Shown in pieces: positions 1 through 64,000 of a DNA stretch of 64,000 nucleotides. The translations under genes were made by a program, and so were the position numbers. The notes under the pieces are model-generated. The model was not told the origin of the DNA. It searched no databases and worked only from the letters and a program-made list of their open reading frames with translations. Origin of the DNA: Eledone cirrhosa (lineage: Eukaryota); contig OZ024746.1 in assembly GCA_964016885.1 (NCBI GenBank), positions 100,068,001 to 100,132,000 on the forward strand. The letters are read 5' to 3'. Position 1 is the stretch's first letter. Every line of letters begins with the position of its first letter.

Positions 1-110
1 AAATCCCGCCGAGGTTAACTTTGCCTTTCATCCTTACGGGGTCGATAAAATAAAGTACCAGTAATGTACTGGGTAATTGCTGGCCTTGTGCCTAAAGTAA
101 AAACAATTAT
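1..110 (+). mobile_element. tRNA-derived SINE (main family), partial copy
   Basis: AAATCCCGCCGAGGTTAACTTTGCCTTTCATCCTTACGGGGTCGATAAAATAAAGTACCAGT core, which recurs more than 15 times in the window; full copies carry A-box and B-box (GTTCAAATCC) motifs. Confidence 0.8.
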
Positions 111-517
111 TACGTTTAGTTAATGTTTAGTTAATTTTATTACGCTAGTCTGTTGAGTTTGAGAGAAATGATAGTAGTTGAGTCTGGATTTGAGCTTCCT
201 TTAGAGATCATTTCGACTTCTGCTACTGATACGTTGTTTTGGCGGCGAATTGGCACTCAGCTGTCAAAAATGAGTTGTATCTGTAATTCGAGGAGCCAGC
301 CTTGTCACATTTTATATCACGTTGAATCTCCCTGAGAACTACGTTAAAGATACACGTGTTTGTGGAATGCAAGTTCATTTCACAAGCAGGTTGTTTCATT
401 GATCGTATCAACAGGAATACTCGTCGTCGTAACCGACGGAGTACCACTAACGGTTTACGTATGGAACACAATCGAAAGCTTACCCCATTATACACACATC
501 TATAATGTCATTCTATA

Positions 518-860
518 GGTAGTGAATTGTCAGAGTCGTTAGAACGTCAGATAGAATGCTTTATGGTATTTGTTCCGCCTCTCTCTGCTCCCTTAGTTCA
601 CATGTCGCTGAGGTCACCTTTACCTTTCATCCTTTCGAGGTCGATAGAAAAGTACCAGTTTTGTACTAAGGTCGTTTCTTCTATATCTTTTTTTTATTCT
701 TCTCTTTCGCTGTCTATCCTTCACTAGAAGAAATCTGCTGTGTTCACACCCGAAGAGGAGATGGGCTCCGACAGGTTTAAAACTGCCTAAGAAACACCGT
801 ACATCACTACGGCGTTCCTACGACTCCAGACGGAGTTACGGGGCTAATACATACAAAATG
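518..860 (+). mobile_element. tRNA-derived SINE, long-tailed subfamily
   Basis: Head GGTAGTGAATTGTCAGAGTCGTTAGAACGTCAG, same core, plus a tail GAAGAAATCTGCTGT...GGGCTCC...GGAGTTACGGG shared with 10490-10620 (-) and 56620-57065 (+). Confidence 0.7.
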
Positions 861-1344
861 TTATTCTACTTGTCATGGTATAGGTTCGATTCTTCCTTTC
901 TTTGGAAGAAATCCTTTGTACACACATCTGGAGAGGGGTGGGCTCCGCCAGGTTTAAAATACCCAAGAAATGCCGATTCTATCAGGAGTTACGGGACTAT
1001 ACCATACATGAATATTAACCTCTGAAAAGGGGTATCTTTGTTATAGTTGACATCATAAAATTAACCTTTGAAATGTTCTAAAATGTTCGACTTGTGTGTA
1101 TGTAATCTTTCTTTCTTTTGAGACAGCAATCACGTGACATCCCTCAGGCTTGTGGTATTAGGGTGCGTAAGGTCCACACTCTTATGTGGGCAAAGATCCT
1201 GGCACTCACTCAGTATGTGGCGAAATGGTGATGGCTGCAGGCCCCATTGAATCGGCCGAGACCTGTGCCCAGTCGATTCAGGGACAACCACTCCCTCTGA
1301 GAAAGGTTAGCATCTGGTGGGAGGGTTGTATTGGGCTTGATATT

Positions 1345-1900
1345 CAGTTAAGCCAGTCGAACTCAGATCGTAAAGGGGCGTAACTCTTTGCGTCAAAGCA
1401 TGGCATCCGACCTTCTACTGATACTGCCAATCCACCGCTCTTAAAGTTAAAAAAGATACTCAATACAATGGTAGAGTTTGGACATCATTATTTTAACTTT
1501 GCCTTTCATCCTTATGGGGTCGATAAAATAAAGTACCAGTAATGCACTGTGTATTACTGGTACTTTATTTTATCGACCCATAAGGATGAAAGGCAAAGTT
1601 AACCTCGGCGGGATTTTAACTCAGAATGGAAAGGGCCATAACTCTATGCGTCAAAGCATGGCGTCCGACCCTCTACCGATGCTGCCAATCCACCTATTTT
1701 ACATAAAATAATTGTTTCTACTTTTGGCACAAGGCCAGCAATTACCCAGTGCATTACTGGTACTTTATTTTATCGACCCCGTAAGGATGAAAGGCAAAGT
1801 TAACCTCGGCGGGATTTTAACTCAGTCCGTAATGCGAAGTAACTCTTTGCTGCAAAGCATGGCGTCCGACCCTCTACCGATACTGCCAATCCACCGCCTT
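1345..1900 (-). mobile_element. Cluster of three SINE copies (main family), including a fold-back pair
   Basis: Repeated AACTCAG...CAAAGCATGGCGTCCGACCCTCTACCGATACTGCCAATCCACCGC (reverse complement of the tRNA-like head); inverted core duplication at 1493-1602. Confidence 0.8.
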
Positions 1901-2061
1901 TTTTTTTTAAATAGTAGACCAGCCACCGTCCAAACTCTACCATTGTATTGAGTATCTTTTTTAACTAGGCTCATTTCTTGATTCCCATCGGTAATCCAAC
2001 TTTAATATTATACATACATTCATACTTACATACATACACATACATACACGCATACATACAA

Positions 2062-2430
2062 CGTACTCTGTTGTAGAGATCAGCTGCCCACTTGATGTCA
2101 AAGTTGTCGGAAAAATACAGGAGGGGGAGGATATCTACGGACCATTGAAGAGGAATTTGCAGATCCAGTATCTAAGATACACCTTCTGCTTCATACCCGT
2201 CATGATTGGAGTTGCAGGTTATATACTGACCCGCTTGGACCAAAGTATAACTGAACTTGGATTTGTGGACAAAGAGCACAACTCCCTAATTCATAGACTA
2301 CAAATGGCTGCGATAGCTGGCACTTTCAAAATTTGCAAAACATTCTTGCAATTCATGGGATGGCAATTTCTTTTCTTTTACAACCTTGCCGGTCAAAAAT
2401 GTACTCGAAATTAAGAGAAAGAGAAACATA
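2062..2430 (+). mobile_element. R4/Dong-like non-LTR retrotransposon, 3' fragment (family A)
   Basis: Encodes VEISCPLD...YGPL...LQMAAIAGTFKICKTF (end of the restriction-like endonuclease); homologous to 36870-37240 and 43370-43712; (CATA)n on both sides. Confidence 0.8.
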
Positions 2431-2804
2431 ATACATGCATGCATACATACATACATACATACATACATACATACATACATACATACATACATACATACAT
2501 ACATACATACATACATACATACATGCAACCTTTTTTGAGAAGTGGGCCGCATGAGATATGGCTCATCAGGCGGGCCGCAAGCACTAATTTACATTCGTGC
2601 CCACATTAAAAAAAAGATGATAACTCAGGTTGTTTTGATTTATTTCTTCAGAATTCGTACACGTTGTTTTCCTCGATCGTAAAAATGATAGAAAGATAAA
2701 TTACGACTGAAAAGTTGGGGTAAAAAAATCAGAAAGATCTCACTTAGGTGGCTTAGGCGAGCCTTTCAGAAAGCTTCGCTTTGACTGCTTCAGACGTTTT
2801 ATAG

Positions 2805-2975
2805 AATATCAAGTACAGCAATGCCAGGCCAACCCGTGGTGAAGGCAGAGTAGTTAAGGAACTGTTCGCCTAGCTCTACAAATCACTTCAATATCGATGA
2901 CCCCATATACGGACCATATCAGATATCAAGCTGATAAGATCAGATACTACACTTTGATCTTAGCCAAAAGGCTCA
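2805..2975 (-). pseudogene. U2: U2 snRNA-derived copy (probable pseudogene)
   Basis: Minus strand GCCTTTTGGCTAAGATCAAAGTGTAGTATCTGATCTTATCAG...ATATCTGATA...CCTGGCATTGCTGTAC matches U2, including the branch-point recognition sequence GTAGTA. The first ~10 nt (ATCGCTTCTC) are missing and the Sm site is degenerate (GATTTGTAG). Confidence 0.85.
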
Positions 2976-3373
2976 GGAATAAGTGGGCAAAGAAGAAGAC
3001 TAATATCATCAAGTTTATCTGTTTTCCTGTTAACTCGTTTGTAGTAGAGACATGGGATGGTAGATGGTGTTTGAATTTTATTTAAAAGCCAGTATCTCGT
3101 CTCAGGAATTGTTATTTAGAAATCGTTAAAGATGATCTCCGATGTACAAACCGCCAACATCACCTGACACGGATGTCAACATGCTACTGCCCACCTACAG
3201 CGTTGGAGGCAATTGGTTGACTTATGTTCCCGACGGAACAAGCCGGACTTAAATCTAAAAGCTAAATGATTATCTCATTAAACACATGTCCGAATATTCT
3301 AATTAGAATTATGATTGATTAGATTAATTTAAAAAATTAACCAACAACAATATTTTTTGCAAAAGTCATCTGT

Positions 3374-3411
3374 TTTATTAACAATGAAACTAGTTTCGTA
3401 GAAACTTTATT
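3374..3411 (-). promoter_or_regulatory. Candidate polyadenylation signals of the neuropeptide mRNA
   Basis: AATAAA on the minus strand at 3374-3379 and 3406-3411, ~400 nt after the stop. The AT-rich background makes chance matches likely. Confidence 0.35.
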
Positions 3412-3810
3412 CCATTCTGTTTTTGTTTTGTTTTGTTTTGTTTTTATCAATAAAAAAAAAGAAATAGTTTTTTTTTTTAATTTCTGAGGTTGTGATATAT
3501 CTTACAGTTTTTGCTGATATTTTCGTCTTTTCACTTTAAATTAAGCAACCATTCTAATAAGATTCATTCTACTGCAACCCAAGGTTCAACGGATTGTCAG
3601 CGGATTGCTCTTTTGATTTAAAAAAATCCAGCTGTTTCAATTTTTTAAAAGGTTTTATTGTTTACCTTATATTTTCATGGACATATACTTTCATTTTTTT
3701 TTTTTTAGTTTTTAATAAGAAACATAATTATATATATATATATTTATTTATGTCTCAGAGTAAACAACTAAAAGTCAAAATATAATGTCTATCCAGAAAA
3801 ACAATTGAAA

Positions 3811-4473
3811 TTATTTGTCACCGAATCCACGCTTATCTCCAAAACCACGTTTATCGCCAAAACCGCGTTTATCTCCAAAACCTCTCTTGTCACCAAAACC
3901 ACGTTTATCTCCGAATCCACGTTTATCTCCAAAACCTCTTCCAACAACCATGAATCGTTTGTCACCAAATCCTCTTTTATCACCAAATCCTCTTTTGTCA
4001 CCAAATCCTCTTTTGTCTTCGATACTCCTGTCTAAAAGTTCAAGGTAGTCAGGGTTAGAAAAATCCGATTTTTCCATAATTCGGTTATCACCAAACCCTC
4101 TTTTATCTCCAAATCCGCGTGCAAAGAGTTCAATTCCTTGTAATTCAGGTGATCCTTCTCTCTCGTAGCTAATTTCAGCTAAGCGTTTATCACCAAATCC
4201 TCTTGTTTCTAATAAAATGGGTCTGATATTTCCATCTCGTTTATCTCCAAAACCACGTTTGGCGACAAGATTCCTTCCAATGATGCCAGATTTAAGAGCT
4301 TTTTCCATAGAAAGTAGTCTGTCTTTGTTGAGTTCTTTAGCCTCTTCATGGCTGTGCAATGATAGAAGCTGCCTGCTATTATAACTCCCAATATTATAAC
4401 TGCGGCAAATGTGGATGGACACTGTCAGGAACAAGGTAAATAGCAAGGAACTGTAATTCTTAAGTTCCACCAT
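3811..4473 (-). CDS. achatin: Achatin/Ocp-type neuropeptide precursor (220 aa, 14 x GFGD)
   Basis: ATG at 4473 (the ORF-track GTG start at 4503 is unlikely). Hydrophobic signal peptide MVELKNYSSLLFTLFLTVSIHICRS, then 14 GFGD units flanked by KR/R convertase sites, TAA at 3811-3813. The 18-bp repeats vary almost only at synonymous positions. GFGD is the sequence of octopus Ocp-1/Ocp-2; snail achatin is GFAD. Confidence 0.93.
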   Translation of the reverse strand: MVELKNYSSLLFTLFLTVSIHICRSYNIGSYNSRQLLSLHSHEEAKELNKDRLLSMEKALKSGIIGRNLVAKRGFGDKRDGNIRPILLETRGFGDKRLAEISYEREGSPELQGIELFARGFGDKRGFGDNRIMEKSDFSNPDYLELLDRSIEDKRGFGDKRGFGDKRGFGDKRFMVVGRGFGDKRGFGDKRGFGDKRGFGDKRGFGDKRGFGDKRGFGDK

Positions 4474-4556
4474 TGCTTGGCAGGATAAGTGATTTGTCAG
4501 CACGGTAGTGAGAGAGAGAGAAAGGGTGGGAAAATATATTTCGAAGCGAGGGAAAC

Positions 4557-4600
4557 CTGTAAAATAAAAGAAGAAATGAAAACAATTGATTTAACATAAA
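4557..4600 (-). other. Splice acceptor of a 5'-UTR intron of the neuropeptide gene
   Basis: Minus strand reads TTGTTTTCATTTCTTCTTTTATTTTACAG|GTTTCC: a long polypyrimidine tract plus CAG|G, 83 nt upstream of the ATG. Confidence 0.7.
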
Positions 4601-5404
4601 GATTTCGAACAGGCACAAGGACAATTTTTTTCTGTTAACTTTTTAAATAATAATAATAATGAAATTAATGTGTACAGTGCTCAGGTGCACTACAACTCAT
4701 CAAAGGTGCATGTATAGTATATAGAATAATGTACAAATGTCAGGAAAGTGAACAGTGTATGAGTCATGATGTACATGTGAGCGTGTGTATGGAGGGGGGA
4801 TAAAAAATATATCGATTTCAATCCTACACTGGTGATTTGTTTTATCGGCCCTGCAAGGATAGAAAGTAGAGTCAACCTCGACAAGTTTTGCACTCAGAAT
4901 TTAAAGGGACGTGACTAAATACAGCAAATAATTCTCTTCGAAAGCCACAAATAATTTAATAAGACAATAATTATCTAACACAGGCACAAGATCTAATATT
5001 TTGTGTAGAAGAGTGTCATAGTCGATTTAATTGGTGTTTATTCTATCGATCATGGAAAGACTAAAGGTCTTTCATGGTAGTATTTGAACCCTGGACATTA
5101 AAGGGATATAAGGACATAACACAATGTATTTTCACTAAAGTGTTATTCATTGTACTACAATCCACCTCGCTTTAATATAATCTTCATAGTAGTCATTCAG
5201 ATTTTAACATTAATATTAACATTAATCTAAAACGTTCAAATAAATATTTCTTGAAGAGGACCCCGAAACTTTGTGTCGCGATGTACAGTGGTTCCAATCT
5301 TTTTTATTTTTATTTTTTACTTATAGCGAACATTAGAACAAGTAAAACTATTTTGGTGCACTTTGTAGCTAAATTCGACAATTCATTCAAAATAGAAATA
5401 TAGA

Positions 5405-6400
5405 TTTCTTTATTTACCATAAAGGCATAAAAAGAAGGGACAAATACAAAGGGGGAGTTTACATATAATCGAGTAAAAAGGGTGTAACATGAAAATAATC
5501 GAAAATAACCTCAAAAGGGAGGGGACGTGATGGGGGTTGCACACACCCCCGAAAAAGTGTGCAATCCTTTGCCCGGGAAGCACATGGAGAAGGTGCTCCC
5601 CTCTCCTTTACTTCTTTACCTACAGGATGGTATACAGAGAAGGCCCATTTACACGAGCCATTCTCGCCACTATCACCCACCTTTCATAAAACTGCCTGTG
5701 GCCAAGCACCTCTCTCTCCATTCTTATCCTTCTTCCGAAGTGATATCGGAAGAAGTAGACCAGACTATGGCCAGAGAGGAAGTTGCCTGACCTCAGACCT
5801 TTCAATCGTGTCCACCAAACAACCTCTTTCAACATGGCTATTACGCACAGAAAAACCGCCTTTGCTTCCTTTGTGAAGAGGGGAGGCGGTTTGATTGTCA
5901 TCACGGACTCGGCGGTCAATTTAATCGGCGCCACCCGCGACAGCAGTTGTTCGGCGTAGCCCCACAGATCAGCCACGCCCGGACATTGCACCAATGCGTG
6001 CGCTACGGTTTCTTCGTGACGCACGCATCTAGGGCAAATCTTTTTTGAGGGATCCCTGCCCGGGCGCCCGTGTCTGTAGAGCCTCTCTCGAACGGGTAGA
6101 GCCCCTCGGTAGCACTGCCAGGCCAGTGACTTCTGGAAGTTGTCCATTGGTCCTGGGCCGAAAGTCCTACCGAACAGGCTGGCCAGTTCGTCTTCTTCCA
6201 TGTCCAGCGACTCTCCAAGGGTGTCATCGCCCCTGCTAGCCACCAGCCCTCTATAGAATGATGAGGTGGATTCTCCACCGATGGCCTGGCCCGCTTGCCA
6301 GAGAGCCCTGAGCGCCTGAGCACACTCAGTGTGCCAGTCTCCCAGTTTTCCGGATCTTTGCTTGACCCAGGACTGTAGCTCGGTGACTGACACACTCAGA
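5405..6400 (-). mobile_element. L1/Tx1-clade LINE, 5'-truncated 3' fragment
   Basis: ORF 5620-6549 contains SLAWQCYRGALPVRERL...CPRCVRHEETVAHALVQC, the zf-RVT/CCHC C-terminus of L1/Tx1 ORF2; GC-rich island in an AT-rich background. Confidence 0.8.
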
Positions 6401-7232
6401 AGCGCAGGTACATACAGAGATTGGAAAGTTTTGGCTGATGACGCACAGATACACCCGGGGCTTGATATGTTTGCATGTTGACAAGTTGACATGTTTGATA
6501 TTTCCGAGATGACAATGATAAACGTGTGAGGTTGCCACTCGTACGACACGGTCTTCCGCAGTTCGTCTCTTGACTAAGCTGCATTCCACAACGAGGTTAC
6601 GGGTTCATCATCTGGGATGGTGCCAGGCGTTCACTGGACTATGTGATCATTTGAGAGTCTACTCTTACATTCTAAACAGAGTTAGTAAAGGATATGAAGA
6701 ATGCTGGCCTAGGAACGATTCTGGACATCTAAGAGAACAGCTGGAATAGTCGCTTCTGAAAAACAATTTCCATGTGTTATCTCCTGGCAGCGCTCTAGGG
6801 ATAAACTAGCTTGGCCCTGTTAAAACTGCAGCAACCAAATACATCTGAGAAGTGTGAGGGCTGACGAAACTTTCCGGCACGTATGTTCAGTATCCTTACG
6901 TTACTGATATGTAGAATTGCGCCAAACAGCTGTTATGAGGTGCTGGACAGATCCACCAATATTCTTTGGCAAGGAAGAACGTGTTGTCTTCCTAACATCT
7001 GATGGTTACGGTGAAGAAAATTGTATGGTGGAAGAAGTTTGAAAGCTCTGAAGACATGGCTTTTTCTCTTAAGATAAGCTATCAGCTTCTTCTAATAACA
7101 CTTAAAGAGGAAGATGAGGGTAGAATGAAAGGTTCTGCTCTCCAGAAAAATGGAGGAAAGTGGCGAAATTAACCCTCATCAGCTGTGCGGTTGAAGTTGA
7201 GCCGTAAGAACTAGGAGCTAGGAGAAGTAGCG

Positions 7233-8037
7233 ATGTTGTGTGTGGGGGTGACCAAAATAATCCTATGTTGTGTGTGGGGGTGACGAAAGTAATCCTATGT
7301 TGTGTGTGGAGGTGACCAAAATAATCCTATGTTGTGTGTGGGGGTGACGAAAGTAATCCTATGTTGTGTGTGGGGGTGACCAAAATAATCCTATGTTGCG
7401 TGTGGGGGGTGACCAAAATAATCCTATGTTGTGTGTGGGGGTGCCCAAAATAATCCTATGTTGTGTGTGGGGGGTGACCAAAATAATCCTATGTTGTGTG
7501 TGGGGGTGCCCAAAGTAATCCTATGTTGTGTGTGGGGGGTGACCAAAATAATCCTATGTTGTGTGTGTGGGTGCCCAAAGTAATCCTATGTTGTGTGTGG
7601 GGGGTGACCAAAATAATCCTATGTTGTGTGTGTGGGTACCCAAAGTAATCCGATGTTGTGTGTGGGGGGTGACCAAAATAATCCTATGTTGTGTGTGTGG
7701 GTACCCAAAGTAATCCTATGTTGTGTGTGGGGGGTGACCAAAATAATCCTATGTTGTGTGTGTGGGTACCCAAAGTAATCCGATGTTGTGTGTGGGGGGT
7801 GACCAAAATAATCCTATGTTGTGTGTGTGGGTACCCAAAGTAATCCTATGTTGTGTGTGGGGGGTGACCAAAATAATCCTATGTTGTGTGTGGGGGGTAC
7901 CCAAAGTAATCCTATGTTGTGTGTGGGGGTGCCCAAAATAATCCTATGTTGTGTGTGGGGGTGCCCAAAATAATCCTATGTTGTGTGTGGGGGTACCCAA
8001 AGTAATCCGATGTTGCGTGTGGGGTGCCCAAAATAAC
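7233..8037. repeat. 31-32-bp G-rich minisatellite (~25 copies)
   Basis: Unit ATCCTATGTTGTGTGTGGGGG(G)TGACCAAA(A/G)TA with alternating variants. Confidence 0.95.
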
Positions 8038-9484
8038 ATCTGGTTGCTCTTGTCGTTGGATACTTTTCTTATTATTTCTGTTCTGTATCATTCCAAATGC
8101 AGGGCCTTGTCACTCCTGTTGGAGGAACCCTCCTTGGTTGTCCTCTACCACTTCCTATCTTTGGTCATACTGGGCCATGTGGGCCCGAGGTATCGGGTCA
8201 GACCATCGGGACATCTTGCTTCTAGTCTTTCACCTCTGCTTTGATGTCCACTCTATCTTTAGTTCTGTGTGTTATTACCTCCTTATTAATATGTATTTAT
8301 TGATAACTTTTACTTGAAGCGAATCCCCTCTATTTGGGTTTTTCATTGTGTATGTTGCCTCTTCTTCTAACGCCTTCGGCAATTGTTGACAATAAAAGAA
8401 ACCGTCATCATCATCATCATCATCATCATCACCATCATCATCACCATCATCATCATCATCATCATATAGTTATAAATCTTTACTTTCTGAGTTTAAGTCC
8501 GACCTAGGTTGGCTTTGCCTTTCACCTTTACGGGGTCGATAAAATAAAGTACCAGTAATACACTGGGCTCAATTTAATCGACTCCCCCCCCCCCTTGAAT
8601 TGTTGGCCTTGAGCCAAAACGTAAATACAATTATTATAAAAATGTAAATATATACAAATACATGTAAAAGTGAGAAAATTAATCGCTAGAACAGCCGTTA
8701 AACAGTCAAATGCTGTCAAAGACAGCGATGGGCAGAAATGCCTGCTGGTATGATGCGTTTGTCTTCTTTTGTCCTACTTCTGCTGTTTGTTTTATCTATC
8801 ACACACATACCAACAAAGATTTATTTTTCTGTTGCACGATTGAGCTTTTCAAAATTGTACACTCCATTAAATTGAGTGAAACCATTTTGATGATTCGAGA
8901 GCTGATGAGGATGAAGATGCGTGTTTGTAAACTTGTCTTGTACATTGCCTTTCTTTATTTCCTTCTTCCAGTCACTTCTATGTACCAACACACATCTCCT
9001 TGTCCTTCTCGTCTTTCAATCTTTTCTATATTTCATCTCCATGTCCTTCTCGTCTTTCAATCTTTTCTATATTTCATCTCCATGTCCACCTCGTAGATTA
9101 TCTCTCTGTTGACCACTGGCCACTGGTCTCTGTCCTCTGAGGCAGTTTTACCCATCACTGTCTTTGACAGCATCTAACTGTATTTACGGCTGTTCTAGCG
9201 ATGAGTTTTCTCATTTTTATATGTATTTAAATACACTCTCGCTTCGTCTCAATCAGAGACAACAATGTTTTTCAAATAATCTTTTACTCTTTTACTCTTT
9301 TACCTGTTCCAGCCATCCGGCTGAAGCCATGCTGGTTTTATTATTATAAAACCGTATTCTGAGTACGAAACAACTGTCTTCTACTAGGAGCTTGATTTGA
9401 ACAATGAGTTGTGATTGGAAATTGGTAGATATACCAATGCATATATGCATATATGTATATATGTATATATGTATGTATGTAATA

Positions 9485-9892
9485 TCAGGTCACTGTCGAG
9501 TGCTACTGGTAACATGTAACACTGTACAACCTGTCTGATGGTCGGGTCGTCGGCGACTAAACCAGCAACCCTAGCAAGCTAACTTGGCGAGGAGGGTGAT
9601 ATATGGACACTCTGCCAGATGATATACAAGACTCGGCAAAGGGCGGAGGAACTCAGCAGAGTCAACGGCCATCTAAATATATCCAATGATGTTGACCAGT
9701 TCTCCTTTTCGGGTAGTGTTTTCGATGCTCAGAGAGGGGTATTGGTCGAGTGCAAGGCCTTTCCCCACTTAAAAAACTTTCAAAGCACTGCATTGCTTGT
9801 TACAGGTTCGTGTGGCTGGCCATAGCCTAAAAGTGCACCAAACTCTATAATCTGACAAGCGATTGCAATATCTTAGAGTTTGCAGCCATCGT
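9485..9892 (-). mobile_element. Diverged, shortened relative of the ~610-bp (CATA)n-associated non-coding element
   Basis: TCAGGTCAC...TGCTACTGGTAACATGT...TACAACCTGTCT...GGCGACTAAAC...GAGGAGGGTGA is shared with 38662-39270 and 58427-58931; flanked by TATG repeats. Confidence 0.65.
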
Positions 9893-10489
9893 GTATGTAT
9901 GTATGTATGTATGTATGTATGTATGTATGTATGTATGTATGTATGTATGTATGTATGTATGTATGCGTGCGTTTATGTATGTATATATGTATTTATGTAT
10001 GTATACATGTATGCGTTTATCCATGCATGTTTGTGTTTATGTATGCGTTTATGTATGTATACGTTTATATAGGTATGTATGTATCTGTTTATGTATGCAT
10101 TTGTGTATGTAAACATTTATATAAGTACGTATGTATCTGTTTATGTATGCGTTTATGTATGTATACGTTTATATAAATATGTATGTATCTGTTTATGTAT
10201 GCATCTGTGTATGTAAACGTTTATATAGGTATGTTTGTATCTGTTTATGTACGCATCTGTGTACTTGTTTATATAGACACTTTTTAACCGGTATTGTGTA
10301 CATATATAATTCTCCTGATGTCCTGTAAACCTGGCGACTCGACGAATGAAGATCGACTAAATAAGTTTGGGACTGAAAATAACTACTGGGGTCAATATGA
10401 TCGACTATAAAAATGCAATGCCCCAGCATGGCCAGTATCAAATGACTGAAACTAATAAGAGTGTAAAAAGAGTCTACACACATACATGC

Positions 10490-11230
10490 AAGATCCTGTA
10501 ACTTCTGAGGGAGTCGTAAGAGCGCCATATTCAAATATGGCGTCTCTAAGGTTTTTTTAAAACCTAGTGGAGCCCATCTCTCCAAGTCTGAATACAGCAG
10601 ATTTCTTCCAGAGAGTGAGAGAGAGTGAGAGAGAATGGAAGTGAGAAAGAGATATAGAGCAAGAATTAATCCCAGTATTTGACTGGTACTTTTTTTTTAT
10701 TTGTCTCGAATGGATAAAAGGCAAAGTTGCCCTCGGCGGGATTTGAACTCAGAGAGCAGAGAGCCGAAACGAATACTGTAAACCATTCTATCTGACGTTC
10801 TAACCACTCTACCATTCTATCCGACGTTCTAACCACTCTACCATTCTATCTGATGTTCTAACCACTCTACCATTCTATCTGACGTTCTAACCACTCTACC
10901 ATTCTATCTGACGTTCTAACCACTCTGCCATTCTATCTGACGTTCTAACCACTCTACCATTCTATCTGACGTTCTAACCACTCTACCATTCTATCTGACG
11001 TTCTAACCACTCTACCATTCTATCTGACGTTCTAACCACTCTACCATTCTATCTGACGTTCTAACCACTCTGCCATTCTATCTGACGTTCTAACCACTCT
11101 ACCATTCTATCTGACGTTCTAACCACTCTACCATTCTATCTGACGTTCTAACCACTCTACCATTCTATCTGACGTTCTAACCACTCTACCATTCTATCTG
11201 ACGTTCTAACGACTCTGCCTATTCGCCGCC
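10490..11230 (-). mobile_element. Long-tailed SINE with a tandemly amplified 5' head
   Basis: Tail and core at 10490-10780 and head end (GGCGGCGAATAGGCAGAGTCGTTAG) at ~11230, separated by the 29-bp array. Confidence 0.8.
10782..11220. repeat. 29-bp minisatellite (~15 copies)
   Basis: Unit ACCATTCTATCTGACGTTCTAACCACTCT. Confidence 0.95.
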
Positions 11231-11581
11231 TTATCCATGAATTAGTAAAAATGAGTTTTATGAAATAGTCATACACTGGAAGACTTTAACTCTTATGCAT
11301 AACAATGGAAAATAGCAGCACGGATCCATAACATCACAAGAATTACTAAGAGAAACAAAACTATAATACATTCCTCTCTGGGAGTAATAGAGAATAACCA
11401 TAAAGAGAATTATCGGAAATTTGAACAAATAATTTCTCGCGAGAATAACTTAATTTCATAATGTTATAAACTGCACTCTCACACTAACGGACGTGCTCGT
11501 AAATTAAACACAAGAACGATCATATTGCTACAGAAAAGTACAATAAACATATGTGTGTGTAGGTATACATACAGTTATAAT

Positions 11582-11729
<148 letters not shown>

Positions 11730-11863
11730 ATATTCAATTTAGGAAAATTGGTTGATCAGATAATCCACCGACTTTTGTCGTAAACAGAAGTAAAGCATTC
11801 TACGGATGGTATTGCTTAAAATGTTATCGATAAGGTGTCAACCGCAGTGTCGATATTATAAAG

Positions 11864-12384
11864 CAGAGGGTCTCAAAGTGGGCGCTACCGCCACCGAGGA
11901 GGCGATGAGATGGTTCAGGGGTCACTGGGGCCTAAGAGGGAGGTAGAGATAATATAATAGTATATTAAATATCAAATGATACATATTATATATAAATATA
12001 GTAAAATAAAAAAACTATATAATATTATGGATTTGCAGTATCGGTAGAGGGTCTGACACCATGCTTTGCAATATAGAGTTACGGCCCTTTATCGTCTGAG
12101 TTCAAATCCCGCCGAGGTTAACTTTGCCTTTCATCCTTACGAGGTCGATAAAATAAAGTACCAGTAATGCACTGGGTAATTGCTGGCCTTGTGCCTAAAG
12201 TAGAAACAATTATATATATTATTTATTTATACATAGTATATATTATATTATATATAAATTTAACGATTTTATTTATTACATATTTACAGTTTGCATGTAG
12301 GCAGGTCTCTCTGGAAATAGGGTTGGGTGCTGAGGTTATTACGAAGCCATGAGGGGGAGGGGGCAAAAAGTTTGAGAACCTCTG
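11864..12384 (+). mobile_element. hAT (Charlie-like) MITE with a nested SINE
   Basis: TIRs CAGAGGGTCTCAAA / TTTGAGAACCTCTG; near-perfect 8-bp TSD TTATAAAG/TTATAAAA; SINE at ~12028-12210. A SINE-free copy lies at 29035-29356. Confidence 0.75.
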
Positions 12385-13259
12385 TTATAAAAAGATACGG
12401 TTTTAAATATACATCCATTGTTTATTATATATTCCTGTTATACGTATTTCGAAGACGTCAAAGTAATTGCATGATAATCCTTTGACGTGTTCTTATCATA
12501 TATGTGGAAAGTGTTTTTGTTTTTGATATGCTACTGGAGTTATTAGGATGTGATAGCATTCTTATGATTTGGATGGCTATTAAAGTAGGCAGATAGGATA
12601 CGAGAGACCCTATTCTTGCTGACATTCTTGGGATGGTAAGAAGTTTAGGGTATCAAATATATATATAATAATGTTTTTTTATATAGACACAAGGCCACCA
12701 ATTTTTTTTTTGGGGGGGGGGCAGAAAGTCGATTCAATCGACCGCAGTACGTGACTTTATCGACCTCGTTAGGATGAAAGGCAAAGTTAATCTCGGCGGG
12801 ATTTCAACTCAGATCATAAAGGGCCGTAACTCTATTCGTCAAACATGGCGTCCGACTCTCTACCGATACTCCCCCGCCCTTAAATATATATATAATAATG
12901 GATATAAATCAAAGTTGTAGCCACAATATAGACGATACTAATCAAATTGTTTGAGGCAGTCACAAAGCACTCAATGTGAAAAGTTAATACGTTTTCAGCC
13001 AGAGTAAATACAAAAAGTTAATAAAATGTTAAACCAAGAAAAATGTGACCAACTGGATGTTACCATAGTAATACCACAACATTGTTATAGACAAACTGGT
13101 GGAATACTGTGTTGTTTGCTTTGTTATTTCTGTTTACTGGAAGAAATCTACTGTACAGAGAACTGGAGAAGAGATGGGCTCTACCAGGTTTTAAAATGCC
13201 CTAGAAACGTCGTATGTCAATATGGCGACCCTATAACTCCATTGGGAGTTACAGGATCA

Positions 13260-13461
13260 TGCATATATATATATGTATGTATATATATATATATATATAT
13301 ATACATACATAAACATATATATATATATATATATATATACATACATAAATATATATATATATATATATACATACATAAATATATATATATATATAAACAT
13401 ATATATATATATATATATATATACATACATAAATATATATATATATATATACATAAACAAA

Positions 13462-13507
<46 letters not shown>

Positions 13508-13560
13508 GTTTATATATATATATATATGTTTATGTATATATATATATATATATATATGTT

Positions 13561-13608
<48 letters not shown>

Positions 13609-13649
13609 TATGTATATATATACATATATATATATATATAAACATATAC

Positions 13650-13713
<64 letters not shown>

Positions 13714-13824
13714 GTTTATATATATATATATATATATGTTTATGTATATATATATATATATGTTTATGTATATATATATATATATATATATAAACATATA
13801 TATATATATATATATATATACATA

Positions 13825-13859
<35 letters not shown>

Positions 13860-13883
13860 ATATACATATATATATATATAAAC

Positions 13884-13952
<69 letters not shown>

Positions 13953-13975
13953 CATAAACATATACATATATATAA
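13260..13975. repeat. Compound (TA)n microsatellite field
   Basis: (TA)n punctuated by CATACATAAA(C/T) and its reverse complement GTTTATGTA. Confidence 0.95.
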
Positions 13976-13976
13976 A

Positions 13977-14093
13977 AAATGGAATAGAATGAAATGAAAT
14001 TTCATTTCTCACTCTTAGTGCGGCACTTACTTAAAGCGAGCATTATAATAAATGTTCGCTAAACTGATACGTACATATATATATGTGTGCCTG

Positions 14094-14160
<67 letters not shown>

Positions 14161-14598
14161 ATATACATGCTACTGTACGTCTGTATGCATATATGTATGT
14201 ACGTATACATACATACTTACATTTAAGTAAGTGCCATACTAAGAGTGAGAAATGAAATTTCATTTCATTCTATTCCATTTTATCGTTTTCGGTGCGCCTG
14301 GCCGACTGAACTCACTCGATATGCAAATTAGGCTGCTCAGCCGTTAATTTTCATAAGGAAAGTATATACTTTCGAACGTTCAACCATCTGGCAGAAGGGT
14401 ATACGGTGCTGACGATAGCTAACAAGCTTGAAACTAGTACATCGTTCCTGTGTCAGTGTTGAACAAAAAGGTGACGTGGTTGCCTTAACACCGTACGGTA
14501 TAAATCAGGCTGTCCATTTGTTTACAAACGGACAAAGCAAGCATTATAATAAATGTTCGCTAAACTGATACGTACATATATATATGTGTGCCTGTATG

Positions 14599-14612
<14 letters not shown>
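13977..14612 (+). mobile_element. Small non-coding hammerhead-bearing repeat (retrozyme-like / non-autonomous PLE)
   Basis: Direct repeat GCATTATAATAAATGTTCG at 14040 and 14541; inverted segment 13977-14035 vs 14222-14279; central hammerhead. Relatives at 23600-24112, 32285-32800 and 57617-58220. Confidence 0.7.
14403..14445 (+). ncRNA. Type I hammerhead ribozyme (minimal)
   Basis: ACGGTG-CTGACGA-T AGCT AACA AGCT T-GAAA-CTAG-TA-CATCGT: stem I, CUGANGA, stem II, GAAA, palindromic stem III, GUA cleavage triplet. Confidence 0.8.
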
Positions 14613-14638
<26 letters not shown>

Positions 14639-15132
14639 AAATTGAGGTTGGTAATGGCACATGGAATATATAAGAGACAGAATACTTTTTTGTGAAAAAA
14701 CATAATTTTATAAGGTAAGGAAATAATAAAGGGTATAAAAAATGACCGGTTTCGATGGGTCTGCAAAAGCCATCTTTTCAAATGTTGATTAATATTAAGA
14801 AAAATTAATAATACGAAGAGTTAAAATTTGAGATTTGAAAATTCGAGTATAAAATTCATTGTGGGATTTCATAGCAGTTTTCATCTAGGTAGCAACAACA
14901 GGTTGACTGCTGTGTCCCTTTCTGGTAGTGAATGAGAAGTTATTTGGGGTGTGGATTATTTTATAAAGGTCAGATTTAGCAATCGCCAACTGGCCAGCTG
15001 CTGGTCAATGAGGGGGTGGAAGCAATATACATACACATATCTTCCTGTGGTGGGTAGGAGAGTGGAGCGTGATAGAAAGGGATTTAGTGCACTTACACCT
15101 ATATATACACACATACCTTCATCCACACATAC

Positions 15133-15197
<65 letters not shown>

Positions 15198-15272
15198 CAC
15201 ACATACATACACACACACATATACATATACATACACACATACACACACACACATATATACACATACACCCAC

Positions 15273-15303
<31 letters not shown>

Positions 15304-15344
15304 TATATATATACATACACATACATCCAGATACACACATACAT

Positions 15345-15442
<98 letters not shown>

Positions 15443-15452
15443 CCCCACACAT

Positions 15453-15484
<32 letters not shown>

Positions 15485-16052
15485 GAAGAAGACTTTAGAA
15501 GGACGCACCAAACAGGTAACCCCTTTATAAAGCATTTGAACATAACAAGAACTACAACAGACACATTTACACCACCAAACCCAACACACACTAACCACAG
15601 GCACATCCCCCACCAACACAAACCAAATACGGCCAACTACACCAAAAGAAACACACCCAACCACCACAACACAGGTTTCCGTAGAAATGCCCCCTACATA
15701 AACCAACGACGAAATAACATAGATCCAACTCACAACACACACACCACATTCCTCAGAAGAAATCCACCCAGACCACTTGAAATCACAACAGAACTTACCC
15801 ACAACCACACCAGACATCACCCTCAATCCAACAAAAGACAACCCCCCAACCTCAACACTCTGTACCACAGAAATAACGCACCCAGACCACATGAACCAAC
15901 AACAGAACCCTTGCTCATCAACAACCACAACACATACCACCCCCACCATCACATTCACCCTCATGAAACAACAAGCTACAGACCCACACGCAACAGACCA
16001 ACAAAATATAATCACGCACAAAACTACATTCCTTTTTTAGGGAAAAGCCTGA

Positions 16053-18353
16053 AATACCAGGATACTCGATGACCCCCCCCCCCCCCCTCAGGAGAAACCA
16101 AAAATAATCAACCTCTCAAAGACACCTCTAACCAACACACAAATCAACATTTTAAGTAAGGGCCTGAAATTTACACCTACACCACGTAAACCAAACTTCC
16201 CCGAAATGAAGGATGACATCATGGAATACTGCCGAAAGCTGCGACTAACGGAATTCTTCCACAACGACACCAACACTGAAGACGAATCACTGGTTAGAAA
16301 TAAAAGCAATTTCTGCCCACAAAAGGGAAGAAATAAAGAACTGGACACGTACTGCGAACACATCACCAACTTTCCCTATGAAAAAATTACAAATAAACAC
16401 ACGAAATCAAACCTATCTACACACGAATGGGAAGAATTATTCACACTTAGAAACAACCCTGAGATAACTATCAAAGAAGCCGATAAATGCAGTACTGTTG
16501 TCATTATGAATACGGACTACTATAGGACCCTCGCACTTAACATTTTAGAAAACAACACATACTATGAAAAAACAGAAAACTACAAACACACCAAAACAAT
16601 GGGGAACCTTTTGACCTTACTGAATAAATACCGCAACAGCTTAACCACAAAAGAGTTTAACTATATAAGCCACTTCAAATGCAATACAAGCTCTTTTTAC
16701 GGCTTACCGAAACTCCACAAATGTAAACCCATAAACGATGCATGTGACACCTCAACCAACAATTACATTGAACTAACACCACCAGAAGACCTAAAACTCA
16801 GGCCAATTATAGCAGGCCCTACATGTGAAACCCACAGACTTAGCAACTTTCTGGACATCCTACTGAAACCCTTTCTACAACATATACAGAGCTACATACG
16901 AGATGACCTTGACATGCTGAAACACCTCCCTAAAACAGTAAGTGCAAATACAATTCTTGTCTCCTTTGACGTAATAAACCTCTACACAAACATACCTCAC
17001 AACTATGGAATAACAGCAGTCCAATACTGGCTTAACACACACCCATCAGAAATACCGACACGCATCAACACAGATTTTATCACTGACGGACTCCGCTTTA
17101 TCCTACAAAATAACTACTTCACATTCAATGGTTCAACATACAGACAAGTATCAGGTACGGCAATGGGTACGAAAGTAGCACCCACATATGCCAACCTAGT
17201 CATGGGATTCCATGAACAACAAATATACAGTCAGTCCCTTCTCTTATTTGGAGACTCTTTCCACACACACCTCAAAGCCAATTGGAAAAGATATGTAGAC
17301 GACTGCTTTATCCTATGGCAAGAAGACATGAACTCACTTACTACGTTTAAAAACATGATAAACAACATAGATAATAACATACAATTCACAATGGAATCCA
17401 ATCCTAAGGAATTAGCCTTCTTGGATATTCTCATCTCTGTAATAGACGGGAAATTAGATACAGATATATTCTATAAACCCACAGATTCCAAGCAATACCT
17501 CTTTTTCACATCAAGTCACCCAAAACATACAAAACTTAACATTCCTTACAATTTGGCCAAACGTATATGTACCATAGTATCAGATCCACCTAAACGGGAG
17601 CAAAGACTAAAGGAACTAAAAGACACCCTTATCTTAAGAGCCTTTCCACTTGAAATAATCAACAATGGAATAGACAGGGCAAAACACCTAAATCCCCATC
17701 AACTTAACAATCCAAAACAGAAAACCACACTCAACACCCTGCCATATGTATCCACTTTCAACCCCAGAAATACCGAAATGTTTGATCACCTACACAAAAA
17801 CCTCCCCATCCTACTTAAAGATGTAAAAATGAAGTCTATTCTTGAAACACACAAGATCCTTAAAAGTAAAAGACAACCCAAATCACTTAAACGCATTCTC
17901 ACTGGACCAAATATACCCAAACCAATCCTCAACCCTACAGTTACCAAATGTGGTAGAACAAACTGTGGAACGTGCCTCTACCTCACTGAAGGACAAACAT
18001 TTACATTCAAAGATGGCCAAACATTTACAGTAAAAAACAATTTCACCTGCAACTCGGAGAACTTGATTTACGCAATAACTTGCGGTGGGTGCAAACACAA
18101 CTACATAGGACAGACGGGCACCTCATTACGCAAAAGAATGACCATCCACCGCCAACAAATCCGGGACGCTAACACAAGAAAAATCCCCTTGAGCAGCCAT
18201 ATTGCGAACTGCGCAGGAATGACACTACCCAACTTTAAAATCTTCCCCTTCTACAAGTGCTCAGATTCGTTCACACAGCAACAAAGAATAAACAAAGAAA
18301 ATCTATTCCTTAACAAATTTAAACCAAAACTAAACGGGTTATCACCCCAATAG
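16053..18353 (+). CDS. PLE reverse transcriptase + GIY-YIG endonuclease (open frame from 16053, first ATG 16206)
   Basis: N-terminal IINLS...[12 protein letters not shown]; RT motifs [38 protein letters not shown] and RYVDD; Cys linker CGRTNCGTC; [18 protein letters not shown]...RMTIHR. No internal stops; the usual DKG motif reads DKC. Confidence 0.93.
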
Positions 18354-18933
18354 AATTGTCATAAAATATAAACACACATACGCACGGAATCACTACTATT
18401 AAAGACCAGAGACCAATTCTGTAGAATCAGGTTTATTCGTTGACAGACCATGCCTTTGTGTGACCAACACATCCATGTTAAACCCTGCACGTGCACACAC
18501 ATATATCTATATATGCGCACACAGAATTCACCACTGTCGGTTGCGGGGCCCAATCTACATGAAGAACTCAATGTGATCAGAATGACTTGTATTTTAATTT
18601 CACTGTCCCAACTTCTTATATTATGGAAAAAATATGTGTCTGTATGTATATATATATATTTGGAGGCCATTTCTCTGTGTGTGGGTGTATGTATGTGTAT
18701 ATGTGTGTGTGTGTGTATGTGTGTGCATGTGGATGTATGTATTGTGTGTGCGCGTGTGTGTGTGTGTGTGTGTATGTATGTGTGTATCTGGATGTATGCG
18801 TATGTGTATATATATATATATATGCGTGTGTGTGTGTGTATATATATGTGTGTGTATGTGTATATATATGTGTGTGTGTATGTTTGTATGTGTGTATGTA
18901 TATATATGTGTGTGTGTGTGTATGTATGTGTGG

Positions 18934-18989
<56 letters not shown>

Positions 18990-19066
18990 ATATATATATG
19001 TGTGTGTGTGTGTGTATGTATGTGTGTATGTATGTGTGTATCTGGATGTATGTGTATGTATATATA

Positions 19067-19118
<52 letters not shown>

Positions 19119-19524
19119 GGTGTATGTGTATATATGTGTGTGTGTGTATGTGTGTATGTATATGTATATGTATATGTATGTATGTGTGGATGAAGGTATG
19201 TGTGTATATATAGGTGTAAGTGCACTAAATCCCTTTCTATCACGCTCCACTCTCCTACCCACCACAGGAAGATATGTGTATGTATATTGCTTCCACCCCT
19301 CACTGACCAGCAGCTGGCCAGTTGGCGATTGCTAAATCTGACCTTTATAAAATAACCCACACCCCAAATAACTTCTCATTCACTACCAGAAAGGGACACA
19401 GCAGTCAACCTGTTGTTGCTACCTAGATGAAAACTGCTATGAAATCCCACAATGAATTTTATACTCGAATTTTCAAATCTCAAATTTTAACTCTTCGTAT
19501 TATTAATTTTTCTTAATATTAATC

Positions 19525-19572
19525 AACATTTGAAAAGATGGCTTTTGCAGACCCATCGAAACCGGTCATTTT
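19525..19572 (+). ncRNA. Variant hammerhead-like motif in the PLE pseudo-LTR (mirror copy at 14739-14786, minus)
   Basis: AACAT-TTGAAAA-GATGG...CCATC-GAAA-CCGG-TC-ATTTT. Stems II/III and GUC are canonical, but the CUGANGA box reads UUGAAAA and stem I is weak. Confidence 0.5.
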
Positions 19573-19708
19573 TTATACCCTTTATTATTTCCTTACCTTA
19601 TAAAATTATGTTTTTTCACAAAAAAGTATTCTGTCTCTTATATATTCCATGTGCCATTACCAACCTCAATTTTCTCTATAACCTTCGTTTTGTGTAGAAA
19701 ATTACACT

Positions 19709-19804
<96 letters not shown>

Positions 19805-19901
19805 GCTACTGTATGTCTGTATGCATATATGTATGTACGTATACATACATACTTACATATATATATATATATGTTTATGTATGTATATATATAATTAGAA
19901 A

Positions 19902-19973
19902 TATTTCATCTGATGAGCGAACTAGATATATGCTAACATTGTCTAGGGTCCTGAAACCTTTGGTAATGGAGTA
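19902..19973 (+). ncRNA. Type I hammerhead ribozyme
   Basis: TATTTCAT-CTGATGA-(stem II with CTAGA/TCTAG)-GAAA-CC TTT GG-TA-ATGGAGTA; 8-bp stem I with two G.U pairs. Confidence 0.7.
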
Positions 19974-20189
19974 GTTATATATTGTGTTGTTATACGTATT
20001 TTTAGAAGAATTGTTGGGAAGTCATCTGGCTCTGTTACTAAATTTGTATTCAGTTTGTCTATAGCGACAATTGAAATGTTTGTTTCTACATCTACATAAT
20101 TGGTGACGCGTACAGCGAAGGCCAGTTGACTACGACCACGTCTGCTATGGGTCTTCTTTATTTTTCGAAGCGAAATAACGAAAACTGAA

Positions 20190-20614
20190 AGAATACAAGC
20201 GACTGAAATAGGGTTCTTCCGAAGGGTCTTTGGAATAGAGTTACTCGATAGCGGGTGTAGCTTGGAGATCAGAGATTCACACCAGGTAGAGCTGCTACTT
20301 CTGTGAATTGAGTTACCACAACTCCGATACTATGGGCATGTGGTTAGTATGTCTCAGGACAGAATCGTTGAACAGATTTTACGGGCAAAACCAACCGACA
20401 GGAGACCGAGGGGTAGACCCCGAGCACGATGGTTGGATAACATCCATGAGCTTGGCTGGTCTTTCTTTGGGATCAGTTGGAGACGGTTACATCTGACAGG
20501 ACTTGCTGGAGAGAAGAAGAAGAAGAAGAAGAAGAAGAAGAAGAAGAAGAAGAAGATAAAGAAGAAGAAGAAGAAGAAGAAGAAGAAGAAGAAGAAGAAG
20601 AAGAAGAAGAAGAA
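20190..20614 (+). mobile_element. RTE-clade LINE 3' fragment with (AAG)n tail
   Basis: IQATEIGFFRR...QLRYYGHVVSMSQDR...RPRGRPRARWLD followed by (AAG)n; homologous to 30010-30663. Confidence 0.75.
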
Positions 20615-22169
20615 ATTGATATCTAATAATTTACATATATTAATAAATAAAACAGTAAACATATTTGCCGCTCAACAGTGTAGTGGAAATATCAAAAACC
20701 ATAGATAGTGTCGTAAGGAATTGTAACTTATCACATGATTTTGCAGGTGTGCTGTGTAGTGGGAAATGCAGGCTTGGTCATTTTCTTAGTGTGGTTAGTT
20801 GAAATTATTTCATTTGGGAGAACGGGGTGTCTATGGTAGGATAGACCTTGCATATAAATCCGATGTGTTGAAAACTACTCGGGACTCACCCATTTGCCTA
20901 TCAGCAGAGTTGTGTACATACGATTGTATATGTTTGTTGTTAGTAAACCACTTCTTTCAAAGGGTGATCATATTTTATTGGACACAGAAGCTGTCTTTTT
21001 AAACTATTGTAAACTTTGTTATGTTCCAAATTAAAAATTAGATATTTCCTTCTAAATTTTAAACATAAAAAGTGGATTGGTAGATGCGCATGGCTGAGTG
21101 GTTAGAGAATTGGATTCGCAATCGTGAGATTGTGATTTCGATTCCAGGAGCGGGCAATGCGTTATGTCCTTGAGCAAGACACTTTATTTCACGTTTCTCC
21201 TTCTGCCTGGATTTACGACCGACAGATAGTACTAGCAATTGGAAAGACTAATGGAAGCATTGTTTCCTCGGTCTAACTTGATGAGCTCCACTCTATTCGT
21301 TAAGCGAATGAGGTCTGGGATCTTGTAGATTGACTCTCGACACACCACAATTTAGACGTCAGATGAACTGAAAGACAAGTAGTTTACTCTAAAATGCAGA
21401 TTACTTATCTTACGACAGTTACCTCCTAATCGTTGTTGGCCCTTTTAACCCACACTATTAGCAACACTATGGTGGCTTCTATAGGGCCCAGAAAAGCTTC
21501 AGGTTCAGTACAAGAAATAAGGAGGGATTAGACTCATGGAATTCCATGATGCCAATATTTCACAAAGCAGCCAGCTACATGTTTAGTTATAAATCAGGGG
21601 ATTTTATCCTCACCAGATGTTGGGGAAGACTGATGGTTAAGCGAATCTTGTCGATCGAATGTCAAGGGAGTGGATTTCATTCAAAATAAAATTGTAATGG
21701 TTAACCCTTTTGATACAAAACCACCTAAAACCATTTTGTCTGTTCATTGTACAAACCATATACAAACTCTTTATCTACATTTTTCAATAAATGGCGTTGT
21801 TTTTCCCTTCTTCAATTTTTTTTATATTATCACTCTCATCACAATTACACCATCTTGGTTTTATGCTACAAAACACTCCATTTTAAAATATTGATATTAA
21901 AATCTTCTATCAATATTTTTTTTAAACATATTTTTGTTAAGTAATTTTCCCCCAAAAATGTACAAGAAATGTGAATATGTGTGTGTGTGAATGTGTGTGA
22001 GTGTATGTGTGTATGTATGTGTGTGAATGCATGTGTATATGTGTGTATACTTATGTGTATGTGTGTATGTGTGTATGTGAATCGGTGAGCGTGTGTGTGT
22101 GAGTGTGTGTATGTATGTACGTTTGTAAGTGATTGTGTGTGAGTGTGTGTGAATGTATGTGTGTATGTG

Positions 22170-23150
22170 CTGATCTCGCTGGCTTTGCCGGCGTATCTTT
22201 CGTCGGTAACCTCGTGCCGCGTCCTCGTCAGCAGGGTTCTTCAAAACACAATAGAACCCTCTGTGTTCAGAGAACGTGAAGCCGCCTGTGAGACGTGGGA
22301 CCGGCTGGGACTTAGCTCAGTAGACGTCCCTCCTCCTTCTCCTCCTGTTGACGTCAAATCCCCCCAAAGCACTTGGGATGCCATCCAGTGCAGCCTGGCC
22401 TCAGACAGGCTCACGCGCCAGCCTGACCAGCACCGTACTGCCTGCTTTCGTGCAGCCTCCAAACCCCACAGTGGTTCCTGGCTCCATGCCCTGCCCTCCT
22501 TCTTCACTGGCACGCATCTAAACAACAATAGCCTGCGCATTGGCGTTTCCTTGAGGCTCGGCTTCCGGATCTGCGAGCTACACCAATGTCGCTGCGGATC
22601 CACCGTGGACTCTTTCGGCCTCCACCCTCTTTCCTGTCGCCACAGTGCCGGCCGCCTTCCACGCCATGCTGCCCTCAACGAGGTCATAAAGCATGGCTTG
22701 GACGCTGCGGGCTTCCCTTCCCAGCTCGAGCCGGTGGGGCTGCACCGAGGGAACGGCAAAAGGCCAGATGGCATGACCATCTTCCCGTTCCGCTGTGGCA
22801 AACCCCTCGTCTGATATGCTACTTGCACCGACACTTTCTGCAGCTGCAGCCTGGTGCAGTCTGCGACTAACCCAGGTTCTGCTGCACGTCGGGCTGAGGA
22901 GGCCAAACTCCTCAAATACCGGTCACTCTTCGACACGTTTGCGGTTGTACCCCTGGCAGTGGAGACTTCTGGTGTCCTCGACCCTAGGGCTACCTCTCTA
23001 CTCACCACCATAGGCGCAGAGCTGGCCAGCCGCAGGTGTGAACCCCGCGATTTGGGGTGGCTTTTCCAGCGCGTCCCCCTTGCCGTCCCCCGGGGGAACG
23101 CCTTGTACATCCTGTCCGCCGGGGCCTGTGGGGGGGGGGGGGGGGGGGGC
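22170..23150 (+). mobile_element. CRE-clade non-LTR retrotransposon 3' fragment (copy 1, pseudogenised)
   Basis: SGSWLHALP...LRLG...CRCG...GLHPLSC...RH...EPVGL...KRPDG (CCHC + PD-D restriction-like endonuclease). An in-frame TGA at 22812-22814 replaces the Trp of VWD; the frame continues in ORF 22854-23159. Confidence 0.8.
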
Positions 23151-23462
23151 ATCGCGTAACATTCCATATTTAAGTATGTGCACTATCATCGACACAGGTT
23201 GTGGTGTTGAAATAATCGACAGGTTGAAACAGCCAATGAATATTCTCTGAACATATATCTTTGTATATTAAATTTAGGACATATCCTGTTGAATATGACA
23301 GCTCTCTATAGCATGTATGTAAAGAAAGAAAAGTAAGTTTCATTTGCCGAAATACACTTGAATATCATAGCTTTTCATTTGATGTCTGACTCAGTAATGT
23401 TACTAGTACAATATATATATATATATATATATAGTTATGTAATAAACAACATAAGGCAATTA

Positions 23463-23522
23463 TTTCATTTACCAGTGGTTTCTTGAAAGCAAACAAATTT
23501 GCTTTCAATCATCAGAATGAAA
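23463..23522 (-). ncRNA. Type I hammerhead ribozyme
   Basis: Minus strand TTTCATT-CTGATGA-TTGAAAGCAAA TTTG TTTGCTTTCAA-GAAA-CCACTGG-TA-AATGAAA: 7-bp stem I, 11-bp stem II. Confidence 0.85.
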
Positions 23523-24132
23523 AAATCGACGGCTATTTCTGGACTAAATTAGAATTTTTTTTCTAAAGTTTTAATTTAGTCCAGAAAAAATAGCCGTCGA
23601 AACGGCTTGAGCTCTGCCGTGATTCGGGCTGTTTGTTTGTTTACAAACAAACCGAGCATTATAATAAATGTTCGGTAAACCGATACGTGTATATATATAT
23701 GTGTGCATGTATGTATATACATACTACTGTACGTCTGTATACATATATGTATGTACGTATACATACATGCATACTTACATTTAAGTAACTGCCGTACTAA
23801 GAGTGAGAAATGAAATTTCGTTTCGTTCTATTCCATTTGTCGTTTTCGGTGCGCCCGGCCGACTAAACTCACTCGATATGCAAATTAGGCTGCTCAGCCG
23901 TTAATATACATAAGGAAAGTATATACTTTCAGACGTTCAACCATCTGGCAGGATTCGGGCTGTTTGTTTGTTTACAAACAAACCGAGCATTATAATAAAT
24001 GTTCGGTAAACCGATACGTGCATATATATATATGTGTGCATGTATGTATATATATACATACTACTGTACGTCTGTATACATATATGTATGTACGTATACA
24101 TACATACTTACATTTATATATATATATATATA

Positions 24133-24184
<52 letters not shown>

Positions 24185-24847
24185 TATATATATATATTCA
24201 TATATATATATATTCCTACGTCATTATATGTATATGTCTGTGTGTGTTTTTGTGTATGTATGTACGTAATTATGTATGTATATATATATGTATGTATTTA
24301 ATAACTTTAAGAGGTTTCGGTGAATAAATCATGCTTCCGACACGATGGCCCACCCCACTAAAAGGTTATTATTTGTAGAGATATCCAGGTATAAAGTCTT
24401 AAAAGAAATTCTTAAAGGAATTTATTCAGGGTTCTTCTTATTTTTATAGATTCTTTTTATATTTTGATGAGCTTTTGCATGATATAAAACAGAGCAAGGT
24501 TGAGGTTAAATAGTTGGGCGGGGGGGGGGGGTAATTTATTATGTAATGCGTGTAAGTACTTGCAATTATTAGATGCAGAATTTTTGGAATGTTTTACATA
24601 TTTTTGCTGTTCCATTAATAGATTATACAAGTAATTTCCTAAATTGTTGTGTTCTTTCTGTTCCTGTGAAGCCTAGCTTCTCGAGATTTGTACTGAGGCA
24701 GTTACTAACATATCTCAGTGTCCCAATAATGTTTGTATGTATTCCGTTTATTACGGGAATAAACTATCGCTGCACTGTATGTAAACGAAGAAATGTAGGT
24801 GTGGTGTGTGTTTGTGAGTGTATATATATACATATATACACTCACAA

Positions 24848-24887
<40 letters not shown>

Positions 24888-24980
24888 GTGTGTGTATATA
24901 TATATATATATATATGTTATATGTGTGTATATACGTATATATATATATATGTGTGTGTATATATATAGATATAGATATAC

Positions 24981-25082
<102 letters not shown>

Positions 25083-25228
25083 TCAAATATATATATATAT
25101 ATTAATATATATATATATTTAATCTGTTATTTTAATAAATATTTGCTCTACGGTTATTATATATCTGATATATATTTATCCTTATCGAGCCCTCTTTGGA
25201 TTTTAGTCTTCAAATTTATTATTATTAT

Positions 25229-25264
<36 letters not shown>

Positions 25265-25268
<4 letters not shown>

Positions 25269-26642
25269 GCAGAAAACTGCTGGGTTACATCTGAAGTAGT
25301 AGAGCACTCAGTCCATGGGACGAGTTTGGTAGTAGTTCCACAACAGTTATTACGCCATTTCTGAGAACAATTTTTCTCACCTCAAATGGATCCTCAACTC
25401 GGTTTAACTGAGTTAAACGGAAAAAGAAGCTGATGATCCGTTTTAGGCAAAACAAATTGTTCTCGGAAATGGTGTGATAACTTTTGTGGAACTACTTATA
25501 ACAGACCCTTCCATAAGCTTAACGAAAAACTCAATTACATTCACAAGACTCATGCCACCCTCCCAATGTTTTTAGAAACTTCGTAAATAATATCAGTACT
25601 AGAATCTCAAACCTCTCCTCTAATAAGGCTATCTTTGACAGAGCGGCACCCTACTATAACACGGCGTTAGCTAACAGCGGCTCTCGCAACCTATCACTTA
25701 CTCTCCCACTAACAACAACAGCAATAAGAAAAGAAAGCGTAACAATAGACAAACTATCTGGTTCTCTGCTCCCTTCTCACTCAACGTTAAAACCAATGTA
25801 GGCAAAACATTTCTAGCCCTCTTAGATAGACACTTTCCCATAGGTCATAAATACCGCTCCATCTTTAACCGACACAAAGTAAAACTAGGATACTCCTGCG
25901 CTAAGAACATGAAGGCCCACATCACCAACAGCCCTAAGAGCAACACCCCATCAGGGTGCTCTTGCCGTAAGCCCGAAGCTTGTCCCCTTCAACAGCAATG
26001 CAACACACCCGCTGTAGTTTATGAAGCTGTGGTCACTTCCAACCGACCAAGTCAACTTCAGGAGGTCAAATCCTATGTGGGTATGGCGGAGGGCCGATTT
26101 AAGGAACGCGTCCTGAACCACCAGCCGACATTTAGGTACCCGGACAGACGTTCATCCCCGAAACTCGCGAGCCACATATGGTCCCTCAAGGACTCAAGTA
26201 TAGACTACTCCATTCAATGGAAAGCCATCACTAAGTCCAAGCCATACACAAGGGGAAATCCGTCGTGTGGACTATGTATTGATGAGCGAATAAATATTCT
26301 AAAGAGATTACGCAATAGTGATTGCCTAAACTCAAGAAATGAATTCTTCACACGTTGTCCACACGTCTCGAAACACCTCATACATAACTACAAAGCTCCG
26401 GATTGAATTACAACAACATCGTAATTTTCTTATCAACTAGAAACTTTCGGACTTTCGTAGTTATCTCCCTTACATCTCTCGCACGCAATTTAGTATTGCC
26501 TGAGTGAAGTGACGGTTTCTGCTCATGCGCGTTCATACGGGTGTCCTTCCTGTTCCGTATAACCATGTCCATTACGAGCTGAGGATCCGCTAAGGTGAAA
26601 CAATTGTTCTCGATATGGTGAACTAACTGTTGTGTAACCACT
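25265..26642 (+). mobile_element. Penelope-like element, second family, 5'-truncated, with inverted pLTR remnants
   Basis: IWFSAPFS..VKTNVGKTFL...HFP...IFNR...GYSC, then ORF 25909-26406 with CSCRKPEACPL...VVYEAVV...KSYVGMAEGRFKER..NH (GIY-YIG-type). 3' UTR hammerhead; degenerate inverted UTR copies at 25265-25500. Confidence 0.8.
26575..26612 (+). ncRNA. Type I hammerhead ribozyme (minimal) in the PLE 3' pLTR
   Basis: CGAG-CTGAGGA-T CC GCTAA GG T-GAAA-CAATTG-TT-CTCG; palindromic stem III. Confidence 0.75.
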
Positions 26643-26650
26643 TGTATATA

Positions 26651-26708
<58 letters not shown>

Positions 26709-26883
26709 AGGCGTGGCACCCCCAGAGTGACCCTGTCTATAGAATTCTTTCTGCCTTTGTTATTGTAAATATAGTTTTTAAAGAATTCCCTTTTCTTTAG
26801 ACCCATCAACCAATGACCTCCACCCATCCCAATCGCCACCATCTCCTACCACCAGAAAAGATATAAATATTACTTGGATAGCT

Positions 26884-26934
26884 GCTTCCTGATGTGATTT
26901 CTACCGAATGAAACAGTTCTAGTCCTGTAGAAGC
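26884..26934 (+). ncRNA. Degenerate hammerhead (paralogue of 49603-49653)
   Basis: GCTTC-CTGATGTGA-TTTCTACCGAAT-GAAA-CAG...CTG-TA-GAAGC; a 2-nt insertion disrupts the CUGAUGA box. Confidence 0.55.
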
Positions 26935-27249
26935 CTTTCTATATTAAATATATATTCATATATATATATATCACCAAAGAATCAATACGTTTTTAAACTA
27001 ACGCATGTTCCCGCCGATGGAACTTAAAAGAAAAAAATAAGAATTTTAAAATTTCTAATTATGTAACTATACAACCTCGAGACGAAATTCTATCGGATGA
27101 AACATGTGTTATTTTAAAAACATTGATTCTTTGGTGCTTTTAATAAATATCATATATCAGCTCTATGTTAACCCCATTACATCGAGCTTAGAACCCTCTG
27201 GTAAAGTTTCAACCTAATAATAACAATACTGTTATTATTAATAATAACA

Positions 27250-27520
27250 ATATTATTCTTTGGGTCTCAGTCATTGATGTTATTTAACTGGAAAGTTTGT
27301 TCAAATGAATATCAAGCTGCTACCTGCAGCCTCAGATATTCAGGACGTATCGGAGGGTTCTTGCTGTTGCCATCAAGCATGCCTTTTGAAGTGTTCCAAA
27401 AAAAGGGGGCTGGATTTATGTTCTTTAACCATCCTTGAAAACTCGGGAGGACTATGATCTCATGACAGTCCTAAATCCTTTTTAACTCCCACTTTAAATC
27501 CTGGTATCGGTTAATTTTCT
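27250..27520 (-). mobile_element. R4/Dong-like 3' fragment (third family)
   Basis: Minus strand encodes LQKACLMATARTLRYVLNI*, the typical R4/Dong C-terminus. Confidence 0.55.
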
Positions 27521-27689
27521 CCTTCCCCTTTAATTATTATTATGAGTCACTAAGAAATATTGTTTTGGGTGTCCCAAGGGATAACACATTTGTTAATCTT
27601 GGTGACTATAACAGAAGGGTTGGAATTGGTTAGAACATCTGATCTTCCTTAAGGAAAATGAATTTGAATGGTATCCAATTAAACCAATC

Positions 27690-28410
27690 TTGTGCAGAAC
27701 AGGAATTGGTCATTATAAACACGTTCTTTCATCTGAAGCCCGTGTATAAAGCAGCGTGGATGTACCCAGTATCTAAGGACTGAAATTTGATTAACTTTGA
27801 AATTCTGGATCCTTGTGATATGCCTTATGTGTGCAAGGTGCGTGCGTTGAGAAGTATCGAATGCTCATCAGATCATCCTTTTATAGTTAGAGTAAAGTCA
27901 GTGTTTGTTGTCAGACATAAACATTGTAGAGTTAGTAGAAGTCCTAAATGTATTGATTTATCCGAGCTCAAAATGAAAGAAATTACCGGGTAACCGAGGA
28001 AGAAATTGGACATTAGAGTACTATATGGTATAAGAAAAGATTTTAAAGATACAGTCTAGGGTTGTAGGGATATAGGAAACGAAGACATCGTGATTGTTTC
28101 GACGACATTGGCATTGAAGTTGAAGCAAGGCTCAAGGAAACGAATAAATTGTCTGCTACTATTCTGCCAATATATTTCTGATGCTCAGGGAAAAAGTAGT
28201 TTAGTGCCGTCAAAGGGAACCTACAGGGTAAATTTAATCTAATGAAGGACAGATGGTGGGGAAGAAGTTGCTCAAACACAAACAATGGAAGATATTAAAG
28301 GTATCAAATACATGAAAGATCTTGTGAAGAAGGTACACGAGACTTAGTATTCATATATTTACCCGGGATTGACGCGAACATATCGCGGTATATTCCAGAT
28401 ATAAAGGATA
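27690..28410 (+). mobile_element. Old RTE-like LINE remnant (APE endonuclease end)
   Basis: ELVIINTFFHLKPVYKAAWMYPVSK...SSDH resembles the RTE AP-endonuclease C-terminus; many stops. Confidence 0.5.
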
Positions 28411-29034
28411 TTAGGAAACACTGTGCATAAGTTTGTGTATTCGCGTGTAAATGTGTGTGTGTGTGCGCGTGTGTTTGTTTGCCTGTATGCATGTGTTTGT
28501 GTGTATGTGTATGTCAGTGTGTGTGCGTGTAAGTGTGATGTGGTTGTTAACTGTCTGTGTTGTTTAGCATATGTGTAAATGTGACGCATAAGTTTGTGTA
28601 TTCACGTGTAAATGTGTATGTGTGTGTTTGTTTGCCTGTGTGCATGTGTTTGTGTGAGAGAGTGTGATGTAGTTGTTCAGCATAGGTTTAAATGTGACTA
28701 CCCATAAATGAAGTGTCCCAATCGAGTAATATAGTTTACTATTATATTAAAAGTTCTTGTCTCCAGTCATTTATTGATGTCTCTGGTGCTGACTGCTGTA
28801 ATTAACAGATTATGTATAAACGTGTACATAGACAGAAAGTCGGTGACAATAGTATTTGGTGTTGAAGCAGAGATCTTACTGAGTATAGTATATGCAAATG
28901 TGTATGAAAAATGTATTTATATAGTTTTGAATGAGCAGGCAGATCGTTTACCATACGTCTACGGAATGGGACATTTCGACGTTTATAACTTCATTAGAAA
29001 TGTTGAAGAGGTCGTGAAGGTGTATGCCTTAGTT

Positions 29035-29356
29035 CAGAGGTTCTCAAACTTTTGGGGCCACAGCCCCCTCACAGCCACCTAATACCCTTAGCGCTCCCAC
29101 CCTATTTCTGCCTACACACAAATTGTAAATAATATATAATAAATAAAATCGTTAATTTATATATAATAAATAATATAATATATACTATGTATAGATAAAT
29201 ATTATATATTTTTTATTTTACTATATTTATATATAATATGTATCATTTGATATTTAATATACTATTATAGCATCTCTACCTCCCCCTTAGGCTCCAGTAC
29301 CCCCTGGACCTTCTCATCGCCCCCTCGGGGTGGTAGTGCCCATTTAAGAACCTCTG
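29035..29356 (-). mobile_element. hAT (Charlie-like) MITE
   Basis: Termini CAGAGGTTCTCAAA / TTTAAGAACCTCTG; flanks CCTTAGTT/CCTTAGAG; reverse complement of 11864-12384 without the SINE. Confidence 0.75.
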
Positions 29357-29359
29357 CCT

Positions 29360-29655
29360 TAGAGGTTCGGGTACTGACACATGTTCATAAAGTGCTGAGT
29401 TCGATTCCCGGTGGTACCTTGTGTTCTTGAATAAGACACTAAATTTGAAGTTCCATCAGTCCAATCAGCTGGTAAAAATAAGTTTTACCTGTGATTCAAA
29501 GAGCCAACGTTGTTATAACCTCTGACGCGCTGATTCTCCCTAAGGTTACACGTGTCTATGGAATGATCAACTATTTGCACGTTAATTTCTCGAGCAGGCT
29601 CTACCGTTGGTCAAACAACTGGAACATGCGTCGTCAGAACCGACGGAGATCAACA
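29360..29655 (+). mobile_element. Second tRNA-derived SINE family
   Basis: B-box GAGTTCGATTCC followed by TGTGTTCTTGAATAAGACACT...CAGCTG...AAAAAT; relatives at ~150-450 and 21083-21200. Confidence 0.55.
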
Positions 29656-30009
29656 CAACATAAATGAATTGGGTAACGTTTATTAGAATTATAAATAAAA
29701 ACCATCACCTCAGCTTGGAAGGAACTGATATAATGCTGAAACAACTTCAGAAAGACCTGTCTATATGGTCGCCCAAACTGCTAAAGTAGCAGCCAAATCT
29801 CACCGAAGGCACAACCGAGCACTATACTCCATATGTCTTAAATAAAGAAAAGAAACATTAGATAATACTTCCTACAAACCTCTAAATGGACACAGTGGCT
29901 GAAATGTCTGCTCTATTAGGGTTAACATGGGGTTAAATAAACAATTTCAACAAAACGAGAACATTTTTAATCGGAATTCATAAGATACTGCGCCTATTAG
30001 TGGGGTTAT

Positions 30010-30663
30010 TTAACTGCACTTGATAGGTTTGATGCCGATTGCTGCATGGCTGGAATGAAAATCAGTTCTGCAAAAACTGGGGCACTCGTCCTCTCAAGGA
30101 AGCCTGCACAGTGCACTCTACATGTGAATGGAGTTCCACTGAAGCAGGTGGAGAAGTTCAAGTATATCGGGGCCGTGTTCACGAGTGATGGAAGTCAGGA
30201 GACTAAATTAAGTGCAATAATTGCAGGAGCTGATGAAGTAATGTGCCAGCTTCAGCATTCGGTAATCAGACGAGGGGGGGGGGGGGTAGGAGTAAAAGCC
30301 AAACTCGCTATCTTCAATTCGGTATTCGTTCCAACCCTTACTTATCATAATGGATCTTTGGTAATGACCGAAAGAGTACGATCGCTAATACAAGCGGCCG
30401 AAATAGGGTTCCTCCGAAGGGTCTTTGGAGTAACGATACTCGATAAAGTGCATAGCTCAGAGACCAGAGAGTCACTCCAGGTAGAGCAGCTACTTTTCCG
30501 AATTGAGAGATCACAGCTCCGATACTATGGGCATGTGGTTAGAATGTCTCAGGAAAGAATCGCTGGACAGATTTACGAGCAAGATGTTCGGATAACATCC
30601 ATGTGCCCGACTGAAGAGAGTTGCTTCAGGAATAAGAGCGAGAAGAAGAAGAAGAAGAAGAAG
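30010..30663 (+). mobile_element. RTE-clade LINE 3' fragment
   Basis: ORF 30046-30750: GMKISSAKT...QVEKFKYIG...PTLTY...IQAAEIGFLRR...QLRYYGHVVRM, then (AAG)n. Confidence 0.8.
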
Positions 30664-30789
30664 GTCTTTTTTTTTTTTAGCTTTTCTCTCAATGATGTTA
30701 TTGTTAGAGAAAGAAAGATGGGTCTCGTGATCATTTTCAACGCCTCCTAAATTGTTGAGAGACAAGGACACAAGCCTTGCAATAGAATG

Positions 30790-31838
30790 AAATCTGTGAA
30801 AGTCATTTGGCAACAGGCCACTTTACCTGTCAGGTATGGCGGCTTTGGTCTCCGGTCTCTGATCTCGCTGGCTTTGCCGGCGTATCTTTCGTCGGTAACC
30901 TCGTGCCGCGTCCTCGTCAGCAGGGTTCTTCAAAACACAATAGAACCCTCTGTGTTCAGAGAACGTGAAGCCGCCTGTGAGACGTGGGACCGGCTGGGAC
31001 TTAGCTCAGTAGACGTCCCTCCTCCTTCTCCTCCTGTTGACGTCAAATCCCCCCAAAGCACTTGGGATGCCATCCAGTGCAGCCTGGCCTCAGACAGGCT
31101 CACGCGCCAGCCTGACCAGCACCGTACTGCCTGCTTTCGTGCAGCCTCCAAACCCCACAGTGGTTCCTGGCTCCATGCCCTGCCCTCCTTCTTCACTGGC
31201 ACGCATCTAAACAACAATAGCCTGCGCATTGGCGTTTCCTTGAGGCTCGGCTTCCGGATCTGCGAGCTACACCAATGTCGCTGCGGATCCACCGTGGACT
31301 CTTTCGGCCTCCACCCTCTTTCCTGTCGCCACAGTGCCGGCCGCCTTCCACGCCATGCTGCCCTCAACGAGGTCATAAAGCATGGCTTGGACGCTGCGGG
31401 CTTCCCTTCCCAGCTCGAGCCGGTGGGGCTGCACCGAGGGAACGGCAAAAGGCCAGATGGCATGACCATCTTCCCGTTCCGCTGTGGCAAACCCCTCGTC
31501 TGATATGCTACTTGCACCGACACTTTCTGCAGCTGCAGCCTGGTGCAGTCTGCGACTAACCCAGGTTCTGCTGCACGTCGGGCTGAGGAGGCCAAACTCC
31601 TCAAATACCGGTCACTCTTCGACACGTTTGCGGTTGTACCCCTGGCAGTGGAGACTTCTGGTGTCCTCGACCCTAGGGCTACCTCTCTACTCACCACCAT
31701 AGGCGCAGAGCTGGCCAGCCGCAGGTGTGAACCCCGCGATTTGGGGTGGCTTTTCCAGCGCGTCCCCCTTGCCGTCCCCCGGGGGAACGCCTTGTACATC
31801 CTGTCCGCCGGGGCCTGTGGGGGGGGGGGGGGGGGGCA
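30790..31838 (+). mobile_element. CRE-clade non-LTR retrotransposon 3' fragment (copy 2)
   Basis: WQQATLPVRYGGFGLRS...KRPDG; same premature TGA (31501-31503) as copy 1 but extends further 5'. Confidence 0.8.
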
Positions 31839-32796
31839 TCGCGTAACATTCCATATTTAAGTATGTGCACTATCATCGACACAGGTTGTGGTGTTGAAAT
31901 AATCGACAGGTTGAAACAGCCAATGAATATTCTCTGAACATATATCTTTGTATATTAAATTTAGGACATATCCTGTTGAATATGACAGCTCTCTATAGCA
32001 TGTATGTAAAGAAAGAAAAGTAAGTTTCATTTGCCGAAATACACTTGAATATCATAGCTTTTCATTTGATGTCTGACTCAGTAATGTTACTAGTACAATA
32101 TATATATATATATATATAGTTATGTAATAAACAACATAAGGCAATTATTTCATTTACCAGTGGTTTCTTGAAAGCAAACAAATTTGCTTTCAATCATCAG
32201 AATGAAAAAATCGACGGCTATTTCTGGACTAAATTAGAATTTTTTTTCTAAAGTTTTAATTTAGTCCAGAAAAAATAGCCGTCGAAACGGCTTGAGCTCT
32301 GCCGTGATTCGGGCTGTTTGTTTGTTTACAAACAAACCGAGCATTATAATAAATGTTCGGTAAACCGATACGTGTATATATATATGTGTGCATGTATGTA
32401 TATACATACTACTGTACGTCTGTATACATATATGTATGTACGTATACATACATGCATACTTACATTTAAGTAACTGCCGTACTAAGAGTGAGAAATGAAA
32501 TTTCGTTTCGTTCTATTCCATTTGTCGTTTTCGGTGCGCCCGGCCGACTAAACTCACTCGATATGCAAATTAGGCTGCTCAGCCGTTAATATACATAAGG
32601 AAAGTATATACTTTCAGACGTTCAACCATCTGGCAGGATTCGGGCTGTTTGTTTGTTTACAAACAAACCGAGCATTATAATAAATGTTCGGTAAACCGAT
32701 ACGTGCATATATATATATGTGTGCATGTATGTATATATATACATACTACTGTACGTCTGTATACATATATGTATGTACGTATACATACATACTTAC

Positions 32797-32861
<65 letters not shown>

Positions 32862-33503
32862 TATATATATATATTCCTACGTCATTATATGTATATGTCT
32901 GTGTGTGTTTTTGTGTATGTATGTACGTAATTATGTATGTATATATGTATGTATGTATTTAATAACTTTAAGAGGTTTCGGTGAATAAATCATGCTTCCG
33001 ACACGATGGCCCACCCCACTAAAAGGTTATTATTTGTAGAGATATCCAGGTATAAAGTCTTAAAAGAAATTCTTAAAGGAATTTATTCAGGGTTCTTCTT
33101 ATTTTTATAGATTCTTTTTATATTTTGATGAGCTTTTGCATGATATAAAACAGAGCAAGGTTGAGGTTAAATAGTTGGGGGGGGGGGTAATTTATTATGT
33201 AATGCGTGTAAGTACTTGCAATTATTAGATGCAGAATTTTTGGAATGTTTTACATATTTTTGCTGTTCCATTAATAGATTATACAAGTAATTTCCTAATT
33301 TGTTGTGTTCTTTCTGTTCCTGTGAAGCCTAGCTTCTCGAGATTTGTACTGAGGCAGTTACTAACATATCTCAGTGTCCCAATAATGTTTGTATGTATTC
33401 CGTTTATTACGGGAATAAACTATCGCTGCACTGTATGTAAACGAAGAAATGTAGGTGTGGTGTGTGTTTGTGAGTGTATATATATACATATATACACTCA
33501 CAA

Positions 33504-33547
<44 letters not shown>

Positions 33548-33643
33548 GTGTGTGTATATATATATATATATATGTTATATGTGTGTATATACGTATATAT
33601 ATATATATGTGTGTGTATATATATAGATATAGATATACATGTG

Positions 33644-33720
<77 letters not shown>
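30859..33720 (+). repeat. ~2.9-kb direct segmental duplication, copy 2
   Basis: Matches 22170-25075 at an offset of ~8.69 kb. Confidence 0.92.
32148..32207 (-). ncRNA. Type I hammerhead ribozyme (duplicate of 23463-23522)
   Basis: Identical sequence within the duplicated segment. Confidence 0.85.
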
Positions 33721-33729
<9 letters not shown>

Positions 33730-33748
33730 AGCACACACACACACCCAG

Positions 33749-33782
<34 letters not shown>

Positions 33783-34434
33783 CCGCATGTATATAAATAT
33801 AATTAAATATCATTTTGGGGGACTCAACAAGTGAAATGTCACTGGGAGAAACTAACCAGTAAACAAACACATATTACTGTTATATCTTAACTTACGAGAG
33901 TCAATCTACAATGTCATAACAACAAATATATTACTGTTATATCTTAACTTACGAGAGTCAATCTATAATGACACAACACATATTACAGCAATACAACGGG
34001 AGGAAACATAATAACATCACTGATGATGCCACAGGTGTGCGACGAAAGACCTCTGAGAAACTATACTTATATCAATATTTTTAACTGTTGGTCAACCAAT
34101 GATAAACATTCATTGTCAGCTGAATTAATTATAGAAATATAAAATATACTGAAGCGAAAACCTACCTAAACCAAACCAAACAGTGAGTGTATTTTACTAT
34201 ATATTTCTGGCAATAGTATAACATGACCCTCCCAAAATATACAACAGATATATTAGAGCTATGACTTAACTTGCCTGAGTCAATCTATAATGTCACTTGT
34301 GTCATACGTTTAACAATTGTTACCAAACCTCCTGAAAGTGTTTATATACAAAACCTTCCATCATGTTTTCGTATGAGAACTTTTGTTATGTTCCAAACAT
34401 CAGATTGATAATTAAAAAGTTAGTTATATTATTG

Positions 34435-34625
34435 GTGGGTTGGCAGTATCGCTAGAAGGTCGGACGCCATGCTTTGCAGTATGGAGTTACGGCCATTTAC
34501 GGTCTGAGTTCAAATTCCGCCGAGTTTAACTTTGGCTTTCATCCTTACGGGGTCGATAAAATAAAGTACCAGTAATGTACTGGAATTATTGCTGGCCTTG
34601 TGCCAAAAGTGGAAACAATTATTAA
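34435..34625 (+). mobile_element. tRNA-derived SINE (main family), full length
   Basis: GGTGGGTTGGCAGTATCGCTAG A-box, GAGTTCAAATTCC B-box, core and GGCCTTGTGCCAAAAGTGGAAACAATTATT tail. Confidence 0.8.
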
Positions 34626-35003
34626 ATCCCTCTAAATTTTTCATTATTTTCAAAATGATTTAAACATTATAAGCAATATTTTTCGTTAGAAATATCATAA
34701 ATAAAAAAATGAATGAGATATGTTCATAATACAAAATCTTACCTATATTTGTTTAGTTGTAATGATGGTCGCCTTAAACTATGAGTTCGTCAGTCAATCA
34801 GTCTGTATGTCTCTCCGTTCAGAAGTCTTTATAGGATCCAAAAGTATATCTTCATTAGTAAATAAAAACCAAGTAACTACCTACCTCGTCAATTGTTACT
34901 TTACTCTTGAATTCCTCGTCGTATCAGCTCTGGAAGGTTCCTGTTCTGCTCTGCACTTCCCAAGTTTGGATTGTATATCTAATGAAAGTATTTTATATCA
35001 TAC

Positions 35004-35082
<79 letters not shown>

Positions 35083-35115
35083 TATATGTATATATATATG
35101 TACATTTACACACAC

Positions 35116-35146
<31 letters not shown>

Positions 35147-36229
35147 TAACTTTATTCTAGATGGAGGCGGCTGGGAGGGTGGAAACTCCATCAGAAAAAA
35201 TAATGGCATTATCATGTTGATTATTGGGGAGGAGCGAGGGGGGGGGGGGCATTGGGCGATAAAGACAAGAAAACAGAAAATAACAATAATAAAACTGAAA
35301 ACTAATTTAAGGAAAGTGATAGCAACAGAGAGGGAGGGGAGGTCAGAGAAAGAGAGAGAGGGGGAGAGGGGGAGAGGGGTCTGAGAAAGAGAGAGGGGGA
35401 GAGGGGTGGGGCTGAGAAAGAGAAAGAGAGATAAAGGAGGTGGCCTAAGAAAGAGAGTTAGGGGGAGGAGGGGGAGAGGAGGAGGTCTGAGAAAGAAGGA
35501 GGTGGGGTGAGAGAAAGGAGGTAACCTGGGAAAGAGGGAGAGGGGGAGAGAGAGGAAGGGGGTCTGAGAAAGAGAGGGGGAGAGAGATAACAAACTGCCC
35601 AGAAACGGCAAATGTTGTAGGTGGGAGGAGGGGGAAAATAATATTCTAATGTTTGGCCTACGCAGGATTATTTTGCTAGAACCAGAGTGAATGGTAAATT
35701 AGATCAATATTGCTGTGGAGAGTGTGCAGCGTAGTTTCGCCTGGATTATCAGATGCAGTCGGCTCATGTCAAATAGATATAGTAATAATAATAATAATAA
35801 TAATGAGGATGATGATGATAAGAAGAAGGAGAGGACCAACAACAAAACAACAGCAACAACAACAACAATAATAACGGCAACAACAACAATATCAATGAGA
35901 AACTAAGTTTCACTGCATATAGCTTTAAGTTCTGTGGGTATTAACAGCTTCCGTGTTTTCCTTATTCTCACCAGCTGAATACTAATTATAGAACTATTTT
36001 TGCTGCCATTCCAGAATTTCTCTTTATTTAGTTTGAATGAAAAAAACAAATGATAGAGACAATAAATATGCATCAATCAGCATTAAGTTAACTTTTTTCA
36101 TCAGTCTTCTCTCACAAAACATAAACAAAACAATGAAGTAGCGAAATAAAACACATATGTTATTTTAGGTTTCTTTTTTTTTAAACATATGTATTTTTTC
36201 TTGTAGAAGTTGTATTAAAAATACTATAT

Positions 36230-36866
36230 CGATATACATATAAAGTAGATATAGATATTAAGTAGCTGTAGATATAAAGTAGATGTAGATATAAAATAGA
36301 TATAGATATAAAGTAGATATAGATATAAAGTAGACATAAATGTAAAGTAGATATAGATATAAAGTAGATATTGATATAAAGTAGATATAAATGTAAAGTA
36401 GATATAGATATAAAGTGGATATAGATATAGATATAAAGTAGATATAAAGTAGATATAAATGTAAAGTAGATATAAAGTAGATATAGATATGATATAGATA
36501 TAGATGTAAGTATAAATACAATGTAGATATAGATATAAAGTAGATATAGATATAATAAAGTAGATATAGATATGATATAGATATAGATGTAAGTATAAAT
36601 ACAATGTAGATATAGATATAAAGTAGATATAGATATAAAATAGATATAGATATAAATTGGTATAGATATAATGTATGTATAGATATAAAGTAGGTGTAGA
36701 TATAGATAAAAAGTAGATATAGATATAAAGTAGATATAGATATAAAATAGATATAGATATAATGTAGATATAGATATAATATAGATATAGATATAAAGTA
36801 GATATAGATATAAAGTAGATATAGATATAAAGTAGATATAGATATAAAGTAGATATAGATATAAAT
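36230..36866. repeat. Degenerate 18-bp (ATAGAT-based) tandem repeat
   Basis: Unit AAAGTAGATATAGATATA, directly abutting the 3' end of R4 family A. Confidence 0.9.
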
Positions 36867-38590
36867 ATATTTCTCTTTCTCTTAATTTCGAGTACATTTT
36901 TGACCGGCCACCTTCCTGGTGGCAAGGTTGTAAAAGAAAAGAAATTGTCATCCCTTGAATCACAAGAATGTTTTGTAAATTTTGAAGGTGCCAGATATGC
37001 AGCCAAGTGTAGTCTATGAATTAGGGAGTTGTGCTCTTTGTCCACAAATCCAAGTTCAGTTATACTTTGGTCCAAGTGAGCTGTAGCTCCAATAATGATG
37101 GTTATGAAGCTGAAGGTGTATCTTAGATACTGGATCTGCAAACTCCTCATCAATGGTCCGTAGACATCCTCCCTCTCCTGTATTTTTCCGACAACTTTGA
37201 CATCAAGTGGGCAGCTGATCTCCACAACAGAGCACGTTTTCAATGTGTGGTCCCAAACAGCAATATCAGGCTGGTTGTGCTTTAATTTGGTGGCAGGTTT
37301 TATTTTCAGGTTCCACCAGTATTCTTTACTGCCACCTATCTCAACATATTCCTCCTCATTTGTTTTTAATTTTGTTCTAGCTATCACATCGTGTCTCATA
37401 GGGAGGTAGTAGCGAGACGACATTCTTTCGCAGTTCGCAACAATGTGGCTAACATCTTCGATCTTTGTTTTACAAAGCCTACATTTATTGTCGACTGATG
37501 GCCCTCCACTTTTGCGTAGGGATTTCTTGTTCCTGTATTGCATAGAGATATCCTTCAATGTAGGATGTCATAAATTTGTCGGAACAGGCTTTTTGAATGA
37601 TTTATCCCCTCCATGGTCTCAGGTACCCATGCACAACTTTCTCTGTAAATTGGTCCATTTTTTTTATCTTGTTTGAACATAGAATAGGATCTTCCAATTT
37701 CCCTGGGAGAGAGATTTATATCAGGCCTTATTCCATATCTCTCTTCCAGATCAGTGGCTAGCCTAATGATAATATTACCTTCATGCTCATAAACCTGGGC
37801 AAGATGGTTGCTGACCTTTTTATTCTGCTGAAGATGTTGCTTCAGTGTTACTATCCGAGTCTCCTATGATGTTAATATGGATTTTAGACCCCGGCCACCT
37901 TCATTGCATGAGAAGTATAGCCTATCCACATCACCATTGATGTTAAAGTTTCCAGTAACACTGAGAAGCTTGCGAGTTCTTACATCCACCTCACTTAGTT
38001 CTTGCAATGACCAGTTCAGCAGGCCAAATGTTGGCATTAGGATTGGCACAGCATAAGTATTGTGGGCAATGTATTTGTTGTACGCTGACAGTTCTGATGC
38101 CCATATTTTCTTTACTCTCTATTCAGTTCTGGTTCTCTCCTTATTTATGGGTCCATCATATCTGACATTCTCATCCTGTCCAAGATATCTGTAGTTGTCA
38201 CCTGACTGTAGAGGTTGTATTGTCAGGCCGTTCATTTCTAGATTTCTAGAGGAGGGCACAGCTCTTCCACGTTTTACTGTCAAATATGTACATTTAGACT
38301 CACCAAATGTCATTCTGATGTCTGCAGAAAATTGTGTAATGAGGTCCAATTGTGTTTTAATATAGTTGATATTTGGCCCATACAACTTCAGGTCATCAAC
38401 AAAGAAAAGATGGGAGATATTTCTGGACTCATTTCCAGGGTTTAGTGAGAGGGTTTAGTGAGAGGACGAAGAGCAGCACTGATTACTTTCTGGTAGTGTA
38501 TCGTATCAGTCATAATTTTCTCCTTCTCACCCCTAAGGATCAAATTGGTGTACCAGTTCTTGGCCAGACATTCAACAGCAGCTACTAGTG
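36866..38590 (-). mobile_element. R4/Dong-clade non-LTR retrotransposon, family A, truncated and decayed
   Basis: SHLFFVDDLKLY (RT), YRYLG, GGRGL, CRLC...H...C zinc knuckle, RHD, QPDIAVWD...VEISCP (restriction-like endonuclease); several frameshifts and stops. Confidence 0.87.
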
Positions 38591-38661
38591 GTTGTATGTA
38601 TGTATGTATGTATGTATGTATGTATGTATGTATGTATGTATGTATGTATGTATGTATGTAT

Positions 38662-39270
38662 GTCAGGTCACCACTTGGTGCTACTGGTAACATGTATCCC
38701 AGTACAACCTGTCTCATGGTCGGGTCGTTGGCGACTAAACTGGCAACTCCACCAAGGTTTCTTGGTGAGGAGGGTGACTTTGGACATCCTGCAGGACTAA
38801 AAACAAAACCTGTCAAAGGGCAAGGGAGCTCTTAAGAGTCAATGGCCATCCAAAATCACTGGGAGAGATGACCCCTTAGCCTTTGTCAAGGCAGAATTCT
38901 AGGAGAAGGAAAACTCTGATATAACACCTGCAACCCTGATGGTATCCAATGATGTTGACTTGTTCTTCTTTTTGGTAAATATCATCTTGGTTAAGAGAGT
39001 GGGACTGGCTTTGTGCAGTGCCTTTGCTCACTATAAAAGCTTCACGGCACAGGCATTGCTTTATATCTGGAGATCTCTCTGCACTTGTCGTCACATGGTA
39101 CCATGGGCCCAGCACTATGTGTCAATAATTGTCACAAGTGTAGTGTTTGTACCAGAGATTTCAAGTCGTTGGCTGAACTAAAAAGTCACACTCGTTCAGC
39201 GCATCAGTAGGGGTTCTCCTACATGGATATAAAGTAGTGGCCGTACTCGAAAACGAGTTGGCAGCCACCA
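38662..39270 (-). mobile_element. ~610-bp non-coding element flanked by (CATA)n, copy 1
   Basis: Near-identical to 41678-42286, 42741-43349 and 44164-44739; no recognisable protein. Strand inferred from the neighbouring R4 tails. Confidence 0.8.
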
Positions 39271-39454
39271 TGTATGTATGTATGTATGTATGTATTATGT
39301 ATGTATGTATGTATGTATGTATGTATGTATGTATGTATGTATGTATTATGTATGTATTATGTATGTATGTATGTATGTATGTATGTATGTATGTATGTAT
39401 GTATGTATGTATGTACGTATGTATGTATGTATTATGTATGTATGTATGTATGTA

Positions 39455-41598
39455 TGTTCTTCTGGTTTTATAATTTCACAATTTTTTTCCCAATAGAGAG
39501 AGTCAGTTTCTAACATCGACACAAGACTCTCTCATTGGAATTTACACATGAACTAGGTAGATATGTATGTATGTCTGCATGTGTAGATATGGATGTTATT
39601 GTATGTGTGGATGTGGATGTTTTGAGTTGTATGAGAGCATGTGTATATGCTTTGTATCTGTACATGTGTATATGCAGTTATTAGATGCAAAGTTTTTGGA
39701 ATGTTTTACATATTTTTACTGTTCCATTAATGGATTGTACTTGTAATTTCCTAACTAGTTGTGTTCTTTCTGTTCCTGTGAAGCCTAGCTTCTCAAGATT
39801 TGTATTGAGGCAGTTACTAACATATCCCAGTGCCCCAATAATCACAGGCATAAATGTGAAGGTGTAATCAGGGTGGAGTATCTACAGATTTCTCATCAGT
39901 TCTGCATAAATATTCTCCTTTTCGATAATCTTTGATATTATATTGGCATCTGCTGGGCAGCTAATTTCCACTACTGTGCATGCTTTCTTCTCCCTGTCCC
40001 ATATCATAATATCTGGTCTGTTATGCCTGCATTTTATTGGCGTTTTTACTGGAACATTCCACCAGTACTCTTTCATATTATGTATATGGATGTCTTCCAC
40101 ATTGCTGTAGCTTTTAATGTATATATTATCGGGGCTATATTTTTTACGAACTGCATTGTACAGTGTTTTGGCCACTACATCATGCCTCATAGGTATATAG
40201 TACCGCGATGACATCTTTGGACAGCTGCTGATGACATGAGTGACATCTTCGATGTTAATTCTGCAGAGTCTGCACTTGTTATCACAACTAGGTGTTTTAC
40301 CTGCATCCCTATCTCTTTTGTGAATCAGGTATTTCGTGTTAATTTCCTGTTCTTGCATTGCAAAAGCGTATCCTTCAAAGTGGGAGCCAATATAGCGGCT
40401 GTTGTCCAAGATAGACTACTTTCCTTATCTATATTACTCTTACTCTGGAGCTTCCTGGCAACACATCCATGCATGACTTTTTGCTGATAAGCATGAAGTT
40501 TTTCATCCATGGATTCAATGCGATACTGCTGAGCGACATCCCTGGGTGTGAGTTTTTGATTATCACATAGGGAATATATCTCGAGTTCCTTCCCAACTCT
40601 CATGATCTTATCTGTTTCATGCAGATAGACTTGCTCGAGAGACGGGCTCCTACGCTTCGAGGTTCGTAGATGTTGTCGGAGAGATATGATGCGACATTCA
40701 AATGTTGTCTGGACTGATGTTAGGCCTCTGCCTCCTTGCTTTCGTTTCAAGTAAAGGCGGTTTATGTCACTGTTGATGTGGAAGTTTCCGGTGTTGTTTA
40801 GTATTTTTCGAGTTCCAACATCAACTGCTCGGATTTCGTCTATCGTCCAATTGAGTATTCCAAACGTTGGTGTTAGGACAGGCACAGCAAACACATTGGG
40901 AGCCACTGTTTTGTTTTGCTCAGAGAGTTCCGATGACCAGATCTTTCTTAAACGGGTGTAGTATTCCCTGGTTACGCGTTCTTTATTACAGATACCATTA
41001 TAGGATATGTTCTCATCTATCCCCAGGTATCTGTAGCAGTCCTCATCAGATATCGGTGTAACAGTTAGACCATTGATGACAATGATTGGGTTGTTGTTTT
41101 TCCCCGCTTTACAGTCATGTATAAGCATTTATCTTGGCCAAACTCCATTCCTATATCCTTTGAGAACGTTGTAACCAGGTCAAGATTTTTCTTCATCCCA
41201 TCCATGTTCTTGGCATAGAGTTTCAGATCGTCCACAAAGAAGTTATGGGTTAGGTTTGTATTTCTGTCCTCCTGTGAGCCAATGATGTATCCCTCACATT
41301 TCTTGAGCAGAAAGGACAAGGGTTTAATGACAAGATGAACCATATCACAGAGAGACTGTCCCCCTGAAATATACCCCTGCAATATTTTATTTTATCAGTG
41401 AAAATAGAGTCCTCCCTCTCTGTCTTTAACCTTAGGATAGTAGCCCAAGAAGAAGACAGCCTCTCTATGGCTCTGACAATAATGTCTGGGACTTTAGCAA
41501 GTTGGAGGGCCTCTATCATCCAAGAGTGGGGAACAGAATCGAAAGCTTTCTTGTAGTCCAGCCAGACTGTAGTCATATTCCTCCTGTATTCATATTCC
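39455..41598 (-). mobile_element. R4/Dong-clade non-LTR retrotransposon, family B, 5'-truncated
   Basis: WLDYKKAFDSVPHSW, GIFQGDSLS, FFVDDLKLY, YRYLG, GGRGL, CRLC..H..C, RHD, RPDIMIWD...VEISCP in frameshifted ORFs; the 3' UTR ends in (CATA)n. Confidence 0.9.
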
Positions 41599-41677
41599 TA
41601 TGTATGTATGTATGTATGTATGTATGTATGTATGTATGTATGTATGTATGTATGTATGTATGTATGTATGCATGTAT

Positions 41678-42286
41678 GTCAGGTAACCAGTTGGTGCTAC
41701 TGGTAACATGTATCCCAGTATAACCTGTCCCATGGTCGGGTCGTTGGCGACTAAACTGGCAACCCCACCAAGGTTTCTTGGTGAGGAGGGTGACTTTGGA
41801 CATCCTGCAGGACTAAAAACAAAACCTGTCAAAAGGCAAAGGAGCTCTTAAGAGTCAATGGCCATCCAAAATCACCGGGAGAGATGACCCCTTAGCCTTT
41901 GTCAAGGCAGAATTCTAGGAGAAGGAAAACTCTGATGTAACACCTGCAACCCTGATGGTATCCAATGATGTTGACTTGTTCTTCTTTTTGGTAAATATCA
42001 TCTTGGTTAAGAGAGTGAAACTGGCTTTGTGCAGTGCCTTTGCTCACTATAAAAGCTTCACGGCACAGGCATTACTTTATATCTGGAGATCTCTCTGCAC
42101 TTGTCGTCACATGGTACCATGGGCCCAGCACTATGTGTCAATAATTGTCGCAAGTGTAGTGTTTGTACCAGAGTTTTCAAGTCGCTGGCTGGACTAAAAA
42201 GTCACGCTCGTTCAGTGCATCAGTAGGGGTTCTCCTACATGGATATAAAGTAGTGGCCGTACTCGAAAACGAGTTGGCAGCCACCA
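41678..42286 (-). mobile_element. ~610-bp non-coding element, copy 2
   Basis: Near-identical to 38662-39270; (TATG)n on both sides. Confidence 0.8.
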
Positions 42287-42740
42287 TGTATGTATGTATG
42301 TATGTATGTATGTATGTATGTATGTATGTATGTATGTATGTATGTATGTACGTACTTCTGTATGTATGTATGTATGTATATATGTATGTATGCATGTATG
42401 TATGTACGTATGTACTTATATATGTGTTCTTCTGGTTTTATAATTTAACAAATTTTTTTCCCAATAGAGAGAGATTCGGTTTCTAACATAGACACAAGAC
42501 TCTCTCATTGGAAATTACACATCAACTAGGTAGATTATGCATGTCTGCATGTGTAGATATGGATCGTATTGTATGTATGGATGTGGATGTTTATGTATGT
42601 ATGTGTGTATGTATGTATGTATTTATGTGTGTATGTACTTATATATGTATGTATGTATGTATGCATGTACTTATACATGTATGTGTGCTTGTATGTATGT
42701 GTGTGTGTGTATGTATGTATGCATGTACTTATATATGTAT

Positions 42741-43349
42741 GTCAGGTCACCAGTTGGTGCTACTGGTAACATTTATCCCAGTACAACCTGTCTCATGGTC
42801 GGATTGTTGGCGACTAAACTGGCAACCCCACCAAGGTTTCTTGGTGAGGAGGGTGACTTTGGACATCCTGCAGGACTAAAAACAAAACCTGCCAAAGGGC
42901 AAAGGAGCTCTTAAGAGTCAATGGCCATCCAAAATCATCGGGAGAGATGACCCCTTAGCCTTTGCCAAGGCAGAATTCTAGGAGAAGGAAATCTCTGATA
43001 TAAGATCTGCAACCCTGATGGTATCCAATGATGTTGACTTGTTCTTCTTTTTGGTAAATATCATCTTGGTTAAGAGAGTGGGACTGGCTTTGTGCAGTGC
43101 CTTTGCTCACTATAAAAGCTTCACGGCACAGGCATTGCTTTATATCTGGAGATCTCTCTGCACTTGTCGTCACATGGTACCATGGGCCCAGCACTATGTG
43201 TCAATAATTGTCGCAAGTGTAGTGTTTGTACCAGAGTTTTCAAGTCGCTGGCTGGACTAAAAAGTCACACACGTTCAGCGCATCGGTAGGGGTTCTCCTA
43301 CATGGATATAAAGTAGTGGCCGTACTCGAAAACGTATTGGCAGCCACCA
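42741..43349 (-). mobile_element. ~610-bp non-coding element, copy 3
   Basis: Near-identical to 38662-39270. Confidence 0.8.
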
Positions 43350-43369
43350 TATGTGTATGTATGTATGTT

Positions 43370-44127
43370 ATCTCTTTCTCTTAATTTCGAGTATACTTTT
43401 TTGACCGGCCACCTTCCTGGTGGCAAGGTTGTAAAATAAAAGAAATGGTCATCCCTTGAATCGCAAGAATGTTTTGCAAATTTTGAAGGTGCCAGCTATC
43501 GCAGCCATTTGTAGACTATGAATTAGGGAGCTGCGTTCTTTGTCCGCAAATCCAAGTTCAGTCATACTTTGGTCCAAGCGGGTTGGTATATAACCCGTAG
43601 CTCCAATAATGATGGGTCTGAATCTAAAGGTCTATCTTGGATACTGGATTTGTAAACTCCTCATCAATGGTCCGTAGATGTCCTCCTTCTCCTGTATTTT
43701 TCTGACAACGTTTGTATGTATGTATGTATGTATGTATGTATGTATGTATGTATGTATGTATGTATGTATGTGTGTTCTTCTGGTTTTATAATTTCACAAA
43801 GTTTTCCCAATTGAGAGAGTCGGTTTCTAACATAGACACAAGATGCTCTCATTGGAATTTACACAACATCAACTAGGTAGATATGTATGTCAGCATGCAT
43901 GCATGTGTAGATATGGATGTTATTTTATGTGTGGATGTGGATGTTTTGAGTTGTATGTGTCCATGTGTATATGCTTTGTATCTGTACATGTGTATATGCA
44001 GTTATTAGATGCAAAATCTTTGGAATGTTTTACATATTTTTACTGTTCCATTAATGGAGTGTACTTGTAATTTCCTAACTAGTTGTGTTCTTTCTGTTCC
44101 TTTGAAGCCTAGCTTCTCAAGATTTGT
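43370..44127 (-). mobile_element. Two short R4 3' fragments (family A 43370-43712; family B 43772-44127)
   Basis: Match the 3' ends of 36866-38590 and 39455-41598; separated by (TATG)n. Confidence 0.8.
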
Positions 44128-44163
44128 AGTATGTATGTATGTATGTAAATACATACATACAAA

Positions 44164-44739
44164 CATCCCAGTACAACCTGTCTCATGGTCGGGCTGTTGG
44201 CGACTAAACTGGCAACCCCACCAAGGTTTCTTGGTGAGGAGGGTGACTTTGGACATCCTGCAGGACTAAAAACAAAACCTGTCAAAGGGCAAAGGAGCTC
44301 TTAAGAGTCAATGGCCATCCAAAATCACCGGGAGAGATGACCCCTTAGCCTTTGTCAAGGCAGAATTCTAGGAGAAGGAAAACTCTGATATAACACCTGC
44401 AACCCTGATGGTATCCAATGATGTTGACTTGTTCTTCTTTTTGGTAAATATCATCTTGGTTAAGAGAGTGGGACTGGCTTTGTGCAGTGCCTTTGCTCAC
44501 TATAAAAGCTTCACGGCACAGGCATTGCTTTATATCTGGAGATCTCTCTGCATTTGTTGTCACATGGTATCATGGGCCCAGCACTATGTGTCAATAATTG
44601 TCACAAGTCTAGTGTTTGTACCAGAGTTTTCAAGTCGCTGGCTGGACTAAAAAGTCACACTCGTTCAGCGCATCGGTAGGAGTTCTCCTACATGGATATA
44701 AAGTAGTGGCCGTACTCGAAAACGAGTTGGCAGCCACCA
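44164..44739 (-). mobile_element. ~610-bp non-coding element, copy 4 (clipped)
   Basis: Near-identical to 38692-39270. Confidence 0.8.
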
Positions 44740-45694
44740 TGTATGTATGTATGTATGTATGTATGTATGCATGTTCTACCTCTCTTCTTTTAACTTCATG
44801 TTTACGTTGACCAAACATTGCCCAGTGACAAGATTGTAAAGAAAAGGATCTTTCATCTTTTGAACTTTAAGGTCTTAAAGATTTTCAAAGTTCCAGACAT
44901 CGTAGCTATTTGTAGCTTACCAATTTAGGAACTGCGTACTTTATCCAAGTCATGCCATACTCTGGTCTAGGTCGGGTTGTATATAACCTGTATCTACATT
45001 AATACTTGTTTCTACTTTAGTCACAATTTGAAGGGGAGGGGAAGTTGATTAATTGACCCCAGTGCATCTCTGGTACTTTATCTTCTCGCCCACATAAGAA
45101 TGAAAGGCAAAGGTAACTTCGGCGGGATTTGGAATCAGAACGTAAAGTGCCGTAACTTTATGCCGCGAAGCATTTGGACCGACGCTCTACCAATTTTTCC
45201 AATTCACCGCGCTCACCTACAATAATAATGGACACAAAAACATTCGTATATTTTAGCTGCCTTATCAGCAAACTCCTCAGCAATGGTCCAGTGATATCCT
45301 CGTTCGCTTGTATTTCAGTCCCATCTACTCAGTCAACCTCTGGAAATTACAAGGGTTTCGGTTCTATAAGGCTGATACCATTCATTCCAATGCACTTTGG
45401 GACATAACAAACATCTACAGACAAGTTATACTAGAGAAGTTATGACTTTAGGCTAATTCCACAAATATAGAGTGCGTAAGGGCTTAACCTGAGGAGAAAA
45501 ATATATAGAAAGGAGAGAAATAGTAAAACGGATAAGAATAATAAGGACTATAGTCCATATGTGCAGACAAAGAAGGACACTGAGGTGTAGAAAAGTTAAG
45601 AAGGGAGAAACAGTCTGGGTAGCGTGATGTCTATTGTATGATAGTTTCAAAATAAGCCCGCATGACTAAGTCTTTAGAATATAAATTCATTATG

Positions 45695-45745
<51 letters not shown>

Positions 45746-45797
45746 TGGGGATCTCTGATTAGGTGCCGTAACAGCGGTTCAACAAATAAAGAATAGG

Positions 45798-45866
<69 letters not shown>

Positions 45867-47115
45867 TAGAGTGTGCCATAAAAAGCAAGGTCACAGTACT
45901 AATGCTCCCTGTGTATTTTCCCCTTAGAAATACCGCAATTGGTAAAATAAAACATATTTTGTATAAAATAAATTATTTTGAGCCTTGCCTATATCATGGT
46001 GATTATAGTGGAAAGTGTGATTATGTTGCATGAAATCATGAAAATGTGAAACCAAATATGACCATACAATAATTTTTTATTTTATTAATCCATTATATTT
46101 AGTAAACCAGCTTTGAATATAAAGGCGTACAAGGAAGAAACAAGTTCAGTTAAGTTAACTCCAGTCATATCTTTTTCAGAGTTTCTTTTCTGAAATCCGG
46201 GGCCTTGCGACGATGAGCTTCGACTACTTGTAGAACACACTGCTTCTCCTCCTCATTCTTGGTGATGGCAACAAAATCAGTTATCAACTTGACTGCCCTC
46301 TCCGCCAGATCGTTGACTACCTTGATATTGTGAACAACAGTACAGGCATTTTGATATGACGCTTGTGATGACCAAGTTGCAGGTGGCAGCTCAAACCAAG
46401 TATCATCGAGACCAAGGAGATCGAACAGAAGCCTTGATTTCTTCCCAACTAGATGGGGCAGCTTCGTCGACGACTTCAAATCGGGAAATACTGGAGCACC
46501 ACGGTCGAGAGGCCCAGACGTTTTCGTTTTGAAAAGAGGTTGGGCTATTTGTTTCTTCTCGGACTCTTGGACCCGACTTGAAAACAACGCTAGCGGAATG
46601 GCTTCCTCCGTCAGGTACCAAAGATGCCTACTCAGAGCAGTAGTGGCTGCCTGCGAGAGATCTCTGTCAACCTTACTGTACTGTATCAACTCCACGTAGA
46701 ATTGAAGGTCATTGGATGGTGCATCAGCACACTTGACTGCTGTCAGCCAGTATCGCACGTAGAACAAGCACCATTGAAGCTCACATGCTTTTCGTGTTTC
46801 ATAGGACCATCTTTCAGGTAGAAGAAATATCTTAGAACATCCCCCTTTGTTGGTATTTTGTTCGGTGAAAAGGATGTAACATATTGCCCCAGGAGCCATA
46901 TTTCTCGATCATCACAACGGAGCGAGTAGCTACAACTAGGCCCACTGGTTTCCGCCATTATTCTGCCAATTTGCAACTATTAGGCAAACCTTAAATTAAT
47001 CTTAAATAATCAAAATTACATTATAAATTGATAATATACAAAATGGCATGAGAAAATGCATAGGGACCTAAGAAAAAACACTTTTGTGTAAAATGTGGGA
47101 TTCTGGAACACCCTA
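45867..47115 (-). mobile_element. Internally deleted DNA transposon, hATm-like
   Basis: Imperfect TIRs TAGAGTGTGCCATAA / TAGGGTGTTCCAGAA in TA-rich flanks. Transposase N-terminus (IWLLG...KIPTKGDVLRYFFY) is joined out of frame to the C-terminus (HLWYLTEE...VVNDLAERAVKL). Superfamily assigned from recalled motifs. Confidence 0.7.
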
Positions 47116-47325
47116 ATATACACATTTATATACATATACATATGTACACATTTATATACATATACATATGTGCGTATGGGTTATATCGAACACTAATAAT
47201 AATATTCGATCCGTCTGTAAACAAACAGCCCGATGAAAGCCATACCGATGACCAATCGTCATCTGTTTGTTCAACACTGGCACGTACATATGTCTATGTA
47301 TATATGTGTGTATATATATATATAT

Positions 47326-48098
47326 AGTGGTAGAACACTGGAAGGTAATATCCGTAGTGGTAGAGCACTCAGTCCATGGGACGAGTTAGGTAGAAGTGGT
47401 TACACAACAGTTAGTTCACCATACCGAGAACAATTGTTTCACCTTAGCGGATCCTCAGCTCGTAATGGACATGGTTATACGGAACAGGAAGGACACCCGT
47501 ATGAAAGCGCATGCGCAGAAACCGTCACTTCACTCAGGCAATACTAAATTGCGTGCGAGAAGTGTAAGAGGGATAACTGCGAAAGTCCGAAAGTTTCTAG
47601 TTGATAAGAAAATTAGGATGTTGTTGTAATTCAATCCGGAGCTTTGTAGTTATGTAAGAGGTGTTTCGAGGCGTGTGGATAACGTGTGAAGAATTCATTT
47701 CTTGAGTTTAGGCAATCGCTATTGCGTAATCTCTTTAGAATATTTATTCGTTCATCAATACATAGTCCACACGACGGATTTCCCCTTGTGTATGGCTTGG
47801 ACTTAGTGATGGCTTTCCATTGAATGGACTAGTCTATAATTGAGTCCTTGAGGGACCATACGTGGCTCGCGAGTTTCGTGGATGAATGTCTGTCCGGGTA
47901 CCTGAAGGTCGACTGGTGGTTCAGGAAGCGTTCCTTAAATCGGCCATCCGCCATACCCACTCAAGTATAGACTACTCCATTCAATGGAAAGCCATCACTA
48001 ACTCCAAGCTATACGCAAGGGGAAAACCGTCGTGTGGACTATGTATTGATGAGCGAATAAATATTCTAAAGAGATTACGCAATAGCGATTGCCTAAAT
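47326..48098 (-). mobile_element. Second-family PLE 3' fragment with a 5' inversion
   Basis: 47395-47960 is the reverse complement of ~26075-26642; 47961-48098 repeats part of it in the opposite orientation. Confidence 0.85.
47425..47462 (-). ncRNA. Type I hammerhead ribozyme (same family as 26575-26612)
   Basis: Reverse complement of CGAGCTGAGGATCCGCTAAGGTGAAACAATTGTTCTCG. Confidence 0.75.
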
Positions 48099-48603
48099 CA
48101 ATAAATGAACACAGAGGAACCAAACTCCCACTGTCTCTGCCTCCGTCTATCTCGCTCTCCCCATCTCTCACTTTTATAAGCAAATGTGGGCTCACGCGCT
48201 GTCCGCCCCGCGGCTCCGACAGACAAAATAGAGAAGGCGTTTCCCCGGAGGATGGTGAGGGGGACGCACTGGAAGAGCCATTCCAGCTCTGTTTCTAAAT
48301 TAGAAAACATTCGTTATATGTTGATCGTTGTTTGTTGATGGAAAAAGTTGACATGAAAATTGCCGTTACGTCAGATTTATTAATAAACAAACCACTGCAC
48401 AATAATATTATAAATTGTTACATGGTTGAAGCTATTTCTGTATTGTTATCTCTACGCTGACGAGGGTCGATTGACGCATATTTCAGACAGAGATACTTTT
48501 TCGATTATTATATCCTTCACGGCACTAAATATCTTGAGAAAGATATCGATGTCACAACATTGAATCTCTCGCTTCTTCTCTCTCTCCCCTTCTCACACAC
48601 ACA

Positions 48604-48675
<72 letters not shown>

Positions 48676-48694
48676 ATTATTATTATTACTACTA

Positions 48695-48890
48695 GGGCGG
48701 TGTATTGGCAGTATCGGTAGAGGTTCGGACGCCATGCTTTGCAGCATAGAGTTACGGCCCTTTACGGTCTGACTTCAAATCCCGTCGAGGTTAGCTTTGC
48801 CTTTCATCTTTACGGGGTAGATGAAATAAAGTACCAGTAATTTATGGAATAATTGCTGGCCTTGTGCCTAAAGTAGAAACAATTATTATT
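48695..48890 (+). mobile_element. tRNA-derived SINE (main family), full length
   Basis: GGGCGGTGTATTGGCAGTATCGGTAG head, core and tail, between (TTA)n tracts. Confidence 0.8.
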
Positions 48891-49282
48891 ATTACTACTA
48901 CTATTACTACTACTAAAACTCTGTGATTGCTTGTCTCTAATGTAATACAACCAAAAGGACGCATAATGAGAAAATACCTTGACAGGAAGTTGGCCCTGAA
49001 ATGGAAATACAAATGGAATCAAACAAGTTTCTCGTAAATCTAAGCACGGGTTCTCGAGAAATGGGGTTTTCTGGGTACCTTCATAAACAGAGAGAGAGAG
49101 AAGGATAGAGAGGAAGAGATAGTGGTTGTGAGAGAGAGAAAGTTGGTGGTGTTGTTGTGTATATATATGTGAGTGTGTATATATATATATGTGTGAGTGT
49201 GTGTGTGTATATATATATATGTGTGTGAGTGTGTGTGTGTGTGTATATATATATATATCTGTGTGTATATAGATCAGGCACC

Positions 49283-49330
<48 letters not shown>

Positions 49331-49349
49331 TATATATATATATATATGT

Positions 49350-49381
<32 letters not shown>

Positions 49382-49602
49382 TCATTTATATATATATATA
49401 TATATACATAACACAGGTATATATATATATATATATATATGGGCCTTCCAGTTTCATTTCACATTATATATATGTCTGTGTCTATTTTAATTATTTAAAA
49501 ATTATTTTTAAGTGAACAGGATTTTTTTTTTATATTTTGAAGTGAACGTGACCCGTTGGGTCACGAGTGGTCTAGAATATATATATATTTAATATAAAGC
49601 CT

Positions 49603-49653
49603 GGCTTCCTGATGATTTCTCTCGAATGAAACAGTTCTAGTCCTGTAGAAGTC
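49603..49653 (+). ncRNA. Type I hammerhead ribozyme
   Basis: GGCTTC-CTGATGA-T TTC TCTC GAA T-GAAA-CAG TTCTAGTC CTG-TA-GAAGTC. Confidence 0.75.
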
Positions 49654-49990
49654 ATTTATATATATATTGTTATACTTGGGGAGGGTCATATTGTTGTAAT
49701 AATATTGCCAGAAATAATAACAGAACACACTCACTGTTTGGTTGGTTTTCGCTTCTGTATCTTTTATATCTCCATAGTTAATTCATTTGGTCCTCAATGT
49801 TTATCATTGACTGACCAACGGCCAAAAATACAGATATAAACACATATATATAGTCTAACAAAGTTCTTTCGTTGCACATCTGCAGCATCATCAGTGGTGC
49901 TATTATGTTCCTCCTGTTGTATTGTATGTCTACGCCATTTTCGACACACGATTTCATATAAAAAACCTAGCAAAAAAATTCATCGCCGTC

Positions 49991-50025
<35 letters not shown>

Positions 50026-50094
50026 GGTGTATGTATGGATGGATGGTTGTATGAGTGTATGTGTGTGTGTGTGTGTATGTATCTATGTATGTAT

Positions 50095-53036
50095 ATTCTT
50101 CTGGTTTCATAATTTCACAAATTCTTTCCCAATAGAGAGAGAGTCGGTTTCTAACATAGACACAAGCCTCTCTCATTGGAATTTACCCAACATCAATTAG
50201 GTAGATATGTATGAATGCATGCATGCGTGTGTTTGTGTGTGTGTGAAGGTATGGATGTGTATGTTTCGTTGTGTGTGTGCAGGTATGGATGTGTATGTTT
50301 CGTTGAGTGTGTGCAGGTATGGATGTGTATGTTTCGTTGTGTGTGTGCAGGTATGGATGTGTATGTTTCGTTGTATGTGTGCAGGTATGGATGTGTATGT
50401 TTCGTTGTGTGTGTGCAGGTATGGATGTGTATGTTTCGTTGTATGTGTGCAGGTATGGATGTGTATGTTTCGTTGTATGTGTGCAGGTATGGATGTGTAT
50501 GTTTCGTTGTATGTGTGCAGGTATGGATGTGTATGTTTCGTTGTATGTGTGCAGGTATGGGTGTGTATGTTTCGTTGTATGTGTGCAGGTATGGATGTGT
50601 ATGTTTCGTTGAGTGTGTGCAGGTATGGATGTGTATGTTTCGTTGTGTGTGTGCAGGTATGGATGTGTATGTTTCGTTGAGTGTGTGCAGGTATGGATGT
50701 GTATGTTTCGTTGTATGTGTGCAGGTATGGATGTGTATGTTTCGTTGTATGTGTGCAGGTATGGGTGTGTATGTTTCGTTGTATGTGTGAAGGTATGGAT
50801 GTGTATGTTTCGTTGAGTGTGTGCAGGTATGGATGTGTATGTTTCGTTGAGTGTGTGCAGGTATGGATGTGTATGTTTCGTTGTATGTGTGCAGGTATGG
50901 ATGTGTATGTTTCGTTGTATGTGTGCAGGTATGGGTGTGTATGTTTCGTTGTATGTGTGAAGGTATGGATGTGTATGTTTCGTTGAGTGTGTGCAGGTAT
51001 GGATGTGTATGTTTCGTTGTATGTGTGCAGGTATGGATGTGTATGTTTCGTTGTATGTGTGCAGGTATGGGTGTGTATGTTTCGTTGTATGTGTGAAGGT
51101 ATGGATGTGTATGTTTCGTTGAGTGTGTGCAGGTATGGATGTGTATGTTTCGTTGAGTGTGTGCAGGTATGGATGTGTATGTTTCGTTGAGTGTGTGCAG
51201 GTATGGATGTGTATGTTTCGTTGAGTGTGTGCAGGCATGGATGTGTATGTTTCGTTGAGTGTGTGCAGGTATGGATGTGTATGTTTCGTTGTATGTGTGC
51301 AGGTATGGGTGTGTATGTTTCGTTGTATGTGTGCAGGTATGGATGTGTATGTTTCGTTGTATGTGTGCAGGTATGGATGTGTATGTTTCGTTGTGTGTGT
51401 GAAGGTATGGATGTGTATGTTTCGTTGTGTGTGTGAAGGTATGGATGTGTATGTTTCGTTGAGTGTGTGCAGGTATGGATGTGTATGTTTCGTTGTATGT
51501 GTGCAGGTATGGATGTGTATGTTTCGTTGTATGTGTGCAGGTATGGATGTGTATGTTTCGTTGAGTGTGTGCAGGTATGGATGTGTATGTTTCGTTGTAT
51601 GTGTGCAGGTATGGATGTGTATGTTTCGTTGTATGTGTGCAGGTATGGATGTGTATGTTTCGTTGAGTGTGTGCAGGTATGGATGTGTATGTTTCGTTGT
51701 ATGTGTGCAGGTATGGATGTGTATGTTTCGTTGTATGTGTGCAGGTATGGATGTGTATGTTTCGTTGAGTGTGTGCAGGTATGGATGTGTATGTTTCGTT
51801 GAGTATGTGCAGGTATGGATGTGTATGTTTCGTTGAGTGTGTGCAGGTATGGATGTGTATGTTTCGTTGAGTGTGTGCAGGTATGGATGTGTATGTTTCG
51901 TTGTGTGTGTGAAGGTATGGATGTGTATGTTTCGTTGTATGTGTGCAGGTATGGATGTGTATGTTTCGTTGTGTGTGTGCAGGTATGGATGTGTATGTTT
52001 CGTTGTGTGTGTGCAGGTATGGATGTGTATGTTTCGTTGTATGTGTGCAGGTATGGATGTGTATGTTTCGTTGTATGTGTGCAGGTATGGATGTGTATGT
52101 TTCGTTGTATGTGTGCAGGTATGGATGTGTATGTTTCGTTGTATGTGTGCAGGTATGGATGTGTATGTTTCGTTGAGTGTGTGCAGGTATGGATGTGTAT
52201 GTTTCGTTGTATGTGTGCAGGTATGGATGTGTATGTTTCGTTGTATGTGTGCAGGTATGGATGTGTATGTTTCGTTGAGTGTGTGCAGGTATGGATGTGT
52301 ATGTTTCGTTGTATGTGTGCAGGTATGGATGTGTATGTTTCGTTGTATGTGTGCAGGTATGGATGTGTATGTTTCGTTGAGTGTGTGCAGGTATGGATGT
52401 GTATGTTTCGTTGAGTGTGTGCAGGTATGGATGTGTATGTTTCGTTGTGTGTGTGCAGGTATGGATATGTATGTTTCGTTGTATGTGTGCAGGTATGGAT
52501 GTGTATGTTTCGTTGAGTGTGTGCAGGTATGGATGTGTATGTTTCGTTGAGTGTGTGCAGGTATGGATGTGTATGTTTCGTTGTGTGTGTGAAGGTATGG
52601 ATGTGTATGTTTCGTTGTATGTGTGAAGGTATGGATGTGTATGTTTCGTTGTATGTGTGCAGGTATGGGTGTGTATGTTTCGTTGTATGTGTGAAGGTAT
52701 GGATGTGTATGTTTCGTTGTATGTGTGCAGGTATGGATGTGTATGTTTCGTTGAGTGTGTGCAGGTATGGATGTGTATGTTTCGTTGTGTGTGTGAAGGT
52801 ATGGATGTGTATGTTTCGTTGTGTGTGTGCAGGTATGGATGTGTATGTTTCGTTGTATGTGTGCAGGTATGGGTGTGTATGTTTCGTTGTATGTGTGAAG
52901 GTATGGATGTGTATGTTTCGTTGTATGCGTGCATCTTCATATGTTTTGTATCTGTACATATATACATGCAGTTATTACTTATAGAGATTTGGGAATGTTT
53001 TACAAATTTTTACCGTTCCATTAATGGATTGTACTT
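50095..53036 (-). mobile_element. R4 family B 3' end, expanded by an internal satellite
   Basis: 50095-50225 matches 39455-39580 and 52927-53036 matches 39630-39742. Confidence 0.75.
50240..52926. repeat. 34-bp minisatellite (~79 copies, 2.7 kb)
   Basis: Unit GTGTGCAGGTATGGATGTGTATGTTTCGTTGTAT with a few recurrent variants. Confidence 0.97.
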
Positions 53037-53279
53037 CAGATGTATGTATATGTGTGTGTATGTGTCTGTGTATGTCTGTATCTATATATGTATGTTGGGT
53101 CACTCTTCAGTGCTACCATTTAATTGATAATTATTAATAATTGTATATTGTGCAATGGCCGTACCCGATAGCGAGGGGGAAGCCATCATGTATGTGTCCG
53201 TCCGTAAGGGTACTTTAAATTTAACAGAGCCAACCTCTCCAGCAATCAGAAGCACTCTAATCTCAAATCCTATTAAATA

Positions 53280-53495
53280 CAGTCCGCTTTTTATGCGAAC
53301 TTGAATTACGCGAATTCGCTTTAACGCCTCTTGAAAAAAAAAAATTAAATATTGACTTTGTGCGAATAACGTGGTATAACACGTGTGGCTTTTAATTTTT
53401 TTTATTTATCAGAAAAATTAGATTTGAATTACGCGAATTTGCTTTACGCGCCGCATTTACGAACACATCTTCGCGTAGAAAGCGAACACACACTG
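53280..53495. mobile_element. Tc1/mariner (Tigger-like) MITE remnant
   Basis: TA|CAGTCCGCTTTTATGCGAA ... TTCGCGTAGAAAGCGAAC...ACTG imperfect TIRs; internal repeated TTGAATTACGCGAATT. Confidence 0.45.
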
Positions 53496-53893
53496 TGTGT
53501 AGTTTGGCGGAAAATGTTTCTAGAGTTAACCTAAACTATAATAAAGAAAGGAGTGCGGGACTGCATCCAGAATATATTTTTTTTACCCTGTTTGTAAAAT
53601 AAGTTGGATTACTTTGAATAAATAATTAATGAATATTAAATAATTTATCTACTAAATTTCGTAACTCTTGATTAAATATATTTTCTTGCTTATTTAAAGA
53701 TTCACTTCCGGTTATATTATAACACTTATATAAACATCACATATATTTCCGGCGCTAATTTTCTCCTAATGTAATTTATATATAATATCGTATTTTTTTA
53801 AATGTATCATGGATTACGTAGTAGAGAGTGTAACGCAGACTTCGTTCAATTTCTGTGCATATTGTCAATTACGATTTTATATTATGTATCATA

Positions 53894-54045
53894 TCTACAT
53901 GTATAATATCAATATACTTGTGTATAATATCAATATACACACTACACATGTATCATATCTACATGTATATATACTTGTGTATAATATCAATATACACACT
54001 ACACATGCCAGCAGAAAACCACCCGAAGGGTGGTTTTTCTGCTAG
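53894..54045 (+). mobile_element. Miniature non-autonomous Helitron
   Basis: A|TC 5' end; 3' hairpin CAGAAAACCACCC-GAA-GGGTGGTTTTTCTG followed by CTAG|T. Confidence 0.55.
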
Positions 54046-54409
54046 TAGAGTTAATATTTCTCTGATGATTGTATCCCCTTGACGGAGGGGCTAACTGCCG
54101 TGTAGAAATTGATCTCATGTAAAAGTGGGGCCTTCACGAGCAACATATCAACATTTGTGAATCAAAATATTATCTTGAACATAAATGATCCGAGGAAATT
54201 AATTACCACTTTTTCAGGTTCTAATATATTCAAGTGGAAATATACGACCCATGCGAACTTATATTACTTGCTTTTGTAGTACGAACTATGTTTTGATGTG
54301 TGGAAACAGCTGTAATTATTATTGTTGTTGTTGTTTTTAATTTAGAGTTTATTTGAATTGTATTTTATATTTCGGTTACTTGAAAGTAGTTATTATTATT
54401 ACTGGTGTT

Positions 54410-54625
54410 AGAGCGGTGGATTGGCAGTATCGGTAGAGCGTCGGACACCCTGCTTTGTGGCATAGAGTTACGGCCCTTTATGATCTGAGTTCAAATCCCT
54501 CCCAGGTTAACTTTGCCTTTCATCCTTACGGGGTTGATAAAATAAAGTACCAGTCACGCCCTGGAGTCGATTTAATCCACTTTCCCCTCCCCAAAAATTG
54601 CTGGCCTTGTGCCTATATAAGAAAC
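54410..54625 (+). mobile_element. tRNA-derived SINE (main family)
   Basis: GAGCGGTGGATTGGCAGTATCGGTAG head, GAGTTCAAATCC, core and tail. Confidence 0.8.
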
Positions 54626-55424
54626 CATATCATATCCTTCCATATTATAAAAGTTCACCCTGGATAATATGTCCGTAACGAGGTGTATGAGAGGTAGTAC
54701 AGAGTCACACGCTAGGGAATTTTCTGTGATCTTTGTAGAAAATGATTGCATATATTAAAGACTATACTAATGCAAATACTTATTCTTAATACATGTTTTT
54801 CATTCACAAAGATGGCTTAAAAACCATTGATAATTATATAAATATAAAAAAAAAGATAAAGACAAAATTAAGTAATGAGAGAAAGGTGAAGGAGTAAAGA
54901 AGGACAGATCTAGCTGGGTGGGAAAGGACTATAAATGCCATAAGTGAGAGGAAAAGGAGGGGAAAAGCAAGTAATCTTGGGCCACAGAAGAATGGAAGGG
55001 GAGAGGGTGATGGGCTCTGGGCCTCGGGCCGGGTGGTGTTTGGGCTGCACCCCGCAGTACAGAAGCGAGCGGGTTATAGCGAAAGAAATGCCGCTGCCTT
55101 ACCCCTGATAAAATTATTCTCCGATGTTCTGGTTTTATCTCGTAAATGATATCTAAATCAATGTAGGAAGTAAATGTCATTGATCGAATGTCTGCTCGAT
55201 CAGAGAAGACCATGGGCTAAACAACAAAAACAATAGCGTCTTTATATATTTTCAAAATATTTGTTTTCTCAGATTTTAAATTTATTACTTGACTGACAAG
55301 GCAAAACAAGTATTAAAAATATTTGATTAGATATTTTACTAATGATAGAATGACCTCTAACGCATCTTATAATTTCTGTGTAATTAAGTATTGATTATTA
55401 ACCAATGTTTTCAATTTAGCTAAT

Positions 55425-55790
55425 TTTTAGCTAGATCTGGCTAATTTCAAGTCACCAGATCTAATTTCTAGCTAAATCTGGCTAATCTGAAGCCACCAGA
55501 CCTAATTTCTCGCTAAATCTGGCTAATCTGAAGTCACCAGACCTAATTTCTAGCTAAATCTGGCTAATCCGAAGTCACCAGATCTAATTTCTAGCTAAAT
55601 CTGACTAATCTGAAGTCACCAGACCTAATTTCTAGCTATATCTGGTTAATTTCAAGTCACCAGATCTAAGTTCTAGCTAGATCTGGCTAATTTCAAGTCT
55701 TCAGATCTAATTTCTAGCTAGATCTGACTAATCTGAAGTCACCAGACCTAATTTCTAGCTAGATCTGGCCAATCTGAAGTCACTAGAGCT
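55425..55790. repeat. 41-bp minisatellite (~9 copies) built from two ~20-bp subunits
   Basis: Unit CTAATTTCTAGCTAAATCTGGCTAATCTGAAGTCACCAGAC. Confidence 0.9.
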
Positions 55791-56619
55791 GATGAAATTA
55801 GTCAGCTAATGGATTTCTATAAATCTTGTTATTTTTTAAAATAATCCAGTCATCAGCTAATTTTTATAGTTTTAATTAAATTACCTAATCAGAGATCGTT
55901 TCAAATTGAGTGGAAAATGTAAAGATTTATCGAATATAGTAGGTTTAGAATAGATCGAGGGTTGGTTAAACTGTTTATAAGCTTACTATGAAGGGGTGAT
56001 TCTAAAGCTGTGAAATCTTGCATGCACTAATTCTAATCTGCATTGTTTCTTTCCTGGACTATGTTGAAAAATAAACCTTATTTGGTTATTCCATGAGAGT
56101 ATCTTGGACAGCCTATGAAGGAGTGATGCTAGAGTTGTGAAATCTTGCATGCATTAATTCTAACTCTTCCAATTAATAACTGCATTGTTTCTACGGCTCT
56201 ACCGATACTGCCATTCCCACAGTCGTACAATATAAGGATTTCTGATTTAGGCACAAGGCCAACAATTTTGAGGGTTGGGGAAATCGATTAAATCGACACC
56301 AGTGTATTACAGGTACTTTATTTTATCGACCCCGCAAGAATGAACGGCAAAGCTAGCCTCAGCAGAATTTGAACTTAGAACGTAAAAGACCGTAAAGCAT
56401 GCTGTTCGACGCTCTACCAGTTATGGCAATCCCTAGAAGCAATAAATAATACTGGTGCTTTACCATTTTGTTTATTACTTGAAATCTACGAATTGTATTT
56501 CTTCAAGAAAAGTTTTCTAATGAAGTCGATATCACAGTCGCCCGGCGAGTGATGAATGCATGGTTCAGGACCTCGTCAATTGGCCCCTTAATTGTCAGTC
56601 TCTGTATATCAGTACCAAT

Positions 56620-57065
<446 letters not shown>

Positions 57066-57361
57066 ACAGTACCACACTATAGTTATAGCGAAATGTATGA
57101 AGTTATATGGTGAAGAAGTAAATGATATATAAATTAATTTCCAATGTTTAGTTGGCAATACATTGACTAGCTATGAATGTAACATTAGTAATCTCACACT
57201 GTAACAATTAAAAAAAAATAATATCAACGTTGGGCTTTTTTCTAAAACATTGATAAATCCGAAACGCATGAAACAAGTTATCTCACATTCATAGTTTCAA
57301 AAATTCCCCAAAGAGTCTTTAATCACTGAATTTGTTGTATAAATATATATAGTGTCTGGAA

Positions 57362-57610
57362 CTAGCCGTTGATACGGCAAGATCTCAATCACCGAGTCCC
57401 GTCTCTTTACTATATAGCCATACTCAACTATACTACACTGACCGCAGGTCTCTGTCCACGCAGGTATTTTTACACATCGCTGTCTTTGACAGCATTTAGC
57501 TGTTTTAATGGCTGTTCTAATGATGAGTTTTCTTATTTTTATATGTATTTAAATACACTCTTGCTTCATCTCTATTAGAAACAACATTGTTTTATATATA
57601 TATATATATA
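57362..57610 (-). mobile_element. Probable non-autonomous Helitron
   Basis: Minus strand starts TATATATATAAAA and ends GCCGT-ATCA-ACGGC-TAG|T; internal part shared with 8630-8745 and 9120-9275. Confidence 0.5.
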
Positions 57611-57616
57611 TATAAA

Positions 57617-58220
57617 CGGAAAAAATGAAACGAAATTTCCTTTCCCACTCTTAGTACGGCTGTTACTTAAATATAAGTATGTACACGTACATACATATAT
57701 GTATACAGACGTACAGTAGTATGTATATATATATATATACATACATGCACACATATATATATGTACGTATGGATTTACCGAACATTTATTATAATGCTCG
57801 GTGTGTTTGTAAACAAACATCCCGTAATTTCGTTTCATTTTTTCCGTTTATCGTTTTCGGTGCACCCAGCCGATTAACCCACTCGATATGCAAATTGGGC
57901 TGCTCAGCCGTCAATATGCATAAGGAAAGTATATACTTTCAGACGTTCAACAATCTGGCAGGAAGGTATACGTTGCTGACGATAGCTAATAAGCTTGAAA
58001 CTAGTACAGCGTTCCTTTGTCAGTGTTGAACAAACGAGCAACGATGGTTGCTAGACACTACGGCTTAATACGGGATGTTTGTTTACAAACACACCGAGCA
58101 TTATAATAAATGTTCGGTGAATCCATACGTACATATATATATGTGTGCATGTATGTATATATATATATACATACTACTGTACGTCTGTATACATATATGT
58201 ATGTACGTGTACATACTTAT
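57617..58220 (+). mobile_element. Retrozyme-like hammerhead repeat with ~150-bp inverted arms
   Basis: 57675-57826 is the reverse complement of 58068-58220; the core is homologous to 14260-14530. Confidence 0.7.
57970..58012 (+). ncRNA. Type I hammerhead ribozyme (family of 14403-14445)
   Basis: ACGTTG-CTGACGA-TAGCTAATAAGCTT-GAAA-CTAG-TA-CAGCGT. Confidence 0.8.
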
Positions 58221-58299
58221 ATATATATATACATATGTCCCAAGGCTCTGATACCATCAACACCATAAACACAGAGCTGGCACATCTAAGAACTGACTA

Positions 58300-58355
58300 A
58301 CTGCCTGATGAGGTCATAGCCATTCAATGGCTATCATCGAAATATATATAGCAGT
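58300..58355 (+). ncRNA. Type I hammerhead ribozyme
   Basis: ACTGC-CTGATGA-G..ATAGCCATT C AATGGCTAT..C-GAAA-TATATA-TA-GCAGT. Confidence 0.75.
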
Positions 58356-58426
58356 AAATAAAGGATTATGAGTTTATGCAATTGACTTATGTTTCGTCAC
58401 TATATATATATATATATATAATAAGT

Positions 58427-58931
58427 TGTCAGGTCGCTCTCGAGTGCTACAGGTAACATGTAACCCAGTACAACCTGTCTCATGGTCAGGTCGTCGGCGA
58501 CTAAACCGCCAACCCCACCAAGATTGCTTGGTGAGGAGGGTGATATTTGGACACCCTGTGGGATGAAATACAAGACCCGGCAAACGGTGGAGGAACTCAG
58601 CAGAGTCAACGGCCATCCAAATAGTACTTCTTTTTTTTCACCTGGGAGTGAAAGGCCCTCAGTTGTTGTCACAATACCTTTCTAGGAAAGAGAACTCTGA
58701 AAACAAACCTACAACTTCGGCAGCATCCAATGATATTGACTAGTTCTCCTTTTAGGGTAGTGTTTTCGATGCTCAGAGAGTGGGATTGGTCGAGTGCAAG
58801 GCGTTTCCCCATTTAAAAAATCTTCAAAGCACAGGCATTGCTTGTTCAGGATCTGTTACTGTTTCGTGTGGCTGGCCGTAGCCTAAATGTGCAGCAGTTT
58901 CGATAATCAGAGGAGCAGAGTTTGCAGCCAT
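58427..58931 (-). mobile_element. Diverged relative of the ~610-bp element
   Basis: Homologous to 9485-9892 and 38662-39270. Confidence 0.65.
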
Positions 58932-59996
58932 GATAATAACTTAAGGGGACTAGAATAAGTTTCCCTGCTAGACATATCTTGTACTCTCAGTCGCTAGGGG
59001 ACTAGCATAAGTTTCCCTGCTAGACATATCTTGTACTCTCAGTCGCTTCACGCCACGGAAACTGGGATAAGTAGCGGCCTGATGAAGCACCGAGCTCGAG
59101 GCAGACGGTAGACGTTTTTGATATATTAAACAATGCAATAGGTGAAACTTCACATAGCAATCAATAGCAACTTAGTAGCAACAATAGCACCCCATCCTTT
59201 TATGGTTATATGGAAGAGTGGGAAAAGGAGAGAGGAAGAGTGAGAAAATACAAAGAAAAGCGAATGGCAAAAAGAAGGGGGCAAAAAAGAATGAACCCGA
59301 CGAAGGTCAGAAGGAGCGTTGCAGTTCATCGTGAAGAGGAGCCCAACCGACGGATCACTTCAGAGTAATCTGTGACCTAAAGCTGGTTCTAGAAGAGATT
59401 AAACCAAACCTTGCATTCACAGCACTCATTACAAATGAAGCCACTACTCGGTTACGTAATCTGCGACAAATAGCAATCAAAACCTCTTCATGTCACACAT
59501 TACTGTCTTAAGAAAGGAAGAACATATTGAATAAGATAGCCTATATATTCTATTTCTGATCGACGTCGGATTAAAAACCTTATCATTAAAACACCCAAGA
59601 AACCCTCTATGAGATCAACATCTAGAGATAAGCAGTAAATTCCATTTTACTCATTTTTAATTTCACTACCTTTAGTCTAAGCTACTTTGATGAAATATCT
59701 ATCTTCGGTGTCATGTTATATATATACATATATATACATATATATATGCTGAAAGAATAACTATGTTGCTTGTGTTTATTTCCATCTTCGGTTAGCTTCC
59801 CCCTGTGTTGTTTACTTGTCTCACTCGCTTTACGCGTTTCTATAGTCCTAATAACTTATTTTAGTTATTATCGCTCCAACGTGAGGTATATGATTTTTAA
59901 TGCGATGAAATACCCATGATCGTTTGGTAAATCACTGATGAGGGACTCATTTTATAACATGTTATCCATGTGCAACTAGCAGTATTCTTCTCACCC

Positions 59997-60037
<41 letters not shown>

Positions 60038-60214
60038 GTGAATAACTTTATTTATGGAATATATCGTGTAAATACAATTTAATAGGAAAAAGAAAATTTA
60101 GATTGAGAAGAATGGAATATAAAGTAGGAAAATATAAAGAAAAGAGAAAAAAACTGAAAAGGGGAGAAGGCGAGGACTCTAGAGTCACGGAAGAACGGGA
60201 AGGGCGGTTGGACT

Positions 60215-60490
60215 CTGGGTGCGGCGGTAATGAGGCTGCAAAAGCATTCCTGCGGACAATGGCCAGCGACACCCACTGCAACAGCCACCCCACCTCGTGA
60301 GGCTCCTTCTTCAGATGGGCTGCTGACGTTCCGATCCTGCGGAGGAGCTCGACTGTACGGGGTCCAAGTATGCCTGAAGTCTCGACGGTGACTGATGCGA
60401 AGAGGAGGCGGCTGGAGAGTTCCCGGCATTTGTTTATCTTCCTTTTGTCTGCAAGGTGGGCCACGGTATCGGGGTTCGTGGCCGAAGCGA
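60215..60490 (-). mobile_element. CRE-like 3' fragment
   Basis: FASVTVETSGILGP...GWLLQWVSLAIVRRNA is homologous to the C-terminus at 22854-23159; a shorter piece lies at 48195-48290. Confidence 0.65.
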
Positions 60491-61937
60491 CTCGATCAAT
60501 TATTTTCTTCTTTTATATAATTGTTTCTACTTTAGGCACAAAGCCAGCAATTATCCAGTGCATTACTGGTACTTTATTTTATCGACCCCGTAAGGATGAA
60601 AGGCAAAGTCAACCTCGGCGGGATTTGAACTCAGATCGTAAAGGATCTGAGTTCAAATCCCGCCGAGGTTGACTTTGCCTTTCATCCTTACGGGGTCGAT
60701 AAAATAAACGTACCATTTTCATACTATTGGGTCGTCAAGTATAAAATTTGTAGAAATTTGTTTCTTTTCTACAAATTTCTACAAATTTCATACTTGACGA
60801 CCCAATAGTTATTGCTGTTGTCATCTCAGTTGTACTGTCGTCATCATGTCGTCGTTGTGTTGTCGTCGTTGTGTTGTCGTCGTTGTGTTGTCGTCGTTGT
60901 GTCGTCATCGTTGTGTCGTCATTGCCATTGTCAATCAAGTTCAGCAATGATCCTGTTTATGAAAAGCATCACTAAAAATACATGACCTGATGTGTCCTTT
61001 TCTAAACAAAATGACCGGGCAGAAGTTACAAAACTGGTAACAATTGTACATTGAACTTATTGAACCATATTAATCTTTGGTTATATATATATATGTTTAT
61101 TCAAAAATATAGACCAACATTAAATAAGGTTTAATATACATTATGTCAACACCATAATATGACATACACACACACACATAACACCTTCTACTTTAGAAAA
61201 TAAAAACCCGAACTAAATAAACCTTAACATACGTTTGCACTGACAATACAACAGTAAACACGAATAAGTAAGGAAAATATGTTCATTCAAAAATATTCCT
61301 ACTAAAGGAATCACTTTCCTACACACATACATACACACACAACATATATATATATATATATTCTCTTCATCTTAACATGCTAACCATACTCCCACACACA
61401 TAACACCCATACACACACATAACAACCCCCACACGCACAACTCCCTCCTCATTTCTACTAATAGAACCACTTTCCTACACACATATATATACACACACAA
61501 AATATATATTCTCTCCATCTTAACATACTCGCACACACACACATAACACCCATATACACACACACACAACTCCCTCCCCCATTTCTACTAATAGAATCAT
61601 CTTCCAATACACACATACACACACACAAGCACACAAATAAACATACATATGTTCACTTCAATAGAAAATCTGAACTCTGACACCCCAGCGAACAAACCAT
61701 ATTCACTGAACCGGAACAATTCTCCCAATTCCTTTTCTCTTGACCACTATCTTTCCATTGTCATAACATTCACTATAAAGACTACAGAATAGTTTTCCAA
61801 ATAAGGGCGCAAAAATGTAATGAAAACTTGTTCACGTGACAGCCAAATTTCATTTATAACCAATCAAATCACGTTTATTAAAAAAAAGCCTTCGTGAGCC
61901 ACCTTTTTTTAAAGTAAAGAAATTCAAACACACACAC

Positions 61938-61980
<43 letters not shown>

Positions 61981-62662
61981 TAAACACACATATCTTTACT
62001 TTCTTTATTCAATAGAAAATCTGAATTCTGACACCCCAGCGAACTAACCATATTCACTGAACCAGAACAATTCTCCCATCCCTTTCTCTTGACCATTATC
62101 TTTCACTTATCAAAAAATTCTCTAAAAAGGCTACAGAATGGATTTCCAAATAAGGGCACAAAAATTGAATGAAAATTTGTTCAGCCATAATTTCATTTAT
62201 AACCAACCAAAAAAAAGCCTTCGTGAGCCTCCTTTTTTCAAGTAAAAAGAAATTCAAACACTCATATATGAAAAAACAACCTGTGAAACCCCCCCCCCCT
62301 CTTATTTGAAGAACTATTGTAACGCGAACTGGCGCGAAATTTATTATAATTATTGACAAACCAATCAAATTACTTCTCGGAAAACCTGGCATTTCGAGCC
62401 ACTTTTTCCATATAAAACAAGTAACATTCAGAGACCAACCAGATGTGAGAAAAACCACAGACCCTCCATCTCAACTCACCTTTTGAAAAGCAGAAGAACT
62501 GCGAAACCGGTAAAGGAACCAAATAAATATATATATTTTTTTAAAAAATAAGACTCCAGTTGCATTTTCGATTTCATCTCTTTTTCTTTATACTTTCACT
62601 CGTGTAGGACACCTCGGTTATTTTTCATTTTGTAAAAGAAAACCTCACTTTCTAATTATTAT

Positions 62663-62730
<68 letters not shown>

Positions 62731-63054
62731 ATAATAATAAATTTGAAGACTAAAATCCAAAGAGGGCTCGATAAGGATAAATATATAACAAATATATAAG
62801 AACCGTAGAGCAAAAATTTATTAAAATAACAGATTAAAGTTTAAGCAAAGAATCGCTGCTTTCAGACAGGAAGACGATACTTTGGTTCAACGTTTCCACG
62901 AACCAAAGTATCGTCTTCCTGTGTTCCTCCGGTTGCAACGTTTTTTGAAATATCCGCTTCTGCGTTTACAGATTGACTTTGTTAATTTCAGAAGATCCCG
63001 TTCAGGGTGAAAGCAGCGATTCTTTGCTTAAACTTTAATCTGTTATTTTAATAA

Positions 63055-63180
<126 letters not shown>

Positions 63181-63589
63181 ATATATTTATATATAGTATT
63201 AAGGATACTATTTATGGTTATGTATGTAATAAAACCTTTTATGGTAATATATTTTTTATACAAACCCTAAATAGTGAAAGATAGTCATTAATTACTATCT
63301 TATTACCAGTAAGATAAATAGCTCAATGTAATAACATCGGTTGTTTTACAGAGCAGTTATATAGAGATTACAATAATCAAAGTTCAGTTTAAATCATTTA
63401 TTTGCTTACAATTGTTTCCTCCAAACCGAGGTTTGGATTCTTCGGGGCAACTATTTAGTGATCTATAACATACTTGACCTCCTTTTCAACACAAGAGACA
63501 TATAAAAACATATGCACATATTGATCCACAGTGGGATGACATCCATCAAAATGATATAGCATGGCAATTTACATATAAAGGTTAAAGGA

Positions 63590-63710
63590 TAAAAATAAAA
63601 ATAAAAATAAAAATAAAAATAAAAATAAAAATAAAAATAAAAATAAAAATAAAAATAAAAATAAAAATAAAAATAAAAATAAAAATAAAAATAAAAATGA
63701 AAATAAAAAT
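63590..63710. repeat. (ATAAAA)n hexanucleotide repeat
   Basis: About 20 tandem copies. Confidence 0.95.
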
Positions 63711-63764
63711 GAAGCATTGGCAGTTTTTGAAGAAAAAGCAAGAGGAAAGTTTAGAGTAGTCAGT

Positions 63765-63830
63765 GTATGAAACAATCTCACGTGTAGCATGCACGCGTGT
63801 CTTATTTATACAGGATTAGAGTGCGTCAGA
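63765..63830 (-). promoter_or_regulatory. Candidate TATA promoter on the minus strand
   Basis: TGACG half-CRE (63824-63828), TATAAATA (63803-63810) and E-box CACGTG (63779-63784) in non-repetitive sequence. Confidence 0.25.
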
Positions 63831-64000
63831 ATGTTATTTGCAAGGTCAGGCAGTTGAAGCAGGCAATCGATATTATTATGTGGGCTGAATTATTAAATCA
63901 TTATTTCGCATACACCTGTATGATATACAGTCCCGAATGTAGAGAAACACCAAAATATCAAAAATTTCAAACATATTATAAACCATATTATATCGTAGGC

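What the first reader, a model, noticed from the sequence alone, without database searches (positions are those of the whole stretch)
13977..14612. Small non-coding retrozyme-like repeat whose hammerhead stem I covaries between copies
Seen: a 330-500-bp ORF-less unit recurs as partial tandem or inverted repeats at 13977-14612, 23600-24112, 32285-32800 and 57617-58220. Two copies carry a hammerhead with a double substitution in stem I (ACGGTG/CATCGT vs ACGTTG/CAGCGT) that swaps G.U for U.G and keeps pairing, with an unchanged core. The other two copies lack the ribozyme-containing segment. Inference: a non-autonomous ribozyme retroelement family, probably mobilised by a PLE RT and possibly replicating through a circular RNA.
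Basis: partly seen in the sequence, partly recalled or inferred. Interest (0 to 1): 0.75.

Follow-up and report, generated by a model that had tools for sequence, protein, structure and literature searches.

The report
Promoter-carrying hammerhead retrozyme, Penelope footprint
These are copies of a non-coding 420-520-base repeat, present over 25,000 times in this animal genome, that carries a predicted self-cutting hammerhead RNA just behind a likely promoter resembling those of the host's small nuclear RNA genes, and whose insertions have the end pattern of Penelope-type jumping genes, which likely copy it; cutting, transcription and RNA circles are untested.

Summary
The two ribozyme-less copies are one event inside a 2.9-kb duplication. 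Copy 1 is split by a Neptune-type PLE and ends at 19858. The unit has over 25,000 genomic matches in at least five subfamilies. The stem I swap is one subfamily-level pair (U.G, G.U, A-U) and weak alone, but four other pairs also change on both sides. 3' ends fall at two sites about 59 nt apart, mostly beside (AT)n; 30 of 59 loci have two outward arms; no end lies at the cleavage site. This is the PLE 'tail' footprint. Ahead of the ribozyme lie a box matching the host U6/MRP/U6atac box, a U1-like TCAG and a TATA, spaced alike in sister families. No RNA data were available, Rfam gives no hammerhead hit, and no driver PLE was identified. Verdict: a non-LTR retrozyme, likely self-promoted and PLE-mobilised. 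The scan has noted the same picture on other DNA of this genome.

The parts
13976..14035 (-). Copy 1, inverted left arm: exactly the segment between 3' end sites A and B, outer end at site B next to (AT)n
   Evidence: unit positions 307 to 248, 98%
14033..14614 (+). Copy 1, sense arm, about 1.2 units of the G.U subfamily, interrupted in its internal (AT)n module
14320..14332 (+). Octamer-containing box matching the upstream box of host U6, RNase MRP and U6atac genes (-73 to the predicted start; host -77 to -79)
   Evidence: score 20.3 with a matrix from 5 host genes, about 2.5e-5 per monomer under a simple background
14337..14341 (+). TCAGC at -56; host U1/U2/U5 genes have TCAGT at -55 to -58
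   Evidence: 13 of 15 host upstream regions shown
14363..14369 (+). TATA-like box; placing it at -30 predicts a start at 14393 (C|A), 47 nt before the cleavage site
   Evidence: the start is inferred
14403..14445 (+). Type I hammerhead motif: 6-bp stem I with G.U, U.U at base of 4-bp stem II, 2-bp palindromic stem III; predicted cut after 14439; stem I extends over 14378-14464
14634..19712 (+). Neptune-type PLE (ORF 16053-18353: RT, CxxC linker, GIY-YIG; inverted 3' copy 14634-15484; 36-nt tail) inserted into copy 1. Not part of the element, not shown to be its driver
   Evidence: clade assigned from the motif order described in PMC8557442
19747..19858 (+). Copy 1, remainder of the sense arm, ending at site A in (AT)n
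23622..24116 (+). Ribozyme-less insertion (A-U subfamily): unit 64-398 then 64-228; the jump leaves just after the predicted start site; joined 5'-to-5' to pieces of other repeat families
32307..32801 (+). Identical duplicate of 23622-24116 within a 2.9-kb segmental duplication
57612..57826 (-). Copy 4, inverted left arm, outer end at site B in (AT)n
57826..58222 (+). Copy 4, sense arm (U.G subfamily), 0.93 unit, ending at site A; box 57887-57899, TATA 57930, predicted start 57960
57970..58012 (+). Type I hammerhead motif with U.G in stem I; predicted cut after 58006

Best explanation
This is a non-coding, very high-copy hammerhead repeat (a non-LTR retrozyme) that is likely transcribed from an snRNA-type promoter inside each unit, is predicted to cut itself into unit-length RNA that probably circularises, and is likely reverse-transcribed into (AT)n sites by a Penelope-like element enzyme starting at two fixed internal sites. 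Shown by sequence: copy number, subfamilies, no ORF, hammerhead core and geometry, compensatory pairs, two 3' end sites about 59 nt apart, two-armed insertions with one end of each kind, copying straight across the cleavage site, one template lineage per insertion, and the promoter-like cassette with conserved spacing. Inferred: transcription from the cassette, more likely by Pol II as for U1 because TCAG and the C|A start are placed as in U1 and T-runs lie inside the unit (about 0.65 that the cassette is the promoter); cleavage, probably slow or dimeric (about 0.75); a circular template (about 0.6); a PLE enzyme extending both strands of a break (about 0.85). A promoter upstream of the start survives retrotransposition because multimers or circles contain the whole unit.
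For: Copy number. Structure: circular fold z -5.0 to -10.3 for 5 of 5 monomers against 30 shuffles each. On 37 copies a named structure has 85 pairs, 96.8% of cells paired, and 11 pairs with both-side changes, 7 of them in 7 or more sequences. Among five subfamily majorities 6 of 64 pairs vary and 5 are kept by both-side change. Ends: in 59 position-ordered loci, 63 of 95 3' ends fall at site A (26) or B (37), 0 at the cleavage site; 0 of 96 5' ends at the cleavage site; 30 of 59 loci are two-armed. Read from that table, 9 two-armed loci have both ends strictly at A or B and 5 more if ends 10 nt short of A on a reference with a local insertion are counted; all 14 are A+B, none A+A or B+B. A 25-mer spanning the cut has 25,380 matches against 26,677 for the 25-mer starting at it. 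Shared non-majority alleles per 100 nt: 1.17 same arm, 0.78 opposite arms, 0.12 different insertions. Promoter; box+TATA pattern 22,567 matches against 691 control; four sister families with hammerhead-like cores keep box, YCAS (mostly at +17) and TATA (mostly at +44, range 40-44) with different spacers, and one has the exact U6 spacing of 48 and a G start. PLE tail biology: PMC11167929, PMC8557442.
Against: No cleavage, transcript or circle was observed. No Rfam hammerhead hit, and the usual G10.1-C11.1 pair is U.U. Box-to-TATA spacing is 43, not the host U6-type 47-49; host U1/U2/U5 genes lack the box near -72; the TCAG match is 4 nt, was noticed post hoc, and the cassette also folds into small hairpins. 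32 of 95 3' ends are elsewhere. The only PLE examined has a 36-nt tail, so the driver is unknown. The named structure was derived from these sequences, copies are related, one subfamily majority breaks a pair, and the AT module inflates folding z-scores. 31 private alleles are shared by only some units of an insertion, which a single monomer circle does not predict.
Confidence: 0.7

Rival explanations
1. Same element and PLE mobilisation, but the template is a linear, uncut multimer read through from tandem source loci; the hammerhead is weak or a passenger and circles play no part.
For: Insertions cross the cleavage site, which fits uncut linear RNA as well as circles. The U.U base of stem II and 2-bp stem III predict slow cleavage; a similar axolotl motif cut 22% in 1 h as a monomer. 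In vitro the PAc PLE uses unprocessed RNA. Only 1 of 9 Xenopus dimers cut.
Against: The core is invariant across five subfamily majorities except the variable N7. Arrays of 3-9 near-identical units with both arms sharing alleles and one A-B-A-B-A array are easier to explain by rolling round a circle.
Confidence: 0.2
2. The unit is the pseudo-LTR or 3' end of an autonomous PLE, and the copies are 5'-truncated insertions of that element.
For: PLE-type ends; 24 of 57 Xenopus retrozyme families match known TEs, nearly all PLE termini.
Against: The unit closes head to tail on itself in tandem arrays. tblastn with one Neptune protein hit 3 of 160 loci, at no fixed position. A pattern for other families with the same hammerhead geometry returned mainly mutated copies of this family among the 100 of 203 matches listed. 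A distant PLE ORF could have been missed.
Confidence: 0.06
3. No internal promoter: transcription is by read-through from flanks, and the boxes are conserved as RNA structure or protein-binding sites.
For: The spacing matches neither host class exactly; the review PMC7761336 states that retrozymes seem to lack promoters; the region folds into hairpins.
Against: Box, YCAS, TATA and a purine start recur at near-fixed spacing in families with different spacers, and one family has exact U6 geometry. The box stays fixed while its predicted pairing partner changes between subfamilies.
Confidence: 0.2
4. DNA MITE or minisatellite spread by DNA-level mechanisms.
For: Inverted repeats flank many copies; tandem arrays exist.
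Against: The inversions are variable-length 5'-truncated arms with two alternative 3' ends, not fixed TIRs; the 5' ends are scattered; compensatory pairs point to RNA structure.
Confidence: 0.03

Closest known systems
Metazoan non-LTR retrozymes (Cervera and de la Pena 2020, PMC7229834; parts 2-4 of 6 read)
   Same: Non-coding unit of a few hundred nt, GC below 50% (36-38%), one canonical-geometry type I hammerhead per unit, tandem copies, self-paired predicted circle, PLEs in the same genome. The axolotl HHR_Amex2 also has a U.U at the base of helix II.
   Different: Mostly dispersed 1-2-unit insertions with two-armed PLE-type ends, an internal (AT)n module and a promoter-like cassette. Cleavage and circles were shown there, not here. 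The review PMC7761336 (passages) says such elements seem to lack promoters and motifs pointing to a driver.
Newt satellite 2 (Coats, Zhang and Epstein 1994; paper not held; known here from its title and one sentence in PMC2220036)
   Same: Hammerhead repeat with an internal snRNA-type promoter used by Pol II.
   Different: Different phylum and sequence. The cassette here mixes the host U6-type box with a U1-type TCAG. That newt ovary transcripts start about 47 nt before the cut, as predicted here, is recalled and could not be checked.
EN+ Penelope-like elements (Craig et al. 2021, PMC8557442, passages; Frangieh et al. 2024, PMC11167929, parts 1-2 of 4)
   Same: Partial tandems, inverted 5'-truncated arm, a tail at one end only, two internal RT start sites, AT-rich or (TA)n targets.
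   Different: No ORF; the tail is 58-60 nt rather than 30-40 nt; the hammerhead has canonical rather than minimal geometry.
Vertebrate retrozymes derived from PLE pLTRs (Li, Clavereau and Pollet 2026, bioRxiv 10.64898/2026.07.22.740005; parts 1-3 of 5 read, supplements not seen)
   Same: Non-autonomous PLE partners; monomers, dimers and multimers.
   Different: No homologous PLE terminus was found here; the link rests on the insertion footprint, which the parts read do not analyse.

Membership tests
Non-LTR retrozyme | Type I hammerhead motif in each unit | tested here: met
   Core and geometry (6/4/2-bp helices, palindromic loop 3) as described in PMC4209133; no Rfam hit; U.U at 10.1-11.1.
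Non-LTR retrozyme | Short non-coding unit in tandem copies, GC below 50% | tested here: met
   420-520 nt, GC 0.36-0.38, longest ATG ORF 53-71 codons, arrays up to 9 units.
Non-LTR retrozyme | Self-paired structure of the unit | tested here: met
   partly circular because the structure came from these sequences.
Non-LTR retrozyme | Self-cleavage of the RNA | not testable with these tools
   Needs an in vitro assay.
Non-LTR retrozyme | Expression as linear and circular unit-length RNA | not testable with these tools
   No raw RNA reads could be laid.
Non-LTR retrozyme | Target-site duplication longer than 4 bp when present | not tested
   Microsatellite targets obscure duplications.
PLE-mobilised insertion | Two internal 3' end sites, tail at one end only | tested here: met
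   63 of 95 3' ends at A or B; 14 of 14 scorable two-armed loci are A+B.
PLE-mobilised insertion | Inverted 5'-truncated arm and AT-rich target | tested here: met
   30 of 59 loci two-armed; ends abut (AT)n.
PLE-mobilised insertion | Identified autonomous partner sharing the tail or terminus | tested here: inconclusive
   The neighbouring Neptune has a 36-nt tail; other PLE families were not surveyed.
Autonomous PLE or its pLTR | RT and GIY-YIG ORF attached | tested here: not met
   (one query protein only).
Host U6-type (Pol III type 3) promoter | Upstream box TATG(C/G)(A/T)AAT(T/G)AG | tested here: met
Host U6-type (Pol III type 3) promoter | Box-to-TATA spacing 47-49 and G start | tested here: not met
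   43 and an A start; met only in one sister family.
Host U1-type (Pol II snRNA) promoter | TCAGT at -55 to -58, TATA-like at about -30 | tested here: inconclusive
   TCAGC at -56: 4 of 5 letters, right place; YCAS kept in sister families.
DNA MITE | Fixed terminal inverted repeats at both ends | tested here: not met
   Arms vary in length and 5' ends are scattered.

The most novel reading that the evidence does not exclude
A radiation of self-promoting circular-RNA retroposons: several families captured host snRNA promoter parts (a hybrid Pol II-type cassette in most, an exact U6 cassette in one), start transcription just ahead of the hammerhead, regenerate the external promoter by circularising or multimerising the whole unit, and are written into (AT)n by a dimeric PLE enzyme that copies one RNA circle, sometimes a heterodimeric circle, from two start sites into both strands of a break.
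Probability: 0.35. Interest if true: 0.75.

Novelty: new variant of a known kind. Interest (0 to 1): 0.52.

Why it matters
How animal retrozymes are transcribed and which enzyme copies them are stated as open in PMC7761336 and PMC7229834. This family gives exact, testable predictions for both: a start site 47 nt before the cut, three promoter boxes to mutate, and two RT start sites about 59 nt apart to assay with host PLE proteins. With over 25,000 young copies it is also a visible part of the genome. My searches found no paper on cephalopod retrozymes or on a retrozyme with such a promoter; the O. vulgaris repeat annotation PMC13282606 has no occurrence of 'ribozyme' in its main text. Repbase, Dfam and supplements were not seen and may hold the family as an unclassified repeat.

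Tried and rejected
Expression: no RNA holder listed. Contigs of four runs under three organism labels cover parts of the unit but cannot show ends, strand or circles; no weight given. Rfam: no hammerhead family among the 150 of 225 window matches shown or at the two sites. The ribozyme-less form as its own subfamily: rejected. The adjacent Neptune as driver: not supported. The hammerhead repeat at 23433-23527 as a route to the driver: no PLE ORF hit within 8 kb upstream in 10 of 10 loci. A de novo census of tail lengths in other repeats was swamped by the AT module. RNA editing: rare A>G 72 vs T>C 46, 11 vs 4 among shared private alleles; units are not independent, so inconclusive. 5' ends near the predicted start: 5 of 96 in a 13-nt window, about 3 expected; the window was centred 5 nt off. 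Dimer periodicity: seen in L159, not in the seven other arrays examined. Coats 1994 and Ferbeyre 1998 are not held; a search for newt start-site data found nothing. RNAalifold on the linearised unit missed two long-range helices that single circular folds and pair counts support.

Full report
Observation. The four stretches are homologous and the two hammerheads are as described. They are three insertions. 23622-24116 and 32307-32801 are identical and sit in a 2.9-kb duplication; among the 40 best matches only these two cover the ribozyme-less junction. Copy 1 is 13976-14614 plus 19747-19858. A 5-kb Neptune-type PLE (RT, CxxC linker, GIY-YIG) sits in its internal (AT)n. The host is a 3.0-Gb animal genome; that it is cephalopod-like is my inference from repeat content, not a tool result.

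Family. The 31-nt core has 12,834 exact matches (control 0), the 25-mer after the cut 26,677. The best 40 matches to copies 1 and 4 are 97-100% identical. Cut-to-cut monomers are mostly 420-520 nt, GC 0.36-0.38, with no ATG ORF above 71 codons in the three tested. Of 143 distinct units, 127 fall in five clusters; three majorities are 85-94% identical. An older variant ends its core in GUU.

Ribozyme and fold. Helix I has 6 bp, helix II 4 bp and helix III 2 bp with a palindromic loop, the canonical metazoan type I geometry, which often needs dimers (PMC4209133). The base of helix II is U.U, as in axolotl HHR_Amex2, which cut 22% in an hour as a monomer. Rfam gives no hammerhead hit. Broader evidence is better. 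Five of five circular monomers fold at z -5 to -10 (the AT module contributes). A named 85-pair structure on 37 chosen copies has 96.8% paired cells and 11 pairs with both-side changes (one hairpin with a register shift was left out, and one 2-pair helix is only 61% paired). Among five subfamily majorities 6 of 64 pairs vary, 5 are kept by both-side change and 1 breaks; paired columns vary in 11 of 128 cases, others in 63 of 219. These counts are not tree-corrected.

Insertion footprint. I used 59 of 70 position-ordered loci, dropping 11 that overlapped or duplicated others. 37 of 95 3' ends lie at site B and 26 at site A, 58-60 nt apart; 9 lie in the AT module and 23 elsewhere; none is at the cleavage site. 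None of 96 5' ends is at the cleavage site. 30 loci have two arms with 3' ends outward. Where both outer ends are scorable (9 strictly, 14 with five ends 10 nt short of A on a reference with a local insertion), every case is A+B. Window copies 1 and 4 are also B+A. This matches the tail at one end only and the inverted truncated copy of PLEs, and the two RT start sites and both-strand extension shown in vitro for PAc. The sample was chosen by the core, so I checked without that bias: a 25-mer spanning the cut has 25,380 matches against 26,677 for one starting at it. Of 10 listed hits lacking the exact core, at most one begins at the cut. The template is therefore uncut or circular, not the linear cleaved monomer. 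Units of one insertion share non-majority alleles at 1.17 (same arm) and 0.78 (opposite arms) per 100 nt against 0.12 between insertions (50 loci, two insertions counted twice). One array alternates two haplotypes, A-B-A-B-A; seven others examined do not.

Driver. The Neptune inside copy 1 is young: 59 scored copies at 98-100%, most without stops. It shows two 3' ends of its own, 36 nt apart. It is a positive control for the footprint but not evidently the driver. No PLE ORF is attached at a fixed place (3 of 160 loci hit, one query).

Promoter. Three distinct host U6 loci, RNase MRP and one U6atac locus share a box at -77 to -79 and a TATA at -30. The other 7 U6atac hits lack it, and U6 copies with a repeat inserted upstream were left out. 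The element has the same box (score 20.3 and 16.2; about 2.5e-5 and 7e-4 per monomer), but 43 nt before its TATA, not 47-49. Host U1, U2 and U5 genes instead have TCAGT at -55 to -58 in 13 of 15 upstream regions; the element has TCAGC at -56, and +1 falls on C|A as in U1, 47 nt before the cut. A box+TATA pattern has 22,567 matches against 691 control. Among the non-family hits I fetched and the copies of a sister fragment at 47127-47283, four families keep box, YCAS (mostly at +17) and TATA (mostly at +44) ahead of an intact or degenerate hammerhead core, with different spacers. One family has the exact U6 spacing and a G start. Conserved spacing across different spacers is what a promoter predicts. 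Pol II is my best guess because T4-T6 runs lie inside the unit. Transcription was not observed.

Comparison. It works like, and meets every sequence-testable feature of, the non-LTR retrozymes. Cleavage and circles are untested. It differs in having a promoter-like cassette, which the review says such elements seem to lack although newt satellite 2 has an snRNA promoter, and a clear PLE footprint where the papers read only propose the link. Earlier unreviewed notes of this scan report the same picture for this and sister families elsewhere in the genome. I had the U6 comparison before reading them; they prompted the U2/U5, sister-family and editing checks.

Verdict. Real; a new variant of a known kind; interest 0.52. 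The covariation highlighted is the least of the evidence. The testable parts are the promoter cassette and the two RT start sites.

Noticed in passing
window 14634-19712: Young Neptune-type PLE family with many open ORFs. All 30 copies read carry a hammerhead-like motif whose C3 and G8 appear replaced by U and A, a possibly compensatory core variant; a sister retrozyme family shows the same (L412-L414).
   Followed up: partly
window 23433-23622 (and 32118-32307): The ribozyme-less insertion is joined 5'-to-5', without (AT)n, to a fold-back piece of another repeat and to an inverted arm of a second hammerhead family (about 1.1-kb repeat, own two 3' ends about 65 nt apart, no PLE ORF hit in 10 loci). 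Possible template switching between families in one event.
   Followed up: partly
window 47127-47283 (-): Fragment of a diverged sister retrozyme family (about 70-76% identity) whose copies carry the same promoter-like cassette.
   Followed up: partly
L415, L416 (G000:C1:21716275, 22607353): Hammerhead repeat family with exact host U6 promoter geometry (spacing 48, G start).
   Followed up: partly
L159:784-2720: Array alternating two haplotypes about 4% apart (A-B-A-B-A): heterodimeric circle or DNA-level duplication of a dimer.
   Followed up: partly
window 58294-58360 (+), 34020 (+), 49894 (-), 49609 (+), 22231 and 30920 (-): Further hammerhead-like motifs of other repeat families; the one at 58305 has a long helix II and a palindromic AT-rich helix III, PLE-like.
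   Followed up: no
L121-L146, L187, L188, L216-L243: Host snRNA promoter grammar: Pol III genes have an octamer-containing box at about -78 plus TATA; Pol II genes have TCAGT at about -56 plus a TATA-like box; U1 and two U6 loci share a further motif near -260.
   Followed up: partly
window 2796-2983 (-): Degenerate U2 snRNA copy (82.9 bits against about 180 for array genes), probably a pseudogene.
   Followed up: no
window 22170-25067 / 30859-33725: 2.9-kb duplication, 98.3%; its GC-rich part holds 250-310-codon frames with no Pfam hit.
   Followed up: no
window 50236-52933 and 7233-8036: 34-bp minisatellite (79 copies) and 65-bp minisatellite.
   Followed up: no
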